From: Spizellomyces punctatus DAOM BR117
Lineage: Eukaryota
Length of the DNA: 64,000 bases
Reading direction: 5' to 3' (one strand)
Assembly (NCBI GenBank): GCA_000182565.2
Contig: KQ257467.1
Shown piece by piece: positions 1 through 64,000 of the stretch. The notes below the pieces were generated by a model. The model made no database searches, was not told the DNA's origin, and was given only the letters and a program-made list of their open reading frames with translations. The translations under genes and the position numbers were made by a program. How positions within the stretch are numbered: position 1 is the first letter of the stretch; every line of letters starts with the position of its first letter.

Positions 1-583
1 GCCTCCAACGGGATCAATTGGTGGATGCTCTCTTCAAGCATAAGCAAGCAAATGTATCGTTCAACTGTGTTTGAATGCCTGACACAAAGAGGATTCGTAG
101 CAGGATATCCTAAAGTTGGAATATGCCCATAAATGCGTTACTAAAATCAGGAACAAAGACACAAAATCGCTGAACCAGAAATAGTCGCTGACTGGAGCGG
201 TCATAAATTGGGGGATCCCTAAATAACAATGAGGGTTATGATGGCGGTATTCGGGACTTGGGTCACGAGTAAGCAGAAGAAACAGGCGCTGGAAATAAAC
301 CTGTTGATGGGGGTTTGTCTGTATATTTGTGTGTTGTGTCTACGCTTTGGAAAAAAGCACACTAGTTTCGCGTGAACAAGTTAGTGGAGGTTTTCCCTTT
401 TCTTTGTGTTTGGTTTGTTTGAAGGTGGGGTGCCCCATTTCTGTTCTTGGATTGTAGCAAAGGGCTGTTAAAGACGGGGGCCGTGAACGTGTTGGCGGAG
501 ACGTGAACAGACGAATACACACGGCTAGAACGAGCGTATACGAGCGGTTGTGTGCTTTTTGAAACGGTTTTGGCGGTTTCGAG

Positions 584-2681
584 ATGGGGAATACTGGATC
601 AGCGCTGTCGGAACCCGTCGGGCCCAACCCCGCCGTCAAGACCACCCCATCAACACCATCACCGTCGACACCGTCCTCAAGGGAGAATGCCAAGGACAGG
701 TGGGATAAAGTCGATGTAGAAGATGGAACGCGAGCAAGGATTCTCGAGTCCCGGGAACTTGAAGAGGATGCCACGGTTCGGTTTGGGATGAACGGCACGT
801 CTGGGAATTCGGAGCGGAGGTCAAGTTTGCTGGCTGTTATGGATGGGGTTATAGACGGCTTGTTTTTGGCAGCTGGGAGTGTTCGAGGGGTTGGGGGGTT
901 GATGGGGAGTGAGGATCGAGTGGTGCCAGAGAGGTGTGCGAGTGGACGGGAGAGCGAGGTGAGGCTTCCTGGAGGTTACAAAAATGGTATGTTGGCAAGT
1001 TAAAGCTGTGTTTGTTTGAGCTAGTCAGTATCGCTTATATGCTTCACAGCCTTTATAAACTCCACATCCTACACCCATCTCAACCGAATGAGCGGCGCAT
1101 CTCGTGAACTAGACCGTATGGAAGCCGGTGTGCCCGATGAGATTATTGAAGACCTTGGATCCCGCTTGTCCCAAACGGCCATTGACCAGCCCATTCAACA
1201 AGTGTTTGCAACACCCCAGGTTCAGAGTACTATAAATGTGGAACCTTACGGGATCATTGAGCCCATGTCAACGGTCGTTGACACGACACTAGTTGTGCAC
1301 CCAGCACTTGAATACAGTGCAATCGACAAAGTATTGGAAAAACACCCCTTAATGGATCAATCTGAATCCTTGATCATGACCCCCTACATGCAAGACTCTG
1401 ACACTGATATCCCAAAACCCGATATCCGCACCAACGTACTCGGCTCAGATATCATCACTCCGGAACCGACACCCATCACCGAACACCCTCCTACCCCGAA
1501 CGCCCCAAAACTCAGCCGGATACCAAAGTATAATTCATGTTCGACTTTGTTTGTTGAGGCAACGATCAGTAATGCGGATTTGAATGACACATTGCGTTGG
1601 TATGTTTATCGTACCAGTTTTTGAAAGGCGAACACTTACTGACTTGTATGGCTAGTGTGGCATCGGCATTGGTCAACCACATGAAAAAGAACCTTCAAGA
1701 CCAAACATTTAAAACCGATAACATATTTTCAGAAGAATTGCATCCGCTTTCTGTAAGTACTCCCAAAACAAACACAAACAAAACGTAGACAAAAGTTCTA
1801 AGATGAGACCAATGTAGCAACATATACAATTCTACCGTCGTATGCCGAAGGAAGACGATATTTTCAAATTCCTCGAATGTTTGTTCAATGCAGCGGAACT
1901 AACCGCTGAATGCGGAATCATTACCCTCGTAAGTATCAATTTGCACCCATTCACAAACCAACAAGGAGGTTGAACGCATTTGACAATCTTGCAGATTTAC
2001 GTTGAACGAATGCTCCAAAACACAAGTTTAACTCTCCATGCAAGTAACTGGACACGAATTGTACTCGGCGGGTTACTACTGGCATCCAAAGTATGGGACG
2101 ATCATGCAGTCTGGAACGTGGATTTCGTACAGATATTTCCAGAAGTGGATGTAGAAGACATGTAAGTAAAAAACAAAGGCGATATCGGTATTTTATGTTT
2201 CCCCGGTCGGGTACTAATAAAGATGAGGATGCTGTTAGGAATCAATTGGAACGATGGTACATGGCCGCACTTGATTTCGATGTCAATATCAAAGCATCGG
2301 AATATGCACGCTATTATTTCTCGTTGCGAGATTTGGCGGAAAAGAGTCGGAGACGGTGGCCTTTGAAACCGCTAACGTTGCGAGATGCTGCAAAACTCGA
2401 GGTACTTTTCGACTGTTTCTAATGTTGTAGTGATGGACTGTCTAGTGTGTTCATACCAATACCATTTCACATAGGCTCGAACATCCCGTCCACCACCCAA
2501 ACTAGATACATCCACCCCCAACACTCCCGACACCATTGACCCCCGTTCCTCTCCTCCGCGAACGATTCATGCATTTGAGAGGGAGGGTGCATCAAATGTT
2601 GGGAACAGTAATGGAGGAATGAGGAGGAGTATGAGTGATTATATTTTTGTAGGACCCAAACCTCCTGCCATGGTCGTTTGA
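584..2681 (+). CDS. CCNY: Cyclin Y-like protein (multi-exon)
   Basis: N-terminus MGNTGS (myristoylation-type, like animal CCNY); motifs KYNSCSTLF, YVERML..., NWTRIVLGGLLLASKVWDDHAVWNVDF, NQLERWY, ASEYARYYFSLRDL; last exon ends MRRSMSD...PAMVV-TGA at 2681; GT-AG introns join the ORF pieces. Confidence 0.85.
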
Positions 2682-2922
2682 TGTACTGTTGGTTATTTTT
2701 TTCTGTAGTTTGGTATGTGTTTTCTTATTTGAGAATATAGAGTGATGGTACAGTGGACAGCTTCTATTACAAAATGGGATACCAAAATCATGCAAACCAC
2801 AGCTTTGGGATAGACTTGAATTGCCAAATGTCTGTATGCAAAAATCACCCAACCAGATATCCTTTGGAATTGAGACTTTTAACAAAATATCCTTCTATAA
2901 CATTTTCAAACATCCTCCACAA

Positions 2923-5900
2923 TCAACTCTCCAACCCACCCCGTCGAATAGGCCGTAACTTCCAAATTCCTTCTACCCGTTCACGCTCCTCAGAGTGAAT
3001 AATCTCACACGACCTCAAAAACCCCTCCAACCGCTCTGAATACCCCCGTCGAACCCACTCTGAACTTTTCGTATTATGCCCCTTGAGCCACACCGCCAAG
3101 AATTCAATGGCACTAGCTTCAGGTGTCCAATATGGGTATTTTGGTCGTTTTCTTGCAAGGTCTTCTAGGGCCGCTACGAGGGTTTCCGAGAGCGTTTGGT
3201 CAATGTACCCTGGTATGGGCAGGGTGTGGGTTGCGATGGGCGTCATGGGTGGCGGGAGTTTTTTAGGGGGTGTGAGGGAAGTGTAGAGGTGAGGAGTTGC
3301 TAAGAATTTGGCGAGAGCGGTGGGCGTGGAGAAACTGTACAGTTTTTGGGCGTAGAGGGCGGTCAAGGTGGGTAGTCCTCGTACGAGAGATGCGAAACTG
3401 GATAAGTTGCGCATAGTATGGTGAGGAAAGCCCAAATCAAAAAAATAATGGTGAGTTGTCAACATTTACAAATGTGCGACACCAACATAAAAGCAATTAT
3501 ACGTACCCTTTGCCTCCCTCTTTCAGCGCAACAGGACAATACCCACCACACTCAAACCCTTTCGGAAACATCGCCTTAACTTCCTCCTGAGTAACAACCC
3601 GCGGTAATTCAGCAGGTAAAGGTGTCCGAATATACAATTCCGGGTCCTCTAAGAATAAAGCTTGTTCAGATGGTCCCGCGAGGTAATAGTACTGTTGCTT
3701 GTATTCAGCCATGTGGGTGGATGGAGGTTGGATGAGGGTTTGGTGGAGGTGGAGGGAGACTGGGCAGTAGGTGAGGTGAGGGGAGAGGTGAGTGGAGATG
3801 TGGGTGAGGGGGATGGAGGTGGAGGTAATGGATGCGGCTTTGCCTATCGTCACAAAGCCAAAGAAAAGAATTAGAATATGGTCGTAAACAACATAACCAT
3901 GAAGGTTAACATCACTAACAGAAACGAATAACAGACATACCACGCCCAATTCGTCCAAAATACTCTTGCCGCGCAACCATAACATCTTGTACAGCCTTGA
4001 CAACCAAATTCTTCAAAGCCCATTTACTCCTCAGTGCATCAAGGTGGGTGACATTGGCATACGCGGTGGTATAATGGGTGTCGATAGCGGAGATATGCGT
4101 TTCGTAGACTTGGCTATACTGATTGAGGGTCGTGGGTGTGTTGAGGGGTGGAAGAGGGGACCTATTTTCGTACCGTAGTGCATGGCGGGGTTGGCATAAA
4201 TGATGTGTCGTGGTGCGTTGGTTCACAAGGAGTACCAAACATTGAAAAGAAAACGGGATCGGAGTCGCATAGGTGATGTATCATTGGGAGCAAAAAGTGG
4301 AAACAGTTAGGAAGGCAAAATCCATATCGTATCGTATTATAGAGCCGATAAGTGAAGAAAGACGAGACCAGCGGTAGTGCATGTCGAGTACCCAAAAATG
4401 TCCGCAGCAAGAGAGATGAAGCAAACGTCCGTATCGTGCGTTACCAGGTATCGTCGTAAAAAGGATGAAAAGAGAATTGAAAGATACCATCAAAGGCACA
4501 AAAAAAAAGAAAAAGCCATCAACGATTAGCCAAACACCCAAAAAAACAACCAAACCAAAAATAAATCATACTCGGCCTCAATCTCCCAATCCACCATCCC
4601 TCTCTTCAAGCCCTCTTCAACAGGTATATCCAGCACAAAAACGCAATGTGGGACTACACCAGCTGATTCGAGGAGGTGAGCTTGGGCAGTTGTTATTGGG
4701 TATCCATCCAGAATCCACCTTTCAAAAAGCATATTAGCAAAGAGAAGAGATTTCAACAGATATTTCAGTTGTTTGCTACCCTTTTTCTTGACACATGGCA
4801 CAGGAGGTAATGGTTCGTATCGCTTCAGTAACAAGTGTGTCCGGTAATGGTAATCCAGCCTCTAACGTCGCCTTCACCTAAAACATCAAGAAAGTCAATA
4901 TGACAAACATCTTCAACCATATCCCAACACAAATCTTTTTTACCTGCTCGGAAACACCACTAAAACCAGCAAGACCCGCCACAATAGTTTCAACATCCAA
5001 ATATACGAGCCCAAAACTTTGTGCAATGGATTTCGCGAGGGTTGTTTTCCCGGATTTGGGGGGACCGACGAGGGTAAGGTGTGGGCGGAGGAGCGGAGGT
5101 GGTGGGGGAAGGGCTGTATAATGGGTTGTATTTTGAATAAAATGCTGTGTTGCGAAATGATGAATGCTTGTCAGTGAGATTTTTGCAATGTATCGAGAGA
5201 GGATGGGAGCGATACGTTACCGTTCTGGCATTCCGATCCTTTAAAAAGTAAATACACCCCCCATAAACAACCGGTAGAGTCCCCGTACATTCTCTTGTCA
5301 AGAAACGGTTCTTTTCCAAAGTTACCGGACAGTATTTCCTAAATATCATACCATCAGCGTTAAACAGCAAAGAATAGAACCTCGAGCGTATGAAAACGGT
5401 ACGTACCGAAACGGACTATACACCACAACACCAAGATCCAAGAGCACTTTGGCCTCCTTTTTAGTCACTTTGAACGCATTGCCCAATAAGCTTGCCCTCT
5501 AATCTCAAATCATCAACAACAAACTCATCACCGCCAAAGAATGAATGCACGTTACATACATATTCCAAAAAGGGTCTCAAATCGTGCTTGACGGAAGCCA
5601 AGACGGGACGTATGGGGCGAGAAGCATCAATGGTAAATAATGGGATAGAGGATTGTGAAGAAAAGGTTGAAGTGATTTCCGAGATGCGTGATTGGTGTTT
5701 TTCAATCCTAGATTTTCATCAAAAAGTTATTAAATGCATGGTTCTGAAAAGACGTTGTCGCTTTTTTCGGATGTTTCTGTACGTACTCTTCCAAAACCTT
5801 GTCTTCCCACTCTTCATCATCATCATCAGCAGCTTGAGCATCATGCGGAACAGCTACACCATCAACAACTCCACCCCGACGAAGACGGGAAACAACACGC

Positions 5901-8900
5901 TTCAGGGCAACACTGCTCTCACAATCCAAGACTACCATCGCATCAACATGCAAGGAATACTTTAAGAGGGTGTCACAGTCGAGTTTGGTGCGTGGAAAGG
6001 ATGTTAGGATGAACCCTGTAGTTTTATACGGCTATCAACAAAATAAAGTTCGAGAGTAGGTCTTGTCAGTCTATCATGATGAATCCCATGACGCAGGAAA
6101 TAACAAAACTCAAAACGGTTACCTCACTATAAAAAAGTGTTTTAAGCACATCAGTCAAAACATGCGCACCAATTCCTCCATTCTCTTGTAACATGAATTC
6201 GACTTCCTCTTTCACCGCCCCACCTTGCATTGCAGCCCACGATAGTACAAAAGTTTCAAACACGATATGCGGGATGGGTGTTGAGAGGGTGGAGAGGAGG
6301 GCTGGGATGAGGGCGTCGAGACCGCTACCGGGTGGACCGAGGAAAATGAGACGAGGAGGTGGAAGTGGGGAGTGGATGTAAGTTTGGGGTTCGGTTACAA
6401 AGGTTGTTTTGGCGTCTTCGGATGTGAGGTGGTAATATTGGCCCTGTGACATAAACAACAAAAACAGTTGTTGGCGTGGGCGTTAGAGAGATAGTGAGCA
6501 TTTTGGTCAGGACTATTTGTTGATGTACCTGATATTTAACGGTGAAATTCCGATCACCTTTGACAAGGATACCTTGTTTCAACATGACGGGACAATAATC
6601 TTTTGTAGTTCCAAGTGGGATTTGAGCAGGGAGTTCTGCTTGCATTTTAGGTGTCAAAGGAACTAGAACAAAAAAAAAATCGGTTATAAAAGTCATTTTC
6701 TTGGTTTATTCAAAGTCCAAGAGCTTTATGGGTACCTGCTTTGGGCAAGAATGGGTCCATATGGCCCTGAATACTGCTTAGGACGGTCTGGATGCCGCGG
6801 TCGGCGGGGAGAGTAACGACATTGGACAAGGTTTTCGTCATGTTGGCTAAATCTTCACGGAATCCGTTGAAAAGGTTGTCAAAGTTGGGGTATGCAAGGA
6901 TACTAGGTGCGTTAGGTGTCATCCCATTCGTCGTTGTGGAGGTGGTGACGGGCCGCCCAGTGATGGGATCAGACACAAAAGCCATCATACGCCCCCGCAC
7001 TGTCTCATCATTAATGTCTGTTTAAAGTCAATAAGCGAGTCAATCTCAACATGTATCGTCACCATCTTTTGCCAATCAGTAAGTTGTTACCGTTTTCGAG
7101 AACGATGGTCCGATGCGGGTTGAGATCAGCTGCGATCATTGCGTTCATCTATTATGTATATGGATAGGTTTCCGCATGTTGAGCACACAAAAACAGTTCC
7201 GTGGCATGACCGGATCTAAACATACCTGGTCCATGGTCCGCGGGAATCCATCTAAAATCCATCCATTGTAGCGCTAAAACGTCCAAGAATAAACAAAATC
7301 GTTAATGGACATGAAATGCGTTTGTGGAGTGCGTTAAGCGGCATATTTTTACCTTTAATTCAAACGCTTTGGAAATGACGAGTTGAATCACTTGGACTTG
7401 AAGAGTGGGAGCAATCGTCTTGCCCAGTCGGCATTTTCGAAGAATCTTTAAATATCACAACAAGTCTTCAATCATACACTCGTAACATCAGTAACGTCAA
7501 AAGTATTTGTAAACGCACCTGTCCAAACACAGTTCCCCACACCTTGTTACCTTGCTCCTCACTCAAAGCACACCACTCGTCAAACACTTCATCCAAAGAA
7601 ACGTGGACAAGACCGTACAAGTGAGCCAGGAGCTTGCTTTGCGTTGTTTTTCCCGAAAAGGGACCACCAAGGATGGAAATGTGGAGAGGCGATAGACGGG
7701 GTGGTGTGGAGAGGTATTTGGCGGGATTGGAGAGAAAAGCCTGGAGGTCCGTTTGTGAGGCGAAAAAGTAGATTTGGCCCTGTGGTAGTTGTTCCAACCA
7801 AAGAAAAACGAGAAAGGATGAACTTAGCCAACAACGTTTTTTGCATCTCCAATTGCTAGATGAAATCAAGATTTTTTTGCATACCTTGTAAGCAGCACAA
7901 AAATCAAACGACGACACTTGGACAAGCTGTCCGTTGTTGCGAGTGTACGTCACAGGACAGTATTTACCCCATATGCCCACCTCTCGTTTGGGTTCACCCT
8001 CCTCAAGCTGTGTTGAGCAAAAGATCTTGAATATTTCTTGGTCGGTCGTTCCCGCTATTAAAAGAAAAAAGAAAAGAAAAACATGTTGGAACAAACTGTT
8101 TCGTAGCTAGCTCATGCTTTGCTCCTCATGTTGCAGTCCTCTGCCGTCTCTCTATATATGCTCCCATCCAATGTACCTTTGAATCCACCGTCGGGGGGCG
8201 CGAGAGGTTTTGGCAAGACTGCTTTTGTAAAGACACCATATCCAAGGACATGCAATCGGTCCATTAGATTCTTGTACAAGACGGTGGGATGCTGGGTTGC
8301 ATCGAGTTCAATGGTATGATTTGCATCAAAGTAATTGCGTTTAAAGTCGGCGAGAAGCGAATCGTATTGAGATACAGCTGCGAGGTGCGCCGTGACGGAT
8401 TCGGGAGCATCTTCGGGGCGTTTGATGAGACGGTCTACAACGTCCATGGGGATGAGAGGCCATTGGACATTGGTGACGAGATCAGAGAGAGAAGTTTTAG
8501 GCTTTTTTGCTTCGCGACGCCTGTCGGTTTCTCCTTCTTCTTGCTGATCCTCATCATCCTCGCTATTCTCTTCGTCATCGTCATCATCATCCTCTTCTTC
8601 CTCGTCATCATGGTTCTTGCCACTCGATTCGCTTCCCCCTTCATTGTCCTCATCGTCATCCTCTTCATCGCCCTTGCCCTGTGCCCATCTTTCCCTTGAA
8701 TGCACGACTTGGGGACCTGGATAGATGATCCCAGTCTCCATGTCAATCCACTGAGCCGCCCGACGCCGTATGAGGTCCTCATCCGATATATTGAGCTGAA
8801 TCAAGACAGGAACATGGTGAGCGGGTCTCTTGTTCAAGAGGTCTGTAAGGAGGGACATGTCTTGTGCGGAATCTGTGAGATTTCCAGGTAATCCTTCGAG

Positions 8901-9224
8901 AACGTAGCCTTGAAAGTCTGTCTCTTGGGACGCTATCATGTCCTTGACAATGGCGATCAATGTTTCTGGAGCGACCGCACCGCCGGATGCGAGACAGGAT
9001 TGAATTTCTTTATGCCATGGACTCGCTGTGTTTGAGAGTGCATGCAAAAGGAGGGATTCAGGAGAAATCCATTGAGCGTTGAGAGACGCTGCGAGGCGAG
9101 ATGCCAGCGTCGTCTTTCCGGCGCCTGGTTTTCCTAGGATGAGGTAGCATGGGCGTGGAGCGATGGCGGTGGATGTGTCTGGGAGAGCTAGTGTCGAGAG
9201 AATCTCGTTGACTGTTCCCATCAT
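2923..9224 (-). CDS. AK9: Adenylate kinase 9-like multidomain protein (many exons)
   Basis: Repeated P-loops GKPGAGKTT, GGPFSGKTT, GPPGSG, GPPKSGKTT; repeated YCPV (YHS-like) motifs; GYVLEGLP/WILDGFP/WILDGYP motifs; C-terminal GYIDQTLSETLVAALEDLARKRPKYP typical of AK9. Exon borders not all resolved. Confidence 0.85.
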
Positions 9225-9746
9225 AATGATGGATATCAATATGTGAAATCTAATGCATAAAACACATCAAGCTTTTGTGATCGCGGAGTTTTAAATTCCT
9301 GATTACAGACCACGATCATCCAATTTACATCCCTCACTTGGCTCTTTTTTCCATCATCATTAGCCGTGAAGATAATGCACTCATATACAAGGTATTCACC
9401 AGACTTGTTGTCATGGCCCCCATCATTGTTTGAATTGCCAACCCTTGGCAAAGAACGAGCAATTAAAGGTGATTGACGATTAAATTGGACCATATGGATA
9501 AAAACATTATTTCCAAGGCGAGCTGTCAACTCTTTGCAATCTCATATGCACAAATGCCGACCTTATTCTGAGGGAAGCAGTTGTGGTGGATAATAGTATA
9601 ATACTCTGGCAATGTCCTCGTTCACCGTCACTCGCCAACATAAGAAACATTAATCATACTCATTCATTGTTACAGCTACAGCTTGAGCATTTCTCACACT
9701 CACCTACATCTCTTTTGCGCCTACCTTTACTTGAGGATTTACCAGC

Positions 9747-10559
9747 TTAGCGACCACATTTACTGGAAGGTACCTCTCGCAGTATCACATCACCCTTTGC
9801 GATGGCCGCTAGAAGATAACGGCGAAATTCTTCTGGCGGTGCTCCCCAAGGCGGTGCGTCTCTGTTGAATTTTCGCAATCCTTCAGTAAGTGCCCACAGA
9901 TCTCCATTGGGACGTGTCGAGGAAGAGACGGGTTTTTGTTCTTCCGCCACTGAAGCTTGTGCTGCTGCTGACACTGGTTGCTGTTCTCCGGCCATTGGAT
10001 ATGGTGCTGCTGCTTGTGGCGGCAATGCGCACACTGGAGCTGGTGGTGTAGCTTCTTGTGGTGCTGTGGGGTCGGTTTGCGTATACTTTGACACGTTTGA
10101 TCCGTGTACAGGCAGACCACGACGAGAGCGCTGTTTGCGAGCTTTAAATTTGGGAGGATCTTTGCACTATCATAATGAAAAACAATGTTACAAAGTCTCC
10201 AAAAAAGTGCTCTTGGTCTTTGCAAGTGGAACTCACTTCTCGCAGTATTACATCACCCTTTGCGATAGCTTCTTGTAGGTAACGGCGAAATTCTTCTGGC
10301 GGTGCTCCCCAAGGCGGAGCGCCCCTGTTGAACTTTCGTAGCCCTTCAGTAAGTCTCCAAAGATCTCCTTGGGGATGTGTCGCAGGTTTTTGTTCTCTGC
10401 AATCGTAGTTTCTCGTGCTGCTGGCCCTGACGACACGGGACCTTTTCCTTTCCCTGCTGGTGCTGGAGAGCGGTGGGTTTGCGCATGCATGGACTCGACT
10501 TGCGCACGCAGGGACTCGGGTTGCGTATTCATCAAATCGGGCTGCGGTTTGATCGACAT
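9747..10559 (-). CDS. Orphan two-exon gene with a duplicated ~45 aa module; apparent 1-nt frameshift near 10394 (possible pseudogene)
   Basis: ATG 10559 (MSIKPQPD); module DLWxLTEGLRKFNRxAPPWGAPPEEFRRYLxxAIAKGDVILRE occurs twice; GTGAGT...GATAG intron 10236-10167 splices in frame to CKDPPKFKARK...; stop at 9747. Confidence 0.5.
9775..10400. repeat. Tandem direct duplication (~9775-9945 vs ~10237-10400)
   Basis: Shared blocks such as tctcgcagtat, acatcaccctttgcgat, taacggcgaaattcttctggcggtgctccccaaggcgg, ccttcagtaagt and ggtttttgttct occur in both copies. Confidence 0.9.
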
Positions 10560-11291
10560 TGTGGGATGGTAGAAGCGAAAGCAATATGCGAGCTTTTTAT
10601 ATCCCGCTATCCTTTTGGCTTTGTTGACATGGAAGGAAATCCCAATTGTTTTTATTTGATTATTGATGTTTAAGTGGATGGAATTACAATACATCCGGTT
10701 GGATTTGTAGATTGTAGGTCAGTTGCTGCCTTTTTGTTAATGTGAAGTGTTTCCTTTTTTCCTCGTCGTTATTTTTGGGATATTGGCCTTTCGACATTAG
10801 GAGTTTTGGATACGTTTTGGAGTTAACATTGTGATGGTGCAGGTAATCTGTTTTTTAGTGGCTTGACGATGCTATTAGAACATCTGGACTGATTTTTATC
10901 TATGATTTATAGCTGCTGTAGCTGCTGTTTTGTAGGGCAACACGGACTTGTCGTCGTTGATCCTTCATTTGATCTTTGTTTCTTGATCTGCCTCCTTGTC
11001 GAAAGAGGGGATATCTGCTAAAAGGTCAGCTTTACCTCTTGTCGCGGACACAAGCAGAACATCAAAAATAGAACGCAGACTCTAATTAGATCCACTTGGT
11101 CAATATTCTTCCCATTCCTTGTCAACAAGGGGGATATAAAAGGTTTCGCGCACATCGTTTTCCACCCTCATTCTGCCTTTGCTACGTTTATGCCGCATTA
11201 AGCGTTCCTGCATCTGCCTTTAATATGTACGCCGCTTGACTGCCATTAGCGTTCCAAAATTCTGCTGTGCTTTCCTATGTACGATTCTACA

Positions 11292-11675
11292 ATGTCGATG
11301 CATGCGCAACCCGATTACATGCATGCGCAACCCCACTGCTCTTTGGCACAAGCAGTATTGGCAGAGGAACAGGAACCCATCTCTTCAGCACCTACCGATA
11401 AAGATATTTGGACACTTATTGGATAATTGAACCACATCATAGTGCTGTTTTCATAGATCCAGTTGCAGCGCCGACTTTTCGTCGTCGTCGTCATCATCGT
11501 TGATTCATCATCATTTGTCGACTCTTCATTCCACAGCGAACAAAGGGTGTAGATCGCTGCCCAAATCCTACAATGTGAGTTCACGCAGGGCCAATGTTTA
11601 TTCTCATGAGAGTGCCAAGAGTCCTCCCAAATTTAAAGCTCGTAAAAATGGACACGAAACCGTTCTCCCAATGGT
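11292..11675 (+). pseudogene. Inverted, truncated paralog of the 9747-10559 gene
   Basis: MSMHAQPDYMHAQPHCSLAQAVLAEEQEPISSAPTDKDIWTLIG-stop (11292-11426) aligns with MSIKPQPD...MHAQTH...AEEQKPVSS...GDLWALTEG; downstream are the same gtgagttc donor and tcctcccaaatttaaagctcg exon sequence. Confidence 0.7.
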
Positions 11676-14600
11676 AAGTAACCCCGGGAAGCATCACACA
11701 TATACAGTAAATTCTAGAAATTTCAATTGATATACGACGTATCTGCCATCTCATTGTCGTCATCCACTGGAAACTGTTATGAATGATGAATCTGCATAGT
11801 TTTTTAATGCATAATTCCAATCTGATGTGCATAAGTGTGCTTTTGTGGGGTTGCCTGCGCATCACGGGGACAGGTGGTTCGAATGGAATTACAAGTGTGA
11901 CATGAAGCCAAGTACGAAATCAAACCAGTGCTGTGCTTGTTGCCTGGCGCTTGGAACACTGCGGACTATCTTTGGGTTTTGGGAGGTTTAACGGATATGG
12001 GCATTGGTGGCATTGGGCATTGGGAGCCATAGTCTTGCGAATCGTCCAGCCATAGTCTTGATGCTATGGGCATTGCCATTCGTACGCAGCCACGCAGCAC
12101 ATGAGCAGCCATGGTTGTTTAGCCATAGGCAAAAAGAGGGACCAAAATGTTGCATGGCATGTCTCATATCGACAAATGTGACGACCAAGTTTTTTGGGAC
12201 ATTTTGGGATGTGTGTGTGTGTGTGTAGATATGGGTGACAAGAAATAAAGTTTTGGTCGCTTGCTCCAAACAAAACGTGTTTAGTCGAGAAGACCCGCGC
12301 GCGAGGGCTTTTTGTCCTTCCGTTGTCCTTCCATTGCGTTTTCCTCGTTTGTCGTCCTAATCGTCCTAATCGTCGTTTGTCGATTGTTGATCGGTTGGGG
12401 CGGGCATTAATTTGTTAATAAAAAGCAACACAAAAAATAACTCGAGCAAATTGGAAAGTGTGCTTTAACGAGACGAGTAAATCTCTGGTCTCACTGTAAC
12501 ATAAAAGCTCGTGCAAGTGGAAGGGACATTTTCCAACTTTGGTTGTTTTGCTCCAATTGGCATTTCTGGCTCAAGGCACATTAATGATAATAATAATGTT
12601 AATACTGCTATTGCTTGCTGTTGACTCCAACTTTTACACACACACACACACAAGGCGACGAGCAAACGGCAAGAGATCCAGGAAGGAAAAAGGTGTTTTC
12701 AATAAAAGACAACGAAAGGGAGGGTCACAAATAAAATCAATAATCTCCCTCCCTCCCCCTTCGTTGTGCTCTTTCGTCCAACGAAACCTTTTTGGTCCCG
12801 CGCTTGGATTGCTCGCGTGTTCTTCCTCCTTCTCTTCTCCTCGGCTCTCCTCTCGTCCCCCTGGCACAATTTCCAAAATCTTGACCCCTTTCGATTTTCC
12901 AACCGGGACTTTTGTCATTCTACTCTCCCGTGCTTTTCCATTTGTGAACGACGAACGACGACGACGACGAACGAGACGTAAAAAACAACCTTTGGAGACG
13001 ATCTGAAAAGTGTCTTGTTTGCGCGCGCTTGCTCAGGAGGGTTCATCGGCTTGCTTTGCCCTGGCACACCTTTATACCATTCCATCTTTTTTTTTTTTTG
13101 TTTTCTCGTTTAGCTCTTTGACTTGATCCTATTCCTCTCCCCTTCGCCCTCGCCTGCAATTCATTCTCTCCTTTTGCCCTCATCATCATCATCATCATCA
13201 TCATCTCGGTTGGGAGTGCCTCGACCCGCTCCATTTCACGATCTGCACTGCCCCCCCAAAAAGTGCTTTTCGCTCACTCCACACACAGACATCATCATCA
13301 TCATCACCTCCTCCTCCTCTTCCTCCTCTTTCTTGCCCTTTACCCCCTGGCGTTTTTTTTTTTTTTTTTTGAAAAAGAGAACGGGCGCGTTCGCTGTGCT
13401 TTTGGGGGGGTTTTCGTCATCTCTTATTTTTTTTTATGACTTGCGGGAGGACGAGGCTCGGTCGACTAAAGTTGCATTGCTGCTATTGCGAGATTTATTG
13501 AAATGTGTGTATTTTATCAAGAAGCTTTCTTGTCTTGAAGCGTTCATTGTTTATTCATCTTGAACATCTCGTAAAAGCGTTCAAGAACAAGAAACACTTC
13601 TATCGCAAGCCCTGAAGAAACAAAAAGGCGGCTTCAAAGCGTCCCTTTCCTGCCCTGTTTTTCTTTCATTTACAAGACGCTTGTTTGGCTGGCTGGTCGT
13701 CTTTCACGCCCTCCTCGTTCTTCTGCGCCCACTTGAGTTCGACAAACCCCCACCACCGACCATCACCCCCAAACGATCGCACCTGAACACTATCTTCCTC
13801 ACACTACCGGCAACGCATCCTGCCATCTTTTTTTTTTTTTTATTATTTTTTGGATTGTGGAGAGTAGGTGTGGGGGCTTGCCCGAAACCTGGTTTTTTTT
13901 TTTTGGCAAGACGCTTTTTTATTCGTTTATTTGCCTGGAGGGTTAACCCTTTTTTTCAGTCATTCCCCTTCCGTACTCGGGTACGTATCTTTGCTGGGCG
14001 TTGTCCATGGCTTTTGCAGTTGCAGCTCACGCTACTTTTTTTTTTTTTTTTTCATTAGGCAACCCTGTTGAACTCTAGAGATTTAATGGCAACAGGGACC
14101 GTTGTCGTCGTCGTTTCTTTCATTTGACCCCCCTTTCTTGATCTTGGCCCCCCCTTCCTCCTTCTTTGATGGGGGGATACCCGCAAATCGAACAAGGTCT
14201 GCTTGTGTTTTTGGGGACAGCTCCGTAGCAAGAAAAGCCAACAAGAACGAAATAAACCCTTTGGTATCGTCCTCCGGTAAGCAGCCGATCCCTGCTGCGT
14301 ACTTTGGACAAGGCCAAAACAAAAAGAACACTTTTCGACCTCGCAATCGCATTCTCTCTCTCTCGTCTAGTCCCTGGCGTTTTTTTAAAAGAAAAACCCT
14401 TCAAGGTCGACACCGAATACTTTATTCTTCCTCGCTACCACACGCACGCACGCACGCACGCACATTGCGTAAAGGTTCCAAAGCGAGGTGCCTTTTTGCC
14501 TTTTGGGCACGCTGTCTACCGTTTGGGCTATTCCAGGGAAACCAACCACATCTGCAAACAACCAAGAGATCCCGTACCAGATTTCCCTGCAAGGTACCTC

Positions 14601-15138
14601 CAACCTTTTTGCGCTGGTCGGCATCCCTTTCGGCTTTTTTTCAAACGACCCAAGCCAAACAAACAAAAAAAAATAACAAGATCTGACTTGCAGCAGTTGC
14701 ATCTTGGGGAGGGTCTCGTTTCCTTTGCAACTTTTTTGGGTGGTTATATTTTTGTTTTGACGGGCGGAGAGACTTGACAGTCCCTCTCGAGAAGAACGGT
14801 CCACCTCTTGCGCGCGCGACCTTTTACGCCTTGCTTCTTTTTGTTGAATGTTGGACGACGACGACGGATTGACTTGAATTTACCGGTACGTTTTTTCTTT
14901 TGCTATTGTCCACCAAACCCCGTTTGCTGCGCAAAAAGAAGCGAGGCGTTTAAACAAGGTCATTCGCGTCACGACCAGGAACACCTTCTACACCCCGCTG
15001 CCCTCCCTCACTTGACCCCCCCTACCCCAAACCAACAACAAGAGCCTTTCAGGTTCAAAACGGGCGCTAAACCCAAACCCCTCCTATACCACACCACCAA
15101 CACCCACCCACCCACCGACGCTTTATTAAAAAAAAATT

Positions 15139-16950
15139 ATGTCGGCACCTTCTTCTCGTGAGGAAACTGGCAACATGCCGCCCATCTCGGCCTTTATCGA
15201 CGATAACCGCCGAAAACCTCAACCGGATCCATCGTATATTCTCCCTCCTCCCACCGATTACGGCGCCCATGCATATAGCCAACAGCAGCAACAGCAGCAA
15301 CAACAACCACAACAACAACAGTCATCACAACCAACCTACCCCCCACAACCCCCTCGCGCGTTTTACCCCCATGCCCAAGCCCAGCATTACGTTCAAGCGG
15401 ATTTGCAGGCATGGCAACCTCCACCACCTTACCCCCCCGCTCACGGTCCCGCTCAACCTTCTTCGTATTCAACGTTAAACAGTGAAGACATGTTGCATTA
15501 CCCTCCAACTCTATCGGAATCGCGGCATAGCGGTATGAGCCATCACCACCATCATCCGCAACAAGCGCAACAAGCTCAACAACAAGCAACACCCCAACAG
15601 CAACCACCACCACCGCACCAACAGCAGCAGCAGCAGCAACAGCAACATACCCATCCAGCGCATCCCGATTATGCTCACGACCGCCCGTCGACGGGAACGG
15701 CATCGTCCCATTCTCGCTCGACATCTGCACCTCCTGGTGGACTCGTTATTGGGTCTGGCCCACATCAACAAGCAAGTGTCCGCCCGAGCGGTCCTGCGCA
15801 CGGTCAGTCCTCATCAACGGGTGGACGCGGCGGGCGAGGTGGAAAGGCGGATAAAGGTACCCGGAAATTCGTGTGTCAAGTGGAAAACTGTGGGCGGTCC
15901 TTCAATACATCGTAAGTTTTTCATGCTTTTATTGTGGCATATTCTTGTTTTTCTTATGTATGCTGCACACTCTTTAGAGGACACTTGGCTCGCCATGTGA
16001 AAATCCACAGCGGGGAGAAACCCTACAATTGCCCCATACCCGGCTGTGCGTCCCGGTTTTCCCGGCACGACAATATGCTCCAGCACTACCGGGCCCACAT
16101 GCGCAAACTCCAATGGGCTGCTCCACCTCCGGGCGTTATCCCTCCCGTCCCGATGAGCCCCGGCCGGCGTCCACCCGGACCTAGCACACCCTACGTGAGC
16201 GAACCGTACATGATGCGCACCCAAGCATTTGCACAGCAGCAGCAGCAGCAGCAACCACCGCAAGCGCAACCCCAACCTCAACAACAAACTCCCTACACGG
16301 ATCTCTCTGTTCCCAGTGAAACCCTCTCCGTGGAGCCCTACCCACGAGGAACAGACCTGTTGGGCCGCCGCATGTCCATGCCCTCCATCCCTCAACGTCC
16401 CATCACCCCCTACGCCCGCGCAGCCGAAAGCAACCCGCAAGACTACTCACCACGTCAAGACGCACGCTACGTGGACCAACAGTACATGGACCGCATGTAC
16501 ACTGGCTCCGAATACGTCCGCGGGCGATCCTTATCCTTGACGCACTTGAACCGCTATTCCCCTTATTTCACACCACAGCCTCCTGAAGGTGTCTGGGCGT
16601 ACCATTATGATACCAGTATGCGGTACCCGCCCGTACAACCCCCCCAACAACCTCCTCAACAACCCCAACAAACACTTTCACAACAACCTCAACAACAACA
16701 ACAAATGCAGCAGCGGTACACGCCCTACAATTATGACGCCCGTCGCAAGTCCCCCACATTACCCCTCTTGCGCTCTCTTGCCCAATTTGAGGAAAAGGAT
16801 GCAAGTACCCCTGGTGCAACGACGGGCGAAGCGCCGGTCCTTACGGCTGGATTTGCGTATTATCCTACCGCTCCTGCGTACTCTGGGGGAATGGTTGGAG
16901 AGAAAAAGGATAAGGAGGAGGATAAGAAGGAGGTTTGTGAGTGTGGGTAG
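15139..16950 (+). CDS. C2H2 zinc-finger transcription factor, Nrg1-like, Q/P-rich
   Basis: Intron 15912-15977 gives FVCQVENCGRSFNTSGHLARHVKIHSGEKPYNCPIPGCASRFSRHDNMLQHYRAH; the TSGHLARH/FSRxDN fingers match the fungal Nrg1 type; poly-Q tracts. Confidence 0.85.
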
Positions 16951-17968
16951 TGTTTTCGTTTGAGCAATGTGTTTATGTGAGGGATCGAGTGGTGGGAGAT
17001 GGATGATGAACAGTTTTTTGATTTTTTGTTGTTGTTTTTTTGTTTTGGTTGCGGGGTTCTTGTGTGTTTTTTCTTTTTCTTTCTTGTTTAATACAGGGGT
17101 TTTCTTTTTCTTTTTGGGTTGTGCATATGGATGGTGTGTGTGTGTGTTTTTTTTTTTAAAAGAGCTAGTTTGAGGGGGTTTGAAGGATGTATGCCGTGTT
17201 GTTTGAGTGGGTTCTTGTTTTTTGTATATTTGGTTGGAGATTTGGAAGGATTTGGTGGACGGTTGGTTTTTTTTTTTTTTTTTGGCAGAGGGGAGGGGTC
17301 GCTTGCTTTTTGTTATCTCTTTTTTTTTTTTTATACGAATGTGACTTGATTGACTTATTGTTTGGCTTTTGGAACAACTTGGTGGGCTTAAGGCGCCGTA
17401 TTGCCATATTGAACACTAGAGTGTTACTTTTTTAATTACTGGTCTCTATGCTTGACAATAAACTCTGCGTTTGCATCCGAGCTCCATACTGTTGTTAAAC
17501 TTGCGCATTTTCAAAAAGTGTTCATGTTTGGGAGGAGGAGGTGTTTTATAACGTATTTGAAGCTTTGGCGAAATGCACGAGGGGAGAGCCCAAAGAGCGG
17601 GCAGAAGTAGGAGATTTTGCTTTTAAACTCCCCCCAGCCTTTCCCCGCCGTCCCCCGTCTATTTTTTGTCAGCTCAGCCTTTCAGCTCAGCTTCAGCCAG
17701 CAAACTTGCTCTTCCTGAATCAGATTTAGAGTACTTTAAGACCTGGGTTGGTTGTTTTGGGTGCCCGTTGTATGTGGAAAGGCAACGCCCGTTTTTCAGC
17801 CGCTGAACAACTGCACCGTACCGTCAAGGTAGGCTTTTGCTAACCGTTCTCAACATTCTCTCCTCGTCTCTGGGTTGTACTTGCCATTGATCCATCGTCA
17901 AAGGCTGGTCAACTCCACTCTACCTTAACCCAAAGTCAACAACAACACAAAAATACGGTTTATCCCAA

Positions 17969-20014
17969 ATGCCCACCCTCCTCGTCTTCCTCACCATCAC
18001 CCTCTTTCTCTTTCACGTCTTTTCCTCGCTCCCACTTGTCCTCCCCCTCATTTTTCTCACGCTCGCACTCGCTCAGTACACAATAACCCACCTCTACACA
18101 TCCCACCTCCAAAAAACAACAATCCTAACTGACATCCAATACTTGACGACACCACCACCACGCGGTAGGAAAGGCACTGCGATTGTAGTTGGAGGGTCCA
18201 TCGCAGGACTCATCACCTCTGCTGTGCTATTGAACCATTTTGATCGAGTGGTGGTGTTGGAGAGTGAGGAGATTGGTCAGAATGGGGATGGAAAAGAAGA
18301 ACGGAAACATGTTCCGCATGGGCGGCTTGCGCATGTGTTGTTACCGTTGGGATTGAAGGTTGTTAAAACGTTGTTTCCTGGGTTGGAAAATGGCAAGTTG
18401 CAGTTTGTTGTTTTTTCCCCATTTTTTTATATTGGTTTTGCGTATTGCTTTGTTAACGAGCATTCTCGTTTTTAACGTTTAGATCTTTTGGAACGAGGGG
18501 GCATACCTACCCAACTCTCTGCCCAATATCAACACATTTACGGAGGGTAAACGCCCCAACAAGAACCAGAATCCATACAGTATTTCACATTAACCAACAT
18601 ATTTCTATCATAGTCTGATCAAACAAACCCCATACGTCCCAGACACGGCCATCATCCTCACCTCCCGCCCTCTCCTCGAATCCACCATCCGTCACCAACT
18701 CCTTTTATCCGATCGCATCGAGTTTCGGTCTGGGACGGTTGTAACGGGGTTGGTGGTTCAAGAAGGGGATGTGAGAGGTGTCAAGGTTTTTGATGGGGAG
18801 AACAAGGCGGGGGTTGTGGAGGGGGTTGTGGTTGTTGATGCTACTGGGAGGAGTGCGAGAGGTTTGTAAACGAGTTTTCTTTTTGTGGGTTTTTTGGTTG
18901 GGATTTTTCTCATTTTTTGTTCTTGCCATTCTACTGTTTTGCTCTCTTTTACTTTTTGTTCTTACTGGTCGTCACCCTTTCTCACCTTACGCATGCCGTC
19001 TTTGCAACCCACTTTTTTCACAACGATTACGATTCAACACACTAGGAATCAAATGGCTCCAATCCCTCTCATACCCAACACCCCCAACAACATCCTACGA
19101 CCCCCACCAACAATACACATGCGCCCGCTTCAAAACCCACTCCGACCTGCCCAGCCTAGTCTTTAACGTTGGTTTCCCGGGCAAACGCCACGAAACCTTT
19201 GCCATCTTCCGCGTTGAAAACAATGAATGCATCCTTGGATCCATGTCGACGGGGAATCCCCATCCGATTGCACCTCGCTCCGATGAAGCGATGCGAGATT
19301 GGATGTTGGCGAGTGATTGTCCGGAATTGAATACCACCATGTTTGAGAGGGTTGGTGAACGGGTTTCTGAGTGGTTTTCTTGGAAGTTTCCGGGGAGTCG
19401 GTGGGTGAGGTATGAAGAGGTTGACCTTCCTGGAGGGTTTGTAGCGGTTGGTGATGCAGTTTGTAGGTAAGAGAAAAAAAAAAGACATGGACAAACGTAA
19501 CCAGTTTTGTTTTTGCTCACCTCTTTTTTTTTTCTGGCCGTAACCTTTTTAGTTTTAACCCAAGTAAGTCACAATATAAATTCCCTACTTTAAATGCAAA
19601 GGACCTTACACCACTCTTGCTGTTTTCTCAGTCTACGGCCAAGGCATGACCGCCGCCGCCATCGCCGCAACAACCCTCGACGCAACCCTCCGCAAAACAA
19701 CCTCACTTAAATCCCTCCCAAAAACCTACCACACCCTCCTCGCACACCGTCTAGAACCCATCTGGGACACGAACGAATCCAACGATATCCGATTCAAAGC
19801 CGTTACGCCTTCCTCGCCATTAGATTCCCATCGTGTCCGTCTTGAACGCTCTGGACGGGTTTTTGAATTGTTGGTGTACGCGGCGCAGGAGGATGCGGCT
19901 GCTTCGGGGTGTCTTTTGAGGTTGATGTCTATGGTTGCTGGACAGGCGGAGATGCTTGAGTGGAGGGTTTTGTGGGCTATTGCAAAGGTTGCTTGGAGGC
20001 GGTATTGGGAGTAG
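17969..20014 (+). CDS. FAD-dependent monooxygenase/oxidoreductase (LasC-like epoxidase/hydroxylase family) with hydrophobic N-terminus
   Basis: AIVVGGSIAGL Rossmann motif, RKHVPHGRLAHVLL, SRPLLESTIR, VVDATGR and spliced GDAVCSFNPIYGQGM; introns begin at 18393, ~18548, ~18862, 19467 and 19564. Confidence 0.85.
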
Positions 20015-21751
20015 ATAGCGAGTGAACGCATGGTGAGGTACGTGAGGAGAATAGTAGAGTGGTTTCGGTGAGGTTGGATAGATATCATTGAGTGTTTTAT
20101 ATCCAGAGTTTTCTTTATACCGTGTCAGGGATTGGGTATCTCGTCTTTTGTCTACAGAAACAATTCAAAAGGATGGATACAGATTGTATCGGAAAGAGTG
20201 CATACTGTCATTATGGATAAGGAAAGCAGAGCCTTTCCAGATATTTACGTGCACAAGGCCGGAAACCCCGCACAGTAAACATTCGTTACATTGGTCAGTG
20301 TTGCGAGTATGAGCAATCTGTTATCTGAGAGCGGACCAAGTAGCATATAACGCGGGGATGATCAATACGAACAAGGAACCAACTCCCATTGCCAGCAAAG
20401 TAATGCACCTTTGCGCAAAAAGAAGGTTAACGTAGCGTCACTGCGTCCAACCAAAAGACAAACGACACCCATTACCCCTCAACTGATGATAAATTGGTTC
20501 TTGTATGCCCCCGCTTACCAATAAAAAAGCCCGACGAAAAGGTTGATCCTAATCGAAGCACCACTACATCTCTCCTTTCCCAATCGCCAGACAGTTATCT
20601 CAGGCACAAACTCTATAGCCGGTATAGTGGACAACTTTTTCCCGCACTCTTCTCATTCTACAAGCCGCTGATAGGAGAGGGTGTTTGTTACGGTATCTGC
20701 CCACATTGAGGGCGGAGATGCACACACTTTTTGTGTGCTTTAAGTGATGGCGAATGAATCTAGCAAGGTGTGAATCCATAGTGGAGTATAGGGCGCTGTA
20801 AAGGTGTAGAGGTTTTGTGAGATTGCTTGAATGGAATCGTTTTGCCGTACATGTGGTGCTGGTTTATCTGACTTGCTTTGTTCATGTGCTCTTGTTGGTA
20901 CTTGTCGTGCGTACTGTTCTCAAAAGATGTTGGAAATGATTATTGATTCGTGATCAAGTTGATAAAGGGAACAAAGATAGGTTTTTTGTTGAGGGTGATC
21001 GAGGTGGGATGGATATATCAAAAGTTGGGTATTTGGATGTAAAGAAAAAAAAGGATACAAGTATATGCCATGGCAGTAGTAAATTGCCAGGCATATACAA
21101 TGCAGGAGTGGTCATGCAAAAATCAAAAGTCGAGTCTGCATACAATTCAAAAGCAAGGAAACGACCCAATGAACTAGCAAATATTAGGATAACTGGCAAC
21201 CAAAGAAAAAAAAAGGAGATTCTCCCCGCCGATCACCATCCGCCCAAAAAGCACTTGTAGAGCGCCAGTTGAAAAGCAGCTGAGCAGCCACGTCTCCCAG
21301 GTTTAACACAACACTCGATAACTTGCTTGTTCCATGAACCTTTAACCAGCATATTAGCAGCAAAGATCTGTTGGTTCATCCGTTTAAACTGTAACGAGTG
21401 TGACAAGGCATCCCGCTTTTTATGTCATTTTCCACTCCTCGGGGGGGAGCATCAAGTGTTTTTTTGCTTCTTGAGATGCGACGATGAATCGGCAAGCAGC
21501 AAAACAAGTTCCCTTTTGGTATGATTTCTTTGGCAGCCTTCTCCTTTTTTGTGACATGACGCAAGGTTGAAAGGCAACAGGGGCTTTTTTTTTTGAGTGA
21601 TAACAACAAGCTTGGATTGCACATGAGCAATTCTCCGTCCACGTTGAGTCTCCTCGAGTGCGGGATATATATTGCAAGTAGAGGGTCGTTCATCCTTTGG
21701 CCTCCCCCCAAACCCCCAGGTTTTTTACCTCGACCAATACCTATACTAGTA

Positions 21752-23152
21752 ATGGTTTTCATTCGATTTTGGAAGTATCCGTCTGTAGATCAACTGGCTC
21801 GTAAGGAGTTTGATCTCGATAGCGTTATTGCTGGTAAGCAGTTTTTTTTGCTGGTGCGGCAGAGATACGCAAATCCCTAAATGGTGCTCATCTTGCAAAA
21901 CCTTGCATTGTTGCTGATATAGGAAAGACATATGATCCAATCGGATTGAAAGATTTAAACAGCTACTGCCGTTTCGTGGAGCATTCTTCAGAGAACCTAC
22001 ACTTTTATCTGTGGTTCCTGGATTACCGGGCTCGCTTTAATGCGCTGCCTGAAGGACAAAGTTGTCTTTCTGCCCCAACGACAGTAAAGGAGACTGACGA
22101 AAAGTCCAATGCCGCATTCGAGGCCACGGAACATACACTGTCCATCTATCCTCTTCACAGTGAGATAAGAGTCGTAAGCTGTCCCTTAACTAGCATGTAC
22201 AACCTTATGGTGTCACCCGACTGACGATGGAAATGTCGGAACACAGGGGAAAGATGAATACGCCAAACCGCCTTCGTTGACTGGCACTGATGCCTGGCTT
22301 TTGGACCCAAGCGCCGACACCAAAGCAGCAACAGAAACGCTCTTTTTGTCTCGCTCTCCGAAAGCCAAACTCCAACCTTTTCGGCGGGAAGTAGATCGAG
22401 CCATCTCCACGTTTATACTCACCACATCCCCCCGTGAACTCAACTTGCCGGGTCGTATCCGAACCGCTCTGATGGAAGCCGCAGAAGAAACGACTCACCC
22501 ATCGGTATTTGAGCCCGCCGCACAGCACATCCGTACCCTCCTCTCCACAACAACGTATCCCAATTTTCTAAAATACGCATGCTGTAACGCCAATTACCCG
22601 CGCATGGTGTTTGCAGTGACGCTGACAACCACATTGATGCTTGCGGGTTTGTTTACCGGTATCTGGACGGTTATGACGGGTATGCCACGAGCCTACCGAC
22701 TCTTTGCTGTCCTCTTTTTCTTTTTGGGTGCTTTGATTGGCGGGTTTAGAGCTGGATGTATTTGTATATACCGTGAGTCCTTGAAGCCATTTTAGCATTT
22801 GTCAGAGATACATTTCCGCTGACATACTATACTAGTGTTTGGATGTCGACGACAAGTACGCCCTGACGAGATGTGGGCCGATGGTACCTGCCGAATCAAA
22901 CGTCCTCGATTATGGTGTCTTCGTATCTTTGAAAAGGAAGTGCGGGTTGAAGAGGGCCGGTTACGGCGGATTTGTGATCGGGTCTTTGTTAATGTTTGTT
23001 TTCCACCCGTTTATGCGTCCCTTCTGGGCCCCTTTATTGTTGTATTTACTCTGCCGTTTTTTTTTTTTTTTCGATAGGCATTGATAGGTGCCATTACCTT
23101 TGCGGGCTTGATGGCCGCGATTTTCTTGAGTTTGCCGAAAGGACACTATTGA
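21752..23152 (+). CDS. Fungal RGS-domain protein with C-terminal membrane helices (Rax1-like architecture)
   Basis: Spliced LDSVIAGKTYDPIGLKDLNSYCRFVEHSSENLHFYLW; FILTTSPRELNL, THPSVFEPA, YPNFL; hydrophobic helices; last exon ALIGAITFAGLMAAIFLSLPKGHY-stop. Confidence 0.75.
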
Positions 23153-24204
23153 CTTGCATAAACACTTGGATCGACTGTAGCGCACAACAATATATGGATC
23201 GGATGTGTAGATATTCATTAGTGTAGTTTTCGTATCATAGCTGGATAGTATTCGTAGGTTAGTAGCTGTGGTGAGGATTGCTTTTGCACCGTATGTAAAC
23301 ATGTATATCGAGTAATACAGTTCGGAGTTGGTCCATTTCTTGAACATGTAACATTTCAACAACTTTGTTCTACGCAAATTGGGGCAATCTCACCTATTGC
23401 CGCAACGGCTATACCGACAGAAATCATTCATGTATCTCCAGTGGTTGACAGCTGCCTTATCCGAAGGTACTGAGACAAAGACTCTCGGAACTGGTACCCA
23501 CATGTTCATGAGACGGTGTTGCCTGCTCAATCGACACAAATGTAATGAGAGTTCAAAAAATGGTGCATTTATCGCAGAGATTCAGTACGACGGTCTCGAT
23601 GACCCACTTGAAATGTCATCCAAACTTACCATTATGTGCTTTTGTAGTGTCGTGCATACGCTTGCCATTGAGCAGTATCCCATTTTTGATGAACTGTGTA
23701 TTTGAATACTTTCATTCTCTTAGCCTCTTAGGATTCCCTAGATCATAGATAGTCATCGGTACGCCAATTTCCACGGACCTACTCTGCGCACTTTAGAATT
23801 GTTTGAGAGAGTGGAAGTCAAGGCCTGTTAGCGGTCAATACAGAGTTGCAGTCCTTATGATTACTTCTTCAAGTCGGACTTTGCCATTGGTGGCAGTTAT
23901 TCGTACGGGTTTGCTCCAAGCAGAACCTTTGATCGCCAAGCTTCCAATTCATTGGATTTTCAACGAAGCGGCTCTAACATGTTTTCTTCGGATCCTTCAA
24001 GTCTGACCCTTTCGGGGTTTTTGTAATGAATACTCAGAGTCCTTTGGGCAAATACACGCCAGCGCTTGCCTAACGGTAAAATGCGGACTACTCGATAGAC
24101 TATTTTGAGATAAGCACATGTCATGCAATTTGTGAGTTGGTCAACATTGGTTTATCTACAAAGACAGTCCAACATGCGTACACACACACACACACGATAT
24201 AGCG

Positions 24205-24276
24205 TTATGAGCACACGGTGCCATAGGGACCAGTGCTTGACCGCTGACTTTCTAAAGTGAACAGTTTTTCGAGCTT
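24205..24276 (+). repeat. ~70 bp direct repeat, copy 1
   Basis: ttatgagcacacggtgccatagggaccagtgcttgaccgctgactttctaaagtgaacagtttttcgagctt; matches 26470-26537. Confidence 0.85.
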
Positions 24277-24700
24277 GAGCGGCGGGGCGGGGGGGGGGGG
24301 CTGAACATCCGTCACTATCGATAGTTAAAGTTTGACCAATTGGTTGCTTTTCGACATAGTCCGAGTTCTTGTAAGCTTTTGTTTTTAATTCCAGAAAAGG
24401 ACACTTTTTCATCAATGGGTTACTATCGAGTAGCGCCATTAATTAACTCAGCTTAAAAACCTTAAACTGTTCTTCTATGGATGGTAAAGTGTTATGATTT
24501 TGACTGGCCTGCGCAGCTTGTGTTGGAGTAACCCACAGTCCAACTCTTCACATGTTGACGCCTCTAAAGGAAGGAAAAGAAAAAGCAATTTACCGTCATT
24601 TCGATTTCCTACAGTTGACATATTTACTTTGCAGCAAACCTCTTCACCATTCGATCAAACCTCGATCAACAAGCTCACAAGTAGTACTCGGTTAACGACA

Positions 24701-25696
24701 ATGCTTTTTTTGCTTCTGTTCTTGATATTATCTACTCTGGCTGTTTCCCATGTGAGATCGGCCTGTGAGTGTGGTTACATTGACGAGAACGGTAACAGCT
24801 GGATGGATGCCTTGGTTCTTCCTTTCAACAAAATCAACGAATACAATGAACATCCAGACGTTTATTTGAATGACTACGTTCATGGCAAAGCGTTTGGTAA
24901 CTACAGTTACCATCTCGACCCAAAGAACGTTGCTCGAGACGAAAACGGAGACCTCTTATTGTGGACTCGTCCTCCGGTTGGCGGTGTCGTTCCTTCCTCT
25001 CAACTATCGACTCGACGCAGCGATTTCCTTTTAGGAACTTATCGCTCTTTGATTTCCTTTCCGCGTTTGCCGGGTTCTTGTGCTGGTTTCTTTTACTATT
25101 ACAACGATTCTCAAGAGATCGACATTGAATATCTGGGTCAGAAAAGCGATATGCTTTACGTTTCAAGTAAAACCATTCCACTCCCAGATTACAAAGCCAG
25201 CACTTGGGAGAACGTTCCTGTCAGCAAAGGAAGTTTGGAAGACAAATTCATCAATTACCGTTTCGATTGGCTTCCTGATCGAGTCGATTTTTACATGGAT
25301 GATAAAAGGGTTTCAACACTACCTGCCTCACCCAGCATGCCAGGGAAGGTTATGTTGATGCATTGGTCCAGTGGCGATGAGAATTGGAGCGGTACCCCAC
25401 ATGCAGACATTGTTAGCAAATTCAGGAATGTTGCGGCTTTTTTCAACTCCACAAGTCCTACCATCAAGAGAAATTACGATACTTTGTGTCAGGCTCACCG
25501 GCAAGAATCTACAGCGCTGTGCAAAGTTGCTAATTTCTCGACTACCGACCTTTATGGATATAACGAAAACGTCATTCGCCTTTCGGCGTCGAGTACTGAT
25601 GAAACGTCCTCAGCTGTGAGGACCTCACCTTCAATCGACGCAACATGGGTTTCCCTTGTGGCCTGCATAGTGGTTGTCGTCATGTATGTAAGCTAG
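24701..25696 (+). CDS. Glycoside hydrolase family 16, secreted, possibly GPI/membrane anchored; intronless
   Basis: Signal peptide MLFLLLFLILSTLAVSHVRS then ACECGY; catalytic QEIDIE; YRFDWLPDRVDFYMD; HWSSGDENWSG; S/T-rich segment and hydrophobic C-tail. ATG 24701 is preferred over the ORF start at 24494. Confidence 0.9.
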   Translation: MLFLLLFLILSTLAVSHVRSACECGYIDENGNSWMDALVLPFNKINEYNEHPDVYLNDYVHGKAFGNYSYHLDPKNVARDENGDLLLWTRPPVGGVVPSSQLSTRRSDFLLGTYRSLISFPRLPGSCAGFFYYYNDSQEIDIEYLGQKSDMLYVSSKTIPLPDYKASTWENVPVSKGSLEDKFINYRFDWLPDRVDFYMDDKRVSTLPASPSMPGKVMLMHWSSGDENWSGTPHADIVSKFRNVAAFFNSTSPTIKRNYDTLCQAHRQESTALCKVANFSTTDLYGYNENVIRLSASSTDETSSAVRTSPSIDATWVSLVACIVVVVMYVS

Positions 25697-25731
25697 ACAT
25701 TCACCATACGGGAAGAATCTCTCTTTTATTA

Positions 25732-26331
25732 ATGGGAAAAAATACGTCAACGTTGAATGACAAAGGGGGAGCGGAGGTAAGTTCGAAGCCGTCGGAGGAG
25801 TGCGATAAAATATCTACGTCCTTACAATCTTGTGACTTTGTCGGCAAAGGAGCGTTTGGTAGTGTTGTTAACGATTTCAAACAACATGTAATCAAAACGA
25901 TACCATTTACACAAATGGTTGACGAATATGCCATTTCTGTATGGCCGAATCGAGTTGCAAAATAAAGTAGATATAGCTGGAAATCATTGGTTTCCGTGGA
26001 TTGGGACCGAAAGTCATAGGCGCTTGGATTTGTAACGGAATATAAATTATATAGTCATGATAAAAATTGGAGGGAATAACACACAAAAGAGTTCCTCGAA
26101 AGCTATAACCTCACCTAAAGAATAGAAACCTACTAGACCATGGAGTCTCCGAAATGAATTCGTTAGGAATTGACCATAGAGACCTTCGTACAGGGAATGT
26201 AATTGTGGAAAGGCATCGACTTCAAATTTATAGATTTAGGCGAAGCGAAAATGGTTTTGTTGACTGACGAACCCTCCTTAGATACTGAGAGTTTACACGA
26301 CGCAATACAATATCGACTCGAGAATCTTTAA
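25732..26331 (+). pseudogene. Degenerate protein kinase (several frameshifts and stops)
   Basis: Colinear motifs in shifting frames: GKGAFGSV...HVIK (from 25843), GLGPKVIGAWIC (25998), YIVM (26048), HRDLRTGNV (26175), FKFIDLGEA (~26221-26247). Confidence 0.75.
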
Positions 26332-26469
26332 CCTTTTTTTGAAATCACACTCACATCGATATTATCAGTCTGACTGTTGACACCATTGTGTCACATACCT
26401 CCTATCATCCTCATTTAACCTCACATTTCTCATGCTACCCTTTTGAAAACTGGCAAGTATCCGTAATCT

Positions 26470-26537
26470 TTATGAGCACAAGGTGCAAAGAGGACTAGTG
26501 CTTGACCGCTGACTTTAAATGAACAGTTTTCGAGCTT
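26470..26537 (+). repeat. ~70 bp direct repeat, copy 2
   Basis: ttatgagcacaaggtgcaaagaggactagtgcttgaccgctgactttaaatgaacagttttcgagctt; matches 24205-24276. Confidence 0.85.
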
Positions 26538-26617
26538 TATGGACCAACAAGGTTGATACAGAACAACATAATAATAATATTCACCGGTTAAAGACAATAA
26601 AAGGCAACTGCCGATAT

Positions 26618-27202
26618 TTATCTCGTTTCATACACATTGTGCCCAACTTGTTCTATTCGAAATTCCCGCGATCCCTTCTCCTTCACCAACCAATACCTAT
26701 CCAACTTGTATGTATCGTACATACTCGCTGCCAACGTCATAGCCTTGATATGGCTGGGTTTATGCGTTGCTTTCTTGGCAAACTCCCGATTGGCCCATAC
26801 ACACATGGCGAGGCACTCTCGCCGATGATTCAGATCCCCATACCAATACTTTAGAATGCCACCACTTTGCCTTGCTTCCTCGTGTGCCAGCCGGTCCGCT
26901 TCATACAATGCACCGTGGTCGGCATCAGGGTGTCGAATACTTCTAAAGACGACCAAGTACCATCTGCCAGATAGATCTGGATCTAGGGACGCTGCAATGG
27001 CGTTCCAGTTGAAAGCATCCTCGAGCGGAATGGTTCGGTAGTCCACATGGAGGGAATCGAGGTTATGGAGGGCTTTCTCGAGAGCAATATCGGCAGATGT
27101 TATTGTAAGATGGTCGTAGCTTGAGGACGTCTTATTGGTATCGCTGCCGACGATGGAGCTTGCTGCATGGCGAGGAGAGGCGACTACGACGGGGGGTGCC
27201 AT
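26618..27202 (-). CDS. Conserved fungal protein, UPF0643-like
   Basis: Intronless 194 aa ORF with AFNW, WYLVVFRS, LYEADRLAHEEA, SGGILKYWYG, CLAMCVW and AxxxPxHxxA, recalled as the UPF0643 pattern. Confidence 0.7.
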   Translation of the reverse strand: MAPPVVVASPRHAASSIVGSDTNKTSSSYDHLTITSADIALEKALHNLDSLHVDYRTIPLEDAFNWNAIAASLDPDLSGRWYLVVFRSIRHPDADHGALYEADRLAHEEARQSGGILKYWYGDLNHRRECLAMCVWANREFAKKATHKPSHIKAMTLAASMYDTYKLDRYWLVKEKGSREFRIEQVGHNVYETR

Positions 27203-28117
27203 GATAGGATGGAGAATAAACTCGTAAACGGGTCAGCTATCTTTTTGGGCATATTTCAATTGCTTGGTCTTATATAAATGTCAGGTTGGGGGTGAACTGC
27301 CAATGCAAAACTCATCGCGCAATCCAATTGTGCAATCGGGAATACTGATTATGTGATCACATTTGGGGTGTTGCATAAGCACATCACTTTGAATGACAGC
27401 GGCAAATGCAGGCCATTACGAATCTTTTTGCACGGCCATTTGTCTTTTTAGCATCCGTTTTTATTTTGTCAAAATGTGGTCACTATGATGGATGCGGCGA
27501 ATGCAAATGGTAGTGTGGTCAGCTCTTTTGACAACATGCATGCATCGGCGGCCGCCAACGTCTTCAACCTACACCCATACGAGCGACATATACGTAACAT
27601 GCGTCCCAACAATTGACACCCAGACAAGACAAGATGACTGCTGCTCAGATGCTTTCCCTTGTAATAAAAGATGGATCTTGGAAATCCTGCATCATCGACA
27701 TCCAATGCAACGGGTCATGGACATGCACTACCGGGCATGGCTACAAGACGATTGGCAACCCTACCTCCGTATGTTCGTCCTTGTCATCGTTCGTCATTTG
27801 GCTTCAGACTTTCTCCATAGCGTCCATGCAACATTCACAAAAAAGCACACTTGCACAGCACACATGCCAGAAACGCTTTCCAAAGACATGTGACTGTTTG
27901 GATCTTAATATACACTTGATTATTCCAAATCGGGATTATGAAAAGTGAAACGAATCACACTGCAATGTGATTGTAATGCATACTATAATCAAGTCTAATG
28001 CATTAAAGAATGACTTGTATGCATGGATCCCATTCTAATGCAATCTCCACTTGTGCCTCCCCCCCGTCCTCCTGTTGCCGGAAAGCGTTTAACCCTGAAA
28101 TTTCCCACGCAATTGCC

Positions 28118-28277
28118 TATAAAAAGGAACGCCTTTGGTATCCCCCCCCTCCTTCTTCGTGCCCTTTGCAGCCCACCTGGTTTTATTTTTTTTTCTCAAG
28201 GTAAGTCGTTGTGTGTGCGTGTTCAAGTCTTGTTTTTTGCGCGTAACGCTCATCGCGGATTCTCATCTCTCTCGCAG
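28118..28277 (+). promoter_or_regulatory. TATA box and 5'-UTR intron of the fumarate reductase gene
   Basis: TATAAAAA at ~28118; GTAAGT at 28201 to ...tctcgcag at 28277, upstream of ATG 28303. Confidence 0.55.
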
Positions 28278-28302
28278 TCGCACCTCCTTTCAATCGTTTA
28301 TC

Positions 28303-30477
28303 ATGGCCTCTCCACATGTCATTATCATTGGTGGCGGTCTTGCTGGTCTGTCAGCCGCTCACACTGTTTTGGAGCGAGGAGGAAACGTCATTCTTCTCGA
28401 CAAGAACTCGTTCTTGGGTGGTGCGTATGGTTTATTCTCGTTCATTGCGGTTTATGCCAGACAGCTCAATTCTGTGCACGCTTCTCTACAAGGTAACTCT
28501 ACAAAGGCTACTTCTGGAATCAACGGTGCTGGAACGGCCACCCAGAGAAAGCTCAACATCCCGGTAAGTGCTGACTGCGCGCGCAGCTTGGCGAGTGACG
28601 CGTCGTGATTCATTTTTGGTCCGCTTGCTTACACATGCGCTGGTTGCAGGACACATCGGAAATCTTTTACGAGGACTCTGCAAAGTCTGCTCGTGATTTG
28701 ATTGTTCCTCCACTGACCAAGGTCCTCACATACCAGTCTGGCTCGGCCGTTGAATGGATTCAAGAAAAATTCCAGGTGGATCTTTCCTTGGTTGCGCGGT
28801 TGGGTGGACACTCTCAACCCCGTACACACCGTGGAAAGGAAATGTTCCCGGGAATGACCATTACATATGCCCTCATGGAGACACTGGAGGACATTGCAAA
28901 TGCTCAACCCAACCGTGCCAAGGTCATCAAGAAGGCTGATGTGAAGAAGCTTATCAGCGAGAACGGCAAGGTGGTTGGTGTGGAGTACGTCCGCGATGGA
29001 AAGACCTACAAAGAGTCTGGTCCCGTCATTATTGCAACCGGTGGTTATGCGGCAGATTTCACAGAAACATCACTGCTGAAGAAGTACCGGTAAGCTTTTT
29101 CTTTTCCTTATCTTTTCTTTCTGTCATGATTCTGACCAGAAACAAAAAGTCCTGAACTCTGGGATCTCCCAACAACCAACGGTGACCACTGCACTGGTGA
29201 CGGTATCAAGATGACCCTCGCCATTGGTGGTAACACTCTTCACATGGAAAAAGTGCAAGTGCACCCTACTGGTCTTGTGGACCCCAACGAACCCGACGCC
29301 AAGGTCAAGTTCCTTGCTGCTGAGGCTCTTCGCGGTGTTGGTGGTTTGTTGCTCGATGCCAACGGACACCGCTTTTGCGATGAGCTCGGTCACCGTGATT
29401 ACGTGACTGGTATGATGTGGAAGAACAAGGGTCCCTTCCGACTGGTTCTCAACGGCAAGGGTGGAAAAGAGATTGAGTGGCACTGCAAGGTACGTTTACC
29501 CTGGCGTTTCAAGTTTAATGAAAGGATCCTGCAAGCTGACGTTGCTTCACCAGCACTACATGGGTCGTGGCTTGATGAAGCACTTTAAGGGTGCAGACTC
29601 CCTCGCCAAGGAGATGGGTATCTCTGTGAAGACGTTGGAGGAAACCTTCACCAAGTACAATGAAATCGCGCGGACAAAGAAGGATCCTTTTGGCAAAAAG
29701 TTCTTCCACAATGTCCCGTTTGTGCCTGATGACGAATTCTGGGTGGCCATTGTGACCCCCGTTCTCCACTTCACCATGGGTGGTGTTCAGATCGACGAAT
29801 ATTCCAATGTGTTGACCGGAAACGGCCAAAAGCTTCCTGGTTTGTTTGCTTGTGGTGAGGTTGCCGGTGGTGTGCACGGTGCCAACCGTCTTGGTGGCAG
29901 TTCTCTTCTTGGTTGTGTTGTGTACGGGCGTGTAGCCGGTGCAACCGCTGCATCTTACCTTCTGGAAGAGTTGTCTGGCAACTCTGCCGCCCGCCGTATC
30001 GGTGGTATTGCTGGTCACCTTGGTGGTGCCCCCATTTCAATCTCTGTCGGTGGCGTCAACATTGCTCTCAGCTTTGACGGTGCCAGCGGTGCTTCAGCTG
30101 CATCAGCAGGTCCACAAACAGAACCTTTGCCAACCGAAGCCAACACTGGCCCAGAGCCAAAGGGTGAGCCCAAGAAGCAGCAGAAAGAGTACACCTTGGC
30201 CGATGTTGCAAAGCACAACACGGATAAGGACTGTTGGGTCGTTGTAAATGGTCAAGTGTTGGACGCTACCAACTTTTTGAAGGACCACCCTGGTGGCAAG
30301 AAGGCTATCATGTTGTATGCCGGCCGAGATGCAACAGAAGAGTGTAAGTTTGTATCATTTCCTTGCCAGTAGTCTGCGTTTTAACCCTTTTCTCCGTTCG
30401 TAGTCAACATGCTACACAAGCCAGAGGTCGTTGCAAAGTACGCCCCTGAAACCATCATTGGCACTCTGAAGAAATAA
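28303..30477 (+). CDS. OSM1: Soluble fumarate reductase (flavocytochrome c flavin domain) with C-terminal cytochrome b5 domain
   Basis: VIIIGGGLAGL, GGNSTKATSGING, LGGHSQPRTH, IATGGY, QVHPTG, LAAEALRG, LHFTMGG, GVHGANRLGGSSL; b5 domain with KHN...CWVV...DHPGG; canonical introns. Confidence 0.92.
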
Positions 30478-30764
30478 GTAGAGATAGTGTAGATAGTGAG
30501 TTCAGCAGGCTGGATTCTGACAGGAGTAGCGTTAGCCAGCATGACTTTTATATTACAGCATCCAGGGCGGGAGAGTCCTCTGAGAAATTGATTTATTTCG
30601 TGTGCTTTGATTTTTGATTGATTGATTTTGTCTTGAGAATGTGGGCAGATACATGTATGAAATGAGGGCGGAATGGACAAGGATTTGCCACAGTGCATCT
30701 CACACGTCTCATGTCCTTCTAATTTACGTTCTACTATGTACAGAGAGAGTTGGCGTAGACATCT

Positions 30765-31490
30765 TTAGAGTGGGTCCATGCCATGCAGCGAGTCTACTCT
30801 AGGAGGTGGTAAGACTGGTGGGTACCGTCGTGGTCGATGCAACAATTGCGCACTGCCCGTCCGATGAATGGATGTTTTCTTTCGTAGTTTTCCTGCTAGA
30901 GGTAGTGTGGAGTATACAAATGTAGGAACGGCACTTGACTCTTGGGGAGCTCCAAACTGAGCATACGTAGGCGCATGGGATGGTGGACTGCTATTACTGC
31001 ATGGGTGATGTGCTTGGCGACGAATGTGTGCCCTAAAAGGTAAAAAGCACATGTAAGAGTCAATAAGAAAAACAGAAGCCAAACGACAAGAAACCAACCG
31101 TCGTCGTAAAGGTTTGACAATCTGATATTTATATCCCCGTTCCGACTGAATAGTTGCATCGTCGCCTGGGTCCATGATGATATCCACGGTATGTGTATCC
31201 GCATATCGACGCCGATAAAGCGAATACTCTTGATCGACATGATCAACATCGTCATCGAATGTTGACTCGACTCGTTCGTCATCTGTGTATGGTCGGGTGT
31301 TTCCAGTGTGCAATAACGCTCCAGATATGGTTGACAGATTGTACAAGAGAGCTTGTAGATCCGCTTCACTTTCGTCTACTCGTTCGTTGGGGCGGGTAGA
31401 GAGGTGCCAATCTGTGGCGATACGGACTGCGCGGAGCCAGGGTGTTGCGAGTGTGTGTGCGTTGGAGGAGGAGTGGGATTCAGAGGGCAT
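30765..31490 (-). CDS. Hypothetical protein (probably spliced; 3' end uncertain)
   Basis: ATG 31490 (MPSESHSSS) opens a coding-like frame; apparent introns after KPLRRR and after HPMRL; no family recognised. Confidence 0.45.
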   Translation of the reverse strand: MPSESHSSSNAHTLATPWLRAVRIATDWHLSTRPNERVDESEADLQALLYNLSTISGALLHTGNTRPYTDDERVESTFDDDVDHVDQEYSLYRRRYADTHTVDIIMDPGDDATIQSERGYKYQIVKPLRRRLVSCRLASVFLIDSYMCFLPFRAHIRRQAHHPCSNSSPPSHAPTYAQFGAPQESSAVPTFVYSTLPLAGKLRKKTSIHRTGSAQLLHRPRRYPPVLPPPRVDSLHGMDPL

Positions 31491-32813
31491 TTGTGCGCGT
31501 GTGTTTTCTTTTAGAGCAATATTGTTGTTGGGGAATATGTACAAAATACTAATGTAGAAAGGCAGTGATCTTGCCCTGAATAAAAGGGAGAAACACAAAA
31601 AGTAAGGTAAAAGCAAGTCCGTAAAGTCGATAACTATCTTTTATTTTGGGAATGAGCTCCGCCATTGTTGCCTCAATTTGAGGATATTTTAACTCCTTTG
31701 GGGGATCATCCCCCTTCTAAAGTTTAAACATGAACAGATTGCGTAGATCGTTTGAGGCTGAGTTTTTGCTTACGTGATGGGCCCCGTACGCGATTATTTA
31801 TTGGTAAGTTTGGTGGGTTGCCCGCCTCCTTTTCCACCCAGTCGAGTTTTTTTTTGAATACGAGGATTTTGTAGGGAGGCAATGCTATAGTCATTTTGTG
31901 CTCAAGTTTGGTCGTTCTTCTACTCGTAGAATGGCGGGGGGTGGAGGGGCACACACTGGCTCACATTGTAATTTGATACGTGCGCTGGAAATCAAGACTC
32001 GGAGGGGTCGACTGTGATGGCTTTTGACTGGGTCATGGAGCATACATCTTGGCAACATACATCCTCTAGTACTATCTTCTTGCACAAACTGTATAAACAA
32101 ATCGGCGGCTGTGTATTTTCTTTTCAACAGCAGTGTGTGCCTTGAGTGCATTATGCCAGGTGCCATGCATTATCCTGGGGCCAAACTGTCAATGGGATTG
32201 AAATCGAGTGTTTGAATCCTCAACGAATTTCATCCGTAGTAGTAATGCAACGCACACTGAGCGGCTCTTGCTACATTCAGCCCCTTCCTTATACGATATC
32301 CTGCTTTACTTCCCTTTGTCATGCCATCCAATTGCCTTGCGCTGTGGTCCATTTCCGGTTCTTTCCGGTTTCATAGCCAGATCCATCCAGTATGGAGACG
32401 CATTTGTGGCACAGCAACGGGGGCAAGTCGATACTGTGGCCAAACGTCCCATCTTGTGGAGTGTCCATTGAAACCATCTCAAGAACTTGTTGAATTCTTG
32501 TTCAGGCACCCTTTTATTCACGCCGTTCGACAGATACCCTTTGTTGAAACAAGGGTTTTGTAGCTGGCAATTCCAGAGTATATAGTACATTATTGTCGTT
32601 TGGTGGGTAGCGAGGAATTGGGTAGGTAAGGAAAGTTGCAGTTTTGCAGGTTATCTAGTCAACTGCTTGCAGAACCGTATGGGAGGCAATGCAAGGGTTG
32701 TTTTGAAATTGATATCCTTTTACTTGACCTCCTGTTTCAGTGTGAGCTCTGACCACGATCTCCATACTTCCTTTTTTGAAATATCATAGACGCTCACCGG
32801 TTTGCCTACTATC

Positions 32814-35800
32814 ATGGCAATGAGCGGTCATACAGCCCGCCGCTGGTGGGCTATGGTGGTTTTGACTACATTTTGGTCGTTACTGGTTCAGCTCGCATCC
32901 ACTGCTGGAGCGACATCTCTTCATGCACGGGATGGGAGTGTCGGCCGTTACCCTACTACGTTCGAAAGCGTACCACAGAAATTGTTTTACTTTGAAAACT
33001 CTGAGGTTTGTTGTCGAGTAAGATACATTTCTGTGATGCACAGGAATGCTAAATTGCTCCTCCCCTTGACACAGGTCATTCTCATGTACGAAAATGCTAG
33101 AATCTGGCGATCGACTGATGAGGGCCGGACGTGGACAAAGGTCTCAAATATACCTGATCGGTCTGCTACTCTTTTGATTCACCATCCGCATGCCAAGGAC
33201 ACAACGGTAAGGGATGGGCGGGAGTTTGATTCTGGAATGTTGCGTGCTTATGCAGATCTTGCGTGTATAGGCCATCGTCTTGACCCGTGGAAAGGAACAT
33301 TACATAACAACGGATCAAGGGGAGCACTGGAGGACTTTTAGCACTGACCTTGAACTCGTTTATTCCGGTCATGCAAAGTTTGCGTTCAATGCCAAAAAGG
33401 GAAAAGCATCATACATACTTTTTACTGGTGCTAAATGCGAAGGCAGCGATTGGACCAGAACATGTCATGAGGAGGTAATGTAATTTCCAGTAGTGTGTCA
33501 AGCACGACCGTTAAATCCCTGCTCTAATATCTTTATTTGACTGCAAGACATTCTATACAAAAGACAACTTTAAAACTGTGGAAAAGCTGTTGACCTATAC
33601 CACCGAGTGTGTATGGGCGAATGGGTCACCGCATTTCGAGTACCCTTCAGAGGATGCTATTTTCTGTGCAGAATGGCCGGACGACCTGAAACATGGCGAC
33701 TCGTCGCGCAAAGATCCAACACAACTTCGTCTTGTCAAAAGTGACACCTATTTCAAAGATGCCAAGCGTGAGGTTATTCCACTGGGCGGTGGCGGCGCTG
33801 TTGGAATAGGCATTGTTGAGCGGTTTTTGGTCATTGCTGTGGTAAGCTCTTTGAAGTCTTTTACTCGTTGCAATGATGTCTCTCATATCGCCGTTAGAAA
33901 ATGCCGAATACTGGAGCTGCGGAGCTTTTTGTGTCAACGGATGGAAATGTGTTCAGTCGAGCTCGTTTCCCACTGGGAACCAATATGCAGCAGGAGGTGG
34001 GTTTCAACGAGAGATGATGTGAGCAGCCCAATGGGTTGAGTAACCGGAAATATCTAGGCATACACGGTGCTTGAATCATCGACAATGTCACTCGCGATTG
34101 ATATGTTGGCCGGAAAGACTTCGTCAACTCGACCGTCTCTGTATGGAACTCTGTATTTTTCCAATACGAATGGAACGCATTTTGTCAAGTCGTTAGAGCA
34201 TACAAATCGCGCCAGGGGGGGTCACGTTGATTTTGAGAGAATCCAGGCGTCGATTATTCAAGGGATACAACTTGCAAATGTAGTCGTCAATTGGCAAGAG
34301 ATTGAGCGTTCAGGCATTGAAGCAGACAAACAGCTTGCCACAAAGCTCTCCTTTGACAATGGCGGAAGATGGGATTTGCTCCGACCGCCAGCGGTAGATG
34401 CAGAGAAAAAGCAATGGTCTTGCACACCTGCAACCTCCGGGCCCGTCAAGCAAGATTGTGCCCTACACTTTCATTCCGTCACCCATCCACATAATGTGGG
34501 GAGAATATTTTCGACAAGTGGCGCTCCTGGGATCCTAGTCGGGGTGGGGACAGTCGGTCCTTACCTGCAGCCTTACGAAAAGAGTGATACATTCCTCTCA
34601 ACCGACGCTGGGCGAACGTGGATAGCGGCTGCAAAGGGGCCTCATAAGTACGAGATTCTGGATTCCGGGGCAATCATCGTGCTCGTACCAGACAAAGATA
34701 CTACTGACCACGTCATTTATTCAACGGATCATGGGAAATCGTGGCAGTCGGAACCCCTGGAACTCGGAGAGTCGAAGAAATGGAAGCCTTTAATGACAAT
34801 CCTTGATAATGATTCGACATCTCAGAGGATGCTGCTGTTTGCTCAGGATAAGGAGGAGAAGAACAAGTACATGGTGCAACTAGACTTTGGCGATGTATTG
34901 AAACGTCGTTGCGACAATGTGGATCATCCAGAAAACAGCAAAGATTTTGAACTGTGGAGACCTGGCGATAATGTCGGTGGACAGACCTGTCTTCTCGGCA
35001 AGTCAGTCGCATTTTACCGGCGCAAAGCGGATGCAAATTGTTATGTCAAAAAGAAGTTTCAAGCGCTCCCAACCCAGGAGGAGATTTGCGAGTGTGGTGC
35101 TCATGACTATGAGTGTGATGTGGACTTTGTGCGAGATGACTCCCGCCCTGACGATCTTATCTGTAAACCTGTTGGCGATATCAAGGATCAGCCTTTGGAC
35201 TGCAAGCCTGGAGACACATATAATGGCAAATCAGGGTATCGAAAGATTCCTGGGGACGTGTGCAAGAACGACAAGTACCCACTAACGAAAGAAAAAACTT
35301 GCCAAAAAGTGGATCGGCCCATTGGCATAGTGGACCCACCTGCAGGAAGGGATCCGAGCTCCTCAGTAAAAGATTTCGATACCTCTATCGAGCACGTCTT
35401 GTACTTTCGCAAGTCATCTGTCGTCGTCATGCGGACATCCTCGAAGCAAGTATGGCGCAGTAATGATGAAGGCAGTACCTGGGAGCGCGTTCTCGAGGAT
35501 AAAGGACCCATTATGGGCATGGGCCTCCACGAAACTGCTGATAAGCGCGCATTCTTCTTTACGGACAAAGGGGAAATATGGATGACGGACGATGCGCTTG
35601 CTGGTGGCAGCGGTACTTTACGGAAGCTAGACACTCCTAAGCAGTTCAATACCATTGGTCTCCCAATCATTGACTTCCATCCGGATCAGCCGGATTGGTA
35701 CACTTTCCTTGGTGGGGCTCGTGGCTGTAGCTCGAACTCGAAAAATTGCTACACCGAAGCATATATTACCAAAGATAACGGCAAAAGTTGGAAGAGCATT

Positions 35801-38800
35801 GAAACATGGGCGAACAAATGCATCTGGGCACGAGATGTTAAATTCAAGAATCCCGCGATCGATGAGGACGCTGTCTTTTGTATGAGCTACAAGTACAAGA
35901 ATGGCAATATTGGACAACCGGATTTGAATCGGGGCGGTGGTGGTGACAACACCGTCCAGTTGGTGGAATTCACCAAAGAAGGCAAAGCAAAGAAAGTCTT
36001 GATTGACAAGGGGGTTCGAGAATTCTACGTGGTCAATGGTATCATGGTAGTCGCCGCGGAAGTTGCATCCGAGTTGAAACTCTTGGTTTCCGTGAATGGC
36101 CAAGACTTTGTGGCAGCGCAGTATCCTCCAAACACAAAGATTGAGAAAAACGTAAGGGCAGCTCTTGAAACGTGATGAATCAAAATGTTTTCGTTTACTA
36201 AACATATTTTATTTTTTTCATCAGGCGTTCACCGTCCTGCAATCCACTACATCTGGCGTCTTTTTGGACGTTGGACAGAGCACCCGCGAAAATGCTGAAT
36301 ACGGAACCTTGTTCAAATCCAACCAGAACGGAACATACTATTCACGCATGCTTGAAAACACTAATCGAAATGGCCATGGCATGGTTGATTTCGAAAAAAT
36401 GCAGGGCGTCGAAGGTATTATCGTCGGAAATGTCGTTATAAACGTTAATGAGCTCTACGGCTCCATTAGCAAAAAGCTACGTAGCACCATATCATTTGAT
36501 GACGGGAGTACCTGGAAGCCTATTACTGCTCCCAGTTTCGATGCCAATGGAAAAGCGCTCGACTGTAAAGAAGACTGCAGTCTCCACTTGCATTGTCATG
36601 CGGATATGAAAAACACTGTCATGCACGCATCGCAAGCTATGCACTCGAATGCGAATGCAGCGGGTGTCATGGTTGGTGTTGGGAATGTTGGAGCTCATCT
36701 TGACGAGTATAACGAGGGTAATGTCTACATCACGAGAGATGCTGGACATACGTGGATGGAAGTCTTTAAGGATGCTCATCGATGGGCTCTTGGAGATCAT
36801 GGTGGTTTGATTGTGATCATCAACGATGAAGGTCCTACAGATTTCTTGATGTACGTGTACCCGGTTTTGTGCGCTCAAAAACGTGAAACTGAATTTTTTT
36901 ATGGCTTGTAGGTACTCTTGGGATTTCGGCTTAAGCTGGGCAAAGTACAAGTTCGTTTCCCGCCCAATCCGGGTTGCATTGCTGACAACAGAACCCACCT
37001 CGACCTCTCTGAAATTTGTTGTTATCGGGTCTTACGCGTCAACCAACGCTTGGACGGGCGGGATGGCTGTCATTTCTATTGATTTTGACAAGATCTTTGC
37101 TCGACAGTGTCGAAAAGAGAATGGCGACTTTGAGTCATGGATGCCGAGTTCGGGCGATACTGGGAGTGGCCACCGATGCTTCCTGGGCAAGGAGGTAACC
37201 TTTCAGCGCAGGAAAGCAGAAGCACTCTGTCGGGTCGGAAAGGAATTCCAGGACACAGAAAGGAATGATAAGACTTGTCTGTGCACGAATGACGATTTTG
37301 AATGGTATTTGAAATAATGCGTCCCGTCCCCACAGAGGATCATTCTCATCGTTTTGCCATTTTCGCAGTGATTACAACTTTTTCAAGGACCCCACCACGA
37401 AAGAGTGTGTACTATTCGGTGTCGACCCCAAGAGACCAGCAGATTGCCCCAAAGGTACCAAATACGAGGGCTCGTCAGGTTATCGGAAGATCCCCGCATC
37501 GCAATGCGCCGGTGGAGTAGACAAGACAACCGACGTGGAGCGAGAATGTGGCGAAACAGGATCCATTGGAGACGTCATCATCACATCGACTAAATTGGCG
37601 GATGAGTTGGCGGACTACTTTTACTTCAATAACACGGACACAGTGATCATGTTACTTAGGAACGGAAATACTCTGATCAGTCAAGACGGTGGCCGGAAAT
37701 GGGACCGCGTGCTCCAGGATGTTAGAGTTACGGCCATATGGACTGATCCATTTTGGGATACGCGCGCCTGGTTCATCACGAGTAACAAGGAGTTATGGTA
37801 TACAGAGGACAAGGGACATTCTTTCCACTCCCTCACTTTACAGGCGGTGGGATCAACAGACGTTGCCACAGCTAGTGTCCTAAGTACGCACGCCGAGGAG
37901 AAGGGCTGGCTACTGTGGATGGGTCGGCGGGACACTTGTGACGATAAGACGTATCAGAGGTGTACTGACGCATGGTGGAGCACAGATTACGGGAGAACGT
38001 GGAAGCTCCTTTTGCAAAATGTCAGGCAGTGCAGTTGGGCAGTTGACGGGATGTTTAAGGTTAAGGACAGAAACACAGTCTTTTGCATTGACTGGATGAA
38101 GAAATCCTCTGATGTGTGGGTCAAGAGGTTGGCGAAGACGGTTGATGTTGGAATGGGAAAAGAAGGTTTCAAGACGGTTATGGAACGCATTGTTGCTTAT
38201 GCGGTGTTTAATGAGTTTATGGTTGCTCCCATGGTAAGCACCAACCGTTTTTTTCATGTTCTTGTGACAGGTACCTGACTTTCTGTGATAGCAACATGTC
38301 GACAGCAGTGAACTGATCATGCATGTGACATTGGATGGGGAAGAATGGGCTCAAGCACACCTCCCCGCGGGCTTTAAAGTACCTGATATCGGATATACGG
38401 TGCTTCAAAGTACAACTGGGAGCATCTTTCTGGACACGCTCGTGAACCGAGTCAAAGGTCGTGAGTACGGTACGCTTTTCACGAGTAATTGGAATGGAAC
38501 GTTCTACCAGCTCAGTCTGGAGAATACAAACCAAAACCTGAATGGGTATGGTGTCTCATTGGTGTTGCCGTCATGGCCGAGAGTTTGCTAATCGGGTGTA
38601 CCCCCTATAGATTTGTTGATTTTGAGAAGCTGCAAGTACTAGAGGAAATCGCTTTGATCAATCACGTGTCAAATGTTGATGAAGTTGCAGCTGGGGCTAC
38701 CAAGAAGTTGATCAGTAAGATCACGTTTAATGATGGTATGTTGGACCACATACTGTCCGCTGTGATATGCAGTTTTCGTTACCCATACTTGCAAATTATA

Positions 38801-40271
38801 GGTGCTACGTGGAGCTTTATCAAGCCACCAAATACGGACGTACAGGGGAAACCATACGATTGTTCATCGTCTGACGGGCCAAGTTGTTCCTTGCACCTGC
38901 ATTCATATACAACGCGTGAAGACAAACGGGATCAATTCTCGGCCTCCTCGGCAGTTGGCATGATTATGGCAGTGGGAAGTGTCGGGAGCAGTTTGAAAGG
39001 GTACAGAGACTCTGATACCTTCCTGTCACGCGATGGCGGACGAAGCTGGAGTGAGATAACGAAAGACGCACATAGATGGGAATTTGGTGATCACGGGGGA
39101 CTTCTTGTCCTCGTGAACGACGAGGGTCCAACCGATGTCATCAAGTATTCCCTCGATATGGGTAGAACCGACTTCCGGGAACTCAAGTTTACCAATGACC
39201 TTGGCGGGAAGTTAAATGTCAAGTACATGTTCAGTGAGCCAAAGGGTACAGGCAGAGGATTTGTCATTGTGGGGACTCTGAAAGGGGGACCTGCAGATGG
39301 GGAGACGATTGCAGTTCACCTCGGATTTGACAACCTTGGGCTTCGAGAGTGCTTGTTTGATGAATCGAATCATGACATGAGCGACTTTGAAGTTTGGAAT
39401 CCCGGCCGTGAGACCAGTGCAAATGGAACTTGCTTCTTTGGCCAGCAGGTAAAAAGCAGCTATTAAGCGCCCCCTTATCGGCATGACAATTCTTTTAAAA
39501 TGCTGCGGTTATTTTCACTTTTAGATTGATTACTATCGTCGTAAACCGGAACGGCTATGTGTGATTGGTCAACAAAATTTGGAAGGACGAACCAATGCAC
39601 GCCCATGTGAATGTACGATGGCAGACTACGAATGCGAGTATAACCACGCACGAAATGAAAAGGGCGAATGCACCCTCCTTCCCGGTCTGTTACCACCAGA
39701 ACCTCGATGCATTGACGGTCTTTTGAGAAAGCCAACCGCTTACCGTAAGCTCAAGAAATCAAAATGTCAGGGAGGTGCTAACCTGGACTTGGGTGAAGTT
39801 GTGGGGGTCTGTGGACGGAGACGGTTGAGCGGTGCCAGTTGGTTTTTCATCATCGTGGGTTCGGTGGGTGCTGCGGGAGCGGTGACGTGGGGATTCATCC
39901 GGTACCGAGGACGCATGTTTGGAAGAATAAGGTACGGCATCTGGTTACCAGGTTATGCGTTATCTAGCTGTCCAGATTCCTAATTTCCTTTCTGTAACAC
40001 TTTCAGATTGCCTGCGGACGATTACGACTACGTGGCAAACCGCGGCGGCTCTGGCGGACACGGTATCATGGCTACCGCGAACCACATTATACGAACAGCC
40101 GTGGCTGTCTTTGCAGAAGCTGGAGAAGTCGTTGTTGAGCGTGGTCGGCAGTTTTGGGACTGGATCATGGGCAATGTCAGACGGGGGGAGGGATACGCTC
40201 CTGTTGGTGTGCCTGTTGGCGGACGAACGAGTTTGGAAGATACAAGTTTATTGGATTTAGATGATTATTAG
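32814..40271 (+). CDS. VPS10: Vps10/sortilin-family sorting receptor with three tandem Vps10 (beta-propeller + 10CC) units
   Basis: Signal peptide; BNR/Asp-box repeats (SxDxGxTW); three occurrences each of YGTLxxSNxNGT, VDFE(R/K), CxLHxH, CxCxxxD(Y/F)EC and YRK; TM helix WFFIIVGSVGAAGAVTWGFI; tail with YAPV and SLLDLDDY. Confidence 0.92.
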
Positions 40272-41279
40272 TGGATGAATTTTTTGTTAGGGAAATTGGG
40301 TACATTTTGCCATGTAGCGTTTTGCTTCTTGCTCTGTGAAGGGAATAACAAAATATCAACAAATGGATATTATCATAAAAAAAAAGGGTAACCCACTGAC
40401 TGTCTACGGACTTTTGATTGGTACAATGGCATACTCCAAATGTTGTCAACGAACGAGCGTTGCCCAACCCATTGTGTACTGCACATTCTGGGAATGGGGC
40501 AAAGGTGGATTAACCTTTATGGTAGATATAAGGTTAGGGTTACAAAGATGTGTAGGGTAGATGGTAGATGACAATGTTGAGAATTTCAGGCTTGTACGCA
40601 GTATGTTTACAAAGAACCCAAAAACTTTAAACATTCCATGCAGGGATACCTCAAACGCAAAACGGACGACATGGCGATGGACGTATTGAGGCGAATGACG
40701 ACCTCTAGACCCCGATCCCGCGTTTTAATCCCCTACTGTTCAAGAGCGAAACTCTCTTTGTCAGAAACTTTCCATTCCCCATTTTTTTTTGTTTTTTTGT
40801 GGGGAAGTGGCCCTTGTTAGGATTCTTACAAGACTAGTGCGGGGTATCGGGTATCTGAGTTTACTGTGGCAATGGATTCTTACATTGTCTGATATGCACT
40901 ATAGATGAAATAGTAATGTGTGGACAATGGTGCCGATGTTGTTGGTGACTTAAGTTGTTGGATGCTTCGTTTTTTTTTTTTTTGCATATGATGCCTGCGT
41001 TTTTGTACAGACGGAGCAATATGTCACTTTTTTGTCAATATGGATGCTATCTGTTTTGATCCACATGTTTGGAAATCTCGAAAACAAGAAGTTGTTTTTG
41101 CAGTGTTGAATTCACGGAGTAGATAGACTATGCACATCCAGCACCAAGCCCATAAGGTATGTACACTTGGAGATACTTTCTAGTACTTTGAGCAAAACGT
41201 CCGTAGTGTGTCCGATCCGTCTCTTTTCGATCTCGAGCCTTGGAAATTTTACATACAAGGATTGGAAATACAAAAGACA

Positions 41280-42950
41280 TTATAAAGAATTATTTCGAAC
41301 CCTTTTTCCCGTTCCGCCTCAAACCTTCGAAAATAATGCAGAGTATGCAACATTTTTCTAATGTTATTCTGTATCAACCAACGGAAGACTAGGCATTCCG
41401 CAGATTCCTACTCTTGTGTTCACAAAATATAATAGAAGATGGATATCAAATATGTCCCTCTTCAATTGGCATCTCCAAGGGATGAAGCAAGATGGAATTT
41501 GCCAGGATATATTCAAAACGGTCTTCTCTCTCATGTTGAATAATCCAGAAGAATGTCTGTGGATTCTACCCGGAACGAAACACATCTGGAGGAGACTGAT
41601 CGTTAACCCTTTATTTACTGATAGCATCTAGTGTGCAGCTGGTGTACATTGTCATGATCAAGTTTTAGCTCTTTCAACAATACCGATATTAAGATTAAGA
41701 GGGAGAGGCGAAATATTGGTACTGTATGTTCAAAACGACGTCGATTTTGATGAAGATGGCAATCTAATTCTACGGGTTTCTCGCTGTAGTTGATGATGGA
41801 TTATGAGGATTGAAACAACTGTAGAGTAGGTACGCTTTTGGCATTGGCGATGTATAGCGGAAAACATCCTGTTCGTTGCTGGACGAAGGATTGTTCCTCT
41901 GAACCCCATCTTCTTATGACGATACCTCTAATTCTGTTCGTGTTTTGTTGTTGACTCTGATGTTCTGTTGAGGTTTCCTTTGTCATTCCCAGTTGGATAT
42001 TTTGTTCCTTTCGGGTGATTTGACGATTTGCTCGCCGCCGCTGTCCAAGCGGCAGATGCAGATGTGAAGTGAAGCTAAACAGATTCAAATAAACCAATTC
42101 AATCCACCGATTTGCAGTGGGCACACCATGTTGTCAACCGCATCATTAAGTCGGGCATCATTGGTATCTCTTTTCCAACCTTTAACAATAGGAGCCGCAG
42201 TGTGTCTACATAATACCAACGTCTTCAAAGAACGACTGAAATTATTCATTGAGCCCATTCACGATGAAATAGTCTGGTGTAAACAGATCATTGGGATATG
42301 GAGGTACGGACTACATAATTGAAGCGGTTAACAAACTTTCATAGTTATTGCAAAAGTTCCATTGGCGCTCTCTTGTTTCTGGTATTGTGGTTATCGGTGG
42401 CCTAACCTGGCTGACTGAGAGTGGGCTGTCGATCGTAGAATGGGACACGTCCAAAGGGATGAAACCACCAATATTACAGCAAGAATGGGAAGCCGTTCCC
42501 AGAATATGAGCTGTTGACAGTATGGCGTAGGAACTTGAGTTGGTTGGCGCGCCTCACCTATCCATTCCCATTACGGGCTGCAGGTTGTTAACGTCGGGTC
42601 CATAATAGTATCTATCCATCGCTCATGCTCAAGCCAGGATTCCCATATCTAATGCCCATGTCTCCGTCATAGCACTTTTGACATTTCTCAGATGGAGGAA
42701 AGTGCTACAAAATGGAATCAAACTGGCGCCGATTGTTCACGACCAGGTTGTGATTGGCCCGGTTCCTCCAAGTTATTGTCATGGTATAATGATATGCATT
42801 GAACACCATACCATACAGTATCCGATTGGATGTCTGTTGATCGGATTCCTGCAACAATGAGAATAACGTATCCATGTTCTCCCAAGCCTTTGTCATGTTA
42901 CTGTATGCTGCCACATCCGCGACTACCCGTTCTTGGATCACATTACTCCA
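41280..42950 (-). mobile_element. Highly decayed non-LTR retrotransposon (L1/Tx1-like endonuclease + RT) relic
   Basis: Colinear degenerate motifs on the minus strand: DTLFSLLQES (LQET), IMGPDVN...DR (GDFN), RQWNFxNxxSLL, QMCFVPGRI (QxGFVPGR), EKTVLNISW (DFEKAFDxVSW), LLY...TRVGICG, GLRR (GLRQG); many stops and frameshifts. Confidence 0.5.
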
Positions 42951-43721
42951 ATTGATTCAGAGTGTAGCGTATTTTCAAATCCTTTCTGATATAAAGAAAA
43001 TTGGCAGGACGTGAAATCATGACTGCGTCATGTCTTTCCGAGCTACCATCGACCTTGTGCTTGCTTTCAGACCTGTCGCAAGGCAATGGCTTTACAACAT
43101 GGATGCATGAATCCCGAACCGCTGAACCTTTCATGACAGGCCCCGGTGACTGAAGATCCCAATAAAAACAGCGTTTCTAAACTCCGAGGAAGTAGCATTT
43201 ATTTCATCATGAGAAAAAGGGTTTATACGCGACCACGGTACTCTGACTACGGGTAAGTGGGATTTACCGTCACATTGAATGTGGGGGTTGCGGCCACCCC
43301 AACCCATCGTTTTTGCCAAGCTATTGCGACGTTTCACGGCCGACGATACAATAAGTTATCATTCGTTGGCCTTGTATTACACCGCCGCCGAAGAACTCCA
43401 CCGGAGTAATTTAGGGCTTTAATTGTAATCTACAATGTCAACATCGTAGAACATATAGCTCCGGAAAGCGAAACGATTCATGTTTCGATCGTTGGAAAGA
43501 ACACCTCCTAGTAGATTACGTAAGTGTTCCATCCAGAAGTCACATGATCTTAAGCGGTGGGCAATAATAGCGCGAAACTCGGCCCTCTGCTCGGTGGGCG
43601 GAGAACGAGGTTCGCTTTGTTTGGCGTTTGAGGTAAATTTGGGAAATTGGGATGGAGGAGATGTTTATATGATAACCCGGTGGAGACGAGATACCCCACA
43701 CCAACGTACAGTCGAAAAAAA

Positions 43722-44750
43722 ATGGAAATGTACAGAGCTGATATTTTACCGCTATTAGCGAGCAACAACAATGACATCAAGGACACGGTCCTCCTCCCGC
43801 CGGCTCCAAAGCCAAGACGACGACTGAACAAGAAGGTTATCCTCAGTTGTGGCATCTCACTCCTACTCCTCATGACGACTTGTGCAACAATTATTTTCAT
43901 CCGGCGCCGTTCAAAACCTCTCCCTCCTATTTACTCGATTACTTTGGACGGTGAGGATGTGCCTCCACTGAACCAAACGACAACCCTTGCCTTCACGGTC
44001 ACCGATTCCAATACCAATCAACGTGTCTCATACGAAGAATTTGCGGTTCCCGGGGAAAAAAGTCTACATGTAGCATTGGTGTCCCCGGGTGCGCAAGTAT
44101 TCGGTCATATCCATCCAGAGGATTTTGGCGGTAATGACCTCAAGGTTGATTTTCGATTTCCTGTATCTGGAAATTGGGCGGTGGGAGTTGGCCATTCTAG
44201 TGGAAAGCATCTATTTCATGCTACCGTTCCGGGTGAACCCGTCTCTACACCAGTGCTGGGCAACTCTACATGGGAGACGATCGGTCAAGGACTAAAGGTC
44301 TCGCCAGGGGACGTTTACACTTCTCCGATTTACTTTAATGACGATGCCATCGCTGTTCACGGAAAGTACATTATGCGTCTTGAGATGCTAAACAACGGGA
44401 CCAATGTACGCCCTGGTGCCTGCACACCGTTCACAATACGAGTGTACGACAAGGCGGGGAATGTCATCGACGATCTTCGCCCTTTTCTTAATTCGCCTGC
44501 CCATGTCATCATCACCCGATCCGACCAAGCGAGTCTATACCATGTACATGGGTTGCCGGCTACATTAGCAGCACGGTGTACGGGCGGCCGCAATGCGGCG
44601 CACCTTCATAGCGCGATGGCCATGAGTTCTGTGCTAAATGGGGCAGTGGGCTTTGATGCATCGTTGGAAGTGGGTCACTGGACAGTCGTGGCACAACTCG
44701 CGAGAGGGGATGAAATGATTGTTGGCAGGTTTATTTTAGTCGTTAGTTGA
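43722..44750 (+). CDS. Intronless membrane-anchored protein with paired His motifs, resembling bacterial secreted heavy-metal-associated proteins
   Basis: One TM helix (VILSCGISLLLLMTTCATIIFI); repeated motifs EKSLHVALVS...FGHIHPED and LRPFLNSPAHVII...LYHVHG; FPVSGNW and GHWTVVAQ; first in-frame ATG at 43722. Confidence 0.7.
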   Translation: MEMYRADILPLLASNNNDIKDTVLLPPAPKPRRRLNKKVILSCGISLLLLMTTCATIIFIRRRSKPLPPIYSITLDGEDVPPLNQTTTLAFTVTDSNTNQRVSYEEFAVPGEKSLHVALVSPGAQVFGHIHPEDFGGNDLKVDFRFPVSGNWAVGVGHSSGKHLFHATVPGEPVSTPVLGNSTWETIGQGLKVSPGDVYTSPIYFNDDAIAVHGKYIMRLEMLNNGTNVRPGACTPFTIRVYDKAGNVIDDLRPFLNSPAHVIITRSDQASLYHVHGLPATLAARCTGGRNAAHLHSAMAMSSVLNGAVGFDASLEVGHWTVVAQLARGDEMIVGRFILVVS

Positions 44751-44921
44751 GATTATCTAGCATCTGTAACACAAAAGCCATGTAGCAACTGGTTTGTACA
44801 TAGCGCATTAGTACCCTCCCTTATCCAGGGGATAACATAATAGGTAGTAATATAAATGCACATTCATTGACCCCTGATCTCTTCACCAACGTGGCCGTAT
44901 CTCCGCCTTGTCCTGCCCTGA

Positions 44922-47282
44922 CTATGCCATGACACCCATTTCACGCCTGAGATTGTCTCTGATTGAATCGATCGCCTGACATTTTACAAAGAATGCCACG
45001 TTGGGATTTTGAGCGAGCAAGGGAGAGGGTAAACGTGATACATCAACTTACAGCATATGAAGAGTCCCGATTAAAATCTGCTGCCCTATGAAAGGACGGG
45101 ACCGCATGGGTTAAGAGCCACATGGCAGATTGAATGTTTCTTTATTTCCGTTACTTTACCGCTTGTCACGAAGGAGTTGACCTATTTCCGTCTGTAGATT
45201 GATCATGACAAAAGTAAGGACTCAATATGAGGCTAACCAAAGTTTGAACAGAAAACTACAAACCTGCAATTCAATCTTGCATTTTGTCAACTCGTCTATT
45301 TGAATGTGGGCTTGCAATCGGTCCCGATCTGCAGTTCATAGAACGTTTAAGAGTTTTGTTGAAAAAGGTCCATGCGACTCTTCTCGGGCTTTTACCATAC
45401 TGCTCTCTTAGCTCTTTCAACTTTCTGTTCATTCTAAGAACATGAATGAAAAGGATTAGGTCCAAAACCATATTCGATGGCTCTATGGGTGACAAATGGA
45501 GCAAAACTTTTGCCAACATACGTTTGGACAACCTCATCTAATTCAACCTCTTTCTTTTTTAACGCTCTTCGCAATCCTTCTTCCACCTCTGCCGAATTTC
45601 TCAATGCCTTCTTGGCAGTATCCACAGCTTGATCTCTGGCATGCCGCGATTCCTCGGCTGTGGTCAGTACCTCCTCCAGATGCCTATTGGTTGCTTGTAA
45701 CTTTGCATTTTTTGCGTCCATGTTTAAAAGGTACTTGTGAAGTAAAGATGTGTGGGATTTGTCCAGATCTTTATGGCTTTTCTGAAGTTGTTTGAGAGAT
45801 GTTGTGAGATGTTTGAGAGTAGGGAGAAGAGGTTCAGGTGCTGCTGACTGTATGGCCAGGGCCGTTGTGGAAAGAAAGGTGATGCAACTGAAAGTACAGA
45901 GTTGAATATCGCAGGAGAACATAAGGAAAATGTACGAGGTACGCACGCTCTGTAATCATCTACGACTGGTTCCCATTTCTTTTTCCACACCTTCAAACCT
46001 TCCATTTCCCTCTTGACACTCCTTAATCCCACCAATTCTTCTTCCAGTTTCTCACACTGTATCGTTCGCTCTCGATTCAGTTTAACTGCATCTTCTAGTC
46101 GGGCAGTTACTTCCTCCAAATGCTGGGCGGATTCAGTAGATGCCGATGTAAGTTTTGTAATGGCTTTGTGTTGGGTTTGGGTCAAGGATAAGAGGGAGGC
46201 GATGTGAGGTGTGAAAGACCGAAGTTGATTTTGGAGTGTTTGCGCTGCAGTCTTGTAGATTAGGGTGAAGGAAAATTGGCGTAGCTGCTTAATGAGCCGC
46301 ACCTTTGGAAGCAATTAAGTCATCGGTCGACAGCCTTAGTTTTAGAGATTCGAGTTCAGAGGTGAGGGATGTTATACGGACGGACTTTTCGGCACAATTA
46401 GAACAGTTGCGAGATTCTGCTTGTTGTCTGGGTCGTAAAAGGTTGGTCCTCTTTTGTTACTGTATGGAAGCCGGGGAAGTACTCACACCTTCTCCCTAAA
46501 CATTTCCGCATTCCTCAATGCGTTTTCCCTTTGCATCTCCAAATCTACCTTCTCCTTCCCAAGTATACCAACTTTTTTGTTCAGCTCAACAATTTCTGAC
46601 TCTCGTTCTGCCAGCCGATCTTCGTATGCTCTGAGGAGGGGCACTGCTGAACCTGTTGGCCGGCAGTTCTATAGAGATATTGGCGATGTATGCCAGGAGG
46701 AGAAGAGATGCAAACTTTTGAAAATTACCTGGAGAAGGTGAGCGAGAGAACTTGACGAGGGAGGAGAGTGCTGAGTTTGATACCATTGTAAAAGTGCATT
46801 TTGTCGGTTTACTGCAACAAATAGAAAAGAGCACGGCATGGTGAGTCACCCTCAAGATGACATTTCAACGTAGATTCTTCGCCGTTCAGCCCACCAGTAT
46901 CCTTCAGTTCTCGAAGTTCATCCACCCACTTGTCACCGACATCCAAAGCATCCACACTCCTATTCACTACATCTTGACGCGTTTGCGTTTCTCGCTCGCT
47001 GTGAACCGTCTGTGCCCTTTGCTCTGTCAAAAACTGTCTAGCGGGTGGGGGCCGTTCCTGAAAGGACGGTAGTGCCTGCCGTACGGCAGGCTTCCACGTT
47101 GACGTCGATCGTCCCTTTGTTTCGAGTAAAGGAGGGGAAACAAATGTGGCGGACTCGCGAGACGCTGGGAGAACGAGATCAGAGTCTTGTTGGGTGGTGG
47201 ACAGAGTTGCGTCTGAAACAAGAGGCCGCGCATGGCTGGGGAGTGAGATTATATGGTGATGGGATTTGGGAATAAGATCCAT
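44922..47282 (-). CDS. Multi-exon coiled-coil protein of unknown function
   Basis: ATG 47282; E/K/L/Q-rich heptad exons; terminal exons splice as ELREQYDRDRLQAHIQIDELTKCKIELQTEIGQLLRDKR...AIDSIRDNLRREMGVMA-stop at 44922. Confidence 0.7.
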
Positions 47283-47644
47283 TGCTACTGTTTTCTTTGG
47301 GATCTATGGTGGAGAACTGGGTTTTCCTGGGCGGAAAGTTTGGGATCTCGGACGGCTTACGTTAACCTTGTTCCGACGCGACTTTTGTCGTTCAGATATT
47401 GAAACTTACGACAGTCCACGCCGGTACAACTTGTATTTGACAATAGTATAAGGGACAGATGCAGTAAAGGCAACGAACCAGCGTCATGTTTGCATAACAT
47501 CTTCAATTAGACAATGTTGTTCTAGCTATGAGGTTTTTTCTTTGTCCATTGCATCTCTTTAGTTACGGTTCAACAGCAATAGACCCTGGAAGGGCAGATG
47601 CCGCGTATCCATTCCAGAGTTTCTTGCATAACTCTTGGGCGCGC

Positions 47645-48606
47645 TTAAGCCTGGTTCTGGCTGATAATACCCTGGATCCAAGACTTGTAGGCCTCGACCT
47701 TGGTCTGTAAATGCGAATAGGTCAGGATCGTATTACAGGACAGTAAGATGTTCTAGCAAACAGGGGAACAAGACTTACGTAGACACCAGGCTTGCCCTTG
47801 ACAGCACAGCCCTCACCCCAGGAGGTGACACCCTCAACGCTGTAACCGCTGGCGGTTTGAACAAAGAGAGGGCCTCCAGAGTCACCCTGGCAAGTGTCAA
47901 CACCACCCTGAGGGAAGGCAGCACAGATGTTGGTAGCAGTAATCTTACTGGCACTGTAGGCTTTTGCACAGTCTGCCTGAGATACTACAGGGACGGTGGC
48001 CTCCTGAAGGATGTTAGCGTCGGAGTTGTCGTTTCCGTCTTCTGTCAAACCCCATCCTGCAATTTTGACTTTGGTGCCAGCAGTAGGGGCCCCGTTACCG
48101 TACTTGACGGTTTCAAGGGTAGAACCAAAGTTGCTCTTTTGCTTAAGAACCCAGATAGCAATGTCGTTCTTGTCAAGGCTGGCCGAGTACTGCGGGTGGT
48201 TGATGACCTTTGATACACTGAAGACGATACCCTTCTCCGCGCTGGGAGTCTTGGATTTGTCCCAGCGGTGGGTGTGGACGGTGGTTGACGCGACAGGGAT
48301 GCCAATGAGGGCCGGGCTGCAGTCTACAGTTAAAAAAGGGATTAAGCCTGTGCGCAAGCATATCAGAAATCATAATGTAGTATACTTACGAGCAGCAGTC
48401 AAGTAGATGTTGGGAGCAATCATGGATCCACCACAGAATTGTCCGCCATTGTACTGAGCGAAAGCAATCCAGTTGTATGCAAAAGGCGAGGTATCGTCAC
48501 CACCAACGATTGAAGCTGGGGGAGGGGTTTGTTGGGGGATGACACCACCCATGACAGCCGGAGCGGCGAGTAGGGCAGCGGTGAGATAGGTGTTGAGGGG
48601 AGCCAT
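47645..48606 (-). CDS. Secreted trypsin-like serine protease (S1A)
   Basis: Signal and propeptide then IVGG; CGGS; TAAHC (His codon split by an intron); NDIAI; DTCQGDSGGP (S1 Asp implies trypsin specificity); SWGEGCA; PGVY|TKV...WIQGII. Confidence 0.95.
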
Positions 48607-50340
48607 GTCTGTCCTATGAGGTTGTGTGCAAGAGAGCAAAGTAACTAGAGTTGGAAAGACGCTGGATGATTGGAGGTCGAGGCGACTTGCTCTCCATTTT
48701 ATAGACTTGCTGCCAAATTCCTTTCCACAACCTCAAGAAATTGCCCCTGGTCAAAACATCTTGCAAAAGACGTAAGACGAAGCCGAGCAAGTCCGTTTTC
48801 GTGCGCTGTCATCCATGATCAAAACGATCAGAGCAAGTGCGCGCAAAAAGCCAGGATGAAAGCGCAGGTCAGATAAGACCCGATCGGGTAAAAAAATGTA
48901 AAAGGAGAGCGTGGATACAGCACAAAGAAGCAAGCAATCATCTTTTTCACGCCTTCCATGTAGTGTAGTTGGCATGTTGTTGAACGTTTTGGTATCTTGA
49001 GGACCGAAGAGGATTGCATGCAAGGCTTGTGTAGCAAAGTGACTCTGTTGCGCAGTGTTCAAAAGTCTTTTTACGGACTTGGTGCCAAAGGAGAGGTGAC
49101 CTTTGTTATTCATTAGAGTCAATTTGCAACAATGGCTGGTGTCCACCATCGGCTGATGCGCAGACGTCTTATCCCGAAAAAGTGACCACCCCGTCCCTCG
49201 GTCGGTTGAGGACAGATTGGGATGCTTGTTTTGATCAACAAAGGAAACAAAGATGCCAACAGGCAAAAAGATCAAATGACAGCAAGATCAGCGTTTGTCC
49301 CAAATTTTTTGAGATTGTTGATTTTCAAAAGTTCTAGCTTTTGGTTCCAAAGGAAGTATCAAATGCCAAGCGATTCCCCGCCGATCACGACAAACCTAGC
49401 GCACTTTTTGTTATCGTTGCTGTAGACCTGTTGCGGGGTATTTTACTTTTGTTTTCCGTGAACTGCTCCTTTAGATTAGTGGACGAAAAACGGTTTTTGT
49501 CTTCCATACTGGCCATCACTTTTTGGTCAACAATTTCGTTAAAAAAGCTGTACCTCCTTCCATCGTTGGACAGGTGCTGCACGCATGGTGAACACTTGTC
49601 CGAATTTGTGCACAGCCTTTTAAAGGAATACACTACTGGGAGACCCAACACTCTGAACACTGCAGCGAGTTACTTTAGAACAAAACCTGATTGAAAACAA
49701 TGGTGGTCGTCCTGCTGGCAAGGATTTTCATCACATCATCGTGCATTAAAGCGCACGGGGAGCAGCACGCAGGACAAATGGTGGTTGGTTAGTTGCTGGC
49801 CATTTCCTTTGGAATGATTCATTACACTCTTTGAAGAACTTTTTTTTTCCTTTCACTGCTGTTCCTGCGTACTGATCAAAATGATACGAATAAGGAAATT
49901 GCCAAACTATCGGACTGTTTGCTGCATGGACTTGATCAGTATCAAGCATCGTTTGATTTCATTACAAATTGAACGCATGGCACTTTTGCACTGCATCCTG
50001 GATGATGCCCTTTATACCCGCTCCCAGCATATTGTAACCGTGTTTTATCTTCTAAATGCCCAAGTTGAACTCAACCAACACATTGCAGAATACCCCGACG
50101 TCTTGCATAAAATGACATTGATCAAGTCATAGCAGTCCCCACGCCACATCATGTTTGAAAGCCCAGGACCCTATTGCCACGACGCTTTCCATAAATCGAT
50201 ATTTCGCACACCTGTCAACAAAAGATGACGAGTCTGTGCGGGAACAAAGGCGAACGATGGAGACCCGTTTAGATACTGGTGCCGTGTCATTTACGTCCGC
50301 CATGTCATCAGCTATTGCAAGCCCAGGAAGGCTACTACGA

Positions 50341-50346
50341 TATAAA
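50341..50346 (+). promoter_or_regulatory. Putative TATA box of the ubiquitin-like gene
   Basis: TATAAA ~120 nt upstream of ATG 50463. Confidence 0.35.
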
Positions 50347-50462
50347 GATGCAAAGGTTGTTGGCAATTGTGACTTGCGGGTTCCTTTTTTTCCACAAGCC
50401 AAACATCGTTACATCGACGTCTATCACAAAGAATCCGTGCATTCAGCAACACGACGGCCAGT

Positions 50463-50818
50463 ATGAACTACCTCCGCACCGCCTTGGGGAATGGCACTAG
50501 CAGCATGCCAAACGGGATGACAAAGTCGGAGCCTTTTACGATTTTTGTGCAGGTCAATGGACACTCCACTCAGTTGACCGTTAGGGGTGATATGAGGTAT
50601 GTCGGCTCTCTCTGCAAATCGCCTTTCCCTAGCATATTAACAATGGCTCTAACAGTGTGAACACCCTGCGTTCAATGATTGAAACAAACTGCAACGTCCG
50701 GGCGGACCGTTTGACGTGCGGCTCAAAGGAGCTAGCCAACGGCAAATCTTTGAGCGACTACCGCGATTTAGCAGAGGGGGCGACAGTCCAAGTTGTTGCT
50801 AGGTGCATTGGAGGCTGA
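50463..50818 (+). CDS. Divergent stand-alone ubiquitin-like protein (98 aa) ending in Gly-Gly
   Basis: Intron 50597-50655 (GTATGT...CTAACAG) yields ...FTIFVQVNGHSTQLTVRGDMSVNTLRSMIETNCNVRADRLTCGSKELANGKSLSDYRDLAEGATVQVVARCIGG-stop, which aligns by eye along the length of ubiquitin. Confidence 0.8.
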
Positions 50819-51550
50819 TGTGCGTTGGGCAGAACGCACACTTGTTTTTCATTTGTAGGAGGCACTTTGTATTGATTTGCAGTAGATTCTCTTGATGTCG
50901 GGGAAGGCACGCAGGGTTGTATATCATCGGCATAGTGTTGCATAGCTTTTCATGTTGGTATTGCAAGTGCAAGGAGAGATATATATAATTTTATTTGCAC
51001 TGCATCGCTGCAGCCAATTGTCGAAAACCATCCGCAAGTCCTACATGGTCGACAACGGCATGCAAGTGCTTTGGGTCGGCTGGGCAGGCCACGTAAGCAA
51101 ATGACTCCAAAAGGTTACTAAGCACATTCCATCCATCTTTATTTCTGGTGATCTGGATCTAATGCACTCTAAGATGCGTTGGAATGTATTTTTATTTTTT
51201 GCGAGTTTCGGAACTTCTGTTGCTCGTCGTCGTCGTCGTCGTCGTCGGGCTTTTGTCTTTTTTTGCTTGCCTTTTGCTTGGAGGAAGGCTGCTGGATATT
51301 TCTTGTTTTGAACCCTCAACTCTTTGCAAGCAACAATTCAGCCTTCCTTTTCTAATTTTTGTTTTTTTGCTCGCTCCGCCTTTCTCGTTTGAGGGTTAGA
51401 GGTGCTTATGGAGTAGTGAACTGGAAAGCGAGACTTCATGCTGACTTTTTAGTTGCAACAACAGAAACGTGAAACGAGCAAATAACGAACGTTGTACGGA
51501 AAGCGGAAGCATATCTTTTCACTCTACACACTGAATTGCCAAAAAGCGAT

Positions 51551-54500
51551 ATGGCCAACACCCTTCAGGAGCCGGCGGACGCACAAACCACTGCAAACCA
51601 GCAACAGGCAGATGGCATTGTAGCTGCACGGCCTTCGCCACCCATCACATCGCCTCCTATTGGTGTCAACGCTGGTACGATTGCGACGCTGCTTTTGAAC
51701 GATGGGACAGCCTATGAGGGCTACTCGTTCGGGTCTGAGAAACAGTCGATCGCTGGAGAATGCGTTTTTCAAACTGGTAAGTTGATCAATTAAATTGAGC
51801 AAAGCCCAGCGACGTGCGATCTCAAATCGCACGTCGATCTTTGCGATGCTCCTGTCTTTCGGTTGTCCATATGACTCATTCGTCCTTAAATTAAGGAATG
51901 GTCGGTTATCCGGAATCCCTCACGGATCCATCGTACCGAGGACAGATCCTGGTCTTGACATTCCCACTTGTGGGAAACTACGGTGTCCCATCTCGCAAGG
52001 ATGTAGATACGCATCTCAACAACTTGCAAAACTACTTTGAATCCGTCGAGATTCATATTGCGGCTCTTGTTGTAGGTCACTACTCCCATGACTTTTCACA
52101 TTACCTGGCCGACTCTTCCCTTTCGACCTGGTTGAAAGAAAACAACATCCCGGCCTTGTATGGTGTAGATACGCGTGCCCTTACCAAAAAAATTCGGACA
52201 AAAGGTGTTCTTTTGGGCAAAGTTTTGTTTCCAAAGGCCTTGGTGGGTCCCGGAATCACTGGACAAGAGGACTCGGCAGCATTGCCATGGATGTCTGAAT
52301 ACTCGGACGTTGCCTGGCACGACCCCAACTCACGAAACCTCGTTGCGGAAGTTTCAGTGAAGAAGCCCATCGTATATACTCCTCAAGATGAGAGCAAATG
52401 GGTTCGCGGAACAAACGGAAAGGTTTTGCGAGTTTTGGCGATTGATGTGGGCTTGAAGAATAATCAGATTCGGTGCTTCCTGAAACGGGGAGTTGAAGTT
52501 AAAGTTGTCCCATGGAACTACGACTTTATTGCGGACCGCGACTATGACGGTCTTTTCATCAGCAATGGGCCCGGTGACCCGACAACGCTTAAAGAAACGA
52601 TTGAGCGCCTTGCAAAGCAAATGAAAGCCGCTGATAAACCCATATTTGGTATTTGTCTCGGTCACCAGCTTATTGCCCTTGCTTCTGGTGCTCAGACGAA
52701 AAAGATGAAGTACGGTAACCGTGGGCACAATATCCCCTGTACCAATCTGCAAACCGGTCGATGCTACATTACTTCGCAAAATCACGGGTACTGTGTGGAT
52801 GTTGAGACATTGACCCCCGGCTGGAGAGAGTACTTTGTAAACGCAAATGATGGATCAAACGAGGGTATTATTCACGACACACTACCTTACTTCAGTGTCC
52901 AATTCCACCCGGAGTCTACCCCGGGTCCTTGGGACACAGAGTACCTCTTTGACCGATTCATTGCATGTGTTGCTGCCTGCAATCAAGCTGGCAAGCTGGT
53001 TCCTCTTTCTAGTGAAGACAAACGGCCGGCTGCCGTGCGACACCACCCACGTAAAGTGTTGATCTTGGGATCCGGTGGTTTGTCTATTGGTCAAGCTGGT
53101 GAATTCGACTACTCCGGATCTCAGGCGATCAAGGCGCTTAAAGAGGAAGGCATTTATACTATTCTCATCAATCCCAACATTGCTACCATTCAGACATCTC
53201 AAGGGCTGGCCGACAAAGTCTACTTCCTCCCAGTCACCCCCGACTTTGTGCGCAAAGTAATCAAACACGAAAAGCCCGACGGTATATACTGTACATTTGG
53301 AGGACAGACTGCTCTTAATGTCGGTGTGAAATTGAAGGACGAATTTGAAGGACTGGGCGTCCAGGTGTTGGGTACTCCTATCAAAACTATTGAACTCACA
53401 GAGGATCGTGATCTGTTCGCCCAAACGATGGCGGAGATTGGAGAAAAGTGCGCCAAGAGCGAGTCTGCAAATAACGTCGACGAGGCTGTTGCTGCCGGTC
53501 GCAGAATTGGATATCCTCTTATCGTTCGTGCTGCTTACGCGCTGGGTGGGCTTGGGTCTGGCTTCGCTGATGACGAGGCACAATTGGTCGCACTTTGCCA
53601 GAAGGCCTTTGCGACGTCCCCGCAGGTGCTTGTGGAAAGGAGTATGAAGGGATGGAAGGAAATTGAGTATGAAGTTGTTCGCGACGCCAACGACAACTGT
53701 ATCACGGTCTGTAACATGGAGAACTTTGACCCTCTCGGTATCCACACTGGAGACAGTATCGTTGTAGCCCCATCGCAGACGCTATCCGATGAGGACTATA
53801 TGATGCTTCGTCGTACGGCTGTGAATGTGATTCGCCACCTGGGAGTTATCGGCGAATGTAACATTCAGTATGCCTTGAACCCCAAGTCAAAGGAGTATTG
53901 CATTATAGAGGTGAATGCCCGTTTATCACGTAGTTCGGCCCTTGCCTCAAAAGCCACCGGATACCCTTTGGCCTTCGTTGCTGCCAAGCTCGGTCTTGGA
54001 ATTCCGTTGACCGAGGTGAAAAACAGTGTCACCAAAAAGACGATTGCCTGCTTCGAGCCCAGTTTAGATTACTGTGTTGTCAAGATTCCTAGGTGGGATT
54101 TGAAAAAGTTCAACCGTGTCAGCACGAAGGTCGGGTCTGCCATGAAGAGTGTAGGAGAAGTCATGGCAATTGGACGCAACTTTGAAGAGACCATTCAGAA
54201 AGCTATTCGGGCAGTCGAATATAACTTCATTGGCTTTTCCGAGAACGACATCATTGACCAAGACAAAATTGACGAGGAGCTGAAAAACCCATCTGATCAG
54301 CGTCTCTTTGCCATTGCAAATGCTCTTCACAAGGGCTACTCGGTTGACCGCGTGTGGGAACTTACCAACATTGACAAATGGTTCTTGAACAAGCTCAAGA
54401 ACATTGTGGACTTGGACAAGCAGCTTGGAACATTCACCCCACAAACCGTTCCTGCGACTCTGATCCGCTGCGCCAAGCAAATTGGTTTCTCTGATCGACA

Positions 54501-57500
54501 GGTTGCGAAAGCCATTGGCACGACCGAGTTAGGAGCACGTAAACTTCGGACGGATCATGGAATCCGACCTTTTGTCAAGCAAATCGATACAGTTGCTGCC
54601 GAGTTCCCTGCTTACACCAACTATCTGTATATGACGTACAACGCCGCCGAGCACGATGTGACGTTTGAAGACAAAGGTGTCATGGTTCTTGGAAGCGGTG
54701 TTTACCGTATCGGTAGCAGTGTGGAATTCGACTGGTGCGCAGTGCGCTGTATCCGCACATTGCGTGAAACCGGTGTGAAAACGATCATGGTCAACTACAA
54801 TCCTGAAACCGTTTCCACCGACTATGATGAAGCCGATCGATTGTATTTTGAGACGCTGACTCTTGAGCGCGTGCTTGACATTTACGAGATGGAGAACGCG
54901 AATGGTGTTATCGTCTCCATGGGTGGTCAGACACCAAACAACATTGCCTTGCCTTTGCATCGTCAGAATGTGAAAATCTTGGGCACTTCACCCGAAATGA
55001 TTGACAATGCAGAGAATCGTTACAAATTCTCTCGAATGTTGGATAAAATCGGCGTGGATCAACCTCAGTGGAAAGAGCTGACCTCCATCCAGGAGGCCAC
55101 GTCCTTCTGTGACAAGGTCGGATACCCCGTTTTGGTACGTCCTTCCTACGTCCTTTCTGGAGCCGCGATGAACGTGGTGTACTCGCAAAATGACCTGCGA
55201 AGCTACCTGGATCTCGCTGTACAAGTGTCACGCGATTACCCTGTGGTTATTTCAAAGTTCATTGAAGAAGCCAAGGAGATTGAGATGGATGCTGTCGCGG
55301 ACAATGGAAACTTGGTCATGCATGTTATTTCGGAGCATGTAGAGAATGCCGGAGTTCACTCAGGTGACGCAACATTGGTTTTGCCACCTCAAGATTTGGA
55401 TCCTGAGACTGTTAGAAAGATTGTGGATGCTACCCGCAAGATTGGTAATGCACTGAACGTGACGGGTCCGTACAACATTCAGTTTATCGCCAAGAACAAC
55501 GAAATCAAGGTGATTGAGTGCAATGTGCGCGCATCACGGTCGTTCCCTTTCTGTTCCAAAGTCCTTGGAGTTGATTTGATTGAGATGGCAACCAAGGCCA
55601 TGACGAATCAGCCGTACGAGGCCTACCCACCAGTGGAGACAAAGAAGGACTACGTTGCTGTGAAAGTCCCGCAGTTCAGTTTCAGTCGTTTGGCTGGTGC
55701 TGACCCTATCTTGGGTGTGGAAATGGCCTCCACGGGTGAGGTGGCTTGTTTTGGTCGGGATAAGTACGAGGCGTACATCAAGGCGCTACTGGCTACGGGA
55801 TTCACCATGCCAAAGAAGAACATTCTGTTATCGATTGGATCGTTCAAGGAGAAACTCGAATTCTTACCTTCTGTTCAGAAATTGCATGAAATGGGCTACA
55901 GCTTGTTTGCTACCACTGGAACGGCGGATTTCATCCAAGAACACGGTATTCCCGTCAAGTACTTGGAAGCGCTCGATGACTCTGGCAAACTTCCTCAACA
56001 AAAGTTGGAGTACAGTTTGACCCAGCATTTGGCGAATAATTTGATTGATTTGTACATCAATTTGCCTTCGAAGAACCGTTTCCGTCGCCCTGCCAGCTAC
56101 ATGAGTAGAGGATATCGCTCACGTCGTATGGCTGTAGACTTTGCGGTGCCGCTCATCACCAACGTCAAGTGCGCTAAGCTGTTTGTTGAAGCCCTGAGCC
56201 GATGGAAAGAATTTGAGATTACTTCGAACGACTATCAAACCTCCCACAAGACTGTCACTTTACCTGGACTGGTCAATGTGCGTTCGTATTTGCCCGGAGC
56301 CATCCCTCAGGCAGAGGAATGGGAGAGTTTGACCAAGGCTGCGGTTGCGGGTGGATTCACTCTTATGTGCAACATGCCTTCGCCGAGCAAGGGGATGAAA
56401 CCTACCGTCTTTTGCGATTATGCTGTGTCAACTGTGGCAACCCAAGAAAACGCCAATTCTATTAGCGTTGGAACAGGCAATGCCTTGAGTCTGTATATCG
56501 GCTTTGGGGCTGGCCAATTAAAGACTCTAACAGACTTGGCTGGTCACATGCGTAATTGGCCCAGAGACAGTCCAATGATTGCTTGTGCTAAGGAAACTGA
56601 TCTCGCATCTGTCTTGTATTTGGCCAACCTCCACAATCGGTCGATTCACGTCACAAACATTCGCACGTCCGCTGATGTGGAATTGATTGCGATGAGTAAA
56701 GAAAAGGGCGTGGATGTTACTTGCGATGTGTGCGTCGATAGTCTCTTTTTGACGAAAACGAACGCTGCTGGTGATAGCGATGTGCAAGTCACGCAGGGTG
56801 ACATTGACGCCTTGTGGCAGAATCTGGCTGTGATTGATTGCTTCTCTGTCACTGGACGGGTTGGACAGGGCCAAACCGGGCTACGCATGGAGGACGCTTT
56901 GCCCCTTTTGTTGGGTGCGGTTTCAGAGGGCAAATTGACTATGGATGATGTCCGGGCAAGGTTGTATGACAACCCCAAGAGAATCTTTGGTCTGCCTGAG
57001 CAGGTCGATACATATGTTGAGGTGAGTCAGGGCGCACAGGTTACATGAGCTGGGCAAGAGGTTGACCTTTTCTCTTTTGCGTGGGATAGGTGGAGATTGA
57101 CCGTAGATCTGGTGCTGGTCGTGCGGGTGGTCCTTCCCCGAGCGGATTCATTCATCGCGTGGTAATCCGTGGTGAGACAGTTTACCTTGACGGCAGTTTC
57201 TTTGACGGACCTACTGGGCGAGATGTTACCGGATCAGTCAGAATCAGCTCCCAAAGCGTTCTTCCTGTTACTGCTCGGCGAACCTCGATTCTTCCGGTGG
57301 ACCAGAAGGAAGCGACCGCGAGTGTTGTTCCCAAGAGTCCACGCCCGAGGGTGTCCGTGGACGGTCCTTTGGTGACCGGTCCCATGAGTCCTGATGTGCA
57401 CACCAAAGACAGCGGGCTCTCAACGTTAATGAAGGGATCATCCATTGGAAGTACCAAGGAGTTAACCGTGCCACTTACGGAGACTGTCCAGCGTGCCGTA

Positions 57501-58511
57501 CAACAGACCATCAACATCTCGAACAGCCCCTACATTTCGGACTATCTGTCTAGCTCTGCATCGGCAGCCGTTGCAAAGTCGCCCTTCTTCCGCAAGCACA
57601 TTCTTTCCGTAAAGCAATTTACCCGCAACGATCTCCACATGCTCTTTGGTGTCGCGCAAGAGATGCGGACATTGGTGGAGCGATTTGGCAGTGTCAATCT
57701 GCTCGCAGGTAAAGTGATGTGTTCCGCGTTCTGGGAGCCTAGCACCCGGACGAGCTGCTCCTTTGAAGCTGCCATGAGGCGATTGGGAGGTGGGGTTGTG
57801 AGCATTGATGGCGAGACCAGTTCCGTCAAGAAGGGCGAGAGTTTGGGTGACACAGTTCGGACGCTGAGTTGTTACGGCGACGTGATCGTGATGAGACATC
57901 CTGCTCCTGGTAGTGCGGTACAAGCGTCCACCTACTCTACCGTTCCAGTTATCAATGCTGGAGATGGAATTGGCGAGCATCCCACGCAAGCGTTCCTGGA
58001 CGCTTTCACCATCCGTGAAGAATTGGGCACTGTGAATGGATTGACCATTACCATGGTCGGCGACCTCAAGAATGGCCGAACAGTGCACTCTCTCGTACGC
58101 CTCCTCTCCCAATACGACGTTAAACTCAACTTTGTCTCCCCACCCACTCTCCGCATGCCCGATGAAGTTAAGGCAGAAGCCACCAAGGCTAACATCCCGC
58201 AAAACGAAACCACATCGCTGGAGAGCGTGATTGGCACTACGGACGTGCTGTATGTCACTCGTATCCAGAAGGAGCGGTTTACAAACCCTGCCGAATATGA
58301 GTCCGTTTTGGGGGCCTATGTGGTTACCAATAAGCTCCTCCAAAAAGCCAAGCGTAACATGATTGTCATGCACCCGCTTCCTCGCGTCAATGAAATTGAT
58401 GAAGAAGTGGATTTCGATCAACGTGCGGCGTACTTTAGGCAGATGCGTTATGGGCTTTATGTCAGGATGGCGCTATTGGCTTTGGTGTGTGGCAAGAGCT
58501 CGACTGCTTAG
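51551..58511 (+). CDS. URA2: Multifunctional pyrimidine biosynthesis protein: GATase-CPSase-(inactive DHOase-like)-ATCase
   Basis: Exons 51551-51776, 51896-57021 and 57090-58511; [76 protein letters not shown]. Confidence 0.97.
51799..51844 (+). other. Inverted repeat / hairpin in URA2 intron 1
   Basis: cgacgtgcgat (51810-51820), 5-nt loop, atcgcacgtcg (51826-51836); outer pair gcaaag/ctttgc. Confidence 0.8.
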
Positions 58512-60914
58512 AAGAAACTTTCATAGAAATATTGGGGGTTCTGATAGTTTTCGATTTTCTTAGAATTGTTCAAGTTTGGGTTGTTTTTAGTTTTTCTTTT
58601 TAAACTTTTTTTCACACACACATAAAATCTTGGAGGAAGGAGGAGGAGGAGGAAGAGGCGAGGGCGTTGGGACATTTTCAGCATTTTTCTTTACACATTC
58701 TTATTATGGTTCTTTGATGAAAACCGTATACTTGCTTTGTATTTTCTTTTTTGTGTTTATTTCCAGACATTTAATACTACATGTCTGTAATTTATTTCTT
58801 TGTTCTTGTCTGTTTTTCTACACGTCGTTTTTGTATTTTGCTTTTCGTTCTTTTTGGTTTAAACTGTTGCGCGGTTCTTTAATATCTCGTCAAGGGCGGC
58901 CTAGCGACCCAAATTTCACACTTAAGATTGAGGACGAGATTGGATCATGGAATTATCGACCGCTTTTTTTTACTCCCAAGAACTGGGGTTGACGATGTTG
59001 ACCGATCCTTGCAGAGTAAGATGTATCATAGGTATATATAAAGCACTCTTTCCCAACTGATCTTGTTTTCAAATACGGGACACCCATTTTTGAATATGGT
59101 GGATTATGGAAATCATGACTTTGCACTGATACCCCGGGATTTGGACGGGATGGACACAAAATTGGGGGGATTTGAGATGGTCTTTTTTTTGGGGGTTTTT
59201 TTTGTCGAGTACTCTGTGGTGATGAATGGGGGTTGGCCATCTTCAACAACACGAAACGAAAAGATGCTGGCCAGAGTTCATCGCTGTAGAGTATAACCTA
59301 GACTACAAGACCCTTTTGCATCGTTTCGAGGTCTTGTAGACTTGCTCCCGGGACCTTCCACACACCTTCTACATACTGAACCCGACGATAACACATTACC
59401 ACGGCCTCATCTCGCCCGCGGTCTCGGCTTCCAATTTGAGACTCTTGGCAAAAAGGGCGCGGCGGCGGCGGTGAACGAGAGATGGTTTCCCAAAGCCGTG
59501 ATAAATGCGCACGAGCATGACAAGTTTGTGGTGCTGTGTGCAGATGGCAGTGCGGCTGTGAGCCCGTATTTGTCACCGAGAACAGTATTAGGATGGGAGT
59601 CGGCAAAGGCCAAGAAATCTGGACTTTTGTAGTAGTAGACTTTTGAGACTTTGCACTTTTTATCATTTTAGCAGGGCTGTTTTTTGGGGCAAACCAAACA
59701 CGAATTTCTTGGAAGGGAGGGACGGAGGGGGCCAATCCGACGACGACACGGAGCCCCCTCCATCAAATTGCACCTTTCAGCAAGCAGCAGCAGCAAGTAC
59801 CACACATGATAACGATGTTGTTGTTGTTTAAAGGCCGACATGAACGGAGAGAGAGCTCTAGGCTTTTTTCGTTGCACGCAGCCTTGCGATTTTCCTCCCC
59901 TCCAGGGCAGGCAAGTTGCCTCAAATGGGAGCCCTTTCACATAGGAGGCCCTCCTCCTCCCCCCCCATCGATGCACGCGCTCCCAAGTCCAGCCTTTTTT
60001 CAGATTCGTTCTTGTGGAGATTTTCCGAACAAACCATGTGTGTAAAAGAATGATTTTTTTTGTTTTTGTTATCAATTTCCCAATTGATATCTGAAAGCAT
60101 GCGTTTGAAAAAACCAATGGAGCCACATGACAAAATGCTCCAAACTTGTCGGCGCTCTTTACAATACTTTTCCCGATATTACTTGTAAAAAAAAATGATA
60201 TTATTTTTGCATGGGAAGAATGGCGGGTGGTTGTTATCAATTGCTCCTGCCCGCTCCTGCAGGGTCTTTTCCATCGTCGTCGTTTGTTCGTTCGTTCACA
60301 TCGCCAAACAACAAAAAACGGAGGGTGAACAATCGCCAGGTGCGCGCGCGTGTGCGCAGACCTTGTGTGTTGCTTGTCATGTGGGTAGTGCGCAGACAAA
60401 AGCAAGTGTGACAATAAAGTGTGAAATAATTTATGCAAGGCGATAATTAACGGTTTCAATTTCTAGTTGTTGTTTTTTTTTTTATTTGGTTTGTTAGTGG
60501 ACAACTGGAAGGGAGGAGGAGGAAGAAGAAGAGGAAGGGTTTGTGGAGAGTGTTGCAAGTACAAAGGCTTTGAACACCTGCAGGGGAAACGTAAAGGAGG
60601 AAGGAGGGAGGGAGGAAGGACGAGGAAGGAAGGAGCTGGGGGGAAGGAACAAAAAGCCTATCGGTCGGCTTGCTTGTTTTTGTTGATTTACTCTTTTTTT
60701 TTTTTGCTGTTTTTCGTTGTTGCTTTCAGTCAATCTTTTTGCGTTTGCGTTTGCGTTTTGAGTGTTTGGAAAATGACAAGCAATCCAAACCCTTCTTCTC
60801 CCCGTGCTTTTTTTTTTGCCAACTTGCCTCATCCTTGTGGAGGTTTATCAACCAACTTGTGTGTTTCCCCGCTTGTCTTTGAAATAGATTTACAAATATA
60901 TATCCAATGCAATC

Positions 60915-63316
60915 ATGACTGCCGTTGAGCTACTCTTAGGCTCAACGTCGTCTTCTTTGTCCTCGTCTTCATACCCTCGCTCCCCCGCCACATACCCATC
61001 TCCGCCCATCGACTTTAGTTCTTATCAGAGCGGGGGACGCCCAGCAACCATAAAACCTACATCGATGACGGGCATCCCCATCCCGTCCCGTGCGGGATTC
61101 GCTGACCATACCATGCATAAAATGGAACCGACAGCTGGACTGGCGGCTTCCACTCAATATCCGTCAGGGATCCCTTCTCAAGACACTTTAGGTACAGTTT
61201 TTTTTTTTTTTTTTGTTTTGGCTTTGGCTGGTATCACACACACACAAAAGAAGCGCATGGCTTGCATATCATAAACAAGCTTGCGAGGCTGAAACTTTTA
61301 ACTGGACACTTGAGAACCCTAGCTCACCTAGCTCACTCTTGCTTTTCCGTACGCTTTCCTTTTGCAGGCGTTGATCTCTCGTCGTCCTTGGATGAAATCC
61401 TTGCATGCTTCAAAGCTGGCTTATTGTCGAGGGATGGATATGTGGCAGAGCGATCCACCATTTTGGCAACCTTTGTTGCAAAGGCCTGCATCCCAGGCAC
61501 AGATCGCATGGCCTTGCTAAAATCCCTCAAGGAAGCCTGGGATGCACGAATGTTGAGCCATGAAGAGTTTGACATTTATTCTGCCAAAGTGTTTTCGGAA
61601 TTGACTGCGTCGCCGGCAGTCGGATGGTGTAAGTTGCGAAATGTTGGCTTTCTTTGGCGATTCCCTGGAACAAGCGCTCATTCTGATTCATCTCATTTCC
61701 AGATGGCACACCAGATACTGGTAGCGTTGCTGGAAGCTTTCAGGAGATGAGCATGGCTGAGCCAAATCAGAAAAGTAGGCTTTCCCGCACGCATCATCGA
61801 CCCTCGAGTCTTGCAATGGATATTCATCTCTCATTTTTCATTTCAGATTCCAGTATGTATTATTCCATGCCACGATCCACTGCCGAAAGACATACCAACT
61901 ACGGGAGACCAAACACAGCTGCAGGCAGCGTGCAAGGCCCCATGAACGGACGGAGCATCACCACTGCGTCCCATATACCGCATTCTTACACTTCACACCA
62001 TCATCAACATCCAATGCAGCAACATCACTATGCATCCTCTCTAGACTCGAATGCCCATATTTTGTCTCAATCCGCACCTCCTGTTCATTTCACCGCCTTG
62101 CGCAACAAGCACGAAACACACCACGCCGGATCCAACTATTCGCAAAGCTACGCACGCCAATCACAGCAGCATAACCATTCTCAACACACGCAGCACCAAC
62201 AACCACATCCAGAACCGCAACGTCCTCAATATCAGACCCACATGAGGCAGGAGAGCTCCTCGCATCCCGCGACTACTCAGCAGCCCCCTCTGCCCACGAC
62301 TAAAACTAAAAAGGATTGGCGCTCAAAGAACACTGTCGACCCAGAAGTTCTCAAAACTCAAATCGAACAAATGCTTAATGCTCCTCCAGACCCTCCACCT
62401 CAAGCCGATCGGGTACCGCCCCCGCAAAATCATAGAGGTTTCGGAGCCAGTGCAAGGCAATACAATATGGACGGTTCAGCATATGTGTCTGGTATGTAAT
62501 GCCTTGACGTGCACGGTGCGATACAGATTCTCATATAACACTTTTTGTTTTCCAGAGTTTCGAAGAACCTGGCGGTGTCGATGGTGTTTATGCTCTGGGC
62601 AGTACACACCCGCACTACGCAAGGGACCATTGGGTGCAAAGACGCTTTGTAACGCATGTGGCATGTGGTATAACCGTCACGGATATCTCCCAAAAGACCG
62701 ATACCGCGAGCATGCCAACGATGATATGCACCTTGTGTCCTCGCCATCTAATGAACACCTTGCATCACAGCACCGGTCCTTGGGTGCATCGGTACCAGTT
62801 AGCTCCTCCCTTGGTGGATATATGGAAGAGAGAGCTACTGTGGTCAAGGAGGAAGAGACGCATCCTTGGGTATACAACGAGTCTGTCACCACAGCAAGCA
62901 GGATGGATACCAAAAGAGAACCTTCCCAGTTTCATTTGAATACTACCGCTGACATACCGCGTGAGGAGGTATCCCACCAAGAGTTTCTGCCTGCATCGTT
63001 GCCAACCAACAGCACCTTTATGATGCGGCACACCTCTCATCCGTCTCAGGACCAATCGAGTCATCAACGATTTCGTTCCGAGCAGCAAAAGCCCTACAAT
63101 TTCCGGCCTTTTCATCAAACATTTACACCATCCCCTCCATCAAGCGGATCGCCGCAGACACAACTGTCCTCTATAGAATTTGATATGGATCTTGATATAG
63201 ACCAGAACGCTCTCGGAACGACGAGTTCGATACCCACTGGGTTCTTTTACCAAGAATGGGACAATAGAATGGAAGACAAGGGGCATGGTTTGATAGACGT
63301 GTTTGCAGTGAGATGA
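60915..63316 (+). CDS. GATA-type zinc-finger transcription factor (multi-exon) with N-proximal SHOCT-like repeats
   Basis: CRWC-x20-CNAC finger (TPALRKGPLGAKTLCNACG); Q/H-rich regions; ORF pieces can be joined by GT-AG introns. Confidence 0.8.
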
Positions 63317-63831
63317 GCGGGTACACTTTTAGACGTTTTTTTTTGTGTAGATAGAGTTTTTGTTTACATTTGTCGTCGTCGTCTTTAGATCAGTATGTAG
63401 ATCGTCCATAGTCTTTAGAAATTTGAGAGAAAGAGCTGTAGGGCAGCCTTTCTTTTTTGCCTTGTATCTGTGTATCAATATATTTGAATGCAAACTTCAA
63501 AGATAAAAAGGTCAACCAGCCCATAACACACACAGAAAGGCCCAAAAGGCGGAACACTTCACACTCTTTTAGTCACCGTGCCGCTCTTGTTGCTATGGCA
63601 ATTGTGCACGAGTCGACTTCCATCCGGCGCGGGGGGGCGAAGGATAACGAAGGGTCGGGGGTACTTTGCTATTGTTTTTTGCCTAGCGGGTGATTTTTGG
63701 GAGATTTTATTCCTCGACTTTTTGTGGGGATACCATCTTGGTTTGGGCAACTTTTAACATTTCTATATTATCCCCTTTTTGTTTGCTTTTTTTTGGTTTC
63801 TGCATACACAATCATCACCGTATCGAAACTG

Positions 63832-64000
63832 ATGACCGAACCCACGCTGGGTATTGCTCCCCAAGCACACCATCCACCACAGCAAACCCAGGCACAACAG
63901 CATCAATCCCAACAGCAGCAGAGCTCCTCTTCTTCTCCCTTTCCTGTCACGCCGGCAGCTGCTCCGGCAGCCGGACCGGTCCCTTCCCGCGCGTCTAGCG
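63832..64000 (+). CDS. 5' end of a Q/S/P-rich protein (truncated by window edge)
   Basis: ATG 63832 MTEPTLGIAPQAHHPPQQTQAQQHQSQQQQSSSSSPF... stays open to the end of the window. Confidence 0.5.
   Translation, partial: MTEPTLGIAPQAHHPPQQTQAQQHQSQQQQSSSSSPFPVTPAAAPAAGPVPSRASS

Follow-up and report, generated by a model that had tools for sequence, protein, structure and literature searches.

Fungi are generally credited with few ubiquitin-like modifiers, and these are regarded as well charted. Ubiquitin proper has a near-invariant sequence, ends in the tail LRLRGG and carries the Ile44 patch, and it can be aligned end to end, with the same hydrophobic core, to the 98-aa protein considered here, which is encoded within a stretch of 64,000 nucleotides (the window) of contig KQ257467.1 from Spizellomyces punctatus DAOM BR117 (GCA_000182565.2). 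This protein differs from ubiquitin in bearing an N-terminal arm of about 25 aa and in being encoded on its own, with a stop codon following Gly-Gly, rather than in a fusion or a repeat array. NEDD8/Rub1, whose single ubiquitin-family domain also closes with Gly-Gly, resembles ubiquitin far more than the 98-aa protein does, and FUBI, which has few lysines, likewise combines a Gly-Gly end with a strongly diverged domain of the ubiquitin family. Urm1, MoaD and ThiS are made with a free C-terminal Gly-Gly and need no maturation; they form another branch of the beta-grasp fold, whereas exon 2 of the present gene matches ubiquitin instead. Divergent ubiquitin-family domains at a similar distance from the 98-aa protein are found in FAT10 and UBL4A, with scores too weak for a specific relationship. 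FAT10, described as being conjugated through its C-terminal diglycine, differs in its two tandem domains and in being vertebrate and cytokine-induced, and UBL4A differs in being no modifier. Furthermore, the Ala72 of NEDD8 gates the choice of E1, according to the accessible part of a phage-display study (PMC3731359), while the 98-aa protein has Arg at that position. FUBI, as far as the consulted sections of PMC8354635 describe it, is made in holozoans as a fusion with eS30 and then cut off, while the stop follows Gly-Gly directly in the gene under study.

Overall, the locus most likely holds a real, unannotated and lineage-restricted gene for a stand-alone ubiquitin-family protein with a ready-made Gly-Gly.

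Structure of the gene

The sequence-only reading had proposed that the removal of a 59-nt intron yields a 98-aa protein ending in ARCIGG and a stop. This two-exon model was reproduced, the joined exons giving a frame of 297 nt in which the motifs quoted in support of it (IFVQ, RLTCGSK and GKSLSDY) were all present (Table 1). Left unspliced, the frame terminates at 50658-50660. The intron has a TTAAC about 15 nt before its 3′ end and a CTAAC abutting the terminal AG. Alignment with the protein of a relative mapped two introns in the CAD gene next to it, of about 118 nt (GTAAGT donor) and about 67 nt (GTGAGT donor), so the proposed intron would be ordinary for a Spizellomyces-type genome.

Both ends of the frame agreed with the claim that the protein stands alone. 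The first in-frame ATG after the upstream TGA is the proposed start codon, and the protein cannot extend further upstream within exon 1 because of that TGA. At the other end, the stop codon lies right after Gly97-Gly98, with no in-frame continuation downstream. Thus, the C-terminus is encoded directly as Arg-Cys-Ile-Gly-Gly, no protease being required to expose Gly-Gly, and the accessible C-terminal Gly-Gly that marks conjugated (type-I) modifiers is present in the primary product. Upstream of the gene, a frame of 50 codons begins with an ATG at 50348 and extends past the proposed start codon; the transcript would carry it if plus-strand RNA began near 50340. The putative promoter role of the TATAAA element fits only if the transcript starts 3′ of 50341, which corresponds to one of the two readings of the RNA given below. 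In addition, a perfect 8-bp hairpin (GTGCGTTG...CAACGCAC-like) is predicted at 50819-50840, directly after the stop codon.

Table 1. Features of the ubiquitin-like gene and its flanks, in window coordinates
Feature	Position	Strand	Description
Exon 1	50463..50596	+	ATG at 50463, 134 nt; Ser/Gly/Asn/Thr-rich arm of about 25 aa, then beta-strands 1-2 (IFVQ...LTV)
Intron	50597..50655	+	59 nt, phase 2; GTATGT...TTAAC...CTAACAG; falls where ubiquitin has residue 21/22
Exon 2	50656..50818	+	Remainder of the ubiquitin-like body (helix, strands 3-5), ARCIGG tail and TGA
In-frame TGA 5′ of the start codon	50370..50372	+	Stop-to-stop ORF in the frame of exon 1 begins at 50373
TATAAA, possible core promoter element	50341..50346	+	117 nt 5′ of the ATG; the sole TATAAA in 50200-51200; role inferred
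Transcribed flank, probably 3′ UTR	50819..51031	unsettled	Contig of a root-metagenome RNA library (X1), reads of RNA run X5; TATATA at 50980

Coding potential and choice of the splice

Codon usage was scored after training on eight long ORFs of the window, whose in-frame pieces gave 0.196 ± 0.12 bits per codon and whose off-frame pieces gave −0.20 ± 0.14. The scores reached 0.225 bits per codon in exon 1 and 0.134 in exon 2, the claimed frame being the best of six for each of them, and other small ORFs nearby ranged from −0.07 to 0.08. The frames of the intron were negative, with the exception of one minus-strand frame of 19 codons (+0.095 bits per codon).

Moreover, a ubiquitin profile was built from 47 non-redundant repeats of the ubiquitin-like proteins retrieved with exon 2. 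The spliced protein scored 30.8 bits against it, compared to 21.5 for exon 2 alone, −0.4 for exon 1 alone and −1.1 for the unspliced product; since exon 2 had served as the query for the profile members, its score may be flattered, the contribution of exon 1 being independent of this. Residues 26-97 of the spliced protein aligned to profile positions 2-75, with exon 1 in register with ubiquitin positions 2-21. The contribution of exon 1 amounted to 9.3 bits and was matched by only 3 of 2000 shuffled versions of this exon (shuffle mean of 21.5, sd 1.6). Among the 137 open GT-AG joins into exon 2, the proposed splice ranked at the top (29.8 vs. 26.2 for the next one), and its donor was the best as well. 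Furthermore, a single one of the 1377 ORFs in the window (stop to stop, at least 30 aa) matched the ubiquitin profile, namely the exon-2 ORF at 50633-50815 (25.4 bits, the next one reaching 4.8), and seven of these ORFs ended in GG. The match of exon 2 to ubiquitin exceeds chance.

Conserved and substituted residues

Identity to the ubiquitin consensus was found in 21 of the 71 aligned residues. As for the hydrophobic core, 17 of the 18 columns that are hydrophobic in at least 90% of the ubiquitin repeats stayed hydrophobic, the exception being Ile44, which lies on the surface. The retained residues were Arg42, Lys48 (K69), Tyr59, Val70, Arg72 (R94) and Gly75-Gly76, and the substituted ones were Leu8 to Val, Ile44 to Thr (T65), His68 to Gln, Leu71 to Ala, Leu73 to Cys (C95) and Arg74 to Ile (I96). 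The HMMER alignments to ubiquitin repeats therefore returned all the replacements that had been read from the letters at positions 44, 73 and 74, together with the maintenance of Arg72 and Lys48. This last residue is the only one kept of the seven ubiquitin lysines, Lys6, Lys11, Lys27, Lys29, Lys33 and Lys63 being lost. Moreover, three small indels were detected, with one residue fewer in the first hairpin, two fewer before strand 3 and one more after Tyr59. Such retention of the core while the surface changes is expected of a diverged domain that still folds and functions, and not of random decay.

Assignment to the ubiquitin family

In Pfam, exon 2 alone matched PF00240 with an E-value of 0.009 and 16.2 bits, compared to a cut-off of 25.4 bits, the query being 53 aa long and covering only the C-terminal part of the domain. 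No other Pfam family was matched by exon 2 at E ≤ 10, including PF11976 (Rad60-SLD), PF09138 (Urm1), PF02597 (ThiS/MoaD) and PF13881, and exon 1 alone had no match in Pfam or among PDB sequences. Within the PDB sequences, exon 2 aligned to residues 41-76 of ubiquitin, each single ubiquitin giving about 15-17 bits; the polyubiquitin chains owe their very low E-values to summation over repeats. The best single-domain matches were FAT10 (19.5 bits, E = 0.0086) and UBL4A (17.5 bits, E = 0.037). In the ESM Atlas, the best score for exon 2 was 0.87, compared to a mark of 0.9, and the leading matches were all of the ubiquitin family. The AlphaFold2 prediction of exon 2 alone, run without an alignment on what is half a domain, had a mean pLDDT of 60.7, and the two-chain prediction with the peptides of exon 1 and exon 2 scored 0.02 (mark of 0.34); neither of them speaks for or against the fold. 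Judging from the alignments, membership in the ubiquitin family (PF00240, beta-grasp) is supported by the full-length, in-register profile match and by the kept core, and this part of the initial proposal was borne out by the profile, Pfam and PDB-sequence matches to ubiquitin.

The proposal that the protein is none of the canonical modifiers was likewise upheld with regard to ubiquitin proper and NEDD8. Ubiquitin proper is ruled out by the identity of 21/71, the ARCIGG tail and the Thr at position 44, and NEDD8/Rub1 was rejected for Arg94 occupying position 72, where NEDD8 has Ala. SUMO was discarded for the lack of a PF11976 match at E ≤ 10 in the C-terminal 53 aa and for the stop right after Gly-Gly, which leaves no propeptide, and a seeming similarity in spacing was not upheld. 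FUBI-eS30 was discarded for the TGA at 50816-50818, with no eS30 frame downstream, and Urm1/MoaD/ThiS for the lack of PF09138 or PF02597 matches for exon 2 at E ≤ 10. A CaaX-prenylated membrane-anchored ubiquitin-fold protein (MUB) was also considered and provisionally dropped. Cys95 is exactly the fourth residue from the end (CIGG), as a CaaX box would have it; such a box does not usually end in two Gly, and PF13881 was not matched by exon 2 at E ≤ 10.

It is accordingly very improbable that the gene is a diverged chytrid copy of one of the characterised modifiers (NEDD8/Rub1, SUMO, FUBI, Urm1 or Hub1). The N-terminal arm and the ...IGG end speak for such an origin, and a missing Gly-Gly gene is conceivable given that the annotated SUMO orthologue of S. 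punctatus is without the usual diglycine, according to the available part of a review (PMC7691676). Against it stand the Arg at position 72 in place of the Ala of NEDD8 (PMC3731359, in its accessible part), the restriction of the Pfam matches of exon 2 to PF00240, and the PDB search, in which none of the best 60 of 212 matches was named NEDD8, SUMO, FUBI, ISG15 or Urm1. Moreover, no eS30 coding sequence follows Gly-Gly, and FUBI-eS30 is given as holozoan in the consulted part of PMC8354635. As a separate observation, the form of the annotated S. punctatus SUMO reported in that portion of the review (PMC7691676) may reflect a mis-modelled last exon in the annotation.

Search for relatives

Relatives were searched with exon 2 only (53 aa), a query that would miss orthologues below about 50% identity. 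The word-based search returned 14 candidates among proteins of 94-2000 aa, none of them at E ≤ 0.01, and no candidate among proteins of 29-93 aa. The HMMER scan of 1.84 billion representatives yielded 105 matches at E ≤ 0.001, all with two to eight matched stretches and thus repeat proteins, and the seven that were inspected were all multi-repeat ubiquitin-like proteins. In the JGI metagenome contigs, none of 594 pattern matches was confirmed as a relative. The unspliced 65-aa product was absent from the protein collection by exact look-up. As this collection includes the annotated proteomes of Spizellomycetales relatives, the absence of a match in those proteomes and of a record of the unspliced product indicates that the gene is unannotated.

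The finding that no relative closer than ubiquitin was detectable with a 53-aa query is weaker than it sounds, as the gene is small and split and its orthologues may easily have been missed by the annotators of related genomes too. Thus, the view of a lineage-specific modifier was in part sustained, since four large searches gave neither a closer relative nor an annotated copy, and in part left as it was, as those searches were all negative and made with the short query. In the portions of the literature on chytrid and Spizellomyces ubiquitin-like proteins that were accessible, supplementary files aside, no report of such a protein was found.

Genomic context

Downstream of the gene lies a CAD/pyrABCN gene (carbamoyl-phosphate synthase and aspartate carbamoyltransferase) at 51551-58508 on the plus strand, with two introns. 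Its product is 97-98% identical to that of Spizellomyces sp. 'palustris' over two large exons and 88% over the short first exon; in particular, the first 500 residues of the large exon at 51895-57045 are 98% identical to this relative and 86% to Powellomyces hirtus, and the next-best matches are found in other Spizellomycetales and then in other chytrids. These identities place the window in the Spizellomycetales. Within the upstream region of the CAD gene, a GTC trinucleotide run occupies 51213-51255 (read as repeated Arg or Asp, according to frame), where reads were skipped as repeats.

The upstream neighbour is a gene for a trypsin-family serine protease at 47725-48732 on the minus strand, with at least two exons (PF00089, E-values of 6e−37 and 1.4e−5). 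Furthermore, a plus-strand ORF of 84 codons (83 aa from the first Met) was found at 49878-50132, bracketed by RNA coverage of a single orientation at 49829-50211, in which five of five molecules ended exactly at 49829. This ORF has no Pfam match, a weak codon score of 0.067 bits per codon and no entry in the protein collection, and it may be either another small unannotated gene or the site of a non-coding RNA on the other strand. The Rfam search of 49500-51600 gave only a sub-threshold match to SNORA35 (H/ACA snoRNA) at 49604-49714 on the minus strand, with 19.6 bits compared to a gathering score of 39 (E = 0.96), which is probably due to chance.

Transcription of the locus

The locus is transcribed. 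An RNA run with the same species label (X5) was used as raw reads, about 6% of it being sampled, and 114 reads fell on 49700-51600. They appeared across 50340-51107, with high depth at 50724-50979, a hole at 50212-50339, and only about 0.6-4x over the coding part, in two opposite orientations. Near the junction, no joint was listed at the threshold of 3 reads and no read joined 50596 to 50656; the depth there was about 1x, at which the reads cannot show the splice. The pairs whose first mate was on the minus strand covered 49828-50211 and 50340-50723, with depths along the second stretch of 5.95, 2.84, 2.61, 0.89, 0.53 and 0.61. The pairs whose first mate was on the plus strand covered 50404-51107, with depths of 1.59, 1.27, 0.17, 0.09 (the intron bin), 0.56, 2.86, 5.73, 3.41, 4.41, 1.55 and 0.88.

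These orientations admit two readings. Under the convention of most stranded kits, with an antisense first mate, a plus-strand RNA would start near 50340, carry the ATG at 50348 and fade in exon 2, and exon 2 and the flank would be overlapped by an RNA from the minus strand; the way in which the 49829-50211 coverage neatly brackets the plus-strand 84-codon ORF speaks for this. With a sense first mate, one plus-strand mRNA would run from about 50404 to about 51100, with a minimum over the intron and a 3′ bias. Such a transcript would start 3′ of the TATAAA at 50341 and without the upstream ATG, fitting the gene model neatly, and the sole read on the plus-strand CAD gene speaks for it. The overlap of opposite orientations (50404-51107 vs. 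49828-50723) would correspond either to an antisense or convergent transcript, or to an upstream RNA on the minus strand.

In addition, a contig from a root-metagenome RNA library (X1) equalled 50781-51031 with 0 differences, giving no strand and being a possible case of DNA carry-over. Another contig (X2, 50513-50995) crossed the intron unspliced, and it comes from a run whose kind is unrecorded and which is probably genomic. The flank at 50781-51031 matched no Rfam family and folded no better than shuffles on either strand, so this well-covered stretch is not an evident structured RNA.

Both the coverage and the frames bear on whether a longer gene ends in these two exons, in which case the ubiquitin-like domain would belong to a bigger protein. 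A good acceptor-like site (a pyrimidine run and AAG) does lie at 50378-50397 in the upstream open frame, and the depth hole could be an intron. Nevertheless, 50340-50403, the deepest-covered stretch of the locus, holds the in-frame stop at 50370-50372, the upstream ORFs are near zero for codon usage, and the frame closes directly after Gly-Gly, all of which makes this explanation scarcely probable.

The locus may otherwise derive from a ubiquitin-family gene and be decaying or never translated, with low and possibly mainly antisense transcription and no functional protein. The low depth with no junction reads is compatible with this view, as are the dominance of opposite-orientation reads at 50724-51107, the possible upstream ATG at 50348, the lack of an orthologue or annotated copy with the 53-aa query of exon 2, and the ubiquitin identity of just 21/71. 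However, the frame is intact across a canonical intron, both exons show gene-like codon usage, 17 of 18 core columns have remained hydrophobic while the surface changed, which is a pattern of constraint, and the stop after Gly-Gly is preserved; decay is hence considered unlikely. All in all, the locus probably encodes a translated ubiquitin-like protein.

Putative function

The explanation preferred as a whole, and held tentatively, is that of a two-exon gene for a stand-alone ubiquitin-family protein that acts through the E1, E3 and deubiquitinase steps set out here. Its product would combine a flexible N-terminal arm of about 25 aa, a beta-grasp body and a ready Gly-Gly. According to the accessible text of the phage-display work (PMC3731359), the ubiquitin E1 strictly needs Arg72 and strongly prefers Gly75, with relaxed demands at 71, 73 and 74; the NEDD8 E1 does not accept a positively charged residue 72; and non-native residues at 74 or 75 block ubiquitin transfer from E2 to HECT and RING/U-box E3s. 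Similarly, the ubiquitin mutant L73P cannot be processed by deubiquitinases and is slowly transferred from E2 to HECT, as stated in the consulted part of PMC10667490. As the tail keeps the E1-critical Arg72 and Gly-Gly and alters 73 and 74, it would suggest charging by E1 with a poor flow to E3s and poor removal by deubiquitinases.

In particular, a Uba1-type E1 could adenylate the 98-aa protein and link it as a thioester, which the NEDD8 E1 would not do, given Arg72. Then, Cys73/Ile74, Thr44 and the loss of six of the seven lysines would weaken the hand-over by standard E3s, the recognition by receptors of the Ile44 patch and the cleavage by deubiquitinases. The outcome would be a sparse, rarely removed and long-lived mono-modifier, or a competitor at the level of E1 and E2. 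These statements on E1, E3s and deubiquitinases carry over results obtained with ubiquitin mutants of human and yeast, and the Thr at position 44, on the body surface, may equally prevent the binding of E1. Moreover, no orthologue that would speak for purifying selection on the protein or on its Gly-Gly was found with the 53-aa query of exon 2, which is counted against the explanation. The altered recognition by deubiquitinases put forward in the sequence-only reading agrees with the mutagenesis of positions 73 and 74, within the accessible portions of PMC3731359 and PMC10667490; the conjugation that it presupposes is something we infer from the tail.

Taken separately, covalent conjugation of the 98-aa protein is rather doubtful. 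A more specific version, in which a chytrid-restricted, ready-made modifier would enter through the ubiquitin E1 by means of Arg72-Gly-Gly and escape deubiquitinases and the readers of the Ile44 patch owing to Cys73/Ile74, Thr44 and a lack of chain-forming lysines, has a low probability.

On the other hand, the protein could be translated and never conjugated, acting by binding only, for instance by serving ubiquitin-binding proteins, the proteasome or the E1 and E2 enzymes as an adaptor or decoy, with a Gly-Gly kept by descent. The evidence for the gene model and for the retention of the fold suits this view equally. Residue 74 is non-native, and such changes blocked the transfer of ubiquitin variants from E2 to E3 (PMC3731359, in the part available); keeping one of the seven ubiquitin lysine positions makes the building of chains unlikely. 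By contrast, a stop placed exactly after Gly-Gly and an Arg72 kept amid a changed tail are what conjugation would select for, and the GG end is confined to the seven window ORFs mentioned above. Non-conjugated ubiquitin-like domains, moreover, mostly sit within larger proteins. On balance, a role through binding only appears improbable, and the preferred explanation continues to be that of a stand-alone protein charged through its Gly-Gly.

Biological significance

The case illustrates how short genes split by an intron are missed by annotation. If the locus turned out to be untranslated or confined to a single species, it would be a mere curiosity. If real, it would provide a stand-alone, pre-matured and divergent member of the family in a transformable chytrid, and thus a natural experiment on the tail and surface positions required by E1s, E3s, deubiquitinases and receptors; transformation of Spizellomyces punctatus by means of Agrobacterium is feasible, as the accessible parts of PMC7213984 and PMC10267658 describe. 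Furthermore, if the protein were indeed a conjugated modifier, it would represent a new conjugation signal in early-diverging fungi, and trypsin would leave a Lys-linked CIGG remnant and not GG. The finding would gain greatly in importance with orthologues that retain the Gly-Gly or with the observation of conjugates.
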